Shown one piece after another: positions 1 through 64,000 of a stretch of DNA of 64,000 nt. This DNA is from Malacoraja senta (Eukaryota), in the NCBI GenBank assembly GCA_038087875.1, contig CM075992.1, positions 1,614,001-1,678,000 on the forward strand, in the 5' to 3' direction. The position numbers and the translations under genes were made by a program. Numbering within the stretch: the first letter of the stretch is position 1; the number at the start of each line of letters is the position of its first letter. The notes under the pieces are model-generated. The model did no database searches, was not told the DNA's origin, and worked only from the letters and a program-made list of their open reading frames with translations.

Positions 1-195
1 ACAAAAATGCTGGAGAAACTCAGCGGGTGCAGCAGCATCTATGGAGCGAAGGAAATAGGTAACGTTTCGGGCCGAAACCCTTCTTCAGAAACGTTACCTA
101 TTTCCTTCGCTCCATAGATGCTGCTGCACCCGCTGAGTTTCTCCAGCATTTTTGTGTACCTTCGATTTTCCAGCATCTGCAGTTCCTTCTTTAAC
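1..195. mobile_element. Fold-back Penelope-derived element (truncated by window edge)
   Basis: 1-67 is an inverted repeat of ~89-155. Same family as 44755-44890. Confidence 0.8.
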
Positions 196-793
196 AATTC
201 GGATAAGCAGTTGGTTAGACACACATTGGTGGCAGAGAGTAGGGAAGATTCAAGCAAGAGGACATGATTTGAGTATTAAGGGACAAAAGTTTAGGGGTGA
301 CATGAGGGGGAACTTCTTTACTCAGAGTGTGGTAGCTGTGTGGAATGAGCTTCCAGTGGAAGTGGTGGAGGCAGGTTCGATTTTATCATTTAAAAATAAA
401 ATGGTTAGGTATATGGATGGGAAAGGAATGGAGGGTTATGGTCTGAGTGCAGGTAGATGGGACTAGGTGACAGTAAGTGTTCGTCACGGACTAGTAGGGC
501 CGAGATGGACTGTTTCCGTGCTGTAATTGTTATATGGTTATATCAGGGCTGGGATGCCTGGTTGAATAGGTCTGGGTAGAGATGTACTGAAATGGACGGG
601 TGAAATGGGTGGAGGTACATTGGTTACACGACGAGGAAGAACAATGCTGGATAGGGCTTTTCCGGGTAGGAAGACCATAACAGTGGTCGCACCCACCCAG
701 AAGGTGGGTATTGGAGGCTGGTGGTACAGTGTAGGATTCAGTAGAATTGGTGTGGTTGGTAATTCATCACACACTATGAGGCTGTGTCCAAAG

Positions 794-967
794 GCTTTAA
801 GAAGGAACTGCAGATGCTGGAAAATCGAAGGTAGACAAATCGAAGGTGGACAAAAGTGCTGGAGAAACTCGGAGGGTGCAGCAGCATCTAAGGAGCGAAG
901 GAAATAAATTTCCTTCGCTCCTTAGATGCTGCTGCACCCTCCGAGTTTCTCCAGCACTTTTGTCTAC
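794..967. mobile_element. Fold-back Penelope-derived element with TSD
   Basis: Inverted arms, flanked by the 12-bp duplication ctgtgtccaaag (782-793 and 968-979). Confidence 0.8.
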
Positions 968-1393
968 CTGTGTCCAAAGTCTCGTGGGACCATTAACCCG
1001 CCACAAGGCTCATTGGGACTGGGAGGGCGCTGGAGCCATCAGATGTGAGGAGTGGGCCGGTAAGAGGGTGAACCAGGGTAATGCCTTCAGCGCCTTCAAT
1101 GTCGGCTGCAGGAGGCGTCCCTGAGACACAAAGATGGCTGGATGAGGATAGGAGAGGGACGTCGGTTCTCGGGAACTGCTCTGCTACTCTGAGCGCGCGG
1201 GCCGACCCGGACTTTGAATAATTGCGCCAAAAACTGCATATGTATAATATAATGTAAAAAATATATGCAAAAGGAATTTCGCTGTGCAGTTGCATATGTG
1301 ACAAATAAAGCTCCATTGACCATTGTGTACTGGTTGTGAGTGCATTCTCCTCTTGAACACTCGGTTCCTGGAATAGTGTGTAGATTTGCTTAC

Positions 1394-1515
1394 TTGCACA
1401 GTACAATTCCATTCTTCAGCCCATCCATTAAGGTTTCAGGAAGAACGACTCCAATGACATCTTCAATCCATCTCCGAATATCCTCATCTTTTTGTGGGTC
1501 GTACTTCTGGGCAAT
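1394..1515 (-). CDS. CNN1: Calponin-1, coding exon 2 (IAQKYDPQKDEDIRRWIEDVIGVVLPETLMDGLKNGIVLC), start of CH domain; later exons not seen in the window
   Basis: CTACAG acceptor, 122 nt, GTAAGC donor, in frame with exon 1. AQKYD and MDGLK are CNN1-like residues. Confidence 0.93.
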
Positions 1516-2333
1516 CTGTAGGTCACGAGGAAAACCAAGTGAATTCTCTTGAAAGTGCGTCCCTTGACTGGGCTAAAATATTCCCATGCCTCTTGACTTC
1601 TTGGACCAGCTGAAACCACTTCCCTATGACATCCGATGATACTAAAATGGCCGGTATCACAGATAATGTTATCAAAAATTGCAGCAGGATCTTGATCAGC
1701 TGCCAAAGTAGGCCGAAGACTGATTAATGCAGATATGTGCGTGATGTTCTACTTCGGGAAGGACAGGACCTTCACAATGAACAGTAGGCCCCTGGGGAGT
1801 GTTGTAGAGCAGAGGGATCCAAGAGTGCAGGTACATAGTCCCTTGACAGTGGCGTCACAGGTATATATGGGTGGTCAAGTCAGAGATAGGGAGGGATTTA
1901 ACCAGGGGGGATCGGATGGAGTCGAGGTATGTGGAAATAAGTTCGGTGGGAGTCGAGGTATTCGGCCCGAAACGTTGCCTATTTCCTTTGCTCCATAGAT
2001 GCTGCCTCACCCTCTGAGTTTGTCCAGCGTTTTTGTCTACCTATGGGTGGTCAAGAATGCTTTTGGTACAGTGGCTATTCTCAGTCAGGGTAAAGACATT
2101 CCCTGAGTTACATAATGGTCTGAAGAAGGGTCTCGACCCAAAACGTCACCTATTCCTATTCTCCGGACCCGCTGAGTTACTCCAGCATTTTGTGTCTGTC
2201 TTACATAAGGGTCACCTTCGGTCAACTCTGACGTAAGTCAAGATTTTGTGCCAGTCGGGTACGCATAGACACGTGTAAATTTGGCAATGGGGAATTTGTG
2301 GCGCGTTATAGTCGGGTTTTATTTAAACCTTTG

Positions 2334-2518
2334 TTTAAGAAGGAACTGCAGATGCTGGTAAATTGAAGGTAGGCAAAAATGGTGGAGAAACTCAGCGGGT
2401 GAGGCAGCATCTATGGAGCGAAGGAAATAGGCAACGTTTCGACCCGAAATGTTGCCTATTTCCTTCGCTCCATAGATGCTGCCTCACCCGCTGAGTTTCT
2501 CCAGCATTTTTGTCTACC
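2334..2518. mobile_element. Fold-back Penelope-derived element with TSD
   Basis: Inverted arms, flanked by duplicated ttttatttaaaccttt. Confidence 0.8.
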
Positions 2519-2641
2519 TTTTATTTAAACCTTTTAGTTTTAAGTCTCATTTAAACAGATCACTTTTTAACTGGTCCAATCATGGGGTAAGCTCATATAA
2601 ATATCGGGGTCAATATTTGAAAAAGAGGTTTACTGACTGCC

Positions 2642-2779
2642 TTCTTCTTCTTTCGTGTGGCGTGCACAGCCTAAAGTTGTTGGACAACTTGTTCTATTTG
2701 ATCTTCCGTTTGTGCACGTCGAGTCGATTGCATTAGTCGAAACAGGGCTGACCACGTGAAGGTTGCAATCTTCCACCCC
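2642..2779 (-). mobile_element. Short non-autonomous retroposon (SINE-like) with ribozyme head and (GAA)n tail, copy 1
   Basis: Imperfect 11-bp TSD tactgactgcc/tgctggctgcc at 2631-2641 and 2780-2790. Colinear with 6166-6307. Confidence 0.82.
2726..2779 (-). ncRNA. Candidate minimal HDV/CPEB3-like ribozyme, sense to CNN1 pre-mRNA
   Basis: Minus strand reads GGGGTGG-AA-GATTGCA-ACC-TTCACGT-GGT-CAGCCCT-GT-TTCGA-CTAA-TGCAATC, the same nested double-pseudoknot order. Confidence 0.76.
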
Positions 2780-3749
2780 TGCTGGCTGCCAAAGGACAGT
2801 CTTAAGGTGAGAGGGGAAAGATTTAATAGGAACCCGAGAGGCAACTTTGTCACACAGAAAGTGGTGGTTATATGGAACAGGCTTTCAAAGTTGGTAGTTG
2901 AGGCAGGCACGATGACAACATTTAAAAGACATTTGGATAGGGAAGGTTTAGAGGGATATGGGTCAAACATAAGCAGGTGGGACTCGTGTAGATGGGGCAT
3001 CTTGGTCGGCATAGGCAAGTTGGGCTGAAGGGCCTGTTTCCGTACTGTATGACTAACTTTCTATCTCTGTCGCCTCCAACGTATAGCTCTGCGATTTCCC
3101 CCTTCATGTGATCAACCTGTGCCTCTCCCAGGACTCTGGTGCTCCAAATATACAACCACCCTTTGTGTCTAAGCAGGTAGTTTTGTTGCAACATATGTCT
3201 CCATATTATGAATTGGTTAGAGTATAAAGCAATTGGGGAACACTATTGTATTGTGTGGGTTAAATTGGTTATAACGTAATCTCCATTGTGAACTAGTGGT
3301 CCACCGTAAGGGCTGGCACTGGGACTGCTGTTTCACAACGCCAGAGACCCAAATACAATCCTGACCTCGGGTGCTGCCTATGTGGAGTTTGCACATTCTC
3401 TCTTTGACAGTGCGGTTTTCCTCCAGGTGCTCTCCACAAAATGCTGGAGTAACTCAGCGGGACAGGCTGCAGCATCTCTGGAGAGAAGGAATGGGTGACG
3501 TTTCAGGTCGAGGCACCTTCTTCAGTCCCTTCTTTCCTTCAGGTGCTCTGGTTTCCTCCCACATGTGGGTTGTAGATTAATTGCCCTCTAGAATGCCCCT
3601 GGTGTGTAGAGAGTGGATATGAAAGTGGCATAACATAGACGTAGTGTAGATAGGGGACAATATTCAGCGTTGGCTTGGTGGGACGAAGGACCTGTTTCCA
3701 CACTCTGTCTCTGTCATATGAATATTGTTTTGGAAATTGACATATGTTA

Positions 3750-4245
3750 TAGACAATAGACGATAGGTGCAGGAGTAGGCCATTCGCCCCTTCGAGCCAG
3801 TCCCGCCATACAATGTGATCATGACTGATCATCCCCAATCAGTACCCCGTTCCTGCCTTTTCCCCATATCCCCTGACCGCTATTTTTAAGAGCCCTATCT
3901 AGCTCTCTCTTGAAAGCATCCAGAGAACCCGCCTCCACCGCCCTCCACCGCAGAGAATTCCACAGACTCACCACTCTCTGTGATAAAAAGTGTTTCCTCG
4001 TCTCCGTTCTAAATGGCTTATTCTTAAACTGTGTGGCCCCTGGTTCTGGACTCCCCCAACATCGGGAACATGTTTCCTGCCTCTAGCGTGTCCAAGCCCT
4101 TAACAATCTTATATGTTTCAATGAGATCCCCTCTCATCCATCTAAACTCCAGAGTGTACAAGCCCAGCCGCTCCATTCTCTCAGCATATGACAGTCCCGC
4201 CATCCCGGGAATTAACCTTGTAAACCTACACTGCACTCCCTCAAT
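3750..4245 (-). mobile_element. CR1 LINE 3' fragment, (ATTGTCT)n-tailed subfamily
   Basis: IEGVQ.RFTRLIPGMAGLSYAERMERLGLYTLEF translation. Related copies at ~10960-11360(-), 19670-19825 and 33290-33555. Confidence 0.9.
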
Positions 4246-5869
4246 AGTGTTGGGGGGTGGGGTAAGGAAAGTCTCAGGGATGGAGGGGAAAAGACTGTTT
4301 CTCTGTAACCTCGCCAGAGTAATCTGACACCATTGTCTCTTAAGAATATCGCTGTTACTTTCACCATGGAAGGTCATTGGAAATTAAAGAGTAAATGCCT
4401 TCTGTTAGCACTGCAATGATATGCTATTAAACAATGTAATATACAGGCTTTAGCATTTTTAGCTTGTAGTAACATAAATAAACGTACAGCTATTAAAAGG
4501 ACTAATTTGTGAAAATCTGCTGGGGGGGAATAACTTCAGTGGAAAAGAATAAAATGCTGGAGGAACTGAGCTGGCCAGGCAGCATCTGTGCAAGGAAAAG
4601 GGCAGTTCACGTTTTGAGTGAGTTGAGCTTATTTACACGTGTACCGAGGTACAGTGAAAAGCTTTTGTTGCGTGTTAACCGGTCAACGGAAAGACAATAC
4701 ATGATTACAATCGGGCCGTCCACAGTGTACAGATTCATGAGAAAGGGAATAACGTTTAATGCAAGGTAAAGCCAATAAAGTCCGATCAAAGATAGTCCGA
4801 GGATCTCCAATGAGGTAGATAGTAGTTCAGGACTGCTCTCTAGTTGTGGTAGGATGGTTCAGTTGCCTGATAAGTGTGGAGATATCTGGTCTCAGCTCAA
4901 AGGCCTGAGTGTCCTGGCCTTGGGTATGTCTAAGTGCCTTGCTCCTTGGCATCACCAGGAGACCCCTGTAAATATCTACTATCAATTGTCACCGGCAGCC
5001 CTCCTCCCTTGTAAGGAATGAGTAAGGTGGGGAGGGAGGTCAGTCTTGCCTACTCCCTCTTTTTGCTTGCTTTCCCCTCCCCACTCTTCTTCACTCAGTC
5101 ACTCCCTTCATCGAGACTTCGAGCCTCATCCCCGACCCTTCCCATTTTGGACAGACAAAATCTCTTTTTGCTCTTAATCTGTCGGTGTAGTGCTGGATAA
5201 ACAACAAACGATGAGGAGGCAGAGTGCTGGAGGAACTCAGCAGGCTGGGCAGCGTCTGTGGAGGGAGTACATAGACAATATTTTGGGTCAGAAAGATGTC
5301 GGAGCCTGAAGAAGGGTCCTGATCTGAAACACCGCCTGTCCGTTCCCTCCGTAGATGCTCGCCTGACCGTTAAGTTCCTCCAGCACTCTGCTCAAGATTC
5401 AAGCATCTGCACTTTCCTGTATCTCCAAATGATTAAGTAAGTTAGTGGGTCCTGATTGCTCACTAGAAATCGGCCGTTCCAGCCGCTGCGAGGACTCTCC
5501 CGACGGCCAGGAACATCGGGCCTCCGTAGAGGCAACTGTGGCGGCCTCGATGGGCCTGACTCTGGGGAGAACTGGGTTGGGGACTGGACATTGTGGCTTC
5601 CCCCACAGTGGTAACCATTGTGGGGGGTATGATTTTGTGTGTAGTGTTATGTGTCTGTGTTAGTCTGTGTTAGTCTATGTCCAACATGGCGGTCGGAAGG
5701 GAGAGTGTACGCTGGCGCGGTTTGGCTGCTGCTGCTCTCCCTTCATATTGTGTTTTCTGAATTTTGTTGTTGTCTTCTTTGGATCAAATTTCTGTTTTTA
5801 ATTTATGTATTTGTGATGTCTTTATAACTTATTTTACTCTGATTATATGTTTATATGTTTCTTTGTGAA

Positions 5870-6043
5870 ATTGTAAGGTGTCCTAGAGATTTTTGTATAG
5901 GCGCCCTTAAAATAAAAAGTTTTTTGTTTTTAATCAACTAGATTTTAATATTGATAAATGTATTGTGATTTTATGTCCTGTAAGGTGTCCTTGGGTGTCC
6001 AGAAAGGCGCCAGCAAATAAAATGCATTATTATTATTATTATT
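5870..6043 (+). mobile_element. Two L2-like LINE 3' tails
   Basis: tgtaaggtgtcc...aggcgcc...aaataaa occurs twice, ending in (TAT)n. Confidence 0.55.
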
Positions 6044-6165
6044 AGAAAGGGAAGTGAGGTGTGGCCTTTGGTGCCAGAAAGCTTGGGCCCAGGGGAGCAA
6101 GGAGGCCCAGGATTAGCGCCCCGAACTAGACCCCAGTTCAGTTCCAGGCCTACGAGCTTCCCAGC

Positions 6166-6219
6166 GGGGTAGGAGATTGCAACCTTCACGTGGTCCGCCC
6201 TGTTTCGACGAATGCAATC
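6166..6219 (+). ncRNA. Candidate minimal HDV/CPEB3-like ribozyme
   Basis: P1 GGGGTAG/CCGCCCT, P2 GATTGCA/TGCAATC, P3 ACC/GGT, L3 TTCACGT, J4/2 CGAA, and P4 reduced to TTCGA. Confidence 0.78.
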
Positions 6220-6307
6220 AACCTGGCGTGCACAAACAAACAAGATCAAATAGAACTAGTTGTCCTACAACTTTGGGCTGTGCACGCCATACGCAAGAAG
6301 AGAAGAA
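6166..6307 (+). mobile_element. Short non-autonomous retroposon (SINE-like) with ribozyme head and (GAA)n tail, copy 2
   Basis: Perfect 12-bp TSD gagcttcccagc at 6154-6165 and 6308-6319. Homologous to 2642-2779, with the same 5' start GGGGT. Confidence 0.85.
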
Positions 6308-7949
6308 GAGCTTCCCAGCAATCAACTCATTACCTGTACCTGGCCCCATGCCATATTTAACAGTGAAACTGATCTTGGAATCCCTTTTACTCAATCCCAT
6401 TTGTAGAATCTCAAAGGATATGGGGAGAAGGCAAGAGAATGGGGTTGAATGACAAACTGTAGATCAGCCATGATTGAATGGTGGAGTAGACTCCATAGGC
6501 CGAATGGCCTAATTCTGCTCCTATGATATGAACGTGGCTGAGATTGCCTATTTCTATCTCCATACAATGTCTGATCGCACCCCTTTCTGAACTCGAATGC
6601 TGCTGAACCCTCATTCACACCTTTGCTTCCACTTGACTTGACCAGGGCAACACACTCCCGCGCGGTAACGTGCATTCTCCACCGTTCAAACCTCTGCTCC
6701 CTGTATACCAGCACGTACTAAGTCCTTCTCATCTAGTGTCCATGCGCTTTCCGACCTGCACTGGGTCCTGATTAAGCAAGCCTTGATCTTAAAATTTAAG
6801 AAAGAACTGCAGATGCTGGAAAAACGAAGGTGGATAAAAATGCTGGAGAAACTCAGCGGGTTTCACCTTTGATCTTAAAATTGGCACCTTTTCTCAAATC
6901 TCTTCAAGACTGTGCCTCTCCCTAACTCTGTAATTATCCAAGTCCTATGTTCCTCGAAGTCTCCCCTGATTAAATCCCCAGTCATAATCACTCCAGCATG
7001 GGGAGGTATCTCCTCTAGTAAGTCATAGGAGGAGAATTATGCCATTCGGCCCTTCGAATGTACTCCGCCATTCACTCATGGCCGATCTATCCCTCAACCT
7101 CACTCACCTGGTCGCCATGGAAAAAATCAATATTTTTTTACTCGTGGCTTTAGTCGAGGTAGGTCGTAATGCTATTTTTAGGCAGTCGAAGTCAATCAAT
7201 GGAAGGTAAAGCTCGTTGATAAAAAAAACGTTGTCTGGCTTCTTATTAGTGTCTCCACTCCTTCTCCCCCCCCCTTCTCCCCCCTTCTCTCACCCTCTCT
7301 AAAGGACTTACCGAACTGTGCTGGCCGTCTTTTACCTTCCGGCTGTGAATTTCAGACAGCGCTCCCCCGCTTTCCCTGGCCCCCGTATTTGCGATATGTT
7401 TGTGTGTGTGTGTGTGTGTGTGTGCGTGCGCAGACGGTCGATCCGGCTCGCGGTTTCATCACTGACGGTCGATCCAGCTCGAGGTTTTCCAGGCGAGTGC
7501 CCTCGAGCTTGATGGTCGAAGACAGTCGCTGTAAAGTCGCGTCTGTGGGAAAGGCCCTTTAGTCATCACCTTGTGCCCTTCAAGTTTCAAAGTGCTTAAG
7601 TGTATAGAGTCTTAGCTTGCCCGTAAAGGCCTGTTGTCCTGGAGGAGGCACAGGGTTGATGTGTAGTTTAATTTATTGTCACGTGTACCGAGGTACAGTG
7701 AAAAGCTTTTTTTTGCGTGCTATCCAGTCAGTGGAAAGACAATATGCGATTACAAGTGAGCCATTTACAGTGTATAGATACATGGTCAGGGATGTTGCAC
7801 GTGTCCCCATAGCCATTGGCACCCAATAACTCATACAGCTCAGCATTAATGTTTGTGAAGCACTTTGAAATGTAGCTACATTGAAGTTGCTATATAAATA
7901 GAAGTTGTTACAATGAGCTTGTAGCATCCTTACCCTGAGTGTACCTGAT

Positions 7950-8380
7950 AAAGACTGGATAGACTCGGCTTGTACTCGCTAGAATTTAGAAGATTGAGGG
8001 GGGATCTTATAGAAACTTACAAAATTCTTAAGGGGTTGGACAGGCTAGATGCAGGAAGATTGTTCCCGATGTTGGGGAAGTCCAGAACAAGGGGTCACAG
8101 TTTAAGGATAAGGGGGAAGTCTTTTAGGACCGAGATGAGAAACATTTTTTCACACAGAGAGTGGTGAATCTCTGGAATTCTCTGCCACAGAAGGTAGTTG
8201 AGGCCAGTTCATTGGCTATATTTAAGAGGGAGTTAGATGTGGCTAAAGGGATCAGGGGGTATGGAGAGAAGGCAGGTACAGGATACTGAGTTGGATGATC
8301 AGCCATGATCATATTGAATGGCGGTGCAGGCTCGAAGGGCCGAATGGCCTACTCCTGCACCTATTTTCTATGTTTCTATG
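7950..8380 (+). mobile_element. CR1 LINE 3' fragment, young subfamily with (TTTCTATG)n tail
   Basis: ORF2 end LYSLEFRRLRGDLIETYKIL...RTRGHSL...WNSLP and 3' hairpin gggccgaatggcct. Near-identical copies at ~14685-15150, 17200-17745(-), 31925-32325, 51890-52105(-) and 53365-53690(-). Confidence 0.9.
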
Positions 8381-9194
8381 ATAGTGAGATCAAGTGGTTA
8401 ACATTTAACTTCCATCCACAGTTGAAATGATTTAAACAGAACAAAGTATTAAGTTCATGGAATAATTGCAGAATTGATTCAGGAGAGATTTGCAGATAAA
8501 GTTTACATTTTTCTAAATTCATCGATAAGTTGATAGTACACCTCATTCAGTGGTGTCTGCTGTTAGTATATAGCTCTCCTCCCACCCCGCATTCAGAGCT
8601 GCACTAACGGTGACTACTATTAGACTATATTAATGTCAGTTGCAGCAACACACGCCAGTCACATACACATACAAGTACAAATGTTTATCGGACTCTCTGT
8701 TTCAGTCGTGGAGCTTGCCCCTGACTAACTCTGCTCTAACAAACAGATTTTATTGCATCAAATCACTGAAGATGTTTCCTTTCTCGAACATAAGTTGCGG
8801 ACTGGAGTTTGGCAGAAGTTGCCCTTTAGATGTTACCTAATGGTTGCTGTTTGCATCCGGCAGAATCAATACTTCAGGAGGTTAAATTCCTCCAGCTTGG
8901 CTTATCTCCCCCCACCCCCCCCCCCCCTCACGTCTGCGGGCCACATTTCATTCATTGACAAGCTGGCTAATATTTAAAAGAATGTTTGAACAGCTTGCTG
9001 CAAGCACTGACTCGATGATCTGTACAGATAATGCTTGCACATCTGTCACTAATAACTCTATTAAACATCAGATGTGAATTGTTAATGATAGGTTTGACGT
9101 GATTGCAATTGCCAGCAAGGTTTGGCGAAAGTCCCTCGCTCTGCACTTGCACAGTTTCCACCCGGGTGAAAATACAAGACCAGTGCCTGCCTAC

Positions 9195-9254
9195 CTTACG
9201 GTTCACCTCCGCTGACAGCCCATATGCAGGGCCCTTGTTGAAATGCGCTGACAT
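9195..9254 (-). CDS. CNN1: Calponin-1, coding exon 1 ([20 protein letters not shown])
   Basis: ATG at 9254-9252, 20 codons, then a GTAGGC donor (phase 0). Matches the calponin N-terminus (human CNN1 [21 protein letters not shown]). AHFN and GPAYG favour CNN1 over CNN2/CNN3. Confidence 0.93.
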
Positions 9255-12200
9255 CTTTTTGGATTGTGGAGTAAATTGAACTGCAGGCTTAAAATCCCCT
9301 ACCAGCCACTTCCTGCACTCACGGGTGTTTAGTTCTGGAAGTCCCACAAAAATTCCCCAAAACCTTTCAAACTCTTGAATTAGTTGGATCTGAGACTACT
9401 GCCCAATTGGTTCAGAGGAAGCCCAATCAGGTTGGCTGACAATTCCAATGACGCCAGCCTATTGGAATTTGAGAAAATGCCGTCACATTTTCCATCTTGG
9501 CTGTTTATGTTGGATCTGTAGAGAGATCGGTTTGATTTTGCAGCAGCATTTCATACATGGAGAAAAATCTGTAATTCGAAGGATATGAGCAAGAGTTGGG
9601 GTTTTTTTGCTCCAGCCTTTGAAATATCAGGTGTCATCGGGCCAAGATGGGTAGCACTGTCATGTCACATCAGGGCATACCTGGTGGTTTACTTTGGAGA
9701 TATGGCGTGGAAGCAGGCCCTTCGGCCCATCGAATCCGTACTAGGTCTCCGTTATCCCATTTTCTCATTCGCACCTTACACACTCGGACAATTTACAGAA
9801 ACCAATGAACCTAGGAGGAGATTCGCTGTGATGGATGTTTGTGTAAATTGTGTTGTGTCTTGGTTCTTTTTACTTGTTTGTATGACTGCAGAAACCAAAT
9901 TTTGTTTGAACTTGGGTTCAAATGACAACAAATAAATATCTATCTATATCTATCTATCTATAACCCTGCACATCTTTGGAATGTGTGAGGAAGCCAGAGC
10001 ACCCAGAGGAAACCCACGCGGTCACAGGGAGAACGTACAAACTCCATACAGGCAGCACCCGTGGTCAGGATTGAACCTGTGTCTCTGGCACTGTAAGGCA
10101 TTAACTCTACCCCTGTGTCACTGTGCCACCCTATAATCCCTAAAATGTCACATCAGGTCCTGTAATATTAGGTTTAGGGTCATTAACGTCATGTGTATCG
10201 AGGTACAGTGAAACACTATGTTTTGCACACTATGAAATCAAATCGGGAAATACTATACGTAAATACAATTAATCGAAACTCATAGCAAAGGGACATATAC
10301 AAAGTGTAGAATATAGTTTGTAGCATTGTAGTGCACCTGTACCAGAGAAAGTCCAAAGATAGACACAAAATGCTGGAGTAACTCAGGCAGCATCTCTGGA
10401 GAGAAGGAACGGGTGGCGTTTCGGGTCGAGTCTGAAGCGTCACCCATTCCTTCTCTCCAATGATGCTGCCTGTACCGCTGAGTTACGCCAGCTTTATGTG
10501 TCTATATTTGGTGTAAACCAGCATCTGCAGTGCCTTCCAACACCAGAGAAAGTCCACGTCTGCCACGGGGTACAAGACCCTGGAGGGTGGCCCCTGTGAT
10601 TTCACATCAGACTCTACCTCTGGTCCTTGCAGCATGCATGACCACACAGTAGTACCCCTGTGGCAGGGCCTGATACGTTACGCTGGACAAACCAGGAGAT
10701 CCCTGTGGCAAGTCCCAGTGCGTAGATTATATTGCATCTGGCCATCCTGGGCAGAAGAAACAAACTAAAATGCTGGCCTTGTAGACCCACATCCCAAGAA
10801 TAACTTTTTCTTTCGTTCCACATACTTCCTCTATACCTCTCAGTAATGTTACAATCTGTTTCCTTCACTTGCTTTCTCTCCCCAAGTTCATTACTTCTGA
10901 AGAAGGGTCTCGACCCGAAACGTCACCCATTCCTTCTCTCCAGTGATGCTGCCTGTCCCAATAGACAATAGGTGCAGGAGTAGGCCATTTGGCCCTTCGA
11001 GCCATTCAATGGCTGATCATCCCCAATCAGTATCCCGTTCCTGCCTTCTCCCCATATCCCCTGACTCTGCTATTTTTAAGAGCCCTATCTAGCTCTCTCT
11101 TGAAAGCATCTAGAGAACCTGCCTCCACCGCCCTCTTAGGCAGAGAATTCCACAGACTCACCACTCTCTGTGAGAAAAAGTGTTTCCTCGTCTCCGTTCT
11201 AAATGGCTTACTCCTTATTCTTAAACTGTGTGGCCCCTGGTTCTGGACTCCCCCAACATCGGGAACATGTTTCCTGCCTCTAGTGTGTCCAAACCCTTAA
11301 CAATCTTACATGTTTCAATGAGATTCCCTCTCATCCTTCTAAACTCCAGAGTGTACAAACCGCTGAGTCACTCTTCGGTTTAAACCAGCATCTGCAGTTA
11401 CTTCCAACACTGCACATTATTTCGCACCTCCCTGGACTGAAGTTCACTGGTCCCTTTTCTACCCACCCAATCCCCTATTGCCTCACAGTACCGGAGACCG
11501 GGGTTCAAACCCGACCTTGGGTGCTGACCGTGTGGAGTTTGCACGTTCTCTCTGTGACCAAGTGAGTTTCCTCTGGGTTCTCTGGTTTCCTCCCACATCC
11601 CAAAAGGGAAAGTGAAACAAGGTCCTTTGGTCCACCATATCCTTGTCAACCTTTGTGCCCACCTACACTAATCCTCACGTTTGGTCCATATGATTGGCCA
11701 CGTGGGACTTTGACAAAAGCGTTGCTGAAGTTCTTGCAACTGAAATACTTGCAGTAGGTTTCGCCAAAGAAATTCTTGGAATGTAATCAAGTCCATAAGG
11801 AATCTCATTGGGGAAAATTGGCCTTGAAATAGAATCTGACTACGATCCACTGCAAATCGGGCATTTTTAAACCTTTGTGCTTTGTTGAACAAATCTGGGT
11901 CTTGCATGCCTTCTCATCAGAAGCACAACGACAACCATATCTGGATTTCCGATTAGTCATATGTAAAAGCCAATACCATGTGATTCACTTGGGATTGGTA
12001 CGACTTTTTTTTCCTCCAGAATGAATGAGCTGATTTTTTTTTTTTACGAGCACCAGAAAATAGCCCAGATATCATGACCCCATCCCATAAAGAAAGGCTG
12101 CTTGATACCGGGTCATCCTTTCCACATCTGTTGAAGAAAGGCTTTTGCAATCTGCCTTGTGGATTTATTAGGAACATTGTGCAGATACTGAAAGCTCTCT

Positions 12201-13420
12201 GTTTGTTGATTTGTTTTTAATTATTGCATTTTTGGGGATTGAAATCAGCTCATAGCTTTGTTTTTGGGTTAGTTAGGAAGATTGACAATGAAGCTGGTGA
12301 GAAATTTGGCCAATTCCTGAGACAGGTATTAAGTTACAACCACTTGGAAGGAATAATCCAAACAGGCGTGTTTGAAGGAATTCAACTGTAATTTAAGTGT
12401 TGCTTTAATATATTTCAGAAAAGCATTGCATAAGTGTTGATAGTTTCAGGAAGTTTGTGGCAGCTTCAGCTGCAAGAAGCAATATATTTTTGGGTGTGAA
12501 TCTTGGCTGTGTGGAAAACACTCTTGCAGCTGTATCAAGTAGTTGAAGTAGTGGGACTTGAACTGATGTTGGATGGAGTCCTGAGGGAGGCCTGGATGGA
12601 GTGGATGCGGAGAGGATGTTTCCACTAGTGGGAGAGTCTAGGACCAGAGGGCACAGCCACAGAAATAAAGGATGCTCCTTTAGGAACGAGATGAGGAGGA
12701 ATTTCTTTGGTCAGAGGGTGGTGAATCTGTGGAATTCATTGCCACAGGAGGCCAAGTCAATGGATATTTTTACGGCATAGACAGATTCTTGATTAGTACG
12801 GTGTCGGGGGTTATGGGGAGAAGGCAGGAGAATGGGGAAGATAGATCGACCATGAATGAATGACGGAGTAGACTTGATGGGCCGAATGGTCTAATTCTGC
12901 TCCCATCATTATGAATTTATGAACTTAAGAAGTACCGCGTTGCCTATGGTGTCATCTTTTCCAGTGTTCTCTCGGGTAACGTTCAATAACATTCTCTTGA
13001 ACACCAGTAGAGTTTCTCAGTGATATGCCTGTCCTGCCGAGTGTCTTCAGTACTTTGTGTTTTCTTCTTTAGTAAACCAGCATCTGCAGTTCCTTGTGTC
13101 TAGTTCAGTTTAGTTTATTGTCACGTGTCACCGAGGTACAGTGAAAAGCTTTTGTTGCGTGCTAACCAGTCAGCGGAAAGACAACGCATGATTACAATCC
13201 AGCCATTCCCAGTGTACAGATACATGACAAGACAATACAGATCTGCGAGGAGTTGAAGAAGATCATAGTTAAAGTAAGAAATGTTGCTGCAGGAGTAGAG
13301 ATTTAAGAGTGTGGAGCGATTGTAATATGTGACTGTAGATCTGCTGCGGCTAGCATGTAAAAAGTCGCCTGAGTTGGGCGTCATCGTATTATTTGCAATC
13401 TGCTCTCAGAATTTTGCTAA

Positions 13421-13722
13421 TGGGCCTGTCCCACTTGCCGATTTTTTTAGGCAACTGCCGGCGACTGTCATAGTCGTAGCAGGTCGCCGAAAAACCAGCG
13501 ACAACCTACGTCATCCTGGTGACAACCTACGACAGCACCTACGTCAGGAGAAGTCAAGCTACGCTCATTGGCGCCGAACCCACTGTCGGCAAAAATTTTC
13601 AACGTCGAAAATTTTAGCGGCAAACAGAAAGACGGTACCACTTTTTGCGCGGCTGAGGAGACGACTCCCGGCGAACATGTGGCGACAATGCCTAAAAAAA
13701 TCGCCTAAGTGGGACAGGCCCA
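13421..13722. mobile_element. PIF/Harbinger-type MITE
   Basis: TIR TGGGCCTGTCCCACTT/AAGTGGGACAGGCCCA with a 3-bp TAA TSD on both sides. Confidence 0.85.
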
Positions 13723-14175
13723 TAAGGATTTTCCCATGTATGACTTAGAAACCTGTCTGTGGCCATTGCCATTGGCAGTATTTATGGAGGAGGCTTGAAC
13801 AATCCCAACATCCCATTATATTCCCCGGAGCTGCACTCCATTAATGTCAGAGGGTGGTGGGTATGTGGAAGCAGCTGCCAGAGGAAGTAGTTCCTGGTAC
13901 AATAACAACATTTAAAAAACAATTGGATAGGTACATGGAATGGAAAGTTTCGAGGGATATTGACCAATTGCAGGCAAACAGGACTCGCTTAGATGGGCAG
14001 CTTGGATGCATGGATTAGTTGGACCGAAGGGACTTGTTACCATGTTGTTAGTTGGACCGAAGGGACTTGTTACCATGTTGTACGACTCTGACTCTATTCA
14101 AGATATTGTTATTTCTAGGATCTTGCTGCGTGCAAAATAGTGACCACATTTTCTGGGTCTCAACATTGAGACTTA

Positions 14176-14510
14176 GGGGCAGCACGGCACGGTGGCGCAG
14201 CAGTAGAGTTGCTGCCTCACAGCGCCAGGGTCCCAGGTTCCATCCCGACTACGGGTGCTATCTGTATGGAGTTTGTTCATTCTCCCCGTGACCTGAGTGG
14301 GTTTTCTCTGGGTGCTCCGGTTTCCTCCCACACTCTAAAGACGTGCAGGTTTGTAGGTTAATTGGCTTCTGTAAATCGTAAATTGCCCCTGGTGTGTGTA
14401 GGATAGTGCTTGTGTACGGGGTGATCGCTGGTCGCACGGGCTCGGTGGGCTGGAGGTCCTGTTTCCCCGCTGTATCTCTCGGGTCCAAAGTTTTTAAAGT
14501 CTAAAGTCTA
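14176..14510 (+). mobile_element. tRNA-derived V-SINE (HE1-like), near full length
   Basis: A-box-like ggtggcgcagcagtag, B-box-like ggttccatccc, V-domain gagtttg..ttctccccgtg...gggtgctccggtttcctcccaca, CR1-like tail. Confidence 0.8.
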
Positions 14511-17199
14511 ACTTTACAACTCCTCATTGACTGTAGTTTCGCACTATCCTGAGGTGAAGAAATATGCACTAGATTTCTTTGGTTATTTCACAATTCAAGT
14601 GAAATTGCATCTAACCCATTTTTCTGAGAAGGGGATAGTGACTAATGTTAGAATATTCACCTGGAATCTTATGAGAGATCCATGGGATGTCAGCACTTTC
14701 ATATGAAGAAAGACTGGATAGACTTGGCTTATACTCGCTAGAATTTAGGAGATTGAGAGGGGATCTTATAGAAACGTACAAAATTCTTATGGGGTTGGAC
14801 AGGCTAGATGCATGAAGATTGTTCCCGATGTTGGGGAAGTCCAGGACAAGGGGTCACAGCTTAAGGATAAGGGGGAAATCCTTTAAGACCGAGATGAGGA
14901 AAAACTTTTTCACACAGAGAGTGGTGAATCTCTGGAACTCTCTGCCACAGAGGGTAGTTGAGGCCAGTTCATTGGCTATATTTAAGAGGGAGTTAGATGT
15001 GGCCCTTGTGGCTAAGAGGGATCAGGGGGTATGGAGAGAAGGCAGGTACGGGATACTGAGTTGGATGATCAGCCATGATCATATTGAATGGCGGTGCAGG
15101 CTCGAAGGGCCGAATGGCCTACTCCTGCACCTATTTTCTATGTATTTATGTATCTATCTGGCAATAGACACAGTAAGATCCAGGCTAGACAGATACAGAG
15201 GGGGGTGGTTCTGGGACGCCAGAATGCACCGCTGAGCCTACTGGAGAGGTCGTGGGTTCAATCAGCGAAACGTCGATGAAAGTAGGTGCCCACTTGATAA
15301 CCCCAAATGACGTGTCTGCCTAGCCTTTCTCAACATCGGAGGAGCATCGGTGAGTGCAGAAGGCTCCCATCACCATCGGGAGTAAATTGATATTTGGCAC
15401 TTTGGACTTTTAACATCTAGTCCTGTGTATTTGTAAACAGTCCAGATATGTGACAGAACAGTCGTGTGACAACATGGTATTGATCTCTGACACATCATGT
15501 GATGGAAATAAGGCTGCGCTTCAGATTTGGACTTGTGCTGACGAACAGTGTGTTGGAGCTGGTAGTTCAAGGGTTAACCCAGCTACACTATTCTTTGCAG
15601 AATTTACAATTAGATGAAATGATGGCGCAGCTGAGGTTTCGACTGTAAATCAGAGTGCTTTTACAGACTTTCTCTTCACACAACACAGCCTTATATGTCC
15701 CTCTACCCTTGTGCTGCAGCCCGGAGATGAGAAAGAACAAACCCAGAACGGTGTCCTTGCTTCTTGCCAACAGTCGTATAAACACATACTTCAGGAGATT
15801 TCAGGCTTTATATGGATATCAGACATCAGCTGCTAAACCTCTCACTGAAGACGGATCACACCTCGCACAGGAGTTTCTTCGGCGTGAGGCAAATTCAACT
15901 GCTTCCCTTCTGCAGAAATCTCTTTTAGTCCACACATATTGGTAGCCGACACATTTATAATGCCTTGGGTGTGGGCACAGGAGCCGACTGAGGCCACCTC
16001 CGTGGGTGCAAGTTTATTGAAGGACTTGTGCAATGAATTACCGAGCAGACTATGTTCTTATGACATGGAGGGGGTATGCCCTGTGGGATAGAGGGGAACG
16101 CACAGGTCAGTGGTGGCAATGGTGCATGTGTATCTATGAGGGGAGTAAGCAATGTTTAGTGGTGTCGGCCCTACAACTATGTAGGTCAGCGGGTCACATT
16201 CACTGCTATTTACCTCCAAGTGGCGGATCTGTGGAACTCTTTGCCGCAGAAGGCTGTGGAGGCCAAGTCAATTGATATTTTCAAGGCAGAGATAGACAGA
16301 TTCTTGATTAGTGCGGGTGTCAGGGGTTATGGGGAGAAGGCAGGAGAATGGGGTTGGGAGGGAGAGATAGATCAGCCATGATTGAATGGCGGAGTAGACT
16401 TGATGGGCCGAATGGCCTAATTCTGCTTCTATCACTTATGACATAAGTAGGCAGAAGTGAACAGCAGTCTGATGTAGGGAGGTGTCAGTACATTGGGATG
16501 GGACTCTGATTGAACAGCAGCCACCTTCCATTCCGCACAGCTGGAATGGAAGCATATTATTCTCGATCCCCAGTGTCTACATCAGAAGCAGAGCTGTGTG
16601 ACAATCATTTGCAGCAGTAGGTCCATTGTGGGCTATCATGGACTATCTCTGACTCAGCCCCCGCTGTAATGCCCAACGACTCCTTTTTTAGTCTAGGATC
16701 GACCGGTGATGTCAGTAATTCTCTCGGGCTGCTGTCACAGAGTTGGGGGGGAGCTGGCTGGCTGGGCCCTGCAACCCTGCAGTAGCTCCGCTACTTGAAT
16801 TGCTGCCATGTGCCTATTTAAGGAGGAGATTTGGACAATCCCGGCATTCCGTCATGTTCCCCGGAGCTGCACTCCAGAAATCCTGAAGAAATTAACATTT
16901 TAAAAATAACACCATGACCAGGTCAACTGTGATTTATACTGAAGTGAGAGGAGGCTGGGTTTAATTGGTTCGCAGTTTGGTGCCCTGTGACTGAAAAATT
17001 ACAACTTGGACGCTAACGGATCTGTAAAGTTGACACTTGTGATTGAACAAGCCCCATCTAACAACCTGTTGGAGCCACTTGGCTTGGCAAAGTTGCCACT
17101 CCACTTCCTATCTCAGGTCACTCTAATGTCACGACCAGAAATGTCAGCAGAGTGTTTCAATATGTTTTAACACAGTGGGAGATACTTTACCTTTTTACA

Positions 17200-17745
17200 T
17201 AGAAACATAGACAATAGGTGCAGGAGCAGGCCATTCGGCCCTTCGAGCCTGCACCGTCATTCAATATGATCATGGCTGATCATCCAACTCAGTATCCTGC
17301 ACCTGCCTTCTCTCCATACCCCCTGATCCCTTTAGCCACATCTAACTCCCTCTTAAATATAGCCAATGAACTGGCCTCAACTACTTTCTGTGGCAGAGAG
17401 TTCCACAGATTCACCACTCTCTGTGTGAATATTTTTTTTCTCATCTCGGTCCTAAAAGATTTCCCCTTTATCCTTAAACTGTGACCCCTTGTTCTGGACT
17501 TCCCCAACATCGGGAACAATCTTCCTGCATCTAGCCTGTCCAACCCCTTAAGAATTTTGTACGTTTCTATAGGATCCCCCCTCAATCTTCTAAATTCTAG
17601 CGAGTACAAGCCGAGTCTATCCAGTCTTTCTTCATATGGAAGTCCTGACATCCCAGGAATCAGTCTGGTGAACCTTCTCTGTACTCCCTCTATGGCAAGA
17701 ATGTCTTTCCTCAGATTAGGAGACCAAAACTGGTCTCCTAATCTT
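17200..17745 (-). mobile_element. CR1 LINE 3' fragment
   Basis: ORF 17289-17651 reads MSGLPYEERLDRLGLYSLEFRRLRGD...WNSLP. Confidence 0.9.
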
Positions 17746-20269
17746 TAGAGATACAGTGCGGAAGCAGGCCCTTTGGCCAGAGTCCGCGCCGACCAGCGAT
17801 CACCCCGTACACTGGCATTGTCCTATACACACACTAGGGGCAATTTACAATTTTACCAAAGCCAATTAATCTACAAACCTGTGCATCTTTGGAGTGTGGG
17901 AGGAAACCAGAGCACTCGTAAACCTGTGCATCTTTGGAGTGTGGGAGGAAACCAGAGCACTCGTAGAAAACCCACTTGGTCACAAGGAGCACGTACAAAC
18001 TCCGTACATACAGCACCCGTAGTCAGGCAGGAAACCAGATCACTGGCGCAGTAAGGCAGCAACTCTACCGCTGTGCCACTCACTGTGTTGCCCAAGATAG
18101 TTTCTTGATGAGCAAATGGGTAAAAGTTTAAATGTGTCGGAAGGAACTGCAGATGCTGGCTTACACCGAAGATAGACACAGAATGCTGGAGTATCTCAGC
18201 GGGACAGGCAGCCGTTCTGGAGAAAAGGAATAGATGACATTTCAAGTCGGAACCCTTCTTCAGACTGTGAGAGAAGGCCAGAACGAAACACGGGACCACC
18301 GCTTGTGACTCCGCCGAGCCCCGCCTTGCCACCGCCCACCAGCACCACCCGAGTTCCAGACTCAGCTCCCTAAAGGTTAACTTGGGTGCACAAGAATCAG
18401 ATCAGCGGAGTTAGCTTGGGGGACTGAATGGTCCACTTCTGCTACTTCATAGGTCCCATCTCTGCACTCTCGCCTTCCCTACTAAGAATCGTATCACTGA
18501 CTGTGGCATTGCCAGAGCACGGGGAGATGAAAGAGGCCAGATCAATGCGTTAGAGGGAGGGATGATGGTTGGACAAATGTTGCCCATTTTCTCTTTCCAA
18601 GATGCACAATAATGTTCAGTTTGGAGATACGTAGAAACATAGAAACAGACAATAGGTGCAGGAGTAGGCCATTCGGCTTTTCAAGCCAGCAATTGCCATT
18701 CAATATGATCATGGCTGATCATCTAAAATCCTGCTTTCTCCATATCCCTTGTTTCCATTAGCCCTAAAAGCTAAATCTACCTCCCTCTTGAAAACATCTA
18801 GTGAATTGGCCTCCACTGCCTTCTGTGGCAGAGAATTCCACAGATTCACAACTCTCTGGGTGAAAACGTTTTTTGCTCATCTCAGTCCTAATTGGCCTAC
18901 CCCTTATTCTTAAACTGTGACCCCTGGTTCTGGACAGCGTGGAAACAGGCCTTTTGGCCCACCGACCATCAATCTCCCGTACACTAGTTCCATGTTCAAT
19001 GCACCTACACATCCTACACATTTTCAGAAGCCAATTAACCTACAAACCTGCCCGTCCTTGGAATGTGGGAGGAAACTGGAGCACCTGGAGGAAACCCACG
19101 CTGTCACAGGGAGAACCTATGAACTCTGCAGTTAGCACCCGTAGTCAGGATCGAACCCGGGACTCTGGTGCTGTGAGGCAGCAACTCTACCGCTGTGCCG
19201 CCCTAGAATCAGTAGGTCAGAGTGACCTATGGACTGATGGACAACAATAGGCTGGGTGTCCCATAAACCGTGACAGGGTACTTCTGTTACCCTATTTGGT
19301 AAGTGTCTACAAAGATTTTTTTCCCCCCGTAGTATTCCTTCCCACTTGTTTCCTAAAGCGGGAGAAATTGCGCTTCTGTTTATAATTCCTTCCAGCTGCA
19401 AGTGCTTCACTTGTCATTGCTAACCTTCTAGACACAACCTGACAAATCGCCGAAAAGTGTTCGGAGTGGGAGCTTGATAATATCACATGGATGTTGGCAT
19501 GTACGCATCACTGGCCGAGATCAGGTTGCCTACTTCAGACCACTGGGTTTTTTTTGAACAACAAAGAACTTTTATTCACTGAAACACAAATACAGAGTAG
19601 TTACCAAATCAAGACCACCATTGGCAGCTATCAAACAATTATCAGATTGTCCTCAACTTTATCTACACCTCAGAGGGCGGTGGAGGCCGGTTCTCTGGAT
19701 GCTTTCAAGAGAGAGCTAGATAGGGCTCTTAAAGAAAGCAGAGTCAGGGGATATGGGGAGAAGGCAGGAACGGGGTACTGATTGGGGATGATCAGCCTAC
19801 TCCTGCACCTATTGTCTATTGTCTAATACAATCGACCCCTGTGGCGACCAGCGTTCACTGAAGGCCTCCAGAGTCCCCATGGACAGTGCGTGCTCCCTCT
19901 CCAGGCGTAGGCTCGGAAGAGGGGCAGGCAGTCGACCCGGGCAGAAGCCTCGACTGCCCGCTGCCTGGACCCACAAATGGCCATCTTGGCCAGGACCAGG
20001 TGCAAACCGACAGGGAGACACCCCCCCCCCCCCCCGACTGCTTCAGACCGCAGTGTCCACTCCAACCTCCCTCCCCCGCATGTGTGTGGGTCACGGCGCA
20101 CTGTCACGTAATCGTATTCACCCGACACATGGCAGTTACTGTTAAAACTGCCAGAGAAACAAGGCAGCCACCACTTACCCTCAGTAACTGTCACCGATCC
20201 ACCCTGATGTCTCTAAACCAGCAAAAGGAATCGGTAGACCAGGAAGGCGAATGCAATGTTAGCAATTCT

Positions 20270-20828
20270 TTTGAGAAGGCCTAGAATATTAAAAAGAGGT
20301 GATGCAATGCTGAGGCTTTAACGGGCAGTGGTCAGACCACATTTGGAGTAAGGTGAGCAGTTTTGCGCCCCCCACATATGAGGAAGGATGTGCTGACGTT
20401 GGAGAGGGTTCAGAGGAGGTTTACGGGAATGATTGGGTTAACATTTGATGAGCGTTTGACGGCACTGGGCCTGTGGAGTTTACTGCATAGTGAAAGGCCT
20501 GGATAGAGTGGATGTGGAGAGGATGTTTCCGCTGGTGGGAGAGTCTTGGACCATGTTGTCAGAATAAAAGAACGTACCTTTAGAAAGGAGATGGAGGAAT
20601 GTCTTTATTCAGAGGGTGTTGAATCTGTGGAATTCATTGCCACAGACAGTTATGGAAGCTGTCGATAGATATTTGTAAGGCAGATCAAGAATCGACAGAT
20701 TCTTAATTAGTACGGTGTTTGTGAAGGCAGGAGAATGGGGTTTGGAGGGAGAGATAGATCAGCCATGATTGAATGTGGGAGTAGACTTGATGGGCCGAAT
20801 GGCCTATTTCTGCTCCTATCACTTATGA
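20270..20828 (+). mobile_element. Older CR1 LINE 3' fragment (similar copies near 12590, 16225, 26250, 33565, 34410, 55205, 56615, 63680)
   Basis: Degenerate VRPHLE...LERVQRRFT...GLDRVDVERMFPLVGESRTRGH and a CR1 3' hairpin. Confidence 0.8.
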
Positions 20829-21489
20829 AAAGAGTCAACCAGATACCGATTTCAAATTAATTTATTCAATCAGTTCACATGATCTCAGTACAAAAGGCAG
20901 TAAGTTACAGTACTGTGTGACTCATAATCCATAACATTTTATACAATGCCTATGACTCCAGGTTGATTATTAGTTATAAATCCTTTCACATTGGATGCAG
21001 GAACATTGAAGATCTTGCAGTAATCATGGAATCAATAAGATGCAGAAAGCCATTCAGCCCATCTAGTCTCACTGTAGTGCAATCTAATTCATCATATTTT
21101 TTCCATGTTTCCTCATGATATTGGAGACCATTCTGGCCATCAAGCCTGTACCAGCCCTCAGAGTAAACCCATTCTCCCCCCCCCCATTCTCAACAACTCT
21201 CCCCTGCGCAGATTTTACCAAACACCTACACTCTACGATCGATTTACAATGGCCAAGTAACCTGCACGCTTGGCTTGTCGGAGGAAATCGGAGTGCCTGG
21301 AGAAAGCCCACGCAGTCACAGACAGCATTGGATAGCACCGGATGTCAGGACTGAGCCTGGTTAGAATAGTGATAATGATACGATCTACGCCACTGCACTG
21401 CCTGGCACAGTGGCGCGGCGATAGTGTTCCCGCCTTACTGCGACAGAGACTCGGGTTCGATCCTGACGATGGGTGCTGTCTGACAGAGC

Positions 21490-21905
21490 TTTCCCATTTC
21501 ATTCGACCTCACAAAGTGCAACTTGTTTGGATTAAACTCCATCTGCCATTTCTCTGCCCACTTCTACACCTAATCTTAGATCCAGCTCAACAATTTGACA
21601 GCCCTCCTCACTGACTGCAATTCCACCAATTTCGACGCCATCTGCAAATTTACTAACCAACGCATCTACATTTACATACAAGTCGTCTATGCAACTCACA
21701 AAGAGAGATCCCAGCACATATCTCATTGAAACTCCACTGGTCACAGACCTCCAGCCAGAATACCTATCTTCCACCACAACCCTCTGTCTTCTATGAAGAA
21801 GCCAGTTCTAAATCCATATGACCACGACACCATGCATCGTAATCTTCTGGATTAGTCGACCATAAGGGACTTTATCTGGTATCTTCCTCAAATCCATAGA
21901 GACAA
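21490..21905 (-). mobile_element. Degenerate CR1 reverse-transcriptase fragment
   Basis: WRSVTSGV....VLG..LF....DL......VSKFAD motif in ORF 21532-21777. Confidence 0.75.
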
Positions 21906-23194
21906 GACAAAGAAACATGGCCTGTTTGTAGAATCCTCTATCCACACGTTCAATCCACACAGGTATCAACTGGACGGTGAAAGTTCATAAGTGATAGGAG
22001 CAGAATTAGGCCATTCGGCCCATCAAGTCTACTCCACCATTCAATTATGGCTGACCTAACTCTCCCCCTCAACTCCATTCTCCTGCCTTCTCCCCATAAC
22101 CCCTGACACCCTTACAGAAAACTGAAGAAGCTGCACAAAAGGACAAAGTGCTGGAGTAACTGGAGACCCGAAACATTGTCTACCCATGTTCTCTACAGAT
22201 GATGCCTGACCAGCTGAGTTACTCCAGTACCACGTTTCCTTTTGTAGAGAAACACAAAACCAGTCTTTCAGTACGCACACTACAAATACTAACCCTCTGC
22301 CTGTGTTGAATTGGCTCCTACAGCACAAGGCACATGTGGGACAGAATGCAAGAGAAAAGATGATCATATCCCAGCTGCTTGATGGGTGGACGGTTAGTAG
22401 TGAACACAAGGAAACGCCTTGCGTCATTTTAAAAGCCAAGATTTAACAGAGTGGGCTGTTAACTTTGTTGAAGAGGAATTTGCAAGATAATGATCTGCAA
22501 AGCTTTTAATATATGAACCAAGTTCAGTCCAGTGAACATAAGAAAATAACTGAGCCAGGGTGAAAATAGAGAATTGAAGGCATTTGGGCAGGGAGAAACC
22601 TCAGCCAGTGCAGCAGTGGGAAAGACAAGCTCCCCAGGTAATGTCCCTGTCCTTGTCCCTCCTCATTGTCATTTCTACCTGCTGCAGAATTAGCCATTGT
22701 TCTATGCACGATGTTGACAGACAAACCACTGACACTCATCTTTGTGCACACCTGCTCACTACTGCTGCTTGTCTTTGCAGGCAAGACACAGCTCATATCT
22801 GCAGTTGGAAACTACAGCATGTCTTAAGGCTTGTTTATGGCATTTCCTAGACATCCCAAAAGTGCTTTGCTGACAATTAATAACATTCTAGTGGAGTTAT
22901 GTAGCAGCCAATTTGCACAAAGTAACATTGCACAAGTGCAAAGGGACAAAGAACTGCAGATGATGGTCAATACACAAAAGGACACAAAGTCTGAAGAAGG
23001 GTCTTGACCCGAGACATCACCTGCTTGACCCGCTGAGTTACTCCAGCACTCTGTGTCCATTTATGCAAAGGGACAAATCTGTAAAGGTAGCAACAAGATG
23101 GGAGCTGTCAGAAGGACCAAGTGGATCGGACAGCATCTCTGGGGGAAATGGATGGTTGGTGTTTTGGGTCGAGATCCTTCACCTAGGGTTTGCT

Positions 23195-23375
23195 TTGGCA
23201 TTATTCTTCATTCCTGCCATCTACAACACTATCCCACCACCTTCCCCTCCCCACCCTTTTCTGCAGGAACCACTCTCTACGTGACTCCCTGGTCTATTCA
23301 CCCATCTGTCCCCTGGCACTTTCACCTGAAACCACAGGAGATGTAACACCTTCCCCTCACCTCCATCCAGGGAAC
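23195..23375 (+). mobile_element. Degenerate Penelope-like RT-endonuclease linker fragment
   Basis: Frameshifted IIL..HLQ..PTT.FPSPP / F.R.HSLRDSLV motifs next to a terminal-repeat arm. Confidence 0.55.
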
Positions 23376-25187
23376 AAGAAGATTGTGGAGGCCGTCAATG
23401 GGTATTTTTAAGGCGGAGATTGGCAGATTCTTAATTAGTAAGGGCGTCAAGGGTTTATGGGGAGAAGGCAGGAGAATGGGGTTGAGAGGGAAAGATAGAT
23501 CAGTCATGGTTGAATGGTGGAGTAGACTTGATGGGTCGAATGGCCTAATTCTGCTCCTATAATGTGAACATGAACTAGCACCGATGCAGTCTGACCCGCT
23601 GAGTTTCTCCAGCAACTCTCCTTTTTCATTAAGGAATCCAGCATCTGCGATCTCTTATGACAACTTTTTAAATGTACTGAACTGATTTTTAGTGATTAAA
23701 ATGACTATTAGTTGTGTGTAGGAACTGGAGATGCTGGTTTGTACCGTAGACACAAAATGCTGGAGTCTCAGTGGGACAGGCAGCATCTCTTTAGAGAAAG
23801 GAGTATGGAGAAGGGTGTTGACCTGAAACGTCACATATTCCTTCTCTCCAGAGATGCTGCCTGACCCGCTGAGTAACTCCAGCACTTTGTCTATCTTTAC
23901 TATTACTTGTGTGGTGGCAAAGCTCCCTGTGTGAAGGCACAGCTGACAATAGACATTATTCTGCAGCGTATCTCAGTGTTTAGTTTAGAGATACAGCGTG
24001 GACAGGCCCTTCGAGTCCGCACTGACCTACGATCCCCGCATATTAACACTATCGTACATGCTCTAGGAACAATTTGCACATACACCCAGACAATTAACCT
24101 ACATACCTGTACGTCTTTGGGAGTGTGGGAAGAAGCGGAGAAAATCCAGGCAGACAATCTATGTACAAACTCCCTACAGACAGTAGTCGGGATCGAACCC
24201 GCAAGCGGTGGAAGGCAGCAACTCTACCGCTACGCCACCGTGCCGCACTTTGCGTGCAAACCTCTCTCTGGGAGAGGATGTGGGCAAACAAGGCAACGTT
24301 GGAGGAAAGATTCCTGGTGGGCTGGAGGTGACGAGGCACAAATGAGGGATTTAGTGAGAAAGGGCAGGGAGTGATGAGACCTCTCCACAGGAGAACATCT
24401 GAAACTATCAGCATTGAGACTGGGAAGAATCTAGTCATGTGCAGGAAAGTGCAGATGCTGGTTTAAACCGTAGACATAAAAAGCTGGAGTAACTCAGTGT
24501 GTCAGGCAGCATCTTGGAGAACAGGAATAGGTGACGTTTCGGGTCGAGATTGAAGAACGGTCTCGACCCAAAATGTCACCTATTCCTTTTCTCCGGTGAT
24601 GCTGCCTGACCCGCTGAGTTACTCCAGCTTATTGTGTCTTTCTAAGAATCTAGTTATCCAGCGGCTGGTTGGTTTGTGTATGGGAGGGAGAGGTGGATGC
24701 GTATCGGGTGGGGACACAATGGCTATGATCCTCCCAGCAGTGTGTTGGGAGAAAGTCAGATCTCAATGTAGACAGTACAGTGGGCAAGCAATGGAGATAC
24801 AGAGATGTAGGGATATGGCACTGGTACGGCCAGAATTACTTGGGAAACTGACCTACACGTCTCCAGGTATCATCGTGGAGACTATCCTCACAGGGATGAG
24901 ATTGCTGAGGAAGTGCCCAGCCCATGAAAGTCACGCAAGATCCACACAAGATGAGTATGGGAACGAGTGAATGGCAGAATCCAGGCAATTAGAGAAGAAT
25001 TGAAACCTCCGTGGATGTTGGTGTTGAGGATTAAAAAATTTTTTTTAAAAGAGGATGGGAGAAGTGCTGTGGAGGAGTGTGAGATTTTTCAAAGCTGTGG
25101 CAGATGGAGTTCAGTGTGGGGACATGAGGGGAGAAAGGTGACATGTCCTCTGCTCAGTTGCTGTGCCCAGAACTGAATACAGCCACT

Positions 25188-25192
<5 letters not shown>

Positions 25193-25243
<51 letters not shown>
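25193..25243. repeat. (CA)n microsatellite
   Basis: Direct reading. Confidence 0.95.
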
Positions 25244-25246
<3 letters not shown>

Positions 25247-27311
25247 CACTGAGAGAAGCTCAGGTTTCAGTGTATCTTCCCAAAGGACGTTTCTTTAGGA
25301 AGGCGAGGAGCAATTTCTTTACTCAGAGGGTGGTGAATCTGTGGAAATCGCTGCCACAGAACGTTGCGGAGGTACGTCAATGGATATCACTGCATCCCAG
25401 TCCTCCATAGCTAATGACTAACATTCCTTTAGTGTGTAAATTATTTTCTGTTCCTGTTCAGTAGTTTTTAATGTTTTCTATACATCGACTCCCTAAATCT
25501 TTAATTGTTCCTGGCTTCCACTATTGAAAAAAATATTCTGATCCATCTCAGATCTGGACCCCGTGGGCTACACATGTCCCCACTCTGAACTCTATCTGCC
25601 ACAGCTTTGCCCACTCTGAACAACATTCTCTGCAACATCCAGTGTTGGAACACTAACCTAGTGTTGACCTCTCTTCCTGGAGCCATGGTCATAAATCCTT
25701 GTCGGTACCGCATGAGTCCCATAACATTGTCCAAACTCATTTACTCTAACCCCATCGAATTCCACACACTTACATTTTCTGACAGTTTCTTGTGTAAAAC
25801 CTTGTTTAACACCTTGTATAAATAAAGTAGCATTAACAGGCATTCACATACCTACTATGCTGGTTAGCTGCTTGGAAATTCAATGGACATGATGTCCAAA
25901 TTATGAGTCCTTGTTGGCTCTCGGATGAAATTATAATATATCAGCAGGAGATAGTTACGAGCAACAATAAACGCTCTTTTCAACATGTGATAGTGATCCA
26001 GTAAATCCCCTACATTTTGCCAACTAAGCTGAAATTGAAAAAAAAAAACCTGTGCTAGAACAGTTAATAAAGCAATGCTGGTCACAATCAGTGTGGTGCA
26101 TTGCTCGTGATGGCAACTGCATGTGAGTTGGTGGATTGGGGAACAACATCTCTTGACCATCATTCACCGCTGGAAGGCCAAGGAATTGAGTCAGTCTCCG
26201 TTACAATGAGGAAGGCAAATTCCTCATGAACCTTGGACGGCCCTTGAAAGTGAAAGGCCTGGACGGAGTGGATGTGGGGAGGATGTTTCTACTCGTGGGA
26301 GAGTCTAGGACGAGAGGACAAAAAGGGCGTTCCTTTAGGAAGGAGATGAGGAAGAATTTCTTTAGTCTGTGAGTGGTGAATCTGTGGAGTTCATTGCCAC
26401 AGAATGCTGTGGAGGCCAAGGTAATGGATTATATTTAAGGCATAGACAGATAGATTCTTGATTGGTACGGGTGTCAGGGGTTATGGGGAGAAGGTAGGAG
26501 ATTGAGAATGAGAGGGGAAGGTAGATCAGCCATGGTTGAATGGCGGAGTCGACTTGCTGCGGTCACTGGCCTAATTCTGCTCTTATCACTTATTAATTTA
26601 TGAACTTATGAAACAGGAATCATAAAGCTCTGGAGTGTGAGAGGGTGAGGGGTTGCATTTGGAGGCTGCATAGTCTCTATAGTAGCTGGGGAATAGTTTG
26701 TGTATGGGAATACATCGGAAAGGCCAATTGATCTACAAGGGGGGGGAAGGGGGGGGGACACGGGGTTATTGCCTTAAAGTATGATACAAATAATTCAAAT
26801 AAAATCTGACTCCAGGTTGCGTTCTGGAGCACAGCTCGACTAACAGTCTAGGACGGGTGGATAAGGCATTGTGCAGTGCAGCATTGTCGGGGCTGCAGAT
26901 GTGTGGGACCACTGCGCGGGACTGCACTGGAGCGGGCCTCTGTAGTGCGTGAGCAGGCTTGGCGATGGAGCGCAGGGCGGAGAGAGCTGGCCCCGGGGCG
27001 CCAGCCTTGGGATGGCAAGAGGGGGCAGTGTCGATGCCACTGGTCCCCTTTGTACCAAGGCACCTCCCACTCACAAGGCTCAGTTACAGGCAAGGCGGAG
27101 AACTGAGATGCACTTCTTGGAGATTGTAGAAATAAAAATCAGTGTCGTCTCTAGTCTCCTCCGAGTCCATATTTGGGAATACCAACATATATAGATTTGC
27201 TGGATTTACGTTAATAATTGAGACTTTGAAGTAATTTTTTTTAAACAGTGTTGATTTGCCACTGATCAATTGAATGATTAATGTAGATGCAGGTCAATCT
27301 TGTCCACGTGC

Positions 27312-27621
27312 TTAGAAATTCTTGCTGGGTTCGGTTTTCCGATGCATGTGAGATCTGAAGAGAATTTTCCAGCAGCCTCTAGCGATTTTGTACATCCAGA
27401 TTGTGTTGAGAATATCCAGGGCCAGGCTGGATATGATCCAAGCACACTGTGGGCCCAGGCCAAGGCGGTGGAAGGCAGCCGTGCCAAAGCTGGACGCCAC
27501 TTGCCGATAGTAGGATGGGATCACAGCGATCCTCACCAGAAAGAAGCTGATGGACATGGCCGTGCCATTCAGTACCACCAGCCGGGCACTGCGGGGGACC
27601 CCCAGCACCTCGAAAAACCAT
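27312..27621 (-). CDS. TLCD4: TLCD4-like coding exon 6, last (WFFEVLGVPRSARLVVLNG...LDILNTIWMYKIARGCWKILF...KNF*)
   Basis: cccctgcag acceptor and TAA at 27314-27312. The six exons sum to 771 nt (256 aa plus stop) with consistent phases. Confidence 0.92.
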
Positions 27622-29660
27622 CTGCAGGGGCACACACACGCACAGGACCATCATTTACACACTGCTCCCACACAGGGCCTTCATCTGCACACTCCACCCA
27701 CCACCAGCTTAGTTTAGGAAGGAACTCCAGATGCTGGTTTACACCGAACATAGACACAAAATGCTGGAGTAACTCAGCAGCTCAAGGCAGCATCTCTGAT
27801 GGAAAATAAAAGGCGACGTTTCAGGTCGAGACCCTTCAGTCTGAAGTAGGGTCTCGACCCGAAGCGTCATCTATTCCTTCTCTCCAGAGATGCTGCCTGT
27901 CGCGCTGAATTACTCCAGCTTTTTGTGTGTATCTTCGGTTTAAACCAGCATCTGCAGTTCCTTCCTATACATTTCACCAGCTTCGATTAATAATAATAAT
28001 AATAATAATATAATAATATCTTTTATTGTCATTGCACATAGGTGCAACGAGATTTGGAATGCAGCTTCCATCCCATGTCATAAACTAATCAAATTTAGAT
28101 TTACATACCCTGAGAAACATGATTTATAAAAAGAAAAGAACAGTAAAACAGTCTGTGCCGGGTCGATGTGCGTTTAGTTCAGAGATACAACGCGGAAACA
28201 GGCCCTTCAGCCCACGCCAAACAGCAATCACTGTACACTAGCACTATCCTACACACACTGGGGACAATTTATAATCTTACCAAGTCAATTAATCTACTAA
28301 CCTGCACGTCATTGGAGTGTGGGAGGAAACCAGAGCACCCGGGGAAAACCCACACAGGTCACGGGGAGAAGGTACAGGCAGCACCCGTAGTCGGGATGGA
28401 ATCTGGGTGAGGCAGCAACTCTACCGCTGCGCCACCGTGCCGGCCAGCTGTAGTGCCGGATCCTGCAACGCCGTCCTTACAGCGGCCCATCACTTCCACG
28501 ACAATTAAGAACAAGTGTCTGCATCCCGCCTGCCACCAGGGACAAACCCGAGTGGATTGAAATCCTCAACGACAATGGTCGAAGATGTGGTACCTCTGCT
28601 GCTCACCCTTTGACTTGATTGCTGCCTTTGCCGTGGTCGGGTGCAGGATCTGATGCTTTCAGGTACGTGGACAGGACAGATTTAGAGGGGTACGGGCCAA
28701 ACTCAGGCAGGTGGGACAGATGTAGATGGGGCATGTTGGTCGGCGTGGGCAAGTTGGGCTGAAGGGCCACGCTATATGGACCCATAGTTATCCAACTGGT
28801 AGAACATCCCCAGCAGGCTCTGCTCTGACCCACCCATGGATAATTACCAGATAGAAAATGCCACCATGGTTTTTCCTCACATCCCCAGATACAATACACA
28901 TCCCCCACCACCGCCAGCCCCATTGACTTTGGCTAAAGGAGCTGCATAAAGGCATGTTTTTGGTGAGTGTATGTGTGAGCTATGAGCCCACAGAGGTGGG
29001 GATTCACATTCTATGTGAACTGGAAAAATAGATTCATAGAACAGTACAGCACTGGAACAGGCCCTTCAGCCCATCATTTCTGTGCTGCACTTGATGCCAG
29101 ATTAAACTCGCGACAAGGAACTGCAGATGCTGGTTAATACACAACAGGACTCAAATTGCTGGAGCATCTCAGCAGGCCAGGAGGCATCTCTGGAGAACAT
29201 GGGGTCAGGTGATGTTTCGGGTCCTAAACCTGAAGAATGGTCTGAAGAAGGATTTCGACCCGAAACATCACCTGTCCATGTTCTCCAGAGATGCTGCCTG
29301 ACCTGCTGAGTTACTCCAGCAGTTTGTATCCCCAAATGAAACTAATCTCTCCTGCCTGCACGGGAACTTATTCCAACCAACAAAACCCCAAACTATGTAA
29401 ATAAGATGTCCATTATTTTAGGTTTTAATAGCAACTTCCTTGAGAAAAGTGAAGGCTTCCCTGAAACTGGGGCCATGAGCTTCTGTAACCTGGGTCAACA
29501 TGAGATAGGCTCATAAGGTCATAAGTGATAGGAGAAGAATTAGGCCATTCAGCCCATCAAGTCTACTCCGCCATTCAACCATCTCTCCCTCCTAACCGCA
29601 TTCTCCTGCCTTCTCCCCATCTCAGATATAAAAGCAGTCCAAAACTGAAATGAAACTTAC

Positions 29661-29734
29661 CGCTGGTTTACAAAGGGCGTAGAGAGTTCTGCAATCAATC
29701 GGAAATTAGCAAAGTAAGGTAGGAGACCTCGAGC
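29661..29734 (-). CDS. TLCD4: TLCD4-like coding exon 5 (ARGLLPYFANFRLIAELSTPFVNQR)
   Basis: ctccttcacag acceptor, 74 nt, GTAAGT donor. Contains the TLC-domain ELSxPFVN motif. Confidence 0.92.
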
Positions 29735-29854
29735 CTGTGAAGGAGAGAACCAAGGTGATAAAGGTGACCTGGGATAGGGATGGGAACAGAGCATTGGGTT
29801 CATTCCTGCACCCGCCAAGGGCCGATGAGGAAAGCTGCTTGCCCCTCAACTTAC

Positions 29855-29949
29855 CAGCACGTACTGGTAGGCATACAGCGCTGCCAAGTGGTGGCTGATG
29901 AAATACCTGTCTCCTAAAGTCTTCCAGTGCCACAAGAGAAGCACTAAAT
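29855..29949 (-). CDS. TLCD4: TLCD4-like coding exon 4 (DLVLLLWHWKTLGDRYFISHHLAALYAYQYVL)
   Basis: ttattacag acceptor, 95 nt, GTAAGT donor. Contains the TLC-domain HH motif. Confidence 0.92.
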
Positions 29950-31140
29950 CTGTAATAAGAGTGAGAGTGTAAGCCAGGCATAGCCAGCAACCAATGGCAG
30001 CAAGTGTGTGTGAACTGGGCACCAAACTAGAGAGGGCAAGAGCATAAAGCGCGCACAGCCAAACGCCAAGGATGAAGTGGGCAAAGCCGGCAGCCAATAA
30101 GAGCAAGAGTGTGAAAGGCACAAAGCCACCAGCCAATGAGTGAAGATGCAGAAACGGGCAGAGCCGCCAGCCAATGAGAGCAAGGTTATGAAAGCGGGCA
30201 ACCAATTAGAGCAGCGGTGTGGTGGAGCGGGCAAAGCCAGCGGCTAATGGGAGCCGGGTGTCCGTGTGGTCAAAGCCAACGGCCTAGAGCGGGAGGTGAG
30301 AGGGCACCGCCAGGGACCAGAGTGAACCCATCAGGTGCGGAGTGAGTGGATGATAGATAGAGAGGGCAGTGAGCTACGTGCAAAGCCAGCAACGTATCCG
30401 AGCCAGGTTAGTTCAAGACCGTGACAAGGTTAGGCTAAATAGTATTTTTGTTGGAAAGAACTGCAGATGCTGGTGTAAATCAAAGGTAGACACAAAATGC
30501 TATAGTAACTGAGCTGGACAGGCAGCATCTCTGGAGAGAAGGAATGGGCGACGTTTTGGGTCGAGAAAAAAGGTCTTGACCCGAAACGTCACCCATTCCT
30601 TCTCTCCAGAGATGCTGCCTGTCCCGCTGAATCACTCCAGCAGTTTGTGGATACATTAAATAGTCTTTGGACAATCTCTTGGCCAGTAATCAAGTGCAGA
30701 ATAATCAGTCATTTAACATCTACCTGCAATAGTTGAGGCAAGTTTGAAGGGCACACAATGTTTTACACAATCTCATTCATGTTCTTCCCACCTGGGAACG
30801 TTGGATAGCACAGATGGGGGAGTGCCTTGTTTAGCTTTTAACCCATGGTGTCTCGGTTAGACAGGACAGTGCGGATGAAGCTCCATCTCTACCTGATCTC
30901 TCTTTATTGTGGTCTTTATCCCTGGGCACCTGTCTTGTGCTTATTTAAAATAACTTTTTTTAAAGTTATAAAAAAAGTTTAGAAAAACATCAACGTGGTT
31001 TCAATTAAGATGTTAACTAACCCCCACTGTCCAGGATACACGCGTTGCCATAGTACCCATTAGTCCGAATGGTTTCCAATATGTTTGCAGGTTTATTGCA
31101 ATGTTTAAGAAACATTTGGACAAAACGTGGATAGGACATT

Positions 31141-31397
31141 GTGTATAAGTAGATGCTGGAAAATCGAAGGTAGACAAAAATGCTGGAGAAACTCAGCGGG
31201 TGCTGCAGCATCTATGGAGCAAAGGAAATAGGCAACGTTTCGGGCCGAAACCCTTCTTCAAACTGTTGGTGGGGGGGTGGGCGGGGAGAAGAAAGGAAAA
31301 AGGAAGAGGAGGAGCCCGAGGGCTGAAGGAAAGCTGAGAAGTGGAGGCTCCATAGATGCTGCTGCACCCGCTGAGTTTCTCCAGCATTTTTGTCTAC
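31141..31397. mobile_element. Fold-back Penelope-derived element inserted in a CR1 tail
   Basis: Inverted arms, flanked by duplicated cgtggataggacat. Confidence 0.78.
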
Positions 31398-32650
31398 CGT
31401 GGATAGGACATGTTTAGAGGGATATATGGGCCAAACGCAGGCAGGTGGGACTAGCGCAGATGGGACATGTTAGTCGGTGTGGGCAAGTTGGACTAAAGGG
31501 TCTGTTTCCACGCTGTATCACTCTACGGTTCTGTAAAAACTCTAAACCAAGTATAGCGAGCAGGTTGTTGTTGAGAATGTGCATGATGGCAATGTTGACT
31601 AGATCTTCCTTCACACCATCTAATGTCACCCATCACGGACACAGACGTGCATCAAGATCCATATACTCTACACCACTCTAAGTTAGTGGACACTCTGTAC
31701 TCCCTATCCAAGGACACCATGGAACAGACGTAAACTCCAGAGAGGGGTCTGAGTTGGCACGGAGGCTGAAGACTCACTGCCTAGCTCGGCAATGGTTACC
31801 TTTCCGACACATGTCATATCTGTCCTGGGAGGATTTAATCGGACAATTCATTATTCTGCATCTCTTGTACTAGCCCTGGCAGTGTTAGATGGGATAGTTA
31901 GAGTGAGTTGTACTCTTTACTCTTAGAAGATTGAGGGGGGATCTTATAGAAACTTACAAAATTCTTAAGGGGTTGGACAGGCTAGATGCAGGAAGATTGT
32001 TCCCGATGTTGGGGAAGTCCAGAACAAGGGGTCACAGTTTAAGGATAAGGGGGAAGTCTTTTAGGACCGAGATGAGATATTTTTTTTTCACATAGAGAGT
32101 GGTGAATCTGTGGAATTCTCTGCCACAGAAGGTAGTTGAGGCCAGTTCATTGGCTATATTTAAGAGGGAGTTAGATGTGGCCCTTGTGGCTAAAGGGATC
32201 AGGGGGTATGGAGAGAAGGCAGGTACAGGATACTGAGTTGGATGATCAGCCATGATCATATTGAATGGCGGTGCAGGCTCGAAGGGCCGAATGGCCTACT
32301 CCTATTTTCTATGTTTCTATGTTTCTATATCTAACTGCACTGTGTCATCCTTGGCAGTGTTTGATGGGACAGAGCAAGAGGCACTTTTATTCTGTATCTA
32401 ACTTTTTTCTGTCTCTTTCCTGGGTTGTTTGATGGAACGGTGGAGAGAAAATGCACTCTCTGGGCTTGTGCCAACCCTGGAAGTGGGTGAAGGAATGGAA
32501 GAGAGGAAGCTTCACGCTGCATGACCTACCCTGAATGGGAAAAGGGTAAAAGGCCTGGAATGAAAGCTCAGAGAGAGAGAGAGAGAGAGAGATTCAAGTG
32601 TGAAGGTGGTCGATCTAAAAACTTGGTGGGAGTGTGTGTGCAATGCTCAC

Positions 32651-32709
32651 CATTGATCAAGTAGCCTGAGGCGATTGCTATGTTAACCTTCACTAGCCTG
32701 GGGTCCCCC
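32651..32709 (-). CDS. TLCD4: TLCD4-like coding exon 3 (GDPRLVKVNIAIASGYLIN)
   Basis: gttttacag acceptor, 59 nt, GTGAGC donor. VNIAIASGYLI matches human TLCD4 as recalled. Confidence 0.9.
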
Positions 32710-35169
32710 CTGTAAAACACAAGTGCAAAAGCTTCAGTTGTCAAAGGCTCCTGTGCTCATTACCCCCAATTATCAGCAAGAATCACATATTGGCAACTAG
32801 CACAGTTTACAGATAAGATTTCACAGATAAGCTGATCTTCAGGGCACAAAACTCCCGACCGAGGAAATGTTTGAAGATGGAGGAGAGGAGCGGATTCAAG
32901 AGTGTTGTGAGGTGGGCAGCAACAGCTTGAGTAGACTCTGAGTCTCACGGTAACGGGAGCGATTGGGTGCAGTGTGAGGGGACAAGGTTGGAGGAAAGCA
33001 ACAATTGCCCAGGAAAGCACATTTGGATAGACTTGATCAAACACGCGGAGAAACAAAACAGGAAGCAATGAAGATGAACAAGTTAAATGAAACAATCTGA
33101 AATCCTGCCTGAGAGATCAGAACTTCTTCAAGATAGGCTTTCCTGGAAAAGAAGTGGCAATTAATTAAATAATCAGGGAAAATGCCTGCTCTTTGAATCT
33201 CTAGCACAGATTTCAAGGAACATCTCACCTGTAGAACGTCTATGGACCGTGTGGCTAGTTGCTGTAATAATCATTAGAGTGCGAGAACATCATTGAAGAA
33301 CGGAGACGAGGAAACACTTTTTCTCACAGAGAGTGGTGAGTTTGTGGAATTCTCTGCCTCAGAGGGCGGTGGAGGCCGGTTCTCTGGATGCTTTCAAGAG
33401 AGAGCTAGATAAGGCTCTTAAAAATAGCGGAGTCAGGGGATATGGGGAGAAGGCAGGAACGGGGTACTGATTGGGGATGATCAACCATGATCACATTGAA
33501 TGTGATGGCTCGAAGGGCCAAATGACCTACTCCTGCACCGATTGTCTATTGTCTATAAGCATACAGAATAATGAAAGGCTTGGATAGAGTGGACGTGGAG
33601 AGGATGTTTCCACTAGTGGGAGAGTCTAGGACCAGAGGTCACAGCCTCAGAATTAAAGGATGTTCTTTTAGGAAGGGGATGTGGACAAATTTCTGTGGTC
33701 AGAGGGTGGTGAATCTGTGGATTAATTGCCACAGAAGGCCAAGTCAATGGATATTTTTAAGGCACAGATAGAGAGATTCTTGATTAGTACGGGTGTCAGA
33801 GCTTATGGGGAGAAGACAGGAGAATGGGGTTAGGAGGGAGGGATAGGTCAGCCATGATTGAATGGCGGAGTGGACTTGTTGGGCCGAATGGCCTATCATT
33901 TATGACCCTATGATCGAGGGATAATCCATAATCACAAGACTAACATTCTTGGCAGAGAACTGGGATGCCACGCGATCCAAGGCGGATTAAGTGGAAATCT
34001 GCAGACTAGGAACCATGCCCAATTCTTGCCAATGGGCTCAGAATCCAGGACATGTTCATCCATGTGGGCGGCACAGTGGCGCAGCGCCAGAGACCCGGGT
34101 TCTATTCTGACTACGGGTTTTCTCCGGGTGCTCCGGTTTCCTCCCACAATCTTAAGACGTACAGGTTTGTAGGTTAATTGGCTTCTGTAAATTGCCCCTA
34201 GCGTGTAGGATAGAACTAGTGTACGGGTGATTGCTTGTTGGCGCAGACTCGATGGGCCGAAGGGCCTGTTTTCATGCTGTATCTCTAAACTAAAGTTAAA
34301 CATCGGGATCCCGAGTTACTGAGATTACAAGGGTGAGCTCTGAACCAGAGGTCAGTGGAGGGGCAGAGGGAGATGCAAGACATGTCAGACCTCAGTAGCT
34401 TATAGTGAGATGAAAGGCTTGGATAGAGTGGATGTCGAGAGGATGTTTCCACTAGTGGGAGAGACTAGGACCAGAGGTCACAGCCTCAGAATTAAAAGAC
34501 ATTCCCTTAGGAAGGAGATCAGGAGGAATTATTTAGTCAGAGGGTGGTGAATCAGTTGAACTCATTGCCACAGAAGGCTGTGGAGGCCAAGACAATGGAT
34601 ATTTTTAAGGCAGAAACAGATAGATTATTGATTAGTACGGGTGTCATGTATTATGGGGAGAAGGCAGGAGAATGGGGTTAAGATGGAAAGATAGATCAGC
34701 CATGATTGAATGGTGGAGTAGACTTGAAGGGCCAAATGGCCCAATCTATTCCTAGAATTTATGAACTGGCAATAAGATCTTAACATGCAGTGGAGCAGGA
34801 GGGAAATGTGTGATTGAAAGGGAAAATCACAGGCGAAATAGTGGAAAGAAAACTGAATGTGGTAATATAGATGGAGACAATAAGTGGGCCAACAGCCAGC
34901 AGCATCACCAAGCCAAATGTGAGCTGGGGCTCCATTATATTGTCTCCAGACCACTATCTTAAGCTAGGGGACACTGCTGTTCTATACCCACCACCCCAGC
35001 CCTACTTAGGGTTGGTGGACATTGCTACTATCTGAGCTGCTGCTTGTGCCACCTTGGCACCAGCTACTAATCTTGGTGTCTGCCGGGAGTCCTGATTCAC
35101 TGGGGGCCCACTCTTTGTATCCGGCAGGTTTCACTTCAAGGTCCAAGCTGTGACATTTCAGGCTCTTAC

Positions 35170-35259
35170 CAGATGCGGTCTCTGTTTACATCATCGTCGA
35201 ACCAAAGGATGTACAACGCTAGACCTCCAACGATGAGAGCATGGACGGTGGAAACACAC
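35170..35259 (-). CDS. TLCD4: TLCD4-like coding exon 2 (CVSTVHALIVGGLALYILWFDDDVNRDRIW)
   Basis: tttctcttcag acceptor, 90 nt, GTAAGA donor, phases 2/2 consistent with neighbours. Resembles [22 protein letters not shown]...DPLW. Confidence 0.9.
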
Positions 35260-35360
35260 CTGAAGAGAAACAGCTAAGAATGAGGCCAGGCAACAGTAAC
35301 TGTCTGCGTTAGATCTGACTCAGTCCTGGGTTAGACTGGACAAGTGCTTATGCTGAGGAC

Positions 35361-35995
35361 TCAATTCAATTCAATTCAATTCAATTCAATTCAATTCCTT
35401 TATTGTCATCTTGCAAGCAACAGTTGTCCAGTGCAAAACGAAAAGACGTTTCCCAGGGAATACCGGATCATCGCACATGACGTTTAAAACATTTCACACA
35501 TAATAATAACAACACTAAAACAATCCAGTCCCTGATGGAACAGTATAAGTTAAAATAGATACAAACAACGTTAAAATACAGTGAGACCAATCATAAACAT
35601 GTCCGGGGTGGCTGATTTGAGTGGCCAGTGCCAGTTATTGAAGTGGCCAGCGCCAGTTATTATAGTGTCCGTGCCAAGCCACAGAATCAGGTGACTGTGA
35701 GTACAGAGTGGCTGTTTAGCAGCCTCACAGCATATGGCAGGAAGCAGTTTAGCAGTCTTGTAGTCCGGGCTTTGATGCTGCGATATCTCTTGCCTGATGG
35801 CAGGAGATCCAGGTGTATGTGGAGGGGGTGCAGTTTGTCCTTAGCAATTCTCTGAGCTTTTTTCCGACAGCGGCTCAGGAACAGTTCTTATACCGAGGGT
35901 AGGGAGACGCCAATGATCTTCTCTGCTCCCCTCACTACCCTCTGCAGAGCCTTCCTGTCCGAGCAGTTGCAGGTGGAGTACCACGTATTGAAACA
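35361..35995 (-). mobile_element. Rex1/Babar-type LINE 3' fragment with (TTGAA)n tail
   Basis: WYSTCNCSDRKALQRVVRGAEKIIG...HPLH...LLPSGKRYRSIKARTTRLLNCFLPYAVRLLN. Confidence 0.8.
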
Positions 35996-36030
35996 GTACG
36001 TATTTAAACTCACTTCAGGTGAGTTTCTTA

Positions 36031-36353
36031 AGGGCCTGTCCCACTTACAGGACTTTTTCGGCGACTGCCGGCATCCGGCATAGGTCGAAAATTTTCAACG
36101 TGTTCAAATTCCAGTGGCGACCAGAAAGACGCTACGACCCTTTGGGCGACTGAGGAGACGACTCACGACCGTACAGGCGACATGTCGCAGGGGTGAATGA
36201 AGTCTGTACGGTCGTGAGTAGTCGCCCAAAGAGTCGTACCTTGTTCTGGTCACCGCTGGATTTTCAACATGTTGAACATTTTCAGCGACCTGCTGCGACT
36301 ATGACGGGTGCCGGCAGTCGCTGAAAAAAAATCACATAAGTGGGACAGGCCCT
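36031..36353. mobile_element. PIF/Harbinger-type MITE
   Basis: TIR AGGGCCTGTCCCACTTA/TAAGTGGGACAGGCCCT with a TTA TSD (36028-36030 and 36354-36356). Confidence 0.87.
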
Positions 36354-36600
36354 TTAGTGAGGCAGCAATATTTCTGTAACTAAGACTAACATGAACCACT
36401 GCATTTGGATGGAACTACTCAACTGCATCGACCAGTATCTAACAACACACACAAAGTGCTGGAGGAACTCAGAGGGTCAGGCAGCATCTGTCGAGGGAAG
36501 GGACAGATGATTTTTCGGTTCACGACACATCGTCAGATTGATAGAGTACCACTGAGTTCCTTCAGCATTTTTACTCAAGATTGGTATATCTATTCTCATA

Positions 36601-36912
36601 GGGGTGGCACGGTGACGCAGCGGTAGAGTTGCTGCCTTACAGCGCCAGAGACCCGGGTTCGATCTTGACTACGGGTGCTGTCTGTACGGAGTTTGTACCT
36701 TCTCCCCGTGGCCCGTGTGGGTTTTCTGCGGGTGCTCCGGTTTCCTCCCACACTCCAAATACGCACAGGCTTGTAGGTTAATTGGCTTGGTTTCAATGTA
36801 AATTGTTCCCGGGGTGTGTAGGATAGTGGTCGTGTGCGGGGGGGGGGGGGGGAACGCTGGTCGGCGCAGACTCGGTGGGCCGAAGGGCCTGTTTCCGCAC
36901 TGTATCTCGAAA
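36601..36912 (+). mobile_element. tRNA-derived V-SINE (HE1-like); other copies near 3310, 9960(-), 11485, 17745(-), 18935(-), 23975(-), 28175(-), 34066, 43195(-), 43665(-)
   Basis: ggtgacgcagcggtagag (A box), gggttcgatct (B box), V-domain, and tail gggccgaagggcctgtttccgcactgtatctc. Confidence 0.85.
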
Positions 36913-37702
36913 CAAAAAATATCACTCGGGTCAGTGGGCGATATTCCAGGTTACCGAGGGAAGAGTGGAAATTGTGAAGATTCTAGCCACAATGTCCCAG
37001 CCCTCTTTGGTTATACGGGGTAGTTTCAGAGACGGACATCCTAGCATGGTTAATAATTGACACCAAGCAAGGTTAGAACTGAAGGAACATTTACATCTGA
37101 CAATCACTCCAAAGACATACAGGTTTGTTGGTTAATTGGCTTGGTATGAGTGTAAATCATCCCTAGTGTGTGTAGGATAGTGTTAGTGTGCGGGGATCGC
37201 TGGTCGGCGTGGACTCGGTGGGCTGTAGGGCCTGTTTCCACGCTGGATTTCTCAACGAAACTAAACTAAAATTCCATGCAAACGATGACATCTCAAGTGC
37301 ATTTACATTTGCAGAATGTGGGTTTGACCCGGAGGCTGGTAATAACAATTGCTGCCTCCGATTACTGCTGCAACTAAAAAAATACAGACCAAGCAGTCAG
37401 CCAGCGCAGGTGGACGGCTGATAATCTACCTGGACCTTTGCACTACCTAGCCGAGAGCACTGATCAAGTGCCAGTCGGCGATAATCTACCTGGACCTTTA
37501 CACTGAAGATAGGCACAAAATGCTGGAGTAACTCAGTGGGACAGGCAGCATCTCTGGAGATAAGAGATGGGTGACGTTTCGGGTCAAGCCCAGACTGAAG
37601 AAGGGTCTCGACCCGAAACGTCACCCATTCCCATCTCTCCAGAGATGCTGCCCGTCCCACTGAGTTACTCCAGCTTCCTTGTGTCGAGCAGAGATCAAGT
37701 AC

Positions 37703-37845
37703 CTGGAGTGCCATTCGGTTTTCTGCGCCCCAGACAGGTTGCTGTATCCCCAGCTGAGCCGTGCGGAGAGGCGCGGGGTGACCACGTGAAAGAGGACCTG
37801 GAAGACAAGGAAGCTGCCGATGACCACCTGGTACGAGCCGTCCAT
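37703..37845 (-). CDS. TLCD4: TLCD4/TMEM56-like TLC-domain protein, coding exon 1 (MDGSYQVVIGSFLVFQVLFHVVTPRLSARLSWGYSNLSGAQKTEWHSR)
   Basis: ATG at 37845 and GTACTT donor (phase 2). Similar to human TLCD4 SFFTFQLLF...KKIEWNSR. A pyrimidine-rich acceptor (ctctcctcag) just upstream implies a non-coding first exon. Paralog identity is not resolved. Confidence 0.85.
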
Positions 37846-38555
37846 TCCTGCAGGACCCCTGAGGAGAGAGCACAAAACAATGAACAACGCGTCCAGCACG
37901 CAACAGTCTACTCACATCCCAGGGTCAAGACCGACTCCCTCCCGATGTTGTAGATCCGTGTGTGCGCCAACACCTGTCTCTGGACAGGAAGGACAAGCAC
38001 ATTTGTAGTACTTCAAGTAACCCTTGCTTTCCCTCTCTCTCTCTCTCTCCACCCTTCCACCTTCTCCGACCAGTCTTACTTCTCCGACTACATTCTATAT
38101 ATAAAAACTATATTAAGATTGGTGTGTTGTTACCTTCTCCCAGCTAATAATGATCTATTTTATATTTTCATTGATCTCAATTCCCTTTGCCCTGTTTTCA
38201 CACTTCCTTATCTATCTATCTCCCTCCCCCCCCCCGACGTCAGTCTGAAGAAGGGTCTCGACCCGAAACGTCGCCCATTCCTTCTCTCCAGAGATGCTGC
38301 CTGTCCCGCTGAGTTACTCCGGCATTTTGTGTCTATCTTTGGTTTAAACCAGCATCTGCAGTTCCTTCCTACACATTTGTAGCACTGCTCACTTGAAGGG
38401 CGGCAAGTCGAATGCGGCCTGATCACTGCACTAAATAGAAGTGCCTTGTTCCCACAGCTATAGAGTTAATCCTCTCCGATTTCTGCTTGAAAACTGAAGC
38501 ACGGGCCATTTCCAGCTTGCTCCTGGATTAACAGCTGACCAGAGTACAAATGTTG

Positions 38556-38786
38556 AGGGCCTGTCCCACTTACGCAATTTTCTTGGCGACATGCCGGCAC
38601 CCGTCATACCCGACATGTCGCGCGCGGGGTGACGCCTCTTTGGTCGTGAGTGGTCACCCAAAGAGTCGTACCTTTTCCTGGTCACCGCTGGATTTTCAAC
38701 AGTTTGAAAATTTCCGCCGACCTGCTGCGGCAATGATGGGTGCCGGCAAGTCGCCGAAAAACAATGGCGTAATTGGGACAGGCCCT
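38556..38786. mobile_element. PIF/Harbinger-type MITE, same TIR family (partial copies near 7110-7558 and 54562-54700)
   Basis: AGGGCCTGTCCCACTTACG...CGTAATTGGGACAGGCCCT, TSD imperfect. Confidence 0.75.
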
Positions 38787-40564
38787 TCACTGAGAACACC
38801 AACCTCATCCAGTGTCCCGCTGAGCCAAATCCCACTACCACATTCAGAAAAGGTTGTTCTCAACAAACAACCCTCACAGCCTCTGGATGTTTTGCAAAGT
38901 AAAAACAAATATCCTCAAATCAGAATATTATTCATCAAGTCAGACATTATCCTGAAACTTATATGGCAGTTCATTCTGACAGTATATATACCGATGGTAG
39001 ACACAAAATGCTGGAGTAACTCGGCGGGACAGGCAGCATCTCTGGAGAGAAGGAATGGGTGATGTTTCGGGTCGAGACCCTCTTCAGTCTCGAAACGTCA
39101 CCCATTCCTTCTCTCCGGAGATGCTGCCTGTCCCGCTGAGTTACTCCAGCATTTTGTGTCTAACTTTGATCGAAACCAGCATCTGCAGTTCTTTCCTCAA
39201 TATTCAAATATCTACCCAGCTCTGTTCTGAACATACTTTCCTGAGCTTTAAACACACTAGAGTGAAGGGAATTTTGAAAGATTGCAAGCTGTACATCCAT
39301 ACAGGCTTTGGATTTTGGAGATACAGCGCGGAAACAGACCCTTCGGGCCCATCAAGCTCACGCCAACCAGTGTTCACCCCGTATACTAGGGCTATCCTAC
39401 ACACTAGGGACAAGTCTACAATTTGTCCCCCTCCTGTCAGTGTCTTCTTGACTATTTTCATAAGTTCGAGGAGGCAAAATAAGGCCATTCAGCCCATCGA
39501 GTCTACTCCAATCTACTTCAATCATGGCTGATCTATCTCTCCCTCCCAACCCCATTCTCCTGCCTTCTCCCTCATTTCTAACCTTTGGTAGATGCATGGA
39601 ATAGGTGACAATCAAACCCCCCTCACCCGTATCCACATATCCCTTGGTCCCAGGCTGCGTCCCAACCCCACTTCTCTTTCTCAGCTTCCTCTTCCCTACT
39701 CTGTCAGTTTGAAGAAGGGCCTTGACCCGAAACGTCACCTACCCATTCCCTCCACGGATGCTGCCTGACCCATTGAGTTCCGCCAGCATTTTGTGTTTGG
39801 CCTAATATTTCCAACTCATTGATTGCAAACAGCTGGGATTCCAACACCAATGCCTGTGGCACTTTCCATTGTGTAGCTCCACTTGATAAACATGCTAAAT
39901 GGGTTAGGCTCGGAACAGATACCGATAAGAAGCAAATATGTAGACAGATTACAGATTACAAAGCAACGGTTATCATAGTGGGTGATTTAACTTCCGTATT
40001 AGTGACTGGGACTTCCTTATGCAAAACGCTTAGATGCATTAGAATTTGTTAGTTGTATTAAAAAGGATTTCTTGAAACAGGATGTGGATAGTCCAACTTG
40101 AGAGGGGATGGTACTGGATCTCGTATTGGGAAACGAGCCTGGTCAGCAAACTGGTGTTTCAGCAGAAGAACATTTTGGTTAGTGACAGTGATCGCAACAT
40201 CATAGGTTTAATGTGCAGGAAGGAACTGCAGATACTGGTTTACACCAAAGATAGACACAAAAAGCTGGAGTAACTCAGCGGGACAGGCAGCATCTCTGGA
40301 GAGAAGGAATGGGTGACGTTTCGGGTCCAGGATCTTCAAGGGAGAGTTAATCAGGGACAGTAATCGTGGCTTTATCCATGGAAGATTATATGTTACTAAC
40401 GAGGAGGTGCCAAAAATGATCGATGAGGGTAGATGTTGTCTACGTGGATTTTAGGAAAGGTTGCTTGCTGTAAATCATTGATTTAATGTGTCTAGATCTG
40501 TCTGCATGCAGGCATGACGTGCTGCCTTTGCTAAGGAGTTGGCAAATGGAATTGATCACCTCCG

Positions 40565-41045
40565 AGGAGCAAGGAGGTCCTACTGCAGTTGTACAGGACC
40601 CTGGTAAGACCACACCTGGAGTATTGTGTGCAATTTTGGTCTCCTAATTTGCGGGAGGACATTACTGCTATTGAAGGAGTGCACCATATGGTCACCAGGT
40701 TAATTCCCGGGATGGCGGGACTGACATATGATGAAAGAATGGCTCGACTGGGCTTGTATTCACTGGAATTTAGACGGATGAGAGGAGAACTTATAGAAAC
40801 ATATAACATTCTTAAAGGGTTGGACAGGCTAGATGCAGGAAAAATGTTCCCCATGTTGGGGGAGCCCAGAGCCAGGGGTCACAGTTTAAGAATAAGGGGG
40901 AAGCCATTTAGGACGGAGATGAGGAAAAACTTTTTCACCCAGAGAGTTGTGAATCTGTGGAATTCTGATTTTAGATGATCAGCCATGATCATATTGAATG
41001 GGCCGAATGGCCTACTCCTGCACCTATTTCAGGTTTCTATGTTTC
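40565..41045 (+). mobile_element. CR1 LINE ORF2 C-terminal fragment
   Basis: LYRTLVRPHLEYCVQFWSP...LGLYSLEFRRMRG, ending in a CR1 tail. Confidence 0.9.
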
Positions 41046-42454
41046 ATTAGTGGACGTCTACATTAGGATGGAAGGTCGTTCATGAAGCAGGTCGGGCCCA
41101 GGACACTGCTCTGAGGAACCCCTGCTGTGATAACCTGGGTCTGGGGTAATTGCCCAGTGACAATCCCTTTGAATGAGGTACGATTTCAACTACTTGAATG
41201 GCCATTAACACCAGTTTTATTTGGCTACTGTGATATCAGACTCTGTCAAATGATGCCTTGATGTCAAGGGCAGTCACTGTCACCTCACCCTTTTTTAGTT
41301 TAGTTTTCGAGATAGAGTCACAGTGATACAGTGTGGAAACAGGCCCTTCAGCCCAACTTACCCACACTGGCCAATATGTCCCAGTTACACTAGTCCCACC
41401 TGCCTGCGCTTGGTCCATATCCCTCCAAACCTGTCCTATCCATGTATCTTCATTTAATCTCTTTCTTTCTCTTTCATAAACTTAAAGTTCATAAGGCAAA
41501 CATAATATATTTTTCTGATAACTGGTTTAATCAAAAAATAGCTTACGTTTTTCTCAAGTTTATTGACAATGCAAAAAAAAAAAAACTTAAATCAATTTGC
41601 TTGTTCAAAACTGAAGCAAATAAAGGCAAACAGAAGAACTAACGGAGGAGGGAGTCAGGGGGTGACGCAGGGAGGCAGGGAGGCAGGGAGACAGAGAGAC
41701 AGAGACAGAGAGACAGAGAGACAGAGAAAACAACACATAAACTTTTCATAAAGTAACAAAAACATATAAATACATTTTTGATAAACGAATAAAAATAAAC
41801 ATACTTACATTTTTAAAATTCATATAACATCCCTAAATGATGGGTACAAATTACTAAATACTGTGAGTGAATGAGGGACTGTACCTGCACGGCAGGAAGC
41901 ACCGACAGGACTGATGGAGACCGTGCATGCATCTGTACTCGAGTGAGTCACTTGATGATACATGAATCCGTCACGTACAGCTCCTGTCCATTGACCACTA
42001 AAGGCCGTTTCACACTGGCACCATATAGACGTCGCTAAATATATTCCCTAAGATTATTATACTTTTAAATGATATAACAGGTTGAAGACTTTATTAGAAT
42101 ACCGAAGAATATGCCGCATGTGTATGATAAAATTACAAATATGAAATTAAACAAAAAAATGACTCAAAAATGCATTGACGTGATTAGCCTATTTATCACT
42201 ATTTCTGTTGGAACCCCTAGCGACCTCTCGTGGAACCCTAGCGTTCCGGGGAACCCCACTTGAGAAACTCTGCAATATACTGTCTTAGTATACTACTGCT
42301 ACACACTTGTATAGTATCTGACATGCTTATGTAATATGTATCTAAGTGCTTATGTCGAGTGATACCTGTACTGAACTGTATACAAAAATGAATTTCACTG
42401 TACATCGGTACATGTGAGAAATAAAATACCATACCAATGACAAGTGTGGCAGGC

Positions 42455-42650
42455 AGACACAAAATGCTGGAGTAACTCAGTGGGACAGGCAGCATCTCTG
42501 GAGAGAAGGAATGGGTGACGTTTCAGTCTGAAGAAGGTTCTCGACCGGAAACATCACCCATTCCTTCTCTCCAGAGATGCTGCCTGTCCCGCTGAGTTAC
42601 TCCAGCATTTTGTGTCTATCTTCAGTTTAAACCAGTATCTGCAGTTCCTT
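42455..42650. mobile_element. Fold-back Penelope-derived element, second subfamily (other copies near 10360, 23720, 24445, 27715, 29115, 30455, 37500, 38240, 39000, 43980, 47550, 47890, 53070)
   Basis: agacacaaaatgctggagtaactcag...ctgagttactccagcattttgtgtct inverted arms around a ctgaagaagg...gaaac core. Confidence 0.8.
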
Positions 42651-44754
42651 CCAACAACAGGTGTGGCAGGTAACGGGCATCTCCAACCACATGCCCTGGA
42701 GCAAAACACACAGTGCTGGAGCAACTCAGTGGGTCAGGCAGCATGTGTGGTGGGGAGTGGACAGACAATATTTTTGGTCGGGACCTTTCTTCAGTCTGAA
42801 ACTGAAACGTCGCCTGTCCATTCCCACCACAGATGCTGCCTGACCCGCTGAGTTCCTCCAGCACTTTGTGTTTTGCGCAAGATGGCAGAATCTGCAGTGT
42901 CTGTTTCTTTGTCTGCCCTTGAGATTCAGTGGCCTTGTATTGAATGAAGTGGCATTGGTGATCTTTTTCAAAGGTATTTAACATCTTAAATATTAAATGT
43001 AAAGAAGGGTCTCGACCCAAAACGTCACCAATTCCTTCTCTCCACAGACGCTGCCTGTCCCGCTGAGTTACTCCAGCTTTTTGTGTCTAATATCTTTAAC
43101 AACTTACAATTAGCATAAGTTCACTTCCATCATTGATAACTCCTGAACCAACATCAGCCAGAAACCTAATGGGATCTGCCACAGAAATACCATGGAGGAA
43201 ACTGGTGCACCCGGAGAAAACCACGCAGTTACAGGGAGAACATACAAACTCCGTACAGGCAGCACCTGTAGTTGGGATCGAACCCGGGTCTCTGGCGTTG
43301 CAAGGCAGCAACTCTACTGCTGTACCACCGTGCCGGCCTTCCATTATCTGCAACGTGTAAGTTAGGTGCTTTATTGAACATTTTCTACTCTCCTGGATGA
43401 GAACAGAGGGAACAACTTACAAGAAGCACAAGATAGACACAAAATGCTGGAGTAACTCAGCGGGACAGGCAGCATCTCTGGAGAGAAGGAATGGGTGACG
43501 TTTCGTGTCGAGACCCTTCTACACACCTCTCTCTTACAAGAAGCACAACTCCATTCATTACAAAGCACCTCATCCACCACCATAAATATTCATGAACTCC
43601 ACCACAAGGCACAGTGGCTTCCGTGTGCACCATTTCCTAGTTGAGTCAAGTTTGTTCATTTTAGTTTAGTGAATCAGCGTGGAATCAGGCCCTTCAAGCC
43701 CGCACCGACCAGCGACCCCTGCACATTAACAGTTTACACTTATACCAAGCCAATTAATCTACAAACCTGTACGTATTTGGAGTGTGGGAGGAAACCAAAG
43801 ATCTCGGAGAAAACCCACGCAGGTCACGGGGAGAACGTACAAACTCCGTACAGACAGCGCCCGTAGCAAGTGCTGTAATGGCCCCATTTATTGTACGGTG
43901 AGGTACAGGTACAATTATATTCATGCTTGCCGCAGCATTACAGACGCATAGACTCAGACAACACACAAAAACATAAGATAGACACAAAATGCTGGAGTAA
44001 CTCAGCAGGTCAGGCAGCATCTCTGGAGAAACGGAATAGGTGATGTTTGGGATCAGGACCCTTCTTCAGATGGAGACAGACTGTGACAGCTGTCACCTAT
44101 TCATTTTCTCCAGAGATGCTGCCTATCCCGCTGAGTTTCTCCAACACTTTGTGTCTATCTTCAGTATAAAACAGCATCTACAGTTCCTGCACAAAAACAT
44201 AGAAATTGTACATAAATTACACAGTTACGTGCCCCAGGCAATTCTGACAAGACTTTTAACATTCACCAACTCTATCACCATGAAGCGAAAGGGCGGCGGG
44301 GACACAGGTACACCAGCACCTGCAGGTTCTCTGAGATTGAACACCTCATTGTTTAGCCAACCATGTCATCTCTGGGTGCCCGCTCTACCACCCACCAAAT
44401 GGAGCCGTGTCAGGGCCTGGCAGACATTGACGCCAACAGAGACAACAACCTGGCTGCTCAACACCCGGCTTGAGATCTAACTATTCCTTTAGTTTATGTT
44501 TCACTCGCAAGAAGAAGAAGATTGTTTAGGAAGGAACAGCAGATGCTAGTTTATAGCGGAGATGGACACAAAATGCTGGCGTAACTCAACGGGACGGTCA
44601 GCATCTCTGGAGAGAAGGTTCGTGTCGAGACCCTTCTCCAGACTCCCTCTAACCCTGTCCTATCCATCTTGCACCCATGATACAAATGGGGATGAATCGA
44701 CTTTATCCCGTCACGTTGCTCAATGCTTTTAAGTAAGTAAGTACGTTTTAAAGA

Positions 44755-45232
44755 GTTAAGGAAGGAACTGCAGATGCTGGAAAATCGAAGGTACACAAAA
44801 ATGCTGGAGAAACTCAGCGGGTGCAGCAGCATCTATGGAGCGAAGGAAATAGGTAACGTTTCGGGCCGAAACCCTTCTTCAGACTGATAGGGGGTGGGGA
44901 GAAGAAAGGAAAAAAGGAAAAAGGCGGAGGAGGAGCCCGAAGGCTGGGGGAGGGGAGGAGACAACCAGATGGCTGATGAAGGGGAGGGGACAGCAAGGGC
45001 TAGCAGAATTGGGAGAATTCAATGTTCAAACCCCCAGGATGTAGACTGCCCAAGTGGAATATGAGGTGCAATTCCTCCAATTTCCGGTGTTGCTCGCTGT
45101 GGCCATGGAGGAGACCCAGGACAGAGAGGTCAGATACGGAATGGGAGGGGGAGTTGAAGTGCTGAGCCACCGGGAGGTCAGGTTGGTTATTGCGGACCGA
45201 CCAGAGGCGTTCGGCGAAACGATCGCCAAGCC
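44755..45232 (-). mobile_element. Penelope-like element 3' fragment: GIY-YIG endonuclease C-terminus, UTR and terminal repeat with hammerhead motif
   Basis: Minus strand 45230-45000 translates LGDRFAERLWSVRNNQPDLPVAQHFNSPSHSVSDLSVLGLL...RKLEELHLIFHLGSLHPGGLNIEFSQFC*. It is followed by CTGAAGAAGGGTTTCGGCCCGAAACGTT. Confidence 0.85.
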
Positions 45233-45764
45233 AAGTAAGTAAGTAAGTTTATTGGCCAAGTATTCACACACAAGGAATTTGCCTCGGTGCTGCGCCCACA
45301 AGTAACAACATGACACACAGTGACAGTTACGAGTGACTCAGAAAACACTACACATTAATAATAATAAACCATTAATGATAGAACACCATTGATCAAGCAT
45401 GGGAACCAACAAAATACCAGATCAAAGGGAAGCTACAGGTTTTTGGCTGTTGAGTAGAGCAACTACTCGTGGATAAAGACTGTTTTAACACCAATGCAAG
45501 TCTCTCTCAGCTCAGCTGTCATTTCCACTGGTCCTGGTGGAATTTCTGTGCAGATAAGACACAAACTGTTTAATTTCCCTCTGAACCATGATAATTCCTC
45601 CAGTTTTTGGTCAGAATCCTTGCAAAGCTCTCCCTCCCCCTTCCCCACCCACCCCCAGGCCAACCCACAGCCCCCAACCCAGCATTAGTTTCAATTATTC
45701 ATTGCACTTAACTGATTTATGATGAATGCATGTTCAAGTGGCTTCTTCCACATCAATAGAACTC

Positions 45765-45915
45765 CCAGCCGGAAGAAGCGACGCGCATTTCCGGACTCCT
45801 CGACGCGTCGCGGGTGGCCCAGTAGCGGCGCGTCGCCAGCAGGGGGCGGCGTAACGCAACGTGACGCGAACGTAACCTGCAGTGGCGCCCGGTCACCAGC
45901 GGGCGGCGCAGCCGA
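45765..45915. promoter_or_regulatory. CpG-dense element with a strong CTCF-type core (CCAGCAGGGGGCGG, 45836-45849); possible TLCD4-like promoter or boundary
   Basis: Very CpG-dense unique sequence that matches CCASYAGRKGGCRS. Lies ~8 kb upstream of the TLCD4-like ATG exon, which has an acceptor before its ATG. Confidence 0.55.
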
Positions 45916-47173
45916 GTAAATCAACCGCGTCATCGTCAAGATCAAGGGCAGTGGTAGTAACCGTGTGTGGTCGGCAGAGGGAGCAGCTGAGCGCCCCTGC
46001 AGTAACCGTGTGTGGTCGGCAGAGGGAGCAGCTGAGCGCCCCCTGCAGTAACCGCGTGTGGTCGGCAGAGGGAGCAGCTGAGCGCCCCCTGCAGTAACTC
46101 TTGCTCACCAGCGGCGGCGCAGCGGAGTAAATCAACCGCGTCATCGTCAAGATCAAGGGCAGTGGTAGTAACCGTGTGTGGTCGGCAGAGGGAGCAGCTG
46201 AGCGCCCCTGCAGTAACCGCGTGTGGTCGGCAGAGGGAGCAGCTGAGCGCCCCCTGCAGTAACTATTCCTCACCAGCGGTGGCGCAGCGGAGTAAATCAA
46301 CCGCGTCATCGTCAAGATCAAGGGCAGTGGTAGTAACCGTGTGTGGTCGGCAGAGGGAGCAGCTGAGCGCCCCCTGCAGTAACCGCGTGTGGTCGGGAGA
46401 GGGAGCAGCTGAGCGCCCCTGCAGTAACCGTGTGTGGTCGGCAGAGGGAGCAGCTGAGCGCCCCTGCAGTAACTATTCCTCACCAGCGGTGGCGCAGCGG
46501 AGTAAATCAACCGCGTCATCGTCAAGATCAAGGGCAGTGGTAGTAACCGTGTGTGGTCGGAAGAGGGAGCAGCTGAGCGCCCCTGCAGTAACTATTCCTC
46601 ATCAGCGGCGGCGCTGCGGAGTCAATCAGCGGAGTCATCGTCAAGATCAAGGGCAGTGGTAGTTACCGCGTGTGGTCGGCAGAGGGAGCAGCTGAGCGCC
46701 CCTGCAGTAACTCCTGGTCAAGAGTGAATCCACATCGTCAAGATCAAGAAGGGTTTCGGCCCGAAACGTTACCTATTTCCTTCGCTCCATAGATGCTGCT
46801 GCACCCGCTGAGTTTCTCCAGCATTTTTGTCTACCTTTCATCAAGATCAAGGGCAGTGGTAGTAACCGCGTGTGGTCGGCAGAGGGAGCAGCTGAGCGTC
46901 CCTGCAGTAACCGCGTGCGGTCGGGAGAGGGAGCAGCTGAGCGCCCCTGCAGTAACGCGTGTGGTCGGCAGAGGGAGCAGCTGAGCGCCCGTGCAGTAAC
47001 GCGTGTGGTCGGCAGAGGGAGCAGCTGAGCGCCCCTGCAGTAACGCGTGTGGTCGGCAGAGGGAGCAGCTGAGCGCCCCTGCAGTAACGCGTGTGGTCGG
47101 CAGAGGGAGCAGCTGAGCGCCCCTGCAGTAACGCGTGTGGTCGGCAGAGGGAGCAGCTGAGCATCTGCAGTAA
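45895..47173. repeat. Higher-order GC-rich tandem repeat: ~17 units of 43-45 bp plus ~5 copies of a ~75-bp spacer, interrupted by a Penelope-derived arm at 46749-46837
   Basis: Unit gtaacc(g)cgtgtggtcggcagagggagcagctgagcgcccctgca; spacer caccagcggcggcgcagcggagtaaatcaaccgcgtcatcgtcaagatcaagggcagtggta. Confidence 0.95.
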
Positions 47174-50100
47174 CAAGGCAAAGGGGTGTATGTTTTTATA
47201 AAGGCAATGTGCTGTAAACACTCAACAGGTCAGGCAGCATTACTGGAGAACATGGACAGGTGACGATTCAGGGCGAGGGGCTCAACCCTTCTCCAGAGAT
47301 GCTGCCTGACCTGCTGAGTTATTCCTTGAACAGATACTTGATACTTTTACTCAAGTCATTGACAAAGAATGTAAACAGCTGGGATCCAACATCTGCAATC
47401 ATCTGTGAGCATCCTCATCTCCGACCCTGCGATGGAAAGCCATCGATGATGAAGCAACTGAAGATGGTTCCATCATGAAGAACTCCTGCAGTGATGTCCT
47501 TGTGCTGTGATGATTATTCTCCACCAGCCACGACCATCTTACTTTGTACAAGACAGACACAAGTTGCTGGAGTAACTCAGTGGGTCAGACAGCATCTCTG
47601 GAGAAAAATAATAGGTGACGTTTCGGGTCGAGACCCTTCCTCAGACCCTCAACCCGAAGTATCGCCCATCCCTTCTCCCCAGAGATGCTGCCTGTCCCGC
47701 TGAGTTACTCCAGCTTTTTTAGTCTATCTTCGGTTTCAACATCTGCAGTTCCTTCCTACACCTTTCTTTGCAGGAGGTATAATTCTAACCATTGATGTGT
47801 TTCCCCTTGATGCCCATTGACCAGATTCATCATAGATCTTCGATGCAGAACACCATGGCCTTGATGTCAATGACAGACACTGTAACCTCATGGAACTCAG
47901 CGGGTCAGGCAGCTTCTCTGGAGAAAATAAATGGGTGACGTTTCGGGTCAAAACTCTTTTTCGGGTTTCGACCCGAATCGCCGCCTATTCCTCATCTCCA
48001 GAGATGCTGCCTTACCCGCTGAGTTACTCCAGCATTTTGTGTCTTTCTTTGGTGTAAATCTGCATCTGCAGTTATTTCCTTCACCGGTACCTCATCTCTG
48101 GAATTCAGGTCTTTGGTCCTGTTTTGGACCGAGGCTCAGATGAAGTCAAAACCCTCGTGGTCTTAGTGAAAACCACATTTGGCATAGTGTTCAGATTAGT
48201 GGTGAGTAAATAGTTGGATAGCACATCCAACACCACTTTCCATTACTTTGCTAATGGTTAGAATTGGACTGATTGGAAGGTAATTAACTGATTGTATTTG
48301 ATCTGGGCAATCAGATAGATATCAACATTGCTTATCCTGGAATAGTCTTGCCTGAGGTAGAACTAGTACTGTAGGGCAGGGTTTAAACAATATAATACAA
48401 CTATATGAAGATTAAGGGTGCTTGTTACCAGGTACCAAGCTAAAGGGGATCAGGGGGTATGGAGAGAAGGCAGGTACGGGATACTGAGTTGGATGATCAG
48501 CCATGATCATATTGAATGGCGGTGCAGGCTCGAAGGGCCGAATGGCCTACTCCTGCACCTATTGTCTATGTTTCTATGTATATAACACTTGATTCCATGA
48601 AATGGTGAACAGATGCCAGGGTAACTAGTCATCGGCAATTCTTTGGTCCCTTAAAAAAAGCACGGTAACATCCGCTGCCTTCCATTGTGCGTTGTATTGG
48701 GAGCTCACGGCCTCGACGGGGGAGTGGCCGCTGGAGGCCCCGCAACAGCCTGGGGCTCGGCTGGACCGGACGCTGCTCCAAGGGGCTGAGCGGGTGGACC
48801 CCACGCGACCTACAGCGGTGGAGGACACCCACGGCCACGCTTGGCCAGGCTGACCCTGCAACACCGCCAGGACTACAGACCTTCATGGTCAGATCAAGAT
48901 CCCTGTGCTTACAACAACTGGGACTTGGAAACGGTGCCAAACTGGTGACTCTGTGTACTGTCTCGGTGTGCTGGTGCTTATACACTTGTACTGCATCTGA
49001 GAAACTTATCTAAGTGCTTATATATAGTGATACCTGCACTGATCTGTATACAAAGATGAATTTCACCGTACCTCGGTACATGCGGTGCTGGCTCGAAGGG
49101 CCGAATGGCCTCCTCCTGCACCTATTTTCTATGTTTCTATTTAGTAACATACCATACCATTTAACTGCGGACGGCTCAGAGTCAAATGGTCAGGATTTTT
49201 GCATTCAATATTTCTGCTGCCATTTCTTTTCGAATCCTTGGGAGTGCAAGCAAGCCCATGGTAATCTCCACATATACTTCACCATTCACTGCGGTTTAGG
49301 GTTGGTTTGTGTGTCTCCAGCAGATTGGGCACTTCCCCATTAAGAGTCCACATTTCCACATCATCCTTGAAATGATCATGCATTTTATTCTAATGATATT
49401 ATTAATTGAATCAACAAACAAACACCATGTTGCTTTTTTTTTTTTTGTCCCCATCCGTAAAAGTATTTCAACATTTAATGAAGATTCATATTCTGCAGCC
49501 GGGCAGGGAACGGCCAGTCACTGAACCACCAGAGGATTTGTTCATTTCTGAGGGACATTTCAGAATGACCTTCTCCCGGCTGTTTCCAGCAATTCTGCCC
49601 CATTCACTGCTATAGTTGCTTGAAACAGCGACTGATCATGGCATTGGTAGCCGAGAGATGCTGTGAGTATCTGTCCCTCACAAACCATATCTGGGTGAAA
49701 ACTGCCCTTTTCGATCTCAAAGACTTGGAGCAAAATCCCTTTCTGCTCGGAGAAGATTTCCCCTATTACACAGTTTGCCAAAGTAACAATCCCAGACTGG
49801 TTCATTCTGGTGGCGCTGTAGATATCATTTTACACCATATCCACAAGTTACTGGAAGAGACGAAATCTCTCCGGAACATTCCCCGAGATCTTCATGCAAT
49901 TGTGTTGCACTGAGGATTGCAATCTCCAATCAGCAGCCTATCCATACCTCGACCAGCCACTTGGCCGTCCCATGGCATTCGAGGGGAGCATCACGTCATT
50001 AAACTCTTAACATCCTATTACACTGAGGTCTGGTAATGTCCCAGATGGTCGCCACTAGATGTTCAAGCAATCCCCACCCTTTGCCCTGTGCACCTTCACC

Positions 50101-51019
50101 AAGTGTTAAGATGGTGTCCAGATGCTCCATACCCTTCAAACCTCACTCTTTGTCCAATTAATCCATTCCCAAAGTCTAGATGGAGTTCCCACCAAAAGGC
50201 CAGGAAGTTTCCACCCAATGTTTATTCAATCCCTACTTATCCCTGCCCAATGTCCCAATGGATCCTATCCTATATCCAGATTATCCTCGTGCAAAGTCCA
50301 GGCAGCCTACACCCAATGTCCATGAGATGGCCACTGAAGTTCAGACGTTCTCCAACTAGTTTAGACAGTCCCCATCTGATGTCCATAGATGATCTGTATC
50401 CATGTCAATCTGGTCCAAGCCAATATTCCACCCAATCTCTGGAGGCCTCCATCCGATGACCTACCCCTGTGACCCTCCTAGATGCCGTGCCAGTCCTCAC
50501 CGGAAGTCCAGATGGTGTCCACCTGGCCAAGAACATCCAGATGATCTCACACGTTCCTGACCTGAGATCCCTGCACCAGCACCCACCCAACGTTGATAAG
50601 GTACCTCTGCTTATTCACACAGTCCGATGAGGGTTGAACGAACACTGCAAGGTGCCAGCATTGAAGATCAGAGCCCATCCGCCGGAAAACCCCAGGCTGG
50701 CGAAGTGCGGAGAAGTCTTCCCTAATCCAGTTAGATTGACAGAAGAGGAGACTCTCTCAGCTCTGGGACCAGTTACTACCTTCAGCTCCGTGTGGCGATG
50801 GGGACAGCAAGACCGACTGGTCTACCTGTTGCCGTACAACTACCTGGGGGTCTTGCGCTTGCTCCGAGAGATGGCGTTTGTGCTGCACAGAGGGTCAAGG
50901 AGAAGGACGGAAACGTACAGGGGAATGTTCCTACTAATCTGACAAACACTAGACTCTACAGGAGTGAGAGCTGTTCATGCAAAGCTGTACACACACACTG
51001 GGCTCCCTCCGCCTGAACT

Positions 51020-51125
51020 TCACACCTCGCTCATCACCGACCGAGTGGCGATCAACACATCCGGCGTCGAGGGGAAGAAGCACGGGGAGCGTTCATGTTC
51101 CTTCTGGGAATTCAGTTGGACGATT
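51020..51125 (-). CDS. PLPPR2: PLPPR2 last coding exon, two possible frames: NRPTEFPEGT* (stop 51095-51093) or (K)IVQLNSQKEHERSPCFFPSTPDVLIATRSVMSEV* (stop 51022-51020)
   Basis: ttcttcccatttcag acceptor. The short frame resembles PLPPR1/5 termini (N...EVT*). The long frame ends in a class I PDZ-binding-like SEV. Confidence 0.72.
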
Positions 51126-52369
51126 CTGAAATGGGAAGAATGAATGAATGAATAATTTATTGTCACAAGTGACCAGTCACGGTGAAATTCTTTGCTTGCG
51201 CACCCAAGGTATGCAAATAATCGCCACGTAAAGGGCGCCGACAATGTTACAAAGTATCCCGCGCCAGGTGGATACCCCCTCCCCCCTCTCGCTCCAGTGA
51301 TACAGCGTGGAAACAGGCCCTTCACCCCAACCTGCCCACACCGGCCAACATGTCCCAGCTACACTAGTCCCACCTGCCCACGTTTTGTCCATATCCCTCC
51401 AAACCTGTTCTACCATGTACCTGTCTAACTGTTTCTTAAACGTTGGGATAGTCCCAGCCTCAACTACCTCCTCTGGCAGCTTGTTCCATACACCCAACAC
51501 CCTTTGTGTGAAAAAGTTACCCCTCAGATTCCTATTAAATCTTTTCCCCTTCACCTTGAACCTGTGGGTGCAGCAGTATCTATGGAGCGAAGGAAATAGG
51601 CAACGTTTCGGCCCGAAACATTGCCTTTGCTCCATAGATGCTGCTGCACCCGCTGAGTTCCTCCAGCATTTTAGTCTACCTTCGATTTTCCAGCATCTGC
51701 AGTTCCTTCTTAAACACCTTGAACCTCTGTCCTCTGGTCCTCGATTCCCCTACTCTGGGCAAGAGACTCTGTGCATCTGCCCGATCTATTCCTCTCATGG
51801 TTTTATACACCTCTATGAGGAGAATGGGGTTGGGAGGGAGAGATAGATTGGCCATGATAGAATGGCGGAGTAGACATAGAAATATAGAAACATAGAAAAT
51901 AGGTGCAGGAGTAGGCCATTCGGCCCTTCGATATGACCATGGCTGATCATCCAACTCAGTATCCCGTACCTGCCTTCTCTCCATACCCCCTGATCCCTTT
52001 AGCCACAAGGGCCACATCTAACTCCCTCTTAAATATAGCCAATGAACTGGCCTCAACCACCTTCTGTGGCAGAGAGTTCGACAGATTCACCACTCTCTGT
52101 GTCAAAACATGATGGGCCGAATGGCCTAATTCTACCCCTATTCCATATGACCTTCTGACTTTGTAGATATTTGTTGAAGTATGATTGGGAAAACTGGAGA
52201 TAAGTCATATTTAGACCTGATTTACGCTCCTGGTCCTGAAGAGAGACAGGACCAGTGAGCGGATTGTCCACCCCACCCTTAGATCCTCCTTCCTCTGCAC
52301 AGCCGGGGATAGGCACGCCCGCGTTTGGCTGGCAACCCGCCCGCTCGCATTTTGGTGTCGACCGCTTAC

Positions 52370-52504
52370 TTGAACAACACTTAACTTTTCTAGTGGACTT
52401 TCCACGCAGGGGAGGGCGAGCATCACGCACACGGGTTTCGGAACGCTCGCCAACTTCTTACAAACTGGGTTCTTCCCTTTAAACTTGTGCACCACGCAGC
52501 AGAC
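52370..52504 (-). CDS. PLPPR2: PLPPR2 penultimate exon (VCCVVHKFKGKNPVCKKLASVPKPVCVMLALPCVESPLEKLSVVQ); possible alternative donor after 52386
   Basis: cttccccgcag acceptor, 135 nt, GTAAGC donor. V.CVVH.F and SPLEKLSV.Q match PLPPR2. Confidence 0.9.
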
Positions 52505-52664
52505 CTGCGGGGAAGTTATTGAAGAGTCTTACAACATACAACAGAGTGCAGTGCACCGCAGGAACAGGCCCCTCGGCCCACCATGTCTGAGCCGAACATG
52601 GTACCAAGTTAAAGTCATCTCAACCAGAGCGCAGAGTGCTGCAGTGACTCAGAGGGATCGATCG

Positions 52665-53052
52665 CAGTCGCTGCCTCAAAAAGGCTGGCAGTATCATCAA
52701 GGACCCACACCATCCTGGCCACACACTCATCTCCCCACTACCTTCAGGTAGAAGGTACAGGAGCCTGAAGACTGCAACGACCAGGTTCAGGAATAGCTAC
52801 TTCCCCACAGCCATCAGGCTATTAAACCTGGCTCGGACAAAACTCTGAACATTAATAGCCCATTATCTGTTTATTTGCACTTTATCTGCTTATTTATTCA
52901 TGTGTGTATATATTTATATTATGGTATATGGACACACTGATCTGATCTGTAGTCAATGCCTACTATGTTCTGTTGTGCTGAAGCAAAGCAAGAATTTCAT
53001 TGTCCTATCAGGGACACATGACAATAAACTCTCTTGACTCTTGTCTTGACTT
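52665..53052 (+). mobile_element. Rex1/Babar-type LINE 3' fragment (second copy 54880-55142)
   Basis: RCLKKAGSIIKDPHHPGHTLISPLPSGRRYRSLKTATTRFRNSYFPTAIRLLN with a (CTTGA)n tail. Confidence 0.8.
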
Positions 53053-54052
53053 GGGTTAGGTGGCAAAATTAGACACAGAGTGCTGGAGTAACTCAGCGGG
53101 TCAGGCAGCATCCGTGGAGAACACGGATAGGTGACGTTTCACAGAGTGCTGGAGTAACTCAGCGGGTCAGGCAGCATCTGTGGAGCGAAGGAAATGGGCA
53201 ACCTTTCGGGCCAAAACCCTGAAGGAAATAGGCAACGTTTCGGGCCGAAACCCGGAAGGGTTTCGGGCCGAAACGTTGCCTATTTCCTTCGCTCCATAGA
53301 TGCTGCCAGAACATGGATAGGTGACGTTTCACAGAGTGCTGGAGTAACTCAGCGGGTCAGGCAGCATAGAAACATAGAAACATAGAAAATAGGTGCAGGA
53401 GTAGGCCATTCGGCCGTTCGAGCCTGCACCGCCATTCAATATGATCATGGCTGATCATCCAACTCAGTATCCCGTACCTGCCTTCTCTCCATACCCCCTG
53501 ATCCCTTTAGCCACAAGGGCCACATCTAACTCCCTCTTAAATATAGCCAATGAACTGGCCTCAACTACCCTCTGTGGCAGAGAGTTCCAGAGATTCACCA
53601 CTCTCTGTGTGAAAAAATGTTTTTCTCATCTCGGTCCTAAAGGATTTCCCCTTAATCCTTAAACTGTGACCCCTTGTCCTGGAATTCCCCAGCATCTCTG
53701 GAGAACATGGATAGGTGACGTTTCGGATCAAGAACCTTATTAAAATCATCTCGGCTGCCTGTACATGATTCATTCAACTACAGATCCATGTACCTATCTA
53801 AATGGAAGAAGGGTTTGGGACCCGAAACGTTGCCTATCTCCTTCGCTCCATAGATGCTGCTGCACCCGCTGAGTTTCTCCAGCATTTTTGTCTACCTTCG
53901 ATTTTCCAGCATCTGCAGTTCCTTCTTAAACACTAAATGCCTTAGTGGGAGAACTTATTAATTGCACCTTATGAATTGTTAGACGAACGGGGAGCAGGTC
54001 ACATTCTACTGAGGAGCATTCTGTACAATCTGGGCAGGTTGTCGGCACTCAC

Positions 54053-54229
54053 CAAAAACACAGCCACGGCAGCCCCGGTGACGAATCCCACCAGCACGTC
54101 TGACCAGTGGTTGCGGTGTTCGGACACGCGCACCACGCCGGTGAGGAAGGTCAGACACAGGAGCGTTAGACACACCACTGGCTTGGTCAGCCGTGTCCCC
54201 TTGGCCCGGAACATAATGGTGACGTACAT
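54053..54229 (-). CDS. PLPPR2: PLPPR2 internal exon (MYVTIMFRAKGTRLTKPVVCLTLLCLTFLTGVVRVSEHRNHWSDVLVGFVTGAAVAVFL)
   Basis: ccacag acceptor, 177 nt, GTGAGT donor. YVT..FR.KG, GVVRV and TGAA match PLPPR2 better than PLPPR1/5 (YIT..IK, GLNRV). Confidence 0.93.
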
Positions 54230-55487
54230 CTGTGGACAACGAGAAGCTTCATTCACGCATCCGTCACGGCAAAACCACACCTCTCAACCTCACTTCCAAC
54301 GCACACTGCTGTCTTATGCCATTAGATTTTATAATTCGGTTGTAAGGGGATGCATTTTTGCATTAATTCTTTTTTTTAATTGTCAATTATTGGCCTATTA
54401 AAGTATTTATTGCTCTCAGGTAGGGTCCACATTCTATTTGATGTCGTTTCTGTCTGCGTTCGTTTTGAATGTGTGGGTTTGTTGGTTGTTGGCTTCTGGA
54501 CGTCTGAATTTCCCTGAGGGGATCAATAAAGTATTTCTTCTTCTTCTTATTATTATTATTATGGGCCTGTGCCACTTAGACGAGTTTTTCGGCGACTGTC
54601 ATAGTCGTAGCAGGCTGTCTACGACTGTCCACAACAACCTACCTCCTAGTCAACGTCAAGCTACCGACAACCGGCGACCCATTTGGACGTCCACCTATGA
54701 CCCTCTGAACTCACAAACACATCATATATGTTGATTATGTTATTTATTATTGTCTTTTACCTATCAATGTCACTTTTATCTTATATATTTTTTACCTTAA
54801 TTTTATCCTTGTAATATCATTGCTGAGGTGACCCCTTGTCTTGTCAAAAACATTTCATTGTACCGTTGACCCTGTGTTAACCAGGTTCAGGAATAGCTAC
54901 TTCCCCACAGCCATCGGGCTATTAAACTTGGCTCGGACAAAACTCTGAACATTAATAGCCCATTATCTGTTATTTGCACTTGATCAGTTTATTTATTCAA
55001 GTGTGTATATACATACATAATGGTATATGGACACACTAATCTGTTTTGTAGTCAATGCCTACTATGTTCTGTTGTGCTGAAGCAAAGCAAGAATTTCATT
55101 GTCCTATCAGGGACACATGACCTTGACTTGACTTGACTTGACCTACATATGACAAATAAAACTGAACTGACCACACCTACGACAACCTAAGTCCACAAGG
55201 TACCACACCCGCACTAATCAAGAATCTATCTATCTCTGTCCTAAAAATATCCACTGACTTGGCCTGCACAGCCTTCTGTGGCACTGACTTCCACAGATTC
55301 ACCACCCTCAGACTAAAGAAATTTCTCCTCACCTCCTTCCTAAAAGAAAGTCCTTTCATTTTGAGGCTGTGATCTCTAGTCCTAGACTCTCCCACCAGTG
55401 GAAACATCCTCTCCACATCCACTCTACCAAAGCCTTTCACTATTCTGTATGTTCTTCCCATGGCCCCTGATCAAGAATCGAACTCAC

Positions 55488-55738
55488 CACAGTGTAGATG
55501 GCGGCGTACATGCTGAGGGCTGCGTCCTTGCAGGGGAAGGCTCGTCGGGCGTTGGACACCACGCTTGGGCTCCCAGTGCAGGCTTCTGGGGAGGCGATGA
55601 ACTGCGTGGGTTGGTGGCAGCCCAGAGCCGTATAGTTGGGTCGACAGACAGTGAGGAAATGTGGCGCGGGGCTCCCCATGATCACCTGCCCTGCGTTCAC
55701 AAATATATCCGTGGCAAAGAGTCCAAACGTGTAAACCC
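55488..55738 (-). CDS. PLPPR2: PLPPR2 internal exon (GVYTFGLFATDIFVNAGQV...HFLTVCRPNYTALGC...ARRAFPCKDAALSMYAAIYTV)
   Basis: ctactgcag acceptor, 251 nt, GTGAGT donor. PAP2-family fold with degenerate catalytic motifs (AFPCKD in place of SFPSGH), as in PLPPR2. Confidence 0.93.
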
Positions 55739-57259
55739 CTGCAGTAGAAAGCAAGGTTAGCGTCATACAGCAACAAAAAACCACAACATCACCGTCTGAA
55801 GAAGGGTCCCGACCCGAAACGCCACCTGTCCATGTTCTCCAGAGATGCTGCCTGAGCCTTGGAGTGCAGGAGGACCAGGGGTGATCTTATAGAGGTGTAC
55901 AAAATCATGAGAGGAATAGATCGGGTCGTCTCTTGCTGGAGGAATCGAGAACCAGAGAACATAGGTTCAAGGTGAGGTGGGGGAAAGATTTAATAGGAAC
56001 CTGAGGGGTAACCTTTTTCACACAAAGGATGGTGGGTGTATGGAACGAGGTAGTTGACTATCCCAACATTTAAGAAACATTTGGACAGGTACATGGATAG
56101 AACAGGTTAGGGGGATATGGGCCAAATGTAGGCAGGTGGGACTAGTGTGGATGGGACATGTTATTCAGTGTGGGCAAGTTGGGCTGAAAGGCCTATTTTC
56201 ATACTATGACCTGCTAAGTTACTCCAGCACTTTGTGTTTATCATTGGTATAAACCAGCATCTGCAGTTCTTTGCTTCTACACATCATCTGCTTATTATCC
56301 ACCCTTGTTCTGCCGCTACAACTGTTATTCATTCTCCACTCTCACTTTCTCCCACAAATCCCAATTTCCCAGATCAGGAATCCTTCCAGGTTCAGATCCA
56401 ACTCCCATTGTGAGTCCTGCAGTCACATTCCCCCAAGGCCAGGTGACAACATCAGTTCTCAATAGCATTTCTGAACCCATTCTATAATGTGGCAGGAACC
56501 AAGAGCTGGCTTTTCAAGTTTAGTTTCGTATTGAGATACAGCGCAGAAACAGGCCCTTATGAACGGCTCGAAGGGCCAAATGGCCTACTCCGGCACCTAT
56601 TTTCCTGCCGGCGGGATTTTGAATATTGTGAGCAATTCTGTTGCCCCACATCCGAGGAAGCGTGTGCTGGCTCTGGAGAGGGTCCAGAGGAGGTTTACGA
56701 GAATGATCCCAGCAATGAGTGGGTTAACCTATGATGAGCGTTTGTCGGCACTGGGCCTGTACTCGCTGGAGAGTTTAGAAGAATGAGAGGGGGCCTCATT
56801 GATACTTAGTGAATAGCGAAAGGCCTGGATAGAGTGGATGTGGAGAGGATGTTTCCACTGGTGGGAGAGTCTAGGACCAGAGGGCACAGCCTCAGAATTA
56901 AAATACGTTCCTTTAGGAGGGAGATGAGCAGGAATTTCTTTAGTCAGAGGGTGGTGAATCTGTGGAATTCATTGCCACAGTAGGCTGTGGAGGCCAAGTC
57001 AATGGATATTTTTTAAGGCAGAGATAGAGATATTCTTGATTAGTACGGATGTCAGGGGTTATGGGGAGAAGGCAGGGGGATGGGGTTGAGAGGGAGAGAT
57101 AGATCAGCCATGATTGAATGGCAGAGTAGACTTGGTGGGCCGAATGGCCTCATTCTGCTCCTATCACTTATGACCTTATGAACTGAACTGACTAATCGGA
57201 ACTGCCTGCTGCGGGGAAAGCGGAGCAACGCGGCAGAGTGGAGGAGCAGCCAGACCGAC

Positions 57260-57383
57260 CCAAGAACCTGATGACCCTGCGGACCAGAGGGTTGAGCGTG
57301 CAGCAGTCTGCGGTGACGATGGTTCGCTCGCGACGTACAAACTCCGCCTGAAAGGCAAAGGCAGCCAGCTCGCCCAGCACGAT
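57260..57383 (-). CDS. PLPPR2: PLPPR2 internal exon (IVLGELAAFAFQAEFVRRERTIVTADCCTLNPLVRRVIRFLG); upstream coding exons not seen
   Basis: ttctcttgcag acceptor, 124 nt, GTCGGT donor (phase 1). The GE...CC...P.VRR..RFLG pattern is typical of PLPPR1/2/5. Confidence 0.88.
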
Positions 57384-57539
57384 CTGCAAGAGAAAAGCAG
57401 AGGAGTTGGCTCCTTATTCACAAAACTAAACACTTTGAGATGTCCATAAGTCTTTGCCCACTGAGGTGGTGGGGGGGGCGAGGGGGGGTGGGGAGGGAGG
57501 GAGTGGTGGGGGGGGGGGGGGGGAAGGGGAATCCTTCCT

Positions 57540-57750
57540 GGTTACCGGGAGATCGCATTGGTCAAGGCGACTGAGCGGAGGTGTTCAGCAAAACGATCGC
57601 TGAGCCTGCGCTTGGTTTTGGTTTCGGAAGGAACCGCAGATGCTGGTTTAAACCGAAGATAGACACAAAATGCTGGAGTAACTCAGCGGGACCGGCAGCA
57701 ATCTCGGGAGAGAAGGAATGGGTGACGTTTCGGGTCGAGACCCTTCTTAG
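57540..57750 (-). mobile_element. Penelope-like GIY-YIG fragment (TKRRLSDRFAEHLRSV) plus terminal-repeat arm
   Basis: Minus-strand translation of ~57618-57570. The adjacent 57628-57750 is the common terminal arm. Confidence 0.6.
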
Positions 57751-57838
57751 TCCAGATTAGTTCAGAACGGGGTACTGATTCTGGAACATTAGTCATGATC
57801 ATATTGAATGGCGGTGCTGGCTCGAAGCGCCGAATGCA

Positions 57839-58038
57839 NNNNNNNNNNNNNNNNNNNNNNNNNNNNNNNNNNNNNNNNNNNNNNNNNNNNNNNNNNNNNN
57901 NNNNNNNNNNNNNNNNNNNNNNNNNNNNNNNNNNNNNNNNNNNNNNNNNNNNNNNNNNNNNNNNNNNNNNNNNNNNNNNNNNNNNNNNNNNNNNNNNNNN
58001 NNNNNNNNNNNNNNNNNNNNNNNNNNNNNNNNNNNNNN
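57839..58038. other. Assembly gap (200 N placeholder)
   Basis: Run of exactly 200 N. Confidence 0.99.
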
Positions 58039-58078
58039 CTGCGGTCAGTTAGTGAGTAAGTAAAAACACACAGTACAG

Positions 58079-58130
<52 letters not shown>

Positions 58131-58419
58131 GGGGGAACATACTGTGGTGAGTTGAGCAAGGTTTAAGTGGCAGAGAGAGAGAGAGAGAGAGCATTTTGGC
58201 CTTTTCCCCACTTTTTAGTGACAATAACCATATAACAATTACAGCACGGAAACAGGTCATCTCGGCCCTTCAAGTCCGTGCCCAACACTTCTTTCTTTTT
58301 TCTTCCCCCGAGTCCCATCTACCATTGCCAGCTTGATGCAAGATTGCTGTTCCCCCCCCACCCCCACCCCCAAGAAACCAAAGCCAGGAAAAAAAGGAAA
58401 ACAGAGACACAAGGAAATC

Positions 58420-60606
58420 TCCTTCTACCGTCGATCCCTTTATTTCAATTCATTACCGTACAGAATGCAGGCACTTCATTTCAAATCAGTTAACAGTCAA
58501 TAGAATCACACAGCAGGAGAGGAAACATTCTCGGGTATCTGTTAGATGAAACAGAAACCCCGATATGAACATGTGATGAAATAATAATCGGAAACAATCT
58601 GTCACTCACTATTTTGTAAAACAGTTAATTAATTCAGTTATTTTTTTTTGCTTCTAGAAATTAGAATGGAAAGATCGCTGATCAGATTTTGCCATTTATA
58701 TTACAAAAACCACCAGGAGTTTGGTGCTGAATCTCCCGGAAACATTGTGGAACCCTTGCTCCACACTACAGTGGCATTCTCTTTATTGCAAAAGTGATCA
58801 AGTTTCAAGGATTAGACCCAGCAAATTCTCCCTCTAAAAGTGAGAGAAATTAGTTTTGATTCAATAACTAATATATATATTTTATATAAAACTGCTCCCA
58901 CCAAGTCAGGACTGCAGGACCATAAGGATATCTGAAAAAAAAAACAATTTCTAGGGTAGGATTGGGTGAACCTTGCTTTTAACCCACTCCCAACGAATGC
59001 ACAGAGGACTCTCAAATGCGATTCCATTCTGCTTTCGACAACCTTACCATGGACTTTTGAGTTTGATGGTGAGTGGGGAGGATAAGGAGATAATCTGATT
59101 ACAGTCTCGAGGAAGCTCTATTCTTACACTGTTCCTGATTCCAGAGAATGTGGTAGGTTAGAAGTTAATGCCCAGTTTGTAACAGGGGAATAGGTTTTTG
59201 TTTAGCAGTAGCTGATAGGACAGACAACCAACAACACAACACCACCCCCGTAGCTGAATATTGTCACAATCAATGAACAGGGTTATGTACAACAAGAATT
59301 TATACTTGTGAAAATAGTCAGCAAAACAGATTCCAACTTGATAACCAGTGCTGGAAAGCTGGGACAAAGCTCAGATATAGAGCAGGTTAATTAGTATTAA
59401 GGGTCTAACCAGTCCCACCTAGAGTGTGGACATCTTATTTCCAGCATGATATTCAGCTCAAGTAAAGCTGACATCAACTCTACCTGCAACAGCTAAAAGG
59501 GGCGTTACGGGATGGGTTTAGCATGAGGCTTCAGGTCCATCCGCCAAGCCCTTTCTCAGCTAGTAGTTAACTAGAAATAAATGAGGCACAAAGGTAGATC
59601 CCGGAGGAAGTAGCACGACTACAACTCCACACTCATCCACATGACCTTGGATCCATCAACCTTGGCTCCTTTAGACCCTGGAATCTGAGATTAAATTGGA
59701 AGTTAGATGGCACTGACTGATTGTCTGCCAAGAGAACACAGCAATCAGCCACTGGTGGACCCCTGCTTGCAGCTGTCTGTGCACGGACTCTCAGCATTGC
59801 TGCCTGCCGGCACAACCCCCTCCCTCTAGCATCATCCTCAGTCAGAGATCTCACTCACTGATACTTTACCAGCACCGCTTCACACTCCGTCCCTTCAACC
59901 CACCCCTCTCCTGCCCCCCTCCTGCGTCCAAGGGGTAGGTTACTGCTGTATCCCCTCAATTCATCTCGCACGATTCCCGCTTGCTGACCGCTCCAATGCC
60001 ACGTCATTCATGATCCCAAATCCGTTTTTGCGGGATCATTAAACGCCACAAATCTCAAGTGGGGATGCTGCAACCGTGGAGGCTCCCCATTACTCCCAGC
60101 AGGAGTGGAACGGAGGTGGAATGGAGCAAGGTTCCTGGGCTACTGGCTTGAAGTTTGGGAAGGCAGTAGCAATGCAAAAGATGCCCAGAGAGAGACCAGA
60201 CGTTGTGTGGTTACAACCCATTCGCATACAGTGGCACCGTCAACCAGGAAGTGGGAAAAGGCATAAAACAATTTTTTGCTGCTTATTTGGCAAGTGCAAA
60301 GTTTCTCAACAGGGCAGATCAGTGGAGCAACGAGCGAGAGATATCGTGTCCGTGAGTCTGGTGTTCAGGGAAACAAAACCAAGAGGTCAATCTTTGTTTA
60401 AATAAAGTTCACTTAAGATCTTCTCTAGTGCTTCCAGCTCGAGTGAAAAGGCAAGAGGTCGGGATTACACTTGGGAAAACGCAGCCAGCCCTGTGGATCC
60501 TGTGCTTCACACCGCTAATGCCCCTCAGCGGTCAAATAGGCAAAGGTAGGGCTAATCAACTATAGCCTACAAGAAAATGCTTCACAGGATAGATAAATCC
60601 CACTGT
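58420..60606 (-). other. DNM2: Probable DNM2 3'UTR (~2.2 kb), AATAAA at 58444-58439 and a second at 58787-58782
   Basis: Stretch free of recognisable repeats directly after the stop. The distal AATAAA is followed by a GT/T-rich tract on the minus strand. Confidence 0.6.
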
Positions 60607-60676
60607 TTAATCCAGTAGGGATTGCTCGGATGTCCGGATAATTGTGGGCCGGTTCGGAGCAGCGGGTGGTCTTCTG
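60607..60676 (-). CDS. DNM2: Dynamin-2 last coding exon ((S)RRPPAAPNRPTIIRTSEQSLLD*)
   Basis: tttgtctccttcag acceptor and TAA at 60609-60607. Matches human DNM2 [23 protein letters not shown]. Confidence 0.94.
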
Positions 60677-60749
60677 CTGAAGGAGACAAAACAAAACTGG
60701 GGGTCAATAGACACAACAGGCAAATTCTAAAAGAGATAAACACGTCCCC

Positions 60750-61070
60750 TTCCTTTCTATTGCGTTAATCTCCTCTCTAACCAGCAACGCTACCCCACCT
60801 CCTTTTCCTTTCTCTCTATCCCTCCTGAATATTGAATATCCCTGGATGTTCAGCTCCCAGCCTTGGTCACCCTGGAGCCATGTCTCCGTCATCCCAATTA
60901 TATCATAATCATTTAATAGCTATCTGCACGTTCAACTCATCCACCTTATTACGAATGCTCCTTGCATTGAGACACAAAGCCTTCAGGCTTTTTACAACGC
61001 TCTTACCCCTTATACAATTATGTTGAAAAGTGGCCCTTTTTGATTTTTGCCCTGGATTTGTCTGCCTGCC
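60750..61070 (-). mobile_element. CR1 ORF2 N-terminal (APE endonuclease) fragment in the last DNM2 intron
   Basis: TETWLQGDQGWELNIQGYSIFRRDREKGKGGGVALLVREEI. Confidence 0.85.
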
Positions 61071-61299
61071 ACTTCAGCTCCACGGGACTAGCAGTTAGAG
61101 GCCTGAGACTATGCAGGTAGAGAAGTGAATGAGCCTCTGAGCCAGGCATCTTCCCCCCATAAACTGGAGGACAGATAGGAACCCGTCCCAGACAGACAAC
61201 AGGCAAATTCTAAAAGAGATAAACACGTCTCCTTCTCAGCTGCAGCTTCTCTGGATGCATCCACACAAAGCTGGATCCCAGGGAAGGGTTTCCACCTAC

Positions 61300-61524
61300 C
61301 TGGGCAGCCCCGGTGGTCCGGGTGGAATCCGTGCCGGCCGGGAGGGGATCTGGGGAGGGGCCCCAAAGGCATCGTTGGTGGGCATAGGTCTTGACGGGAT
61401 GGGAGGAGCTCCAAACGGCTGCGCTGGGACGGCAATCAACGGGGGTCCCGGAGTTGGTCCTCGTACCCCTGGAGGTCGGCTGGGCGGTCCCAACGCAGAG
61501 TGCGGCCGGCGCTGAGGTCTCGGG
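61300..61524 (-). CDS. DNM2: Dynamin-2 penultimate exon, proline-rich domain ([46 protein letters not shown]...[20 protein letters not shown])
   Basis: ctttcctccctcag acceptor, 225 nt, GTAGGT donor (phases 2/2). [11 protein letters not shown] and [14 protein letters not shown] are DNM2 proline-rich-domain motifs. Confidence 0.93.
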
Positions 61525-62819
61525 CTGAGGGAGGAAAGGAGACCGCAGGTACAATGCCAATCCCAGCACTACAAGCTGCATCAACCCTACACACCCTTCT
61601 CCCCCAAGGTGGACTTTGCCCCAAGCCCTTCCTGCACCTCATCTACCAGCCTGGAGGATAGCCGCGCCAACACCCTCCCGTCCCTGCATTGATACCTCCA
61701 TCACATAGAAAATAGGTGCAGGAGTAGGCCATTCAGCCCTTCGAGCCTGCACCGCCATTCAATATGATCATGGCTGATCATCCAACTCAGTATCCTGTAC
61801 CTACCTTCTCTCCATACCCCCTGATGTAGGCTTGTTTACAATGGGGGGAGAGAGAGAGAGAGAGAGAGTGTGATAAATTATACACATTTTAAATCTTTTT
61901 TAATTGCTTCCCAATTCGCATACTATACAATTCGTGTATTATAGGGTTTTCACTATAGGTTTTTTTTTTGTTCATTTTTGTAGGAAGGAGCAAGCAAACA
62001 GAATCGGGCCAGGGCTGGGAACTGAATATTCAAGGGTATACCTTCTATCGAAAAGACAGACAGATTTATTCATGTGAAGGTGAGGTGATGCACTTTGCTG
62101 AGACAAACCAGGGCTGGACATACACAGTAAACGGGGAACTTTATAGAACTGAGAGATCTCGGGCTGCAGGTATACAGTGCCATGGAAGATGCAACACTGA
62201 CAGTGCAGGTTGGGTGGTGAAGAATGTGTTTGTCACATGCTTTATAGGTCAGGATATTAAATACAGCGTTTGGCACAATAAGGTTGTTAGCAAATGAGAG
62301 AGGTTGCAAAAGGATTTATGATAATTTAATTGTCTGTAGGACTGGGTTATAAGGAATGAACTGGAGAGAGAGAGAGAGGGGGGGGGGGGGACACTGGCTC
62401 ACAGGCAGGCAGTAAAGGCAGAATTGAATTGTATTCACAACGTACTTCAAGATGAAGTCAATTTGGAAACATTTACCCTGATGAACAGAACACTCAGACA
62501 AGGCTCAACACCCCATCCATCTAATCAACACTTAGCAGAGTCACACTCTGCAACATTACTTACAACCTATTTACAAGGTGAATGTCCAGGTTTGCAGCCA
62601 TCCAATCCATTCTATGCATTTGACAGGGTTTGCAAGGTTTCCAATTCTTTGCATGCAAATTGTATCTGTTCCAGATTTCCAGGCATCTCTCGCTCGCAGC
62701 CTGTCTGTCCCACAGAGCTATTCCAATTTGACCAAATCTCCCAGCAAACACCATTTTGAAGTCCAAACACTCTTCTCCTCAGACGGACTAAGGTGGACTG
62801 TGAATTATATCTAAAGAGT

Positions 62820-62855
<36 letters not shown>

Positions 62856-62944
62856 GATTAGGGTGCCTGCCTGCCTCTCTCTCTCTCCATCTCTCTCTCT
62901 CTGTCACTCTCCCCCTGTCTCCTCCTCTCTGTCTCTCCCTCCAG

Positions 62945-63114
62945 CCAGTGTCCAGCAGCCGGAGAAGCCAGTGTCCAGCAGCCGGAGAAGCCAGTGTCCA
63001 GCAGCCGGAGAAGCCAGTGTCCAGCAGCCGGAGAAGCCAGTGTCCAGCAGCCGGAGAAGCCAGTGTCCAGCAGCCGGAGAAGCCAGTGTCCAGTGGCCGG
63101 AGAAGCCAGTGTCC
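62945..63114. repeat. 23-bp minisatellite (ccagtgtccagcagccggagaag), ~7.5 copies, in a DNM2 intron
   Basis: Direct reading; nearly perfect copies flanked by (GA)n/(CT)n tracts. Confidence 0.95.
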
Positions 63115-63171
63115 AACTCCAGAAATCTTCTGTTTCTGTTGCTGCTCCATTTGCTGGAACCTTGGTTGCTT

Positions 63172-63221
<50 letters not shown>

Positions 63222-63418
63222 GGGAGAGAGAGAGAGAGAAAAGGGGGAAAGTGCAGAGAATCAATTTTTGAAAATGTTTCCTCTTTTTCAACTCTACAGA
63301 TCAAAAGAATGAAGGAGGATAAAGGAACCTGATGGCCAATCCTGGATCTCACAGGCAATAAAGGCAGAATTAGACTGCGGTCAGTTAGTGAGTGAGTAAG
63401 TAAAAACACACAGTACAG

Positions 63419-63456
<38 letters not shown>

Positions 63457-64000
63457 GGGGGAACATACTGTGGTGAGTTGAGCAAGGTTTAATACTTACA
63501 GGGGGTGAAAGTACAAGTGGCAGAGAGAGAGAGAGAGAGCATTTTGGCCTTTTTCCCCACTTTTTGGTGGGTGAAAGTTGCCTGCAGCAGCCCCCCCCCC
63601 CCCCCCCCCCCAGTGGTACGAAGGAATTTGCTCCTAGCCTCCAAATGTCAGGTCGTACTCCCCTCCTGTCATATGACCTGATGACAAGTGATAAGAGCAG
63701 AATAAGGCCATTCGGCCCATCCAGTCTACTCTGCCATTCAATCATGACTGATCTATCTCTCCCTCCTAAACCCATTCTCCTGCCATCTTTCCCATAACCC
63801 CGGACACCCGTACCAATCAAGAATCTATCTATCTATCTCTGCTTTAAAGATACCCACTGAATTGGCCTGCGCAGCCTTCCGTGACAAAGAATTGCACAGA
63901 TTCACCGCCCTCTGACTAAAGAAATTCCTTCTCATCTCCTTCCTCAAGGAAGGTCCTTTTATTCTGAGGCTGTGACCTCTGGTCCTGGACTCTTCCGCTA

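What the first reader, a model, noticed from the sequence alone, without database searches (positions are those of the whole stretch)
6154..6319. SINE-like retroposon headed by a minimal HDV/CPEB3-like ribozyme
Seen: a 142-nt element (6166-6307) between perfect 12-bp TSDs, with a second copy at 2642-2779 starting at the same G. Its first 54 nt parse as P1 GGGGTAG, J1/2 GA, P2 GATTGCA, P3 ACC, L3 TTCACGT, P3' GGT, P1' CCGCCCT, GT, TTCGA, J4/2 CGAA, P2' TGCAATC. Known: this is the HDV-family nested double-pseudoknot order, with a G1-U wobble at the cleavage site and the catalytic C in C(G/U)AA. As I recall it, L3 UUCACGU followed by GU after P1 matches the mammalian CPEB3 ribozyme. P4 is dispensable in this family and is nearly absent here. 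HDV-like ribozymes process the 5' ends of R2/RTE-type retrotransposons. Inference: I see no tRNA-type A/B boxes. The element's 5' end would be cut from host read-through transcripts exactly at G1, which is where the TSD abuts, and its (GAA)n tail would be copied by an RTE-like LINE. I do not recognise this family from elasmobranchs, but I cannot establish novelty without a search.
Basis: partly seen in the sequence, partly recalled or inferred. Interest (0 to 1): 0.92.

Follow-up and report, generated by a model that had tools for sequence, protein, structure and literature searches.

The report
Retroposon headed by minimal CPEB3-type ribozyme
A 140-base jumping element present in thousands of copies in this vertebrate genome begins with a stripped-down version of the hepatitis-delta/CPEB3 self-cutting RNA, which most likely trims the element's RNA to its exact first base, and full-size look-alikes of the mammalian CPEB3 ribozyme head a LINE in the same genome.

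Summary
Window 6166-6307 (+) is a 142-nt element between perfect 12-bp target-site duplications, and 2642-2779 (-) is a second copy. The family is large: one 21-mer from its head occurs 5,225 times in the 1.94-Gb genome. Of 94 full-length copies examined, 79 start at the same GGGG.

The first 54 nt fit the HDV nested double pseudoknot with no P4. L3, the GU after P1 and J4/2 match the Rfam CPEB3 consensus.

The Rfam CPEB3 model also finds 39 matches above its cut-off in this genome. The best (61-64 bits) lie at the exact 5' end of a 3.1-kb single-ORF, (GAA)n-tailed, RTE-like LINE.

Against that LINE ribozyme, 8 of the head's 17 helix pairs are changed on both sides and none is broken. A second 54-nt P4-less family has other helices but nearly the same 5-nt linker.

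No tRNA or Pol III box signal is present.

Most likely the head cuts the element out of read-through transcripts at G1, and a (GAA)n-tailed LINE copies it. Cleavage is untested and the partner LINE is only inferred.

I rate this a new variant of a known kind. As a by-product, it offers a possible outgroup for the "mammal-only" CPEB3 ribozyme.

The parts
6154..6165 (+). 5' target-site duplication gagcttcccagc of the + copy
   Evidence: Identical 12-mer at 6308-6319.
6166..6307 (+). Whole non-autonomous retroposon, subfamily A copy (142 nt)
   Evidence: 100% self hit. All 40 best genome matches are 94-100% identical over nt 1-142. 94 of 101 copies evaluated are full length.
6166..6219 (+). 54-nt minimal CPEB3-type HDV-like ribozyme head. 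The predicted cut is 5' of G6166 and the catalytic C is C6209.
   Evidence: Parse. A consensus-type copy has CPEB3_ribozyme as its best Rfam family at 17.1 bits. Covariation.
6166..6172 (+). P1 5' strand GGGGTAG. It pairs with 6195-6201 (CCGCCCT): G1.U wobble, and A6.C31 is a mismatch private to a small set of copies.
   Evidence: Consensus-type copies have G6-C31.
6175..6181 (+). P2 5' strand GATTGCA. It pairs with 6213-6219 (TGCAATC), 7 of 7.
6182..6194 (+). P3 ACC / L3 TTCACGT / P3' GGT
   Evidence: L3 is identical to the Rfam CPEB3 consensus and to the three other ribozyme families of this genome.
6202..6208 (+). GU (3' strand of P1.1) followed by the 5-nt linker TTCGA that stands in place of P4
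   Evidence: A second minimal family has TTCCA here.
6209..6212 (+). J4/2 CGAA with the putative catalytic cytosine at 6209
   Evidence: CGAA in the CPEB3 consensus and in the LINE ribozyme; CTAA in subfamilies B and C and in family 3; CCAA in family 4.
6225..6288 (+). 3' domain. A long-range stem joins GGCGTGCACA (6225-6234) to TGTGCACGCC (6279-6288) and encloses the hairpin AGTTGT-CCT-ACAACT (6258-6272).
   Evidence: The pairs are conserved but do not vary, so there is no covariation support.
6289..6307 (+). 3' end ATACGCAA followed by an imperfect (GAA)n tail
   Evidence: Tail length varies between copies. Subfamily B ends CACACGAAA(GAA)n, close to the LINE end GACACGAAAA(GAA)n.
6308..6319 (+). 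3' target-site duplication gagcttcccagc
2642..2779 (-). Second copy, young subfamily B (138 nt). Its ribozyme head is 2726-2779, with G1 at 2779.
   Evidence: All 40 best genome matches to it are 99-100% identical.
2780..2790 (-). 5' duplication of copy B (GGCAGCCAGCA on the element strand). Its partner is at 2631-2641 (GGCAGTCAGTA), 9 of 11 alike.
   Evidence: Read.

Best explanation
The element is a short non-autonomous non-LTR retroposon. Its head is not a Pol III gene remnant. It is a 54-nt, P4-less member of the HDV ribozyme family with the CPEB3-type core. The element has no recognisable promoter of its own, so it is most likely transcribed as part of longer host transcripts (inferred). 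The head folds into the nested double pseudoknot and cuts the RNA immediately 5' of G1 (inferred from homology, not assayed). This gives an RNA whose first base is the first base of every genomic copy. The 3' end (a conserved stem-loop, then ACG(C/A)AA and GAA repeats) is then used by the reverse transcriptase of a (GAA)n-tailed LINE for target-primed reverse transcription, which makes 11-13-bp duplications. The best candidate partner is the 3.1-kb RTE-like LINE of the same genome. That LINE carries a full-size CPEB3-type ribozyme at its own 5' end, ends in GACACGAAAA(GAA)n and makes an 11-bp duplication (inferred; partner not proven).
For: Family and ends:
- The head 21-mer occurs 5,225 times and a 3' 22-mer occurs 4,093 times in the genome. 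The reversed-pattern controls give 0.
- 79 of 94 full-length copies start with GGGG.
- 58 of 94 have a perfect duplication of 6 or more bases that abuts G1, with a mode of 11-13 bp.
- Subfamily B copies are 99-100% alike in 40 of 40 best hits.

Fold:
- The pairing-only descriptor hits 76 copies of the element and 1 other place in 707,552 positions. None of 200,000 shuffles passes.

Homology:
- Rfam RF00622 gives 39 matches at or above 35 bits among 60 listed.
- The 61-64-bit matches sit exactly where four LINE copies begin to be alike.
- Against them the small element keeps L3 TTCACGT, GT and C(G/T)AA unchanged. It changes 8 of 17 helix pairs on both sides and breaks none.
- Family 4 is a second 54-nt P4-less form with other helices, linker TTCCA and J4/2 CCAA. 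It accounts for 7 of the listed RF00622 matches: five at or above 35 bits (36.2-43.7) and two just below (34.3, 34.6) (place overlaps).
- For a consensus-type head, the two best of 4,227 Rfam families are CPEB3 (17.1 bits, E 0.014) and HDV-F-prausnitzii (14.4 bits). Both alignments place the cleavage site at G1.

Constraint:
- Subfamily consensus sequences differ at 2 of 54 head positions. These are J1/2, position 2 of J4/2, or U5.G32 versus U5-A32.
- They differ at 4-11 of about 79 body positions between distinct subfamilies.

No Pol III signal.

LINE:
- A 940-aa APE+RT ORF, a (GAA)3 tail and an 11-bp duplication.
- Ribozyme and tail lie 3.1 kb apart at three places.
Against: - No cleavage assay has been done. 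No read-level RNA data were available: only contigs were served, and these cannot show RNA ends.
- The head scores 17.1 bits against a gathering score of 35, so it is not an Rfam CPEB3 member by score. The window + copy gave no hit at all at E<=10.
- P4-less HDV-like ribozymes have been validated only for phage and metagenome examples (passages of PMC10879173 and PMC6326823).
- Both window copies, and a set of near-identical copies, carry a P1 mismatch. A perfect P1 is therefore not needed for a copy to exist.
- The covariation is between only four sequence families, so the number of independent events is small.
- A fixed 5' end is also what a Pol III start would give.
- Partner: beyond ACACGAAA plus GAA repeats, the 3' domain has no significant likeness to the LINE 3' UTR (local score 38; shuffles mean 27.7, max 47). 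No LINE sharing the 3' domain was found.
Confidence: 0.75

Rival explanations
1. The head descends from a ribozyme but no longer acts as one. Loss of P4 would have killed catalysis. The fold would be kept for another reason, for example as a binding site for the LINE protein, as a 5' end protector, or as an internal promoter like Pr77 of L1Tc/NARTc. The 5' end would then be set by transcription initiation.
For: P4 is absent in all copies. The Rfam score is low. Copies with a P1 mismatch still multiplied. In trypanosomes the same 77 nt are both promoter and ribozyme (abstract of PMC3383444, listing).
Against: Every residue class that the family needs for catalysis is kept in all three subfamily consensus sequences: G1.U, the C of J4/2, the L3 shared with CPEB3, and GU for P1.1. 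A second, independent P4-less family with the same linker length exists. P4-less HDV-like ribozymes are active in vitro according to passages of PMC6326823 and PMC10879173.
Confidence: 0.13
2. This is an ordinary Pol III SINE of unknown head origin, and the HDV-like fold is a chance fit. The 5' end at G1 would be the Pol III start site.
For: A fixed 5' end and the absence of TTTT inside the element are compatible with Pol III.
Against: No tRNA was found. No tRNA, 5S or 7SL hit appeared in Rfam. The B-box pattern matches no better than chance: 4 matches against 6.2 expected. None of 200,000 shuffles reproduces the fold. The core is identical and the helices fully compensated against LINE-borne ribozymes that score 61-64 bits on the CPEB3 model.
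Confidence: 0.04
3. The ribozyme is real, but the element is mobilised by a LINE other than the RTE-like one, or it is a recent internal-deletion derivative of a LINE not sampled here.
For: Only about 8 bases plus GAA repeats are shared with the RTE-like LINE. A further repeat family shares the same terminal GACACGAAAA(GAA)n. Only part of the genome could be fetched.
Against: No ribozyme of the small element's type with a P4 or a long insert was found: 4 hits, all small duplications or insertions. No family joins other sequence to the 3' domain at nt 55 (10 hits). The youngest subfamily's two tail changes (T125C, C129A) bring it closer to the RTE-like LINE end.
Confidence: 0.3

Closest known systems
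Mammalian CPEB3 intronic ribozyme (Rfam RF00622)
   Same: Same numbering up to nt 38. P1 begins GGGG and closes with G1.U36. P3 has 3 bp. L3 is UUCACGU, GU follows P1', and J4/2 is CGAA (consensus printed). The U20.G25 wobble, C22 of P1.1 and the 4-nt J4/2 described for CPEB3 (passages of PMC4836649) all have the same letters here.
   Different: There is no P4; a 5-nt linker stands in its place. The P1, P2 and P3 sequences differ. The score is 17.1 bits against a cut-off of 35. It is a multi-thousand-copy mobile element rather than a single conserved intronic locus, and it lies in a non-mammal.
Minimal (P4-less) HDV-like ribozymes: drz-Mtgn and theta ribozymes of gut phages (Riccitelli 2014 as cited; PMC10879173)
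   Same: Double pseudoknot without the P4 domain, about 50-55 nt.
   Different: Those are reported almost only from Caudoviricetes, next to tRNAs (passages of PMC10879173: 'nearly 99%' in phages). Here the setting is the 5' end of a vertebrate retroposon, and the core letters are of the CPEB3 type.
HDV-like ribozymes at the 5' ends of non-LTR retrotransposons (R2, R4/Dong, RTE, L1Tc) and their non-autonomous derivatives (R2 SIDEs, NARTc)
   Same: The ribozyme sits at the first base of the element and frees the RNA from a co-transcript. Non-autonomous relatives keep the ribozyme (PMC3774820 passages; PMC3414825 and PMC3383444 abstracts; PMC6765202 passages).
   Different: SIDEs and NARTc are internal-deletion copies of their LINE. 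Here the head's helices differ from the LINE's ribozyme, P4 is gone, and the body is not LINE sequence as far as could be tested.
Schistosome Sm-alpha SINE-like elements with hammerhead ribozymes
   Same: A short non-autonomous retroposon that carries a self-cleaving ribozyme (passages of PMC6765202).
   Different: A different ribozyme class. Those elements are described as Pol III-transcribed and tandemly arranged.

Membership tests
HDV-like (delta) self-cleaving ribozymes | Nested double pseudoknot in the order P1-J1/2-P2-P3-L3-P3'-P1'-P1.1-(P4)-J4/2-P2' | tested here: met
   7-bp P1, 7-bp P2 and 3-bp P3 in the right order, starting at element base 1.
HDV-like (delta) self-cleaving ribozymes | G1.U wobble closing P1 at the cleavage site | tested here: met
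   G1-T36 in all 8 sequences tabulated.
HDV-like (delta) self-cleaving ribozymes | Catalytic cytosine as the first base of J4/2 | tested here: met
   C44 (window C6209) in CGAA or CTAA. Role of the C as stated in passages of PMC10879173.
HDV-like (delta) self-cleaving ribozymes | Helices supported by compensatory changes | tested here: met
   8 of 17 pairs are changed on both sides against the LINE ribozyme and none is broken. Family 3 and family 4 add further pair types. Only four families, so few independent events.
HDV-like (delta) self-cleaving ribozymes | P1.1 between L3 and the two bases after P1' | tested here: inconclusive
   The letters are the same as in CPEB3 (C22/G37, U21/U38; and PMC4836649 passages). 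They never vary, so pairing cannot be tested.
HDV-like (delta) self-cleaving ribozymes | Mg2+-dependent self-cleavage giving 5'-OH at G1 | not testable with these tools
   No assay was possible. Only contigs of public runs were served.
CPEB3_ribozyme (Rfam RF00622) | Covariance-model score at or above the gathering score of 35 bits | tested here: not met
   17.1 bits for a consensus-type head and no hit for the window + copy. The feature is met by the LINE ribozymes (59.7-64.2 bits). For family 4, five of the seven matched places reach it (36.2-43.7 bits) and two fall just short (34.3, 34.6).
Minimal HDV-like ribozymes | No P4 helix | tested here: met
   A 5-nt linker stands in its place. Across the genome only 4 places have 8-38 nt there, all small duplications or insertions.
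SINE (strict sense) | Internal Pol III promoter derived from tRNA, 7SL or 5S | tested here: not met
   The element is therefore best called a SINE-like non-autonomous retroposon.
SINE (strict sense) | Short, non-coding, dispersed, high copy number, target-site duplications, LINE-type tail | tested here: met
RTE-mobilised non-autonomous elements | 3' end shared with the partner LINE | tested here: inconclusive
   Only ACACGAAA plus (GAA)n is shared. The duplication length is similar: 11 bp in the LINE against a mode of 11-13 bp.

The most novel reading that the evidence does not exclude
CPEB3-type ribozymes are an old retrotransposon 5'-processing module of vertebrates. On this reading, the single-copy 'mammal-only' CPEB3 intronic ribozyme is a domesticated 5' end of an RTE-like LINE (or of a small element like this one). 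The P4-less 54-nt form works in vivo in a vertebrate, which would make it the first minimal HDV-like ribozyme with a known eukaryotic role.
Probability: 0.4. Interest if true: 0.85.

Novelty: new variant of a known kind. Interest (0 to 1): 0.78.

Why it matters
HDV-like ribozymes that free retrotransposon RNA from co-transcripts are known, and so are non-autonomous elements that carry them. Three things here are new.

(1) Form: the ribozyme has no P4. According to the papers read, that form has been seen almost only in phages.

(2) Scale and age: there are thousands of copies, and one subfamily is about 0.4% diverged from its consensus.

(3) Core: the core is that of the CPEB3 ribozyme. [quoted passage not shown]

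The LINE-borne 61-64-bit matches in this non-mammalian genome would supply such outgroups. They would also make the origin of the CPEB3 ribozyme testable.

The family also gives a natural series: full-size, long-P4, and two P4-less forms with one shared core. This series could be used to study what P4 contributes.

Tried and rejected
(1) Partner LINE through L061. A 3.4-kb stretch had the head at one end and nt 51-140 at the other, and it looked like a parent LINE. It is not. Other copies of that LINE lack the head and run on upstream into 80-bp repeats. They end at ...CTGTAATTGTTATATGGTTAT without the element's tail. L061 is therefore an unrelated, 5'-truncated LINE inserted into a copy of the small element.

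(2) My recollection that Rex3 ends in (GAA)n. The review PMC6274825 (passages) gives (GAA)2(GATG)n, so no Rex3 claim is made.

(3) MAFFT alignment A2 misplaced the 3' strand of P2. The pairs were therefore counted on a positional parse in a script, and the count of structure pairs was not used.

(4) RNA evidence. All runs offered were contigs. Laid on 2600-2820, they cover the element and not its flanks in three organisms' runs and in one RNA-library run. This says nothing about cleavage, level or strand. Whether the element is transcribed is not shown.

(5) Search for a ribozyme of the small element's type with a P4: 4 hits, all small duplications or insertions.

(6) Search for another family joined to the 3' domain at nt 55: 10 hits. 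Six are copies with a 1-nt insertion and four are truncated or other; none is a LINE.

(7) Two 3'-only places (L062, L066) are 5'-truncated copies, not LINE tails.

(8) The B-box scan matched no better than chance, and ARAGORN found nothing.

(9) Ruminski 2011 and Webb 2009 could not be read because they are not held. Their supplements may list similar elements.

Families 3 and 4 and the second GACACGAAAA-tailed family therefore could not be put in context.
Full report
OBSERVATION

- A 142-nt element at 6166-6307 (+) lies between two copies of gagcttcccagc, at 6154-6165 and 6308-6319.
- A second copy at 2642-2779 (-) starts at the same GGGG. It is flanked by an imperfect 11-nt duplication.
- The one thing missed is that both window copies carry a private mismatch at pair 6 of P1: A6.C31 in the + copy and G6.A31 in the - copy. 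Consensus-type copies have a clean 7-bp P1. In other organisms' runs the letter at position 31 is overwhelmingly C (place 2749).

THE FAMILY

The window lies in a 1.94-Gb assembly.
- A search with the element gave 40 scored matches, all 94-100% identical over the full length.
- A 21-mer from the head occurs 5,225 times and a 22-mer from the 3' end occurs 4,093 times. The reversed-pattern controls gave none.
- I looked at 101 copies from 126 fetched loci. Sixty loci were chosen as best matches. Thirty-nine were taken in chromosome order from the exact-word lists.
- Of the 101 copies, 94 are full length. Of those 94, 79 begin with GGGG, and 58 have a perfect duplication of 6-14 bp that abuts G1, most often 11-13 bp. 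The other 36 have none by this strict test.
- Two of the 39 chromosome-order loci are 5'-truncated copies.

At least three subfamilies exist.
- Subfamily B holds the minus-strand window copy. It is about 0.4% diverged from its consensus, and the 40 best hits are 99-100% alike.
- Subfamily A holds the plus-strand copy and is about 2% diverged.
- Subfamily C is older, at about 4%. These figures are biased low because many of the loci were chosen as best matches.

Public runs of at least three other coded organisms cover the element deeply but not its flanks. Their contigs branch into unlike sequence exactly at both element ends.

IS THE HEAD A RIBOZYME?

Four lines of evidence bear on this.

1. 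The fold is not chance. A descriptor that asks only for the pairing geometry and a C at the first J4/2 position found 77 places in 707,552 positions of held sequence. Of these, 76 are copies of this element. No shuffle of the head out of 200,000 passed.

2. Rfam.
- At curated thresholds nothing in the window matches, and the + copy gave no ribozyme hit at E<=10.
- A consensus-type copy searched on its own has CPEB3_ribozyme as the best of 4,227 families (17.1 bits, E 0.014). HDV-F-prausnitzii comes second (14.4 bits).
- Both alignments are full length and place the cleavage site at element base 1.
- The score is below the 35-bit cut-off because the 16 or more model positions of P4 are missing and the helices have other letters.

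3. The decisive result came from searching the whole genome with RF00622.
- 39 of 60 listed matches reach the cut-off, with the best at 64 bits.
- The best matches are 73-nt ribozymes with a full P4. In one search they align to the mammalian consensus with GCG-UUCACGU-CGC, the GU after P1' and CGAA identical, and the 3' strand of P1 (GAUCCCU versus GGCCCCU) differing at two bases.
- They sit exactly where four copies of a repeat begin to resemble each other.
- That repeat is a 3.14-kb element with one 940-aa ORF holding endonuclease and reverse-transcriptase domains, a (GAA)3 tail and an 11-bp duplication.
- Its relatives are 900-1,050-aa proteins, mostly on 3.0-3.6-kb contigs, from fish, amphioxus, echinoderms, insects and a lizard.
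- By architecture it is RTE-like. I did not place it in a clade by phylogeny.

4. Comparison of this LINE ribozyme with the small element's head.
- L3 (TTCACGT), the GT after P1' and C(G/T)AA are identical.
- 8 of the 17 helix pairs differ on both sides and none is broken.
- A third family (L125, 59.7 bits, long P4) adds further pair types, including GCA/TGC in P3.
- A fourth family was seen through pattern searches. It is again exactly 54 nt and P4-less. Its parse is GGGGGTC-AA-GGAAAGA-GCG-TTCACGT-CGC-GGCCCCT-GT-TTCCA-CCAA-TCTTTCC.
- Family 4 therefore has the same geometry and almost the same 5-nt linker as the element's TTCGA, but other P1, P2 and P3 letters.
- By place overlap it accounts for 7 of the 61-65-nt RF00622 matches. 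Five of them reach the cut-off (36.2-43.7 bits) and two fall just below it (34.3 and 34.6).
- By my hand count of the 100 places listed (136 in all; 16 in the reversed control), about 58 are copies of the small element with base 17 changed, 28 are family 4, 9 are the LINE type, 2 are family 3, and 3 are unrelated.

CONSTRAINT WITHIN THE FAMILY

- The consensus sequences of the distinct subfamilies differ at 2 of 54 head positions in every pair.
- These fall in J1/2 (position 8), at the second base of J4/2 (position 45, G or T; family 4 has C there), or at position 32, where U5.G32 alternates with U5-A32.
- The body differs at 4-11 of about 79 positions between distinct subfamilies.
- None of the head differences breaks a pair.
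- No copy in the genome has a real P4. The pattern allowing 8-38 nt at that site found 4 places, all small duplications or insertions.

RIVALS

- A Pol III origin finds no support. ARAGORN finds no tRNA. Rfam finds no tRNA, 5S or 7SL. A B-box pattern with three mismatches allowed matches 4 times in a 391-nt locus against 6.2 expected.
- A fixed 5' end alone would fit either model. The homology to LINE-borne ribozymes is what decides.
- The remaining serious rival is that the P4-less head is a dead or re-purposed ribozyme. Against it stand the full set of catalytic-core letters in all subfamily consensus sequences, the existence of a second P4-less family, and reports that P4-less HDV-like ribozymes cleave (passages of PMC6326823 and PMC10879173). 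Only an assay can settle it.

MECHANISM PROPOSED

- Shown: the anatomy, the copy number, the fixed ends and duplications, and membership of the head in a covarying ribozyme family of this genome.
- Inferred: the element has no promoter and is transcribed within longer transcripts. The head cuts 5' of G1. A (GAA)n-tailed LINE's enzyme then starts reverse transcription on the GAA repeats.
- The 3' domain has a conserved 8-10-bp long-range stem and an inner hairpin. These do not vary, so their role is not tested.

THE PARTNER

- My first candidate (L061) was wrong. It is an unrelated LINE nested inside a copy of the small element.
- The RTE-like LINE is the best candidate for four reasons. It has the same tail repeat. 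It has an 11-bp duplication. Its ribozyme has the same core. Its end, GACACGAAAA(GAA)n, is also borne by a second, otherwise unlike repeat family: 436 places for the two together.
- That sharing suggests that only the last 10 or so bases plus the repeats matter for recognition.
- The youngest subfamily of the small element ends CACACGAAA(GAA)n. Its two diagnostic tail changes move it towards the LINE's end.
- Beyond that the 3' domain does not resemble the LINE's 3' UTR, and no LINE sharing the domain was found.
- I put the partner assignment at about one in two.

WHAT IS KNOWN

- HDV-like ribozymes at the 5' ends of R2, R4/Dong, RTE and L1Tc are established. So are non-autonomous SIDEs and NARTc that keep them (PMC3774820 passages; PMC3414825, PMC3383444 and PMC4035085 abstracts).
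- A 2019 review states that LINEs and non-autonomous SINEs using hammerhead or HDV-like ribozymes are known in metazoans (PMC6765202 passages).
- P4-less forms are described from metagenomes and phages, 'nearly 99%' in Caudoviricetes (PMC10879173 passages).
- Five full-text searches found no paper tying CPEB3-type ribozymes to retrotransposons of non-mammalian vertebrates. The library lacks most subscription journals, Ruminski 2011 and Webb 2009 could not be read, and Dfam and Repbase were not available.

VERDICT

- It is a new variant of a known kind: a vertebrate, multi-thousand-copy, recently active non-autonomous retroposon whose head is a P4-less CPEB3-type ribozyme.
- The by-product is potentially more interesting. 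CPEB3-model matches of 60 bits and more head an RTE-like LINE in a non-mammal, which may bear on the origin of the mammalian CPEB3 ribozyme.

Noticed in passing
L121-L124 (match at about 1501-1584 of each); L122 1512 onward, continued in L126 to about 1633: A 3.14-kb RTE-like LINE. It has one 940-aa APE+RT ORF, a (GAA)3 tail and the 11-bp duplication ACAGAACAAAA. Its first 73 nt score 61-64 bits on the Rfam 'mammalian' CPEB3 ribozyme model (cut-off 35). Ribozyme and tail lie 3.1 kb apart at three places on contig C1.
   Followed up: partly
L125 1501-1578 (-): A third CPEB3-type ribozyme family (59.7 bits) with a long P4, P3 GCA/TGC and J4/2 CTAA. The sequence downstream is a patchwork of other repeats, and its element was not defined.
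   Followed up: partly
G000 places listed, e.g. six same-strand copies on C2 between 2.65 and 3.78 Mb: A fourth family, 54 nt and P4-less (linker TTCCA, J4/2 CCAA). Most of its places listed reach the Rfam CPEB3 cut-off. The clustered same-strand copies on C2 suggest a segmental or tandem arrangement. Its context is unknown because no more sequence could be fetched.
   Followed up: partly
L061 245-3640; L082-L100; window 235-543 (+) and 58224-58296 (-): An abundant, unrelated LINE. It has an ORF1 remnant with a weak GDSL-esterase-like match, an APE+RT ORF2, a 5' UTR of 80-bp tandem repeats with ragged 5' ends, and an end ...TGTTATATGGTTAT. One 5'-truncated copy is nested in a copy of the small element at nt ~54, and two 3' fragments lie in the window.
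   Followed up: yes
G000 places listed (about 58 of the first 100): A further repeat family ends ...ACATTTGTAACAAGATG-GACACGAAAA(GAA)n. It shares only the last ~11 bases and the GAA repeats with the RTE-like LINE. It may be another passenger of the same enzyme.
   Followed up: no
G000:C4963:105509-105573 (-) and G000:C6033:15597-15655 (-): Two copies of the small element have a palindromic insert (CCAAAGAT..ATCTTTGG type) flanked by a repeat of TTTCGAC, exactly where P4 would stand. This could be chance or a regained P4-like hairpin.
   Followed up: no
window 2712-2779, joints table: One contig in a run guessed to be RNA and one in an RNA-library run join element nt 1-68 directly to nt 1 of another copy. 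This is a head-to-head-start partial dimer whose junction lies at G1.
   Followed up: no
L078 and L079 (C1:15.821 and 15.829 Mb); L086 and L087 (C9:12.04 and 12.09 Mb): Pairs of loci are near-identical including their flanks (99.97% for L086/L087). These are local segmental duplications rather than separate insertions, so a few copies in my counts are not independent.
   Followed up: no
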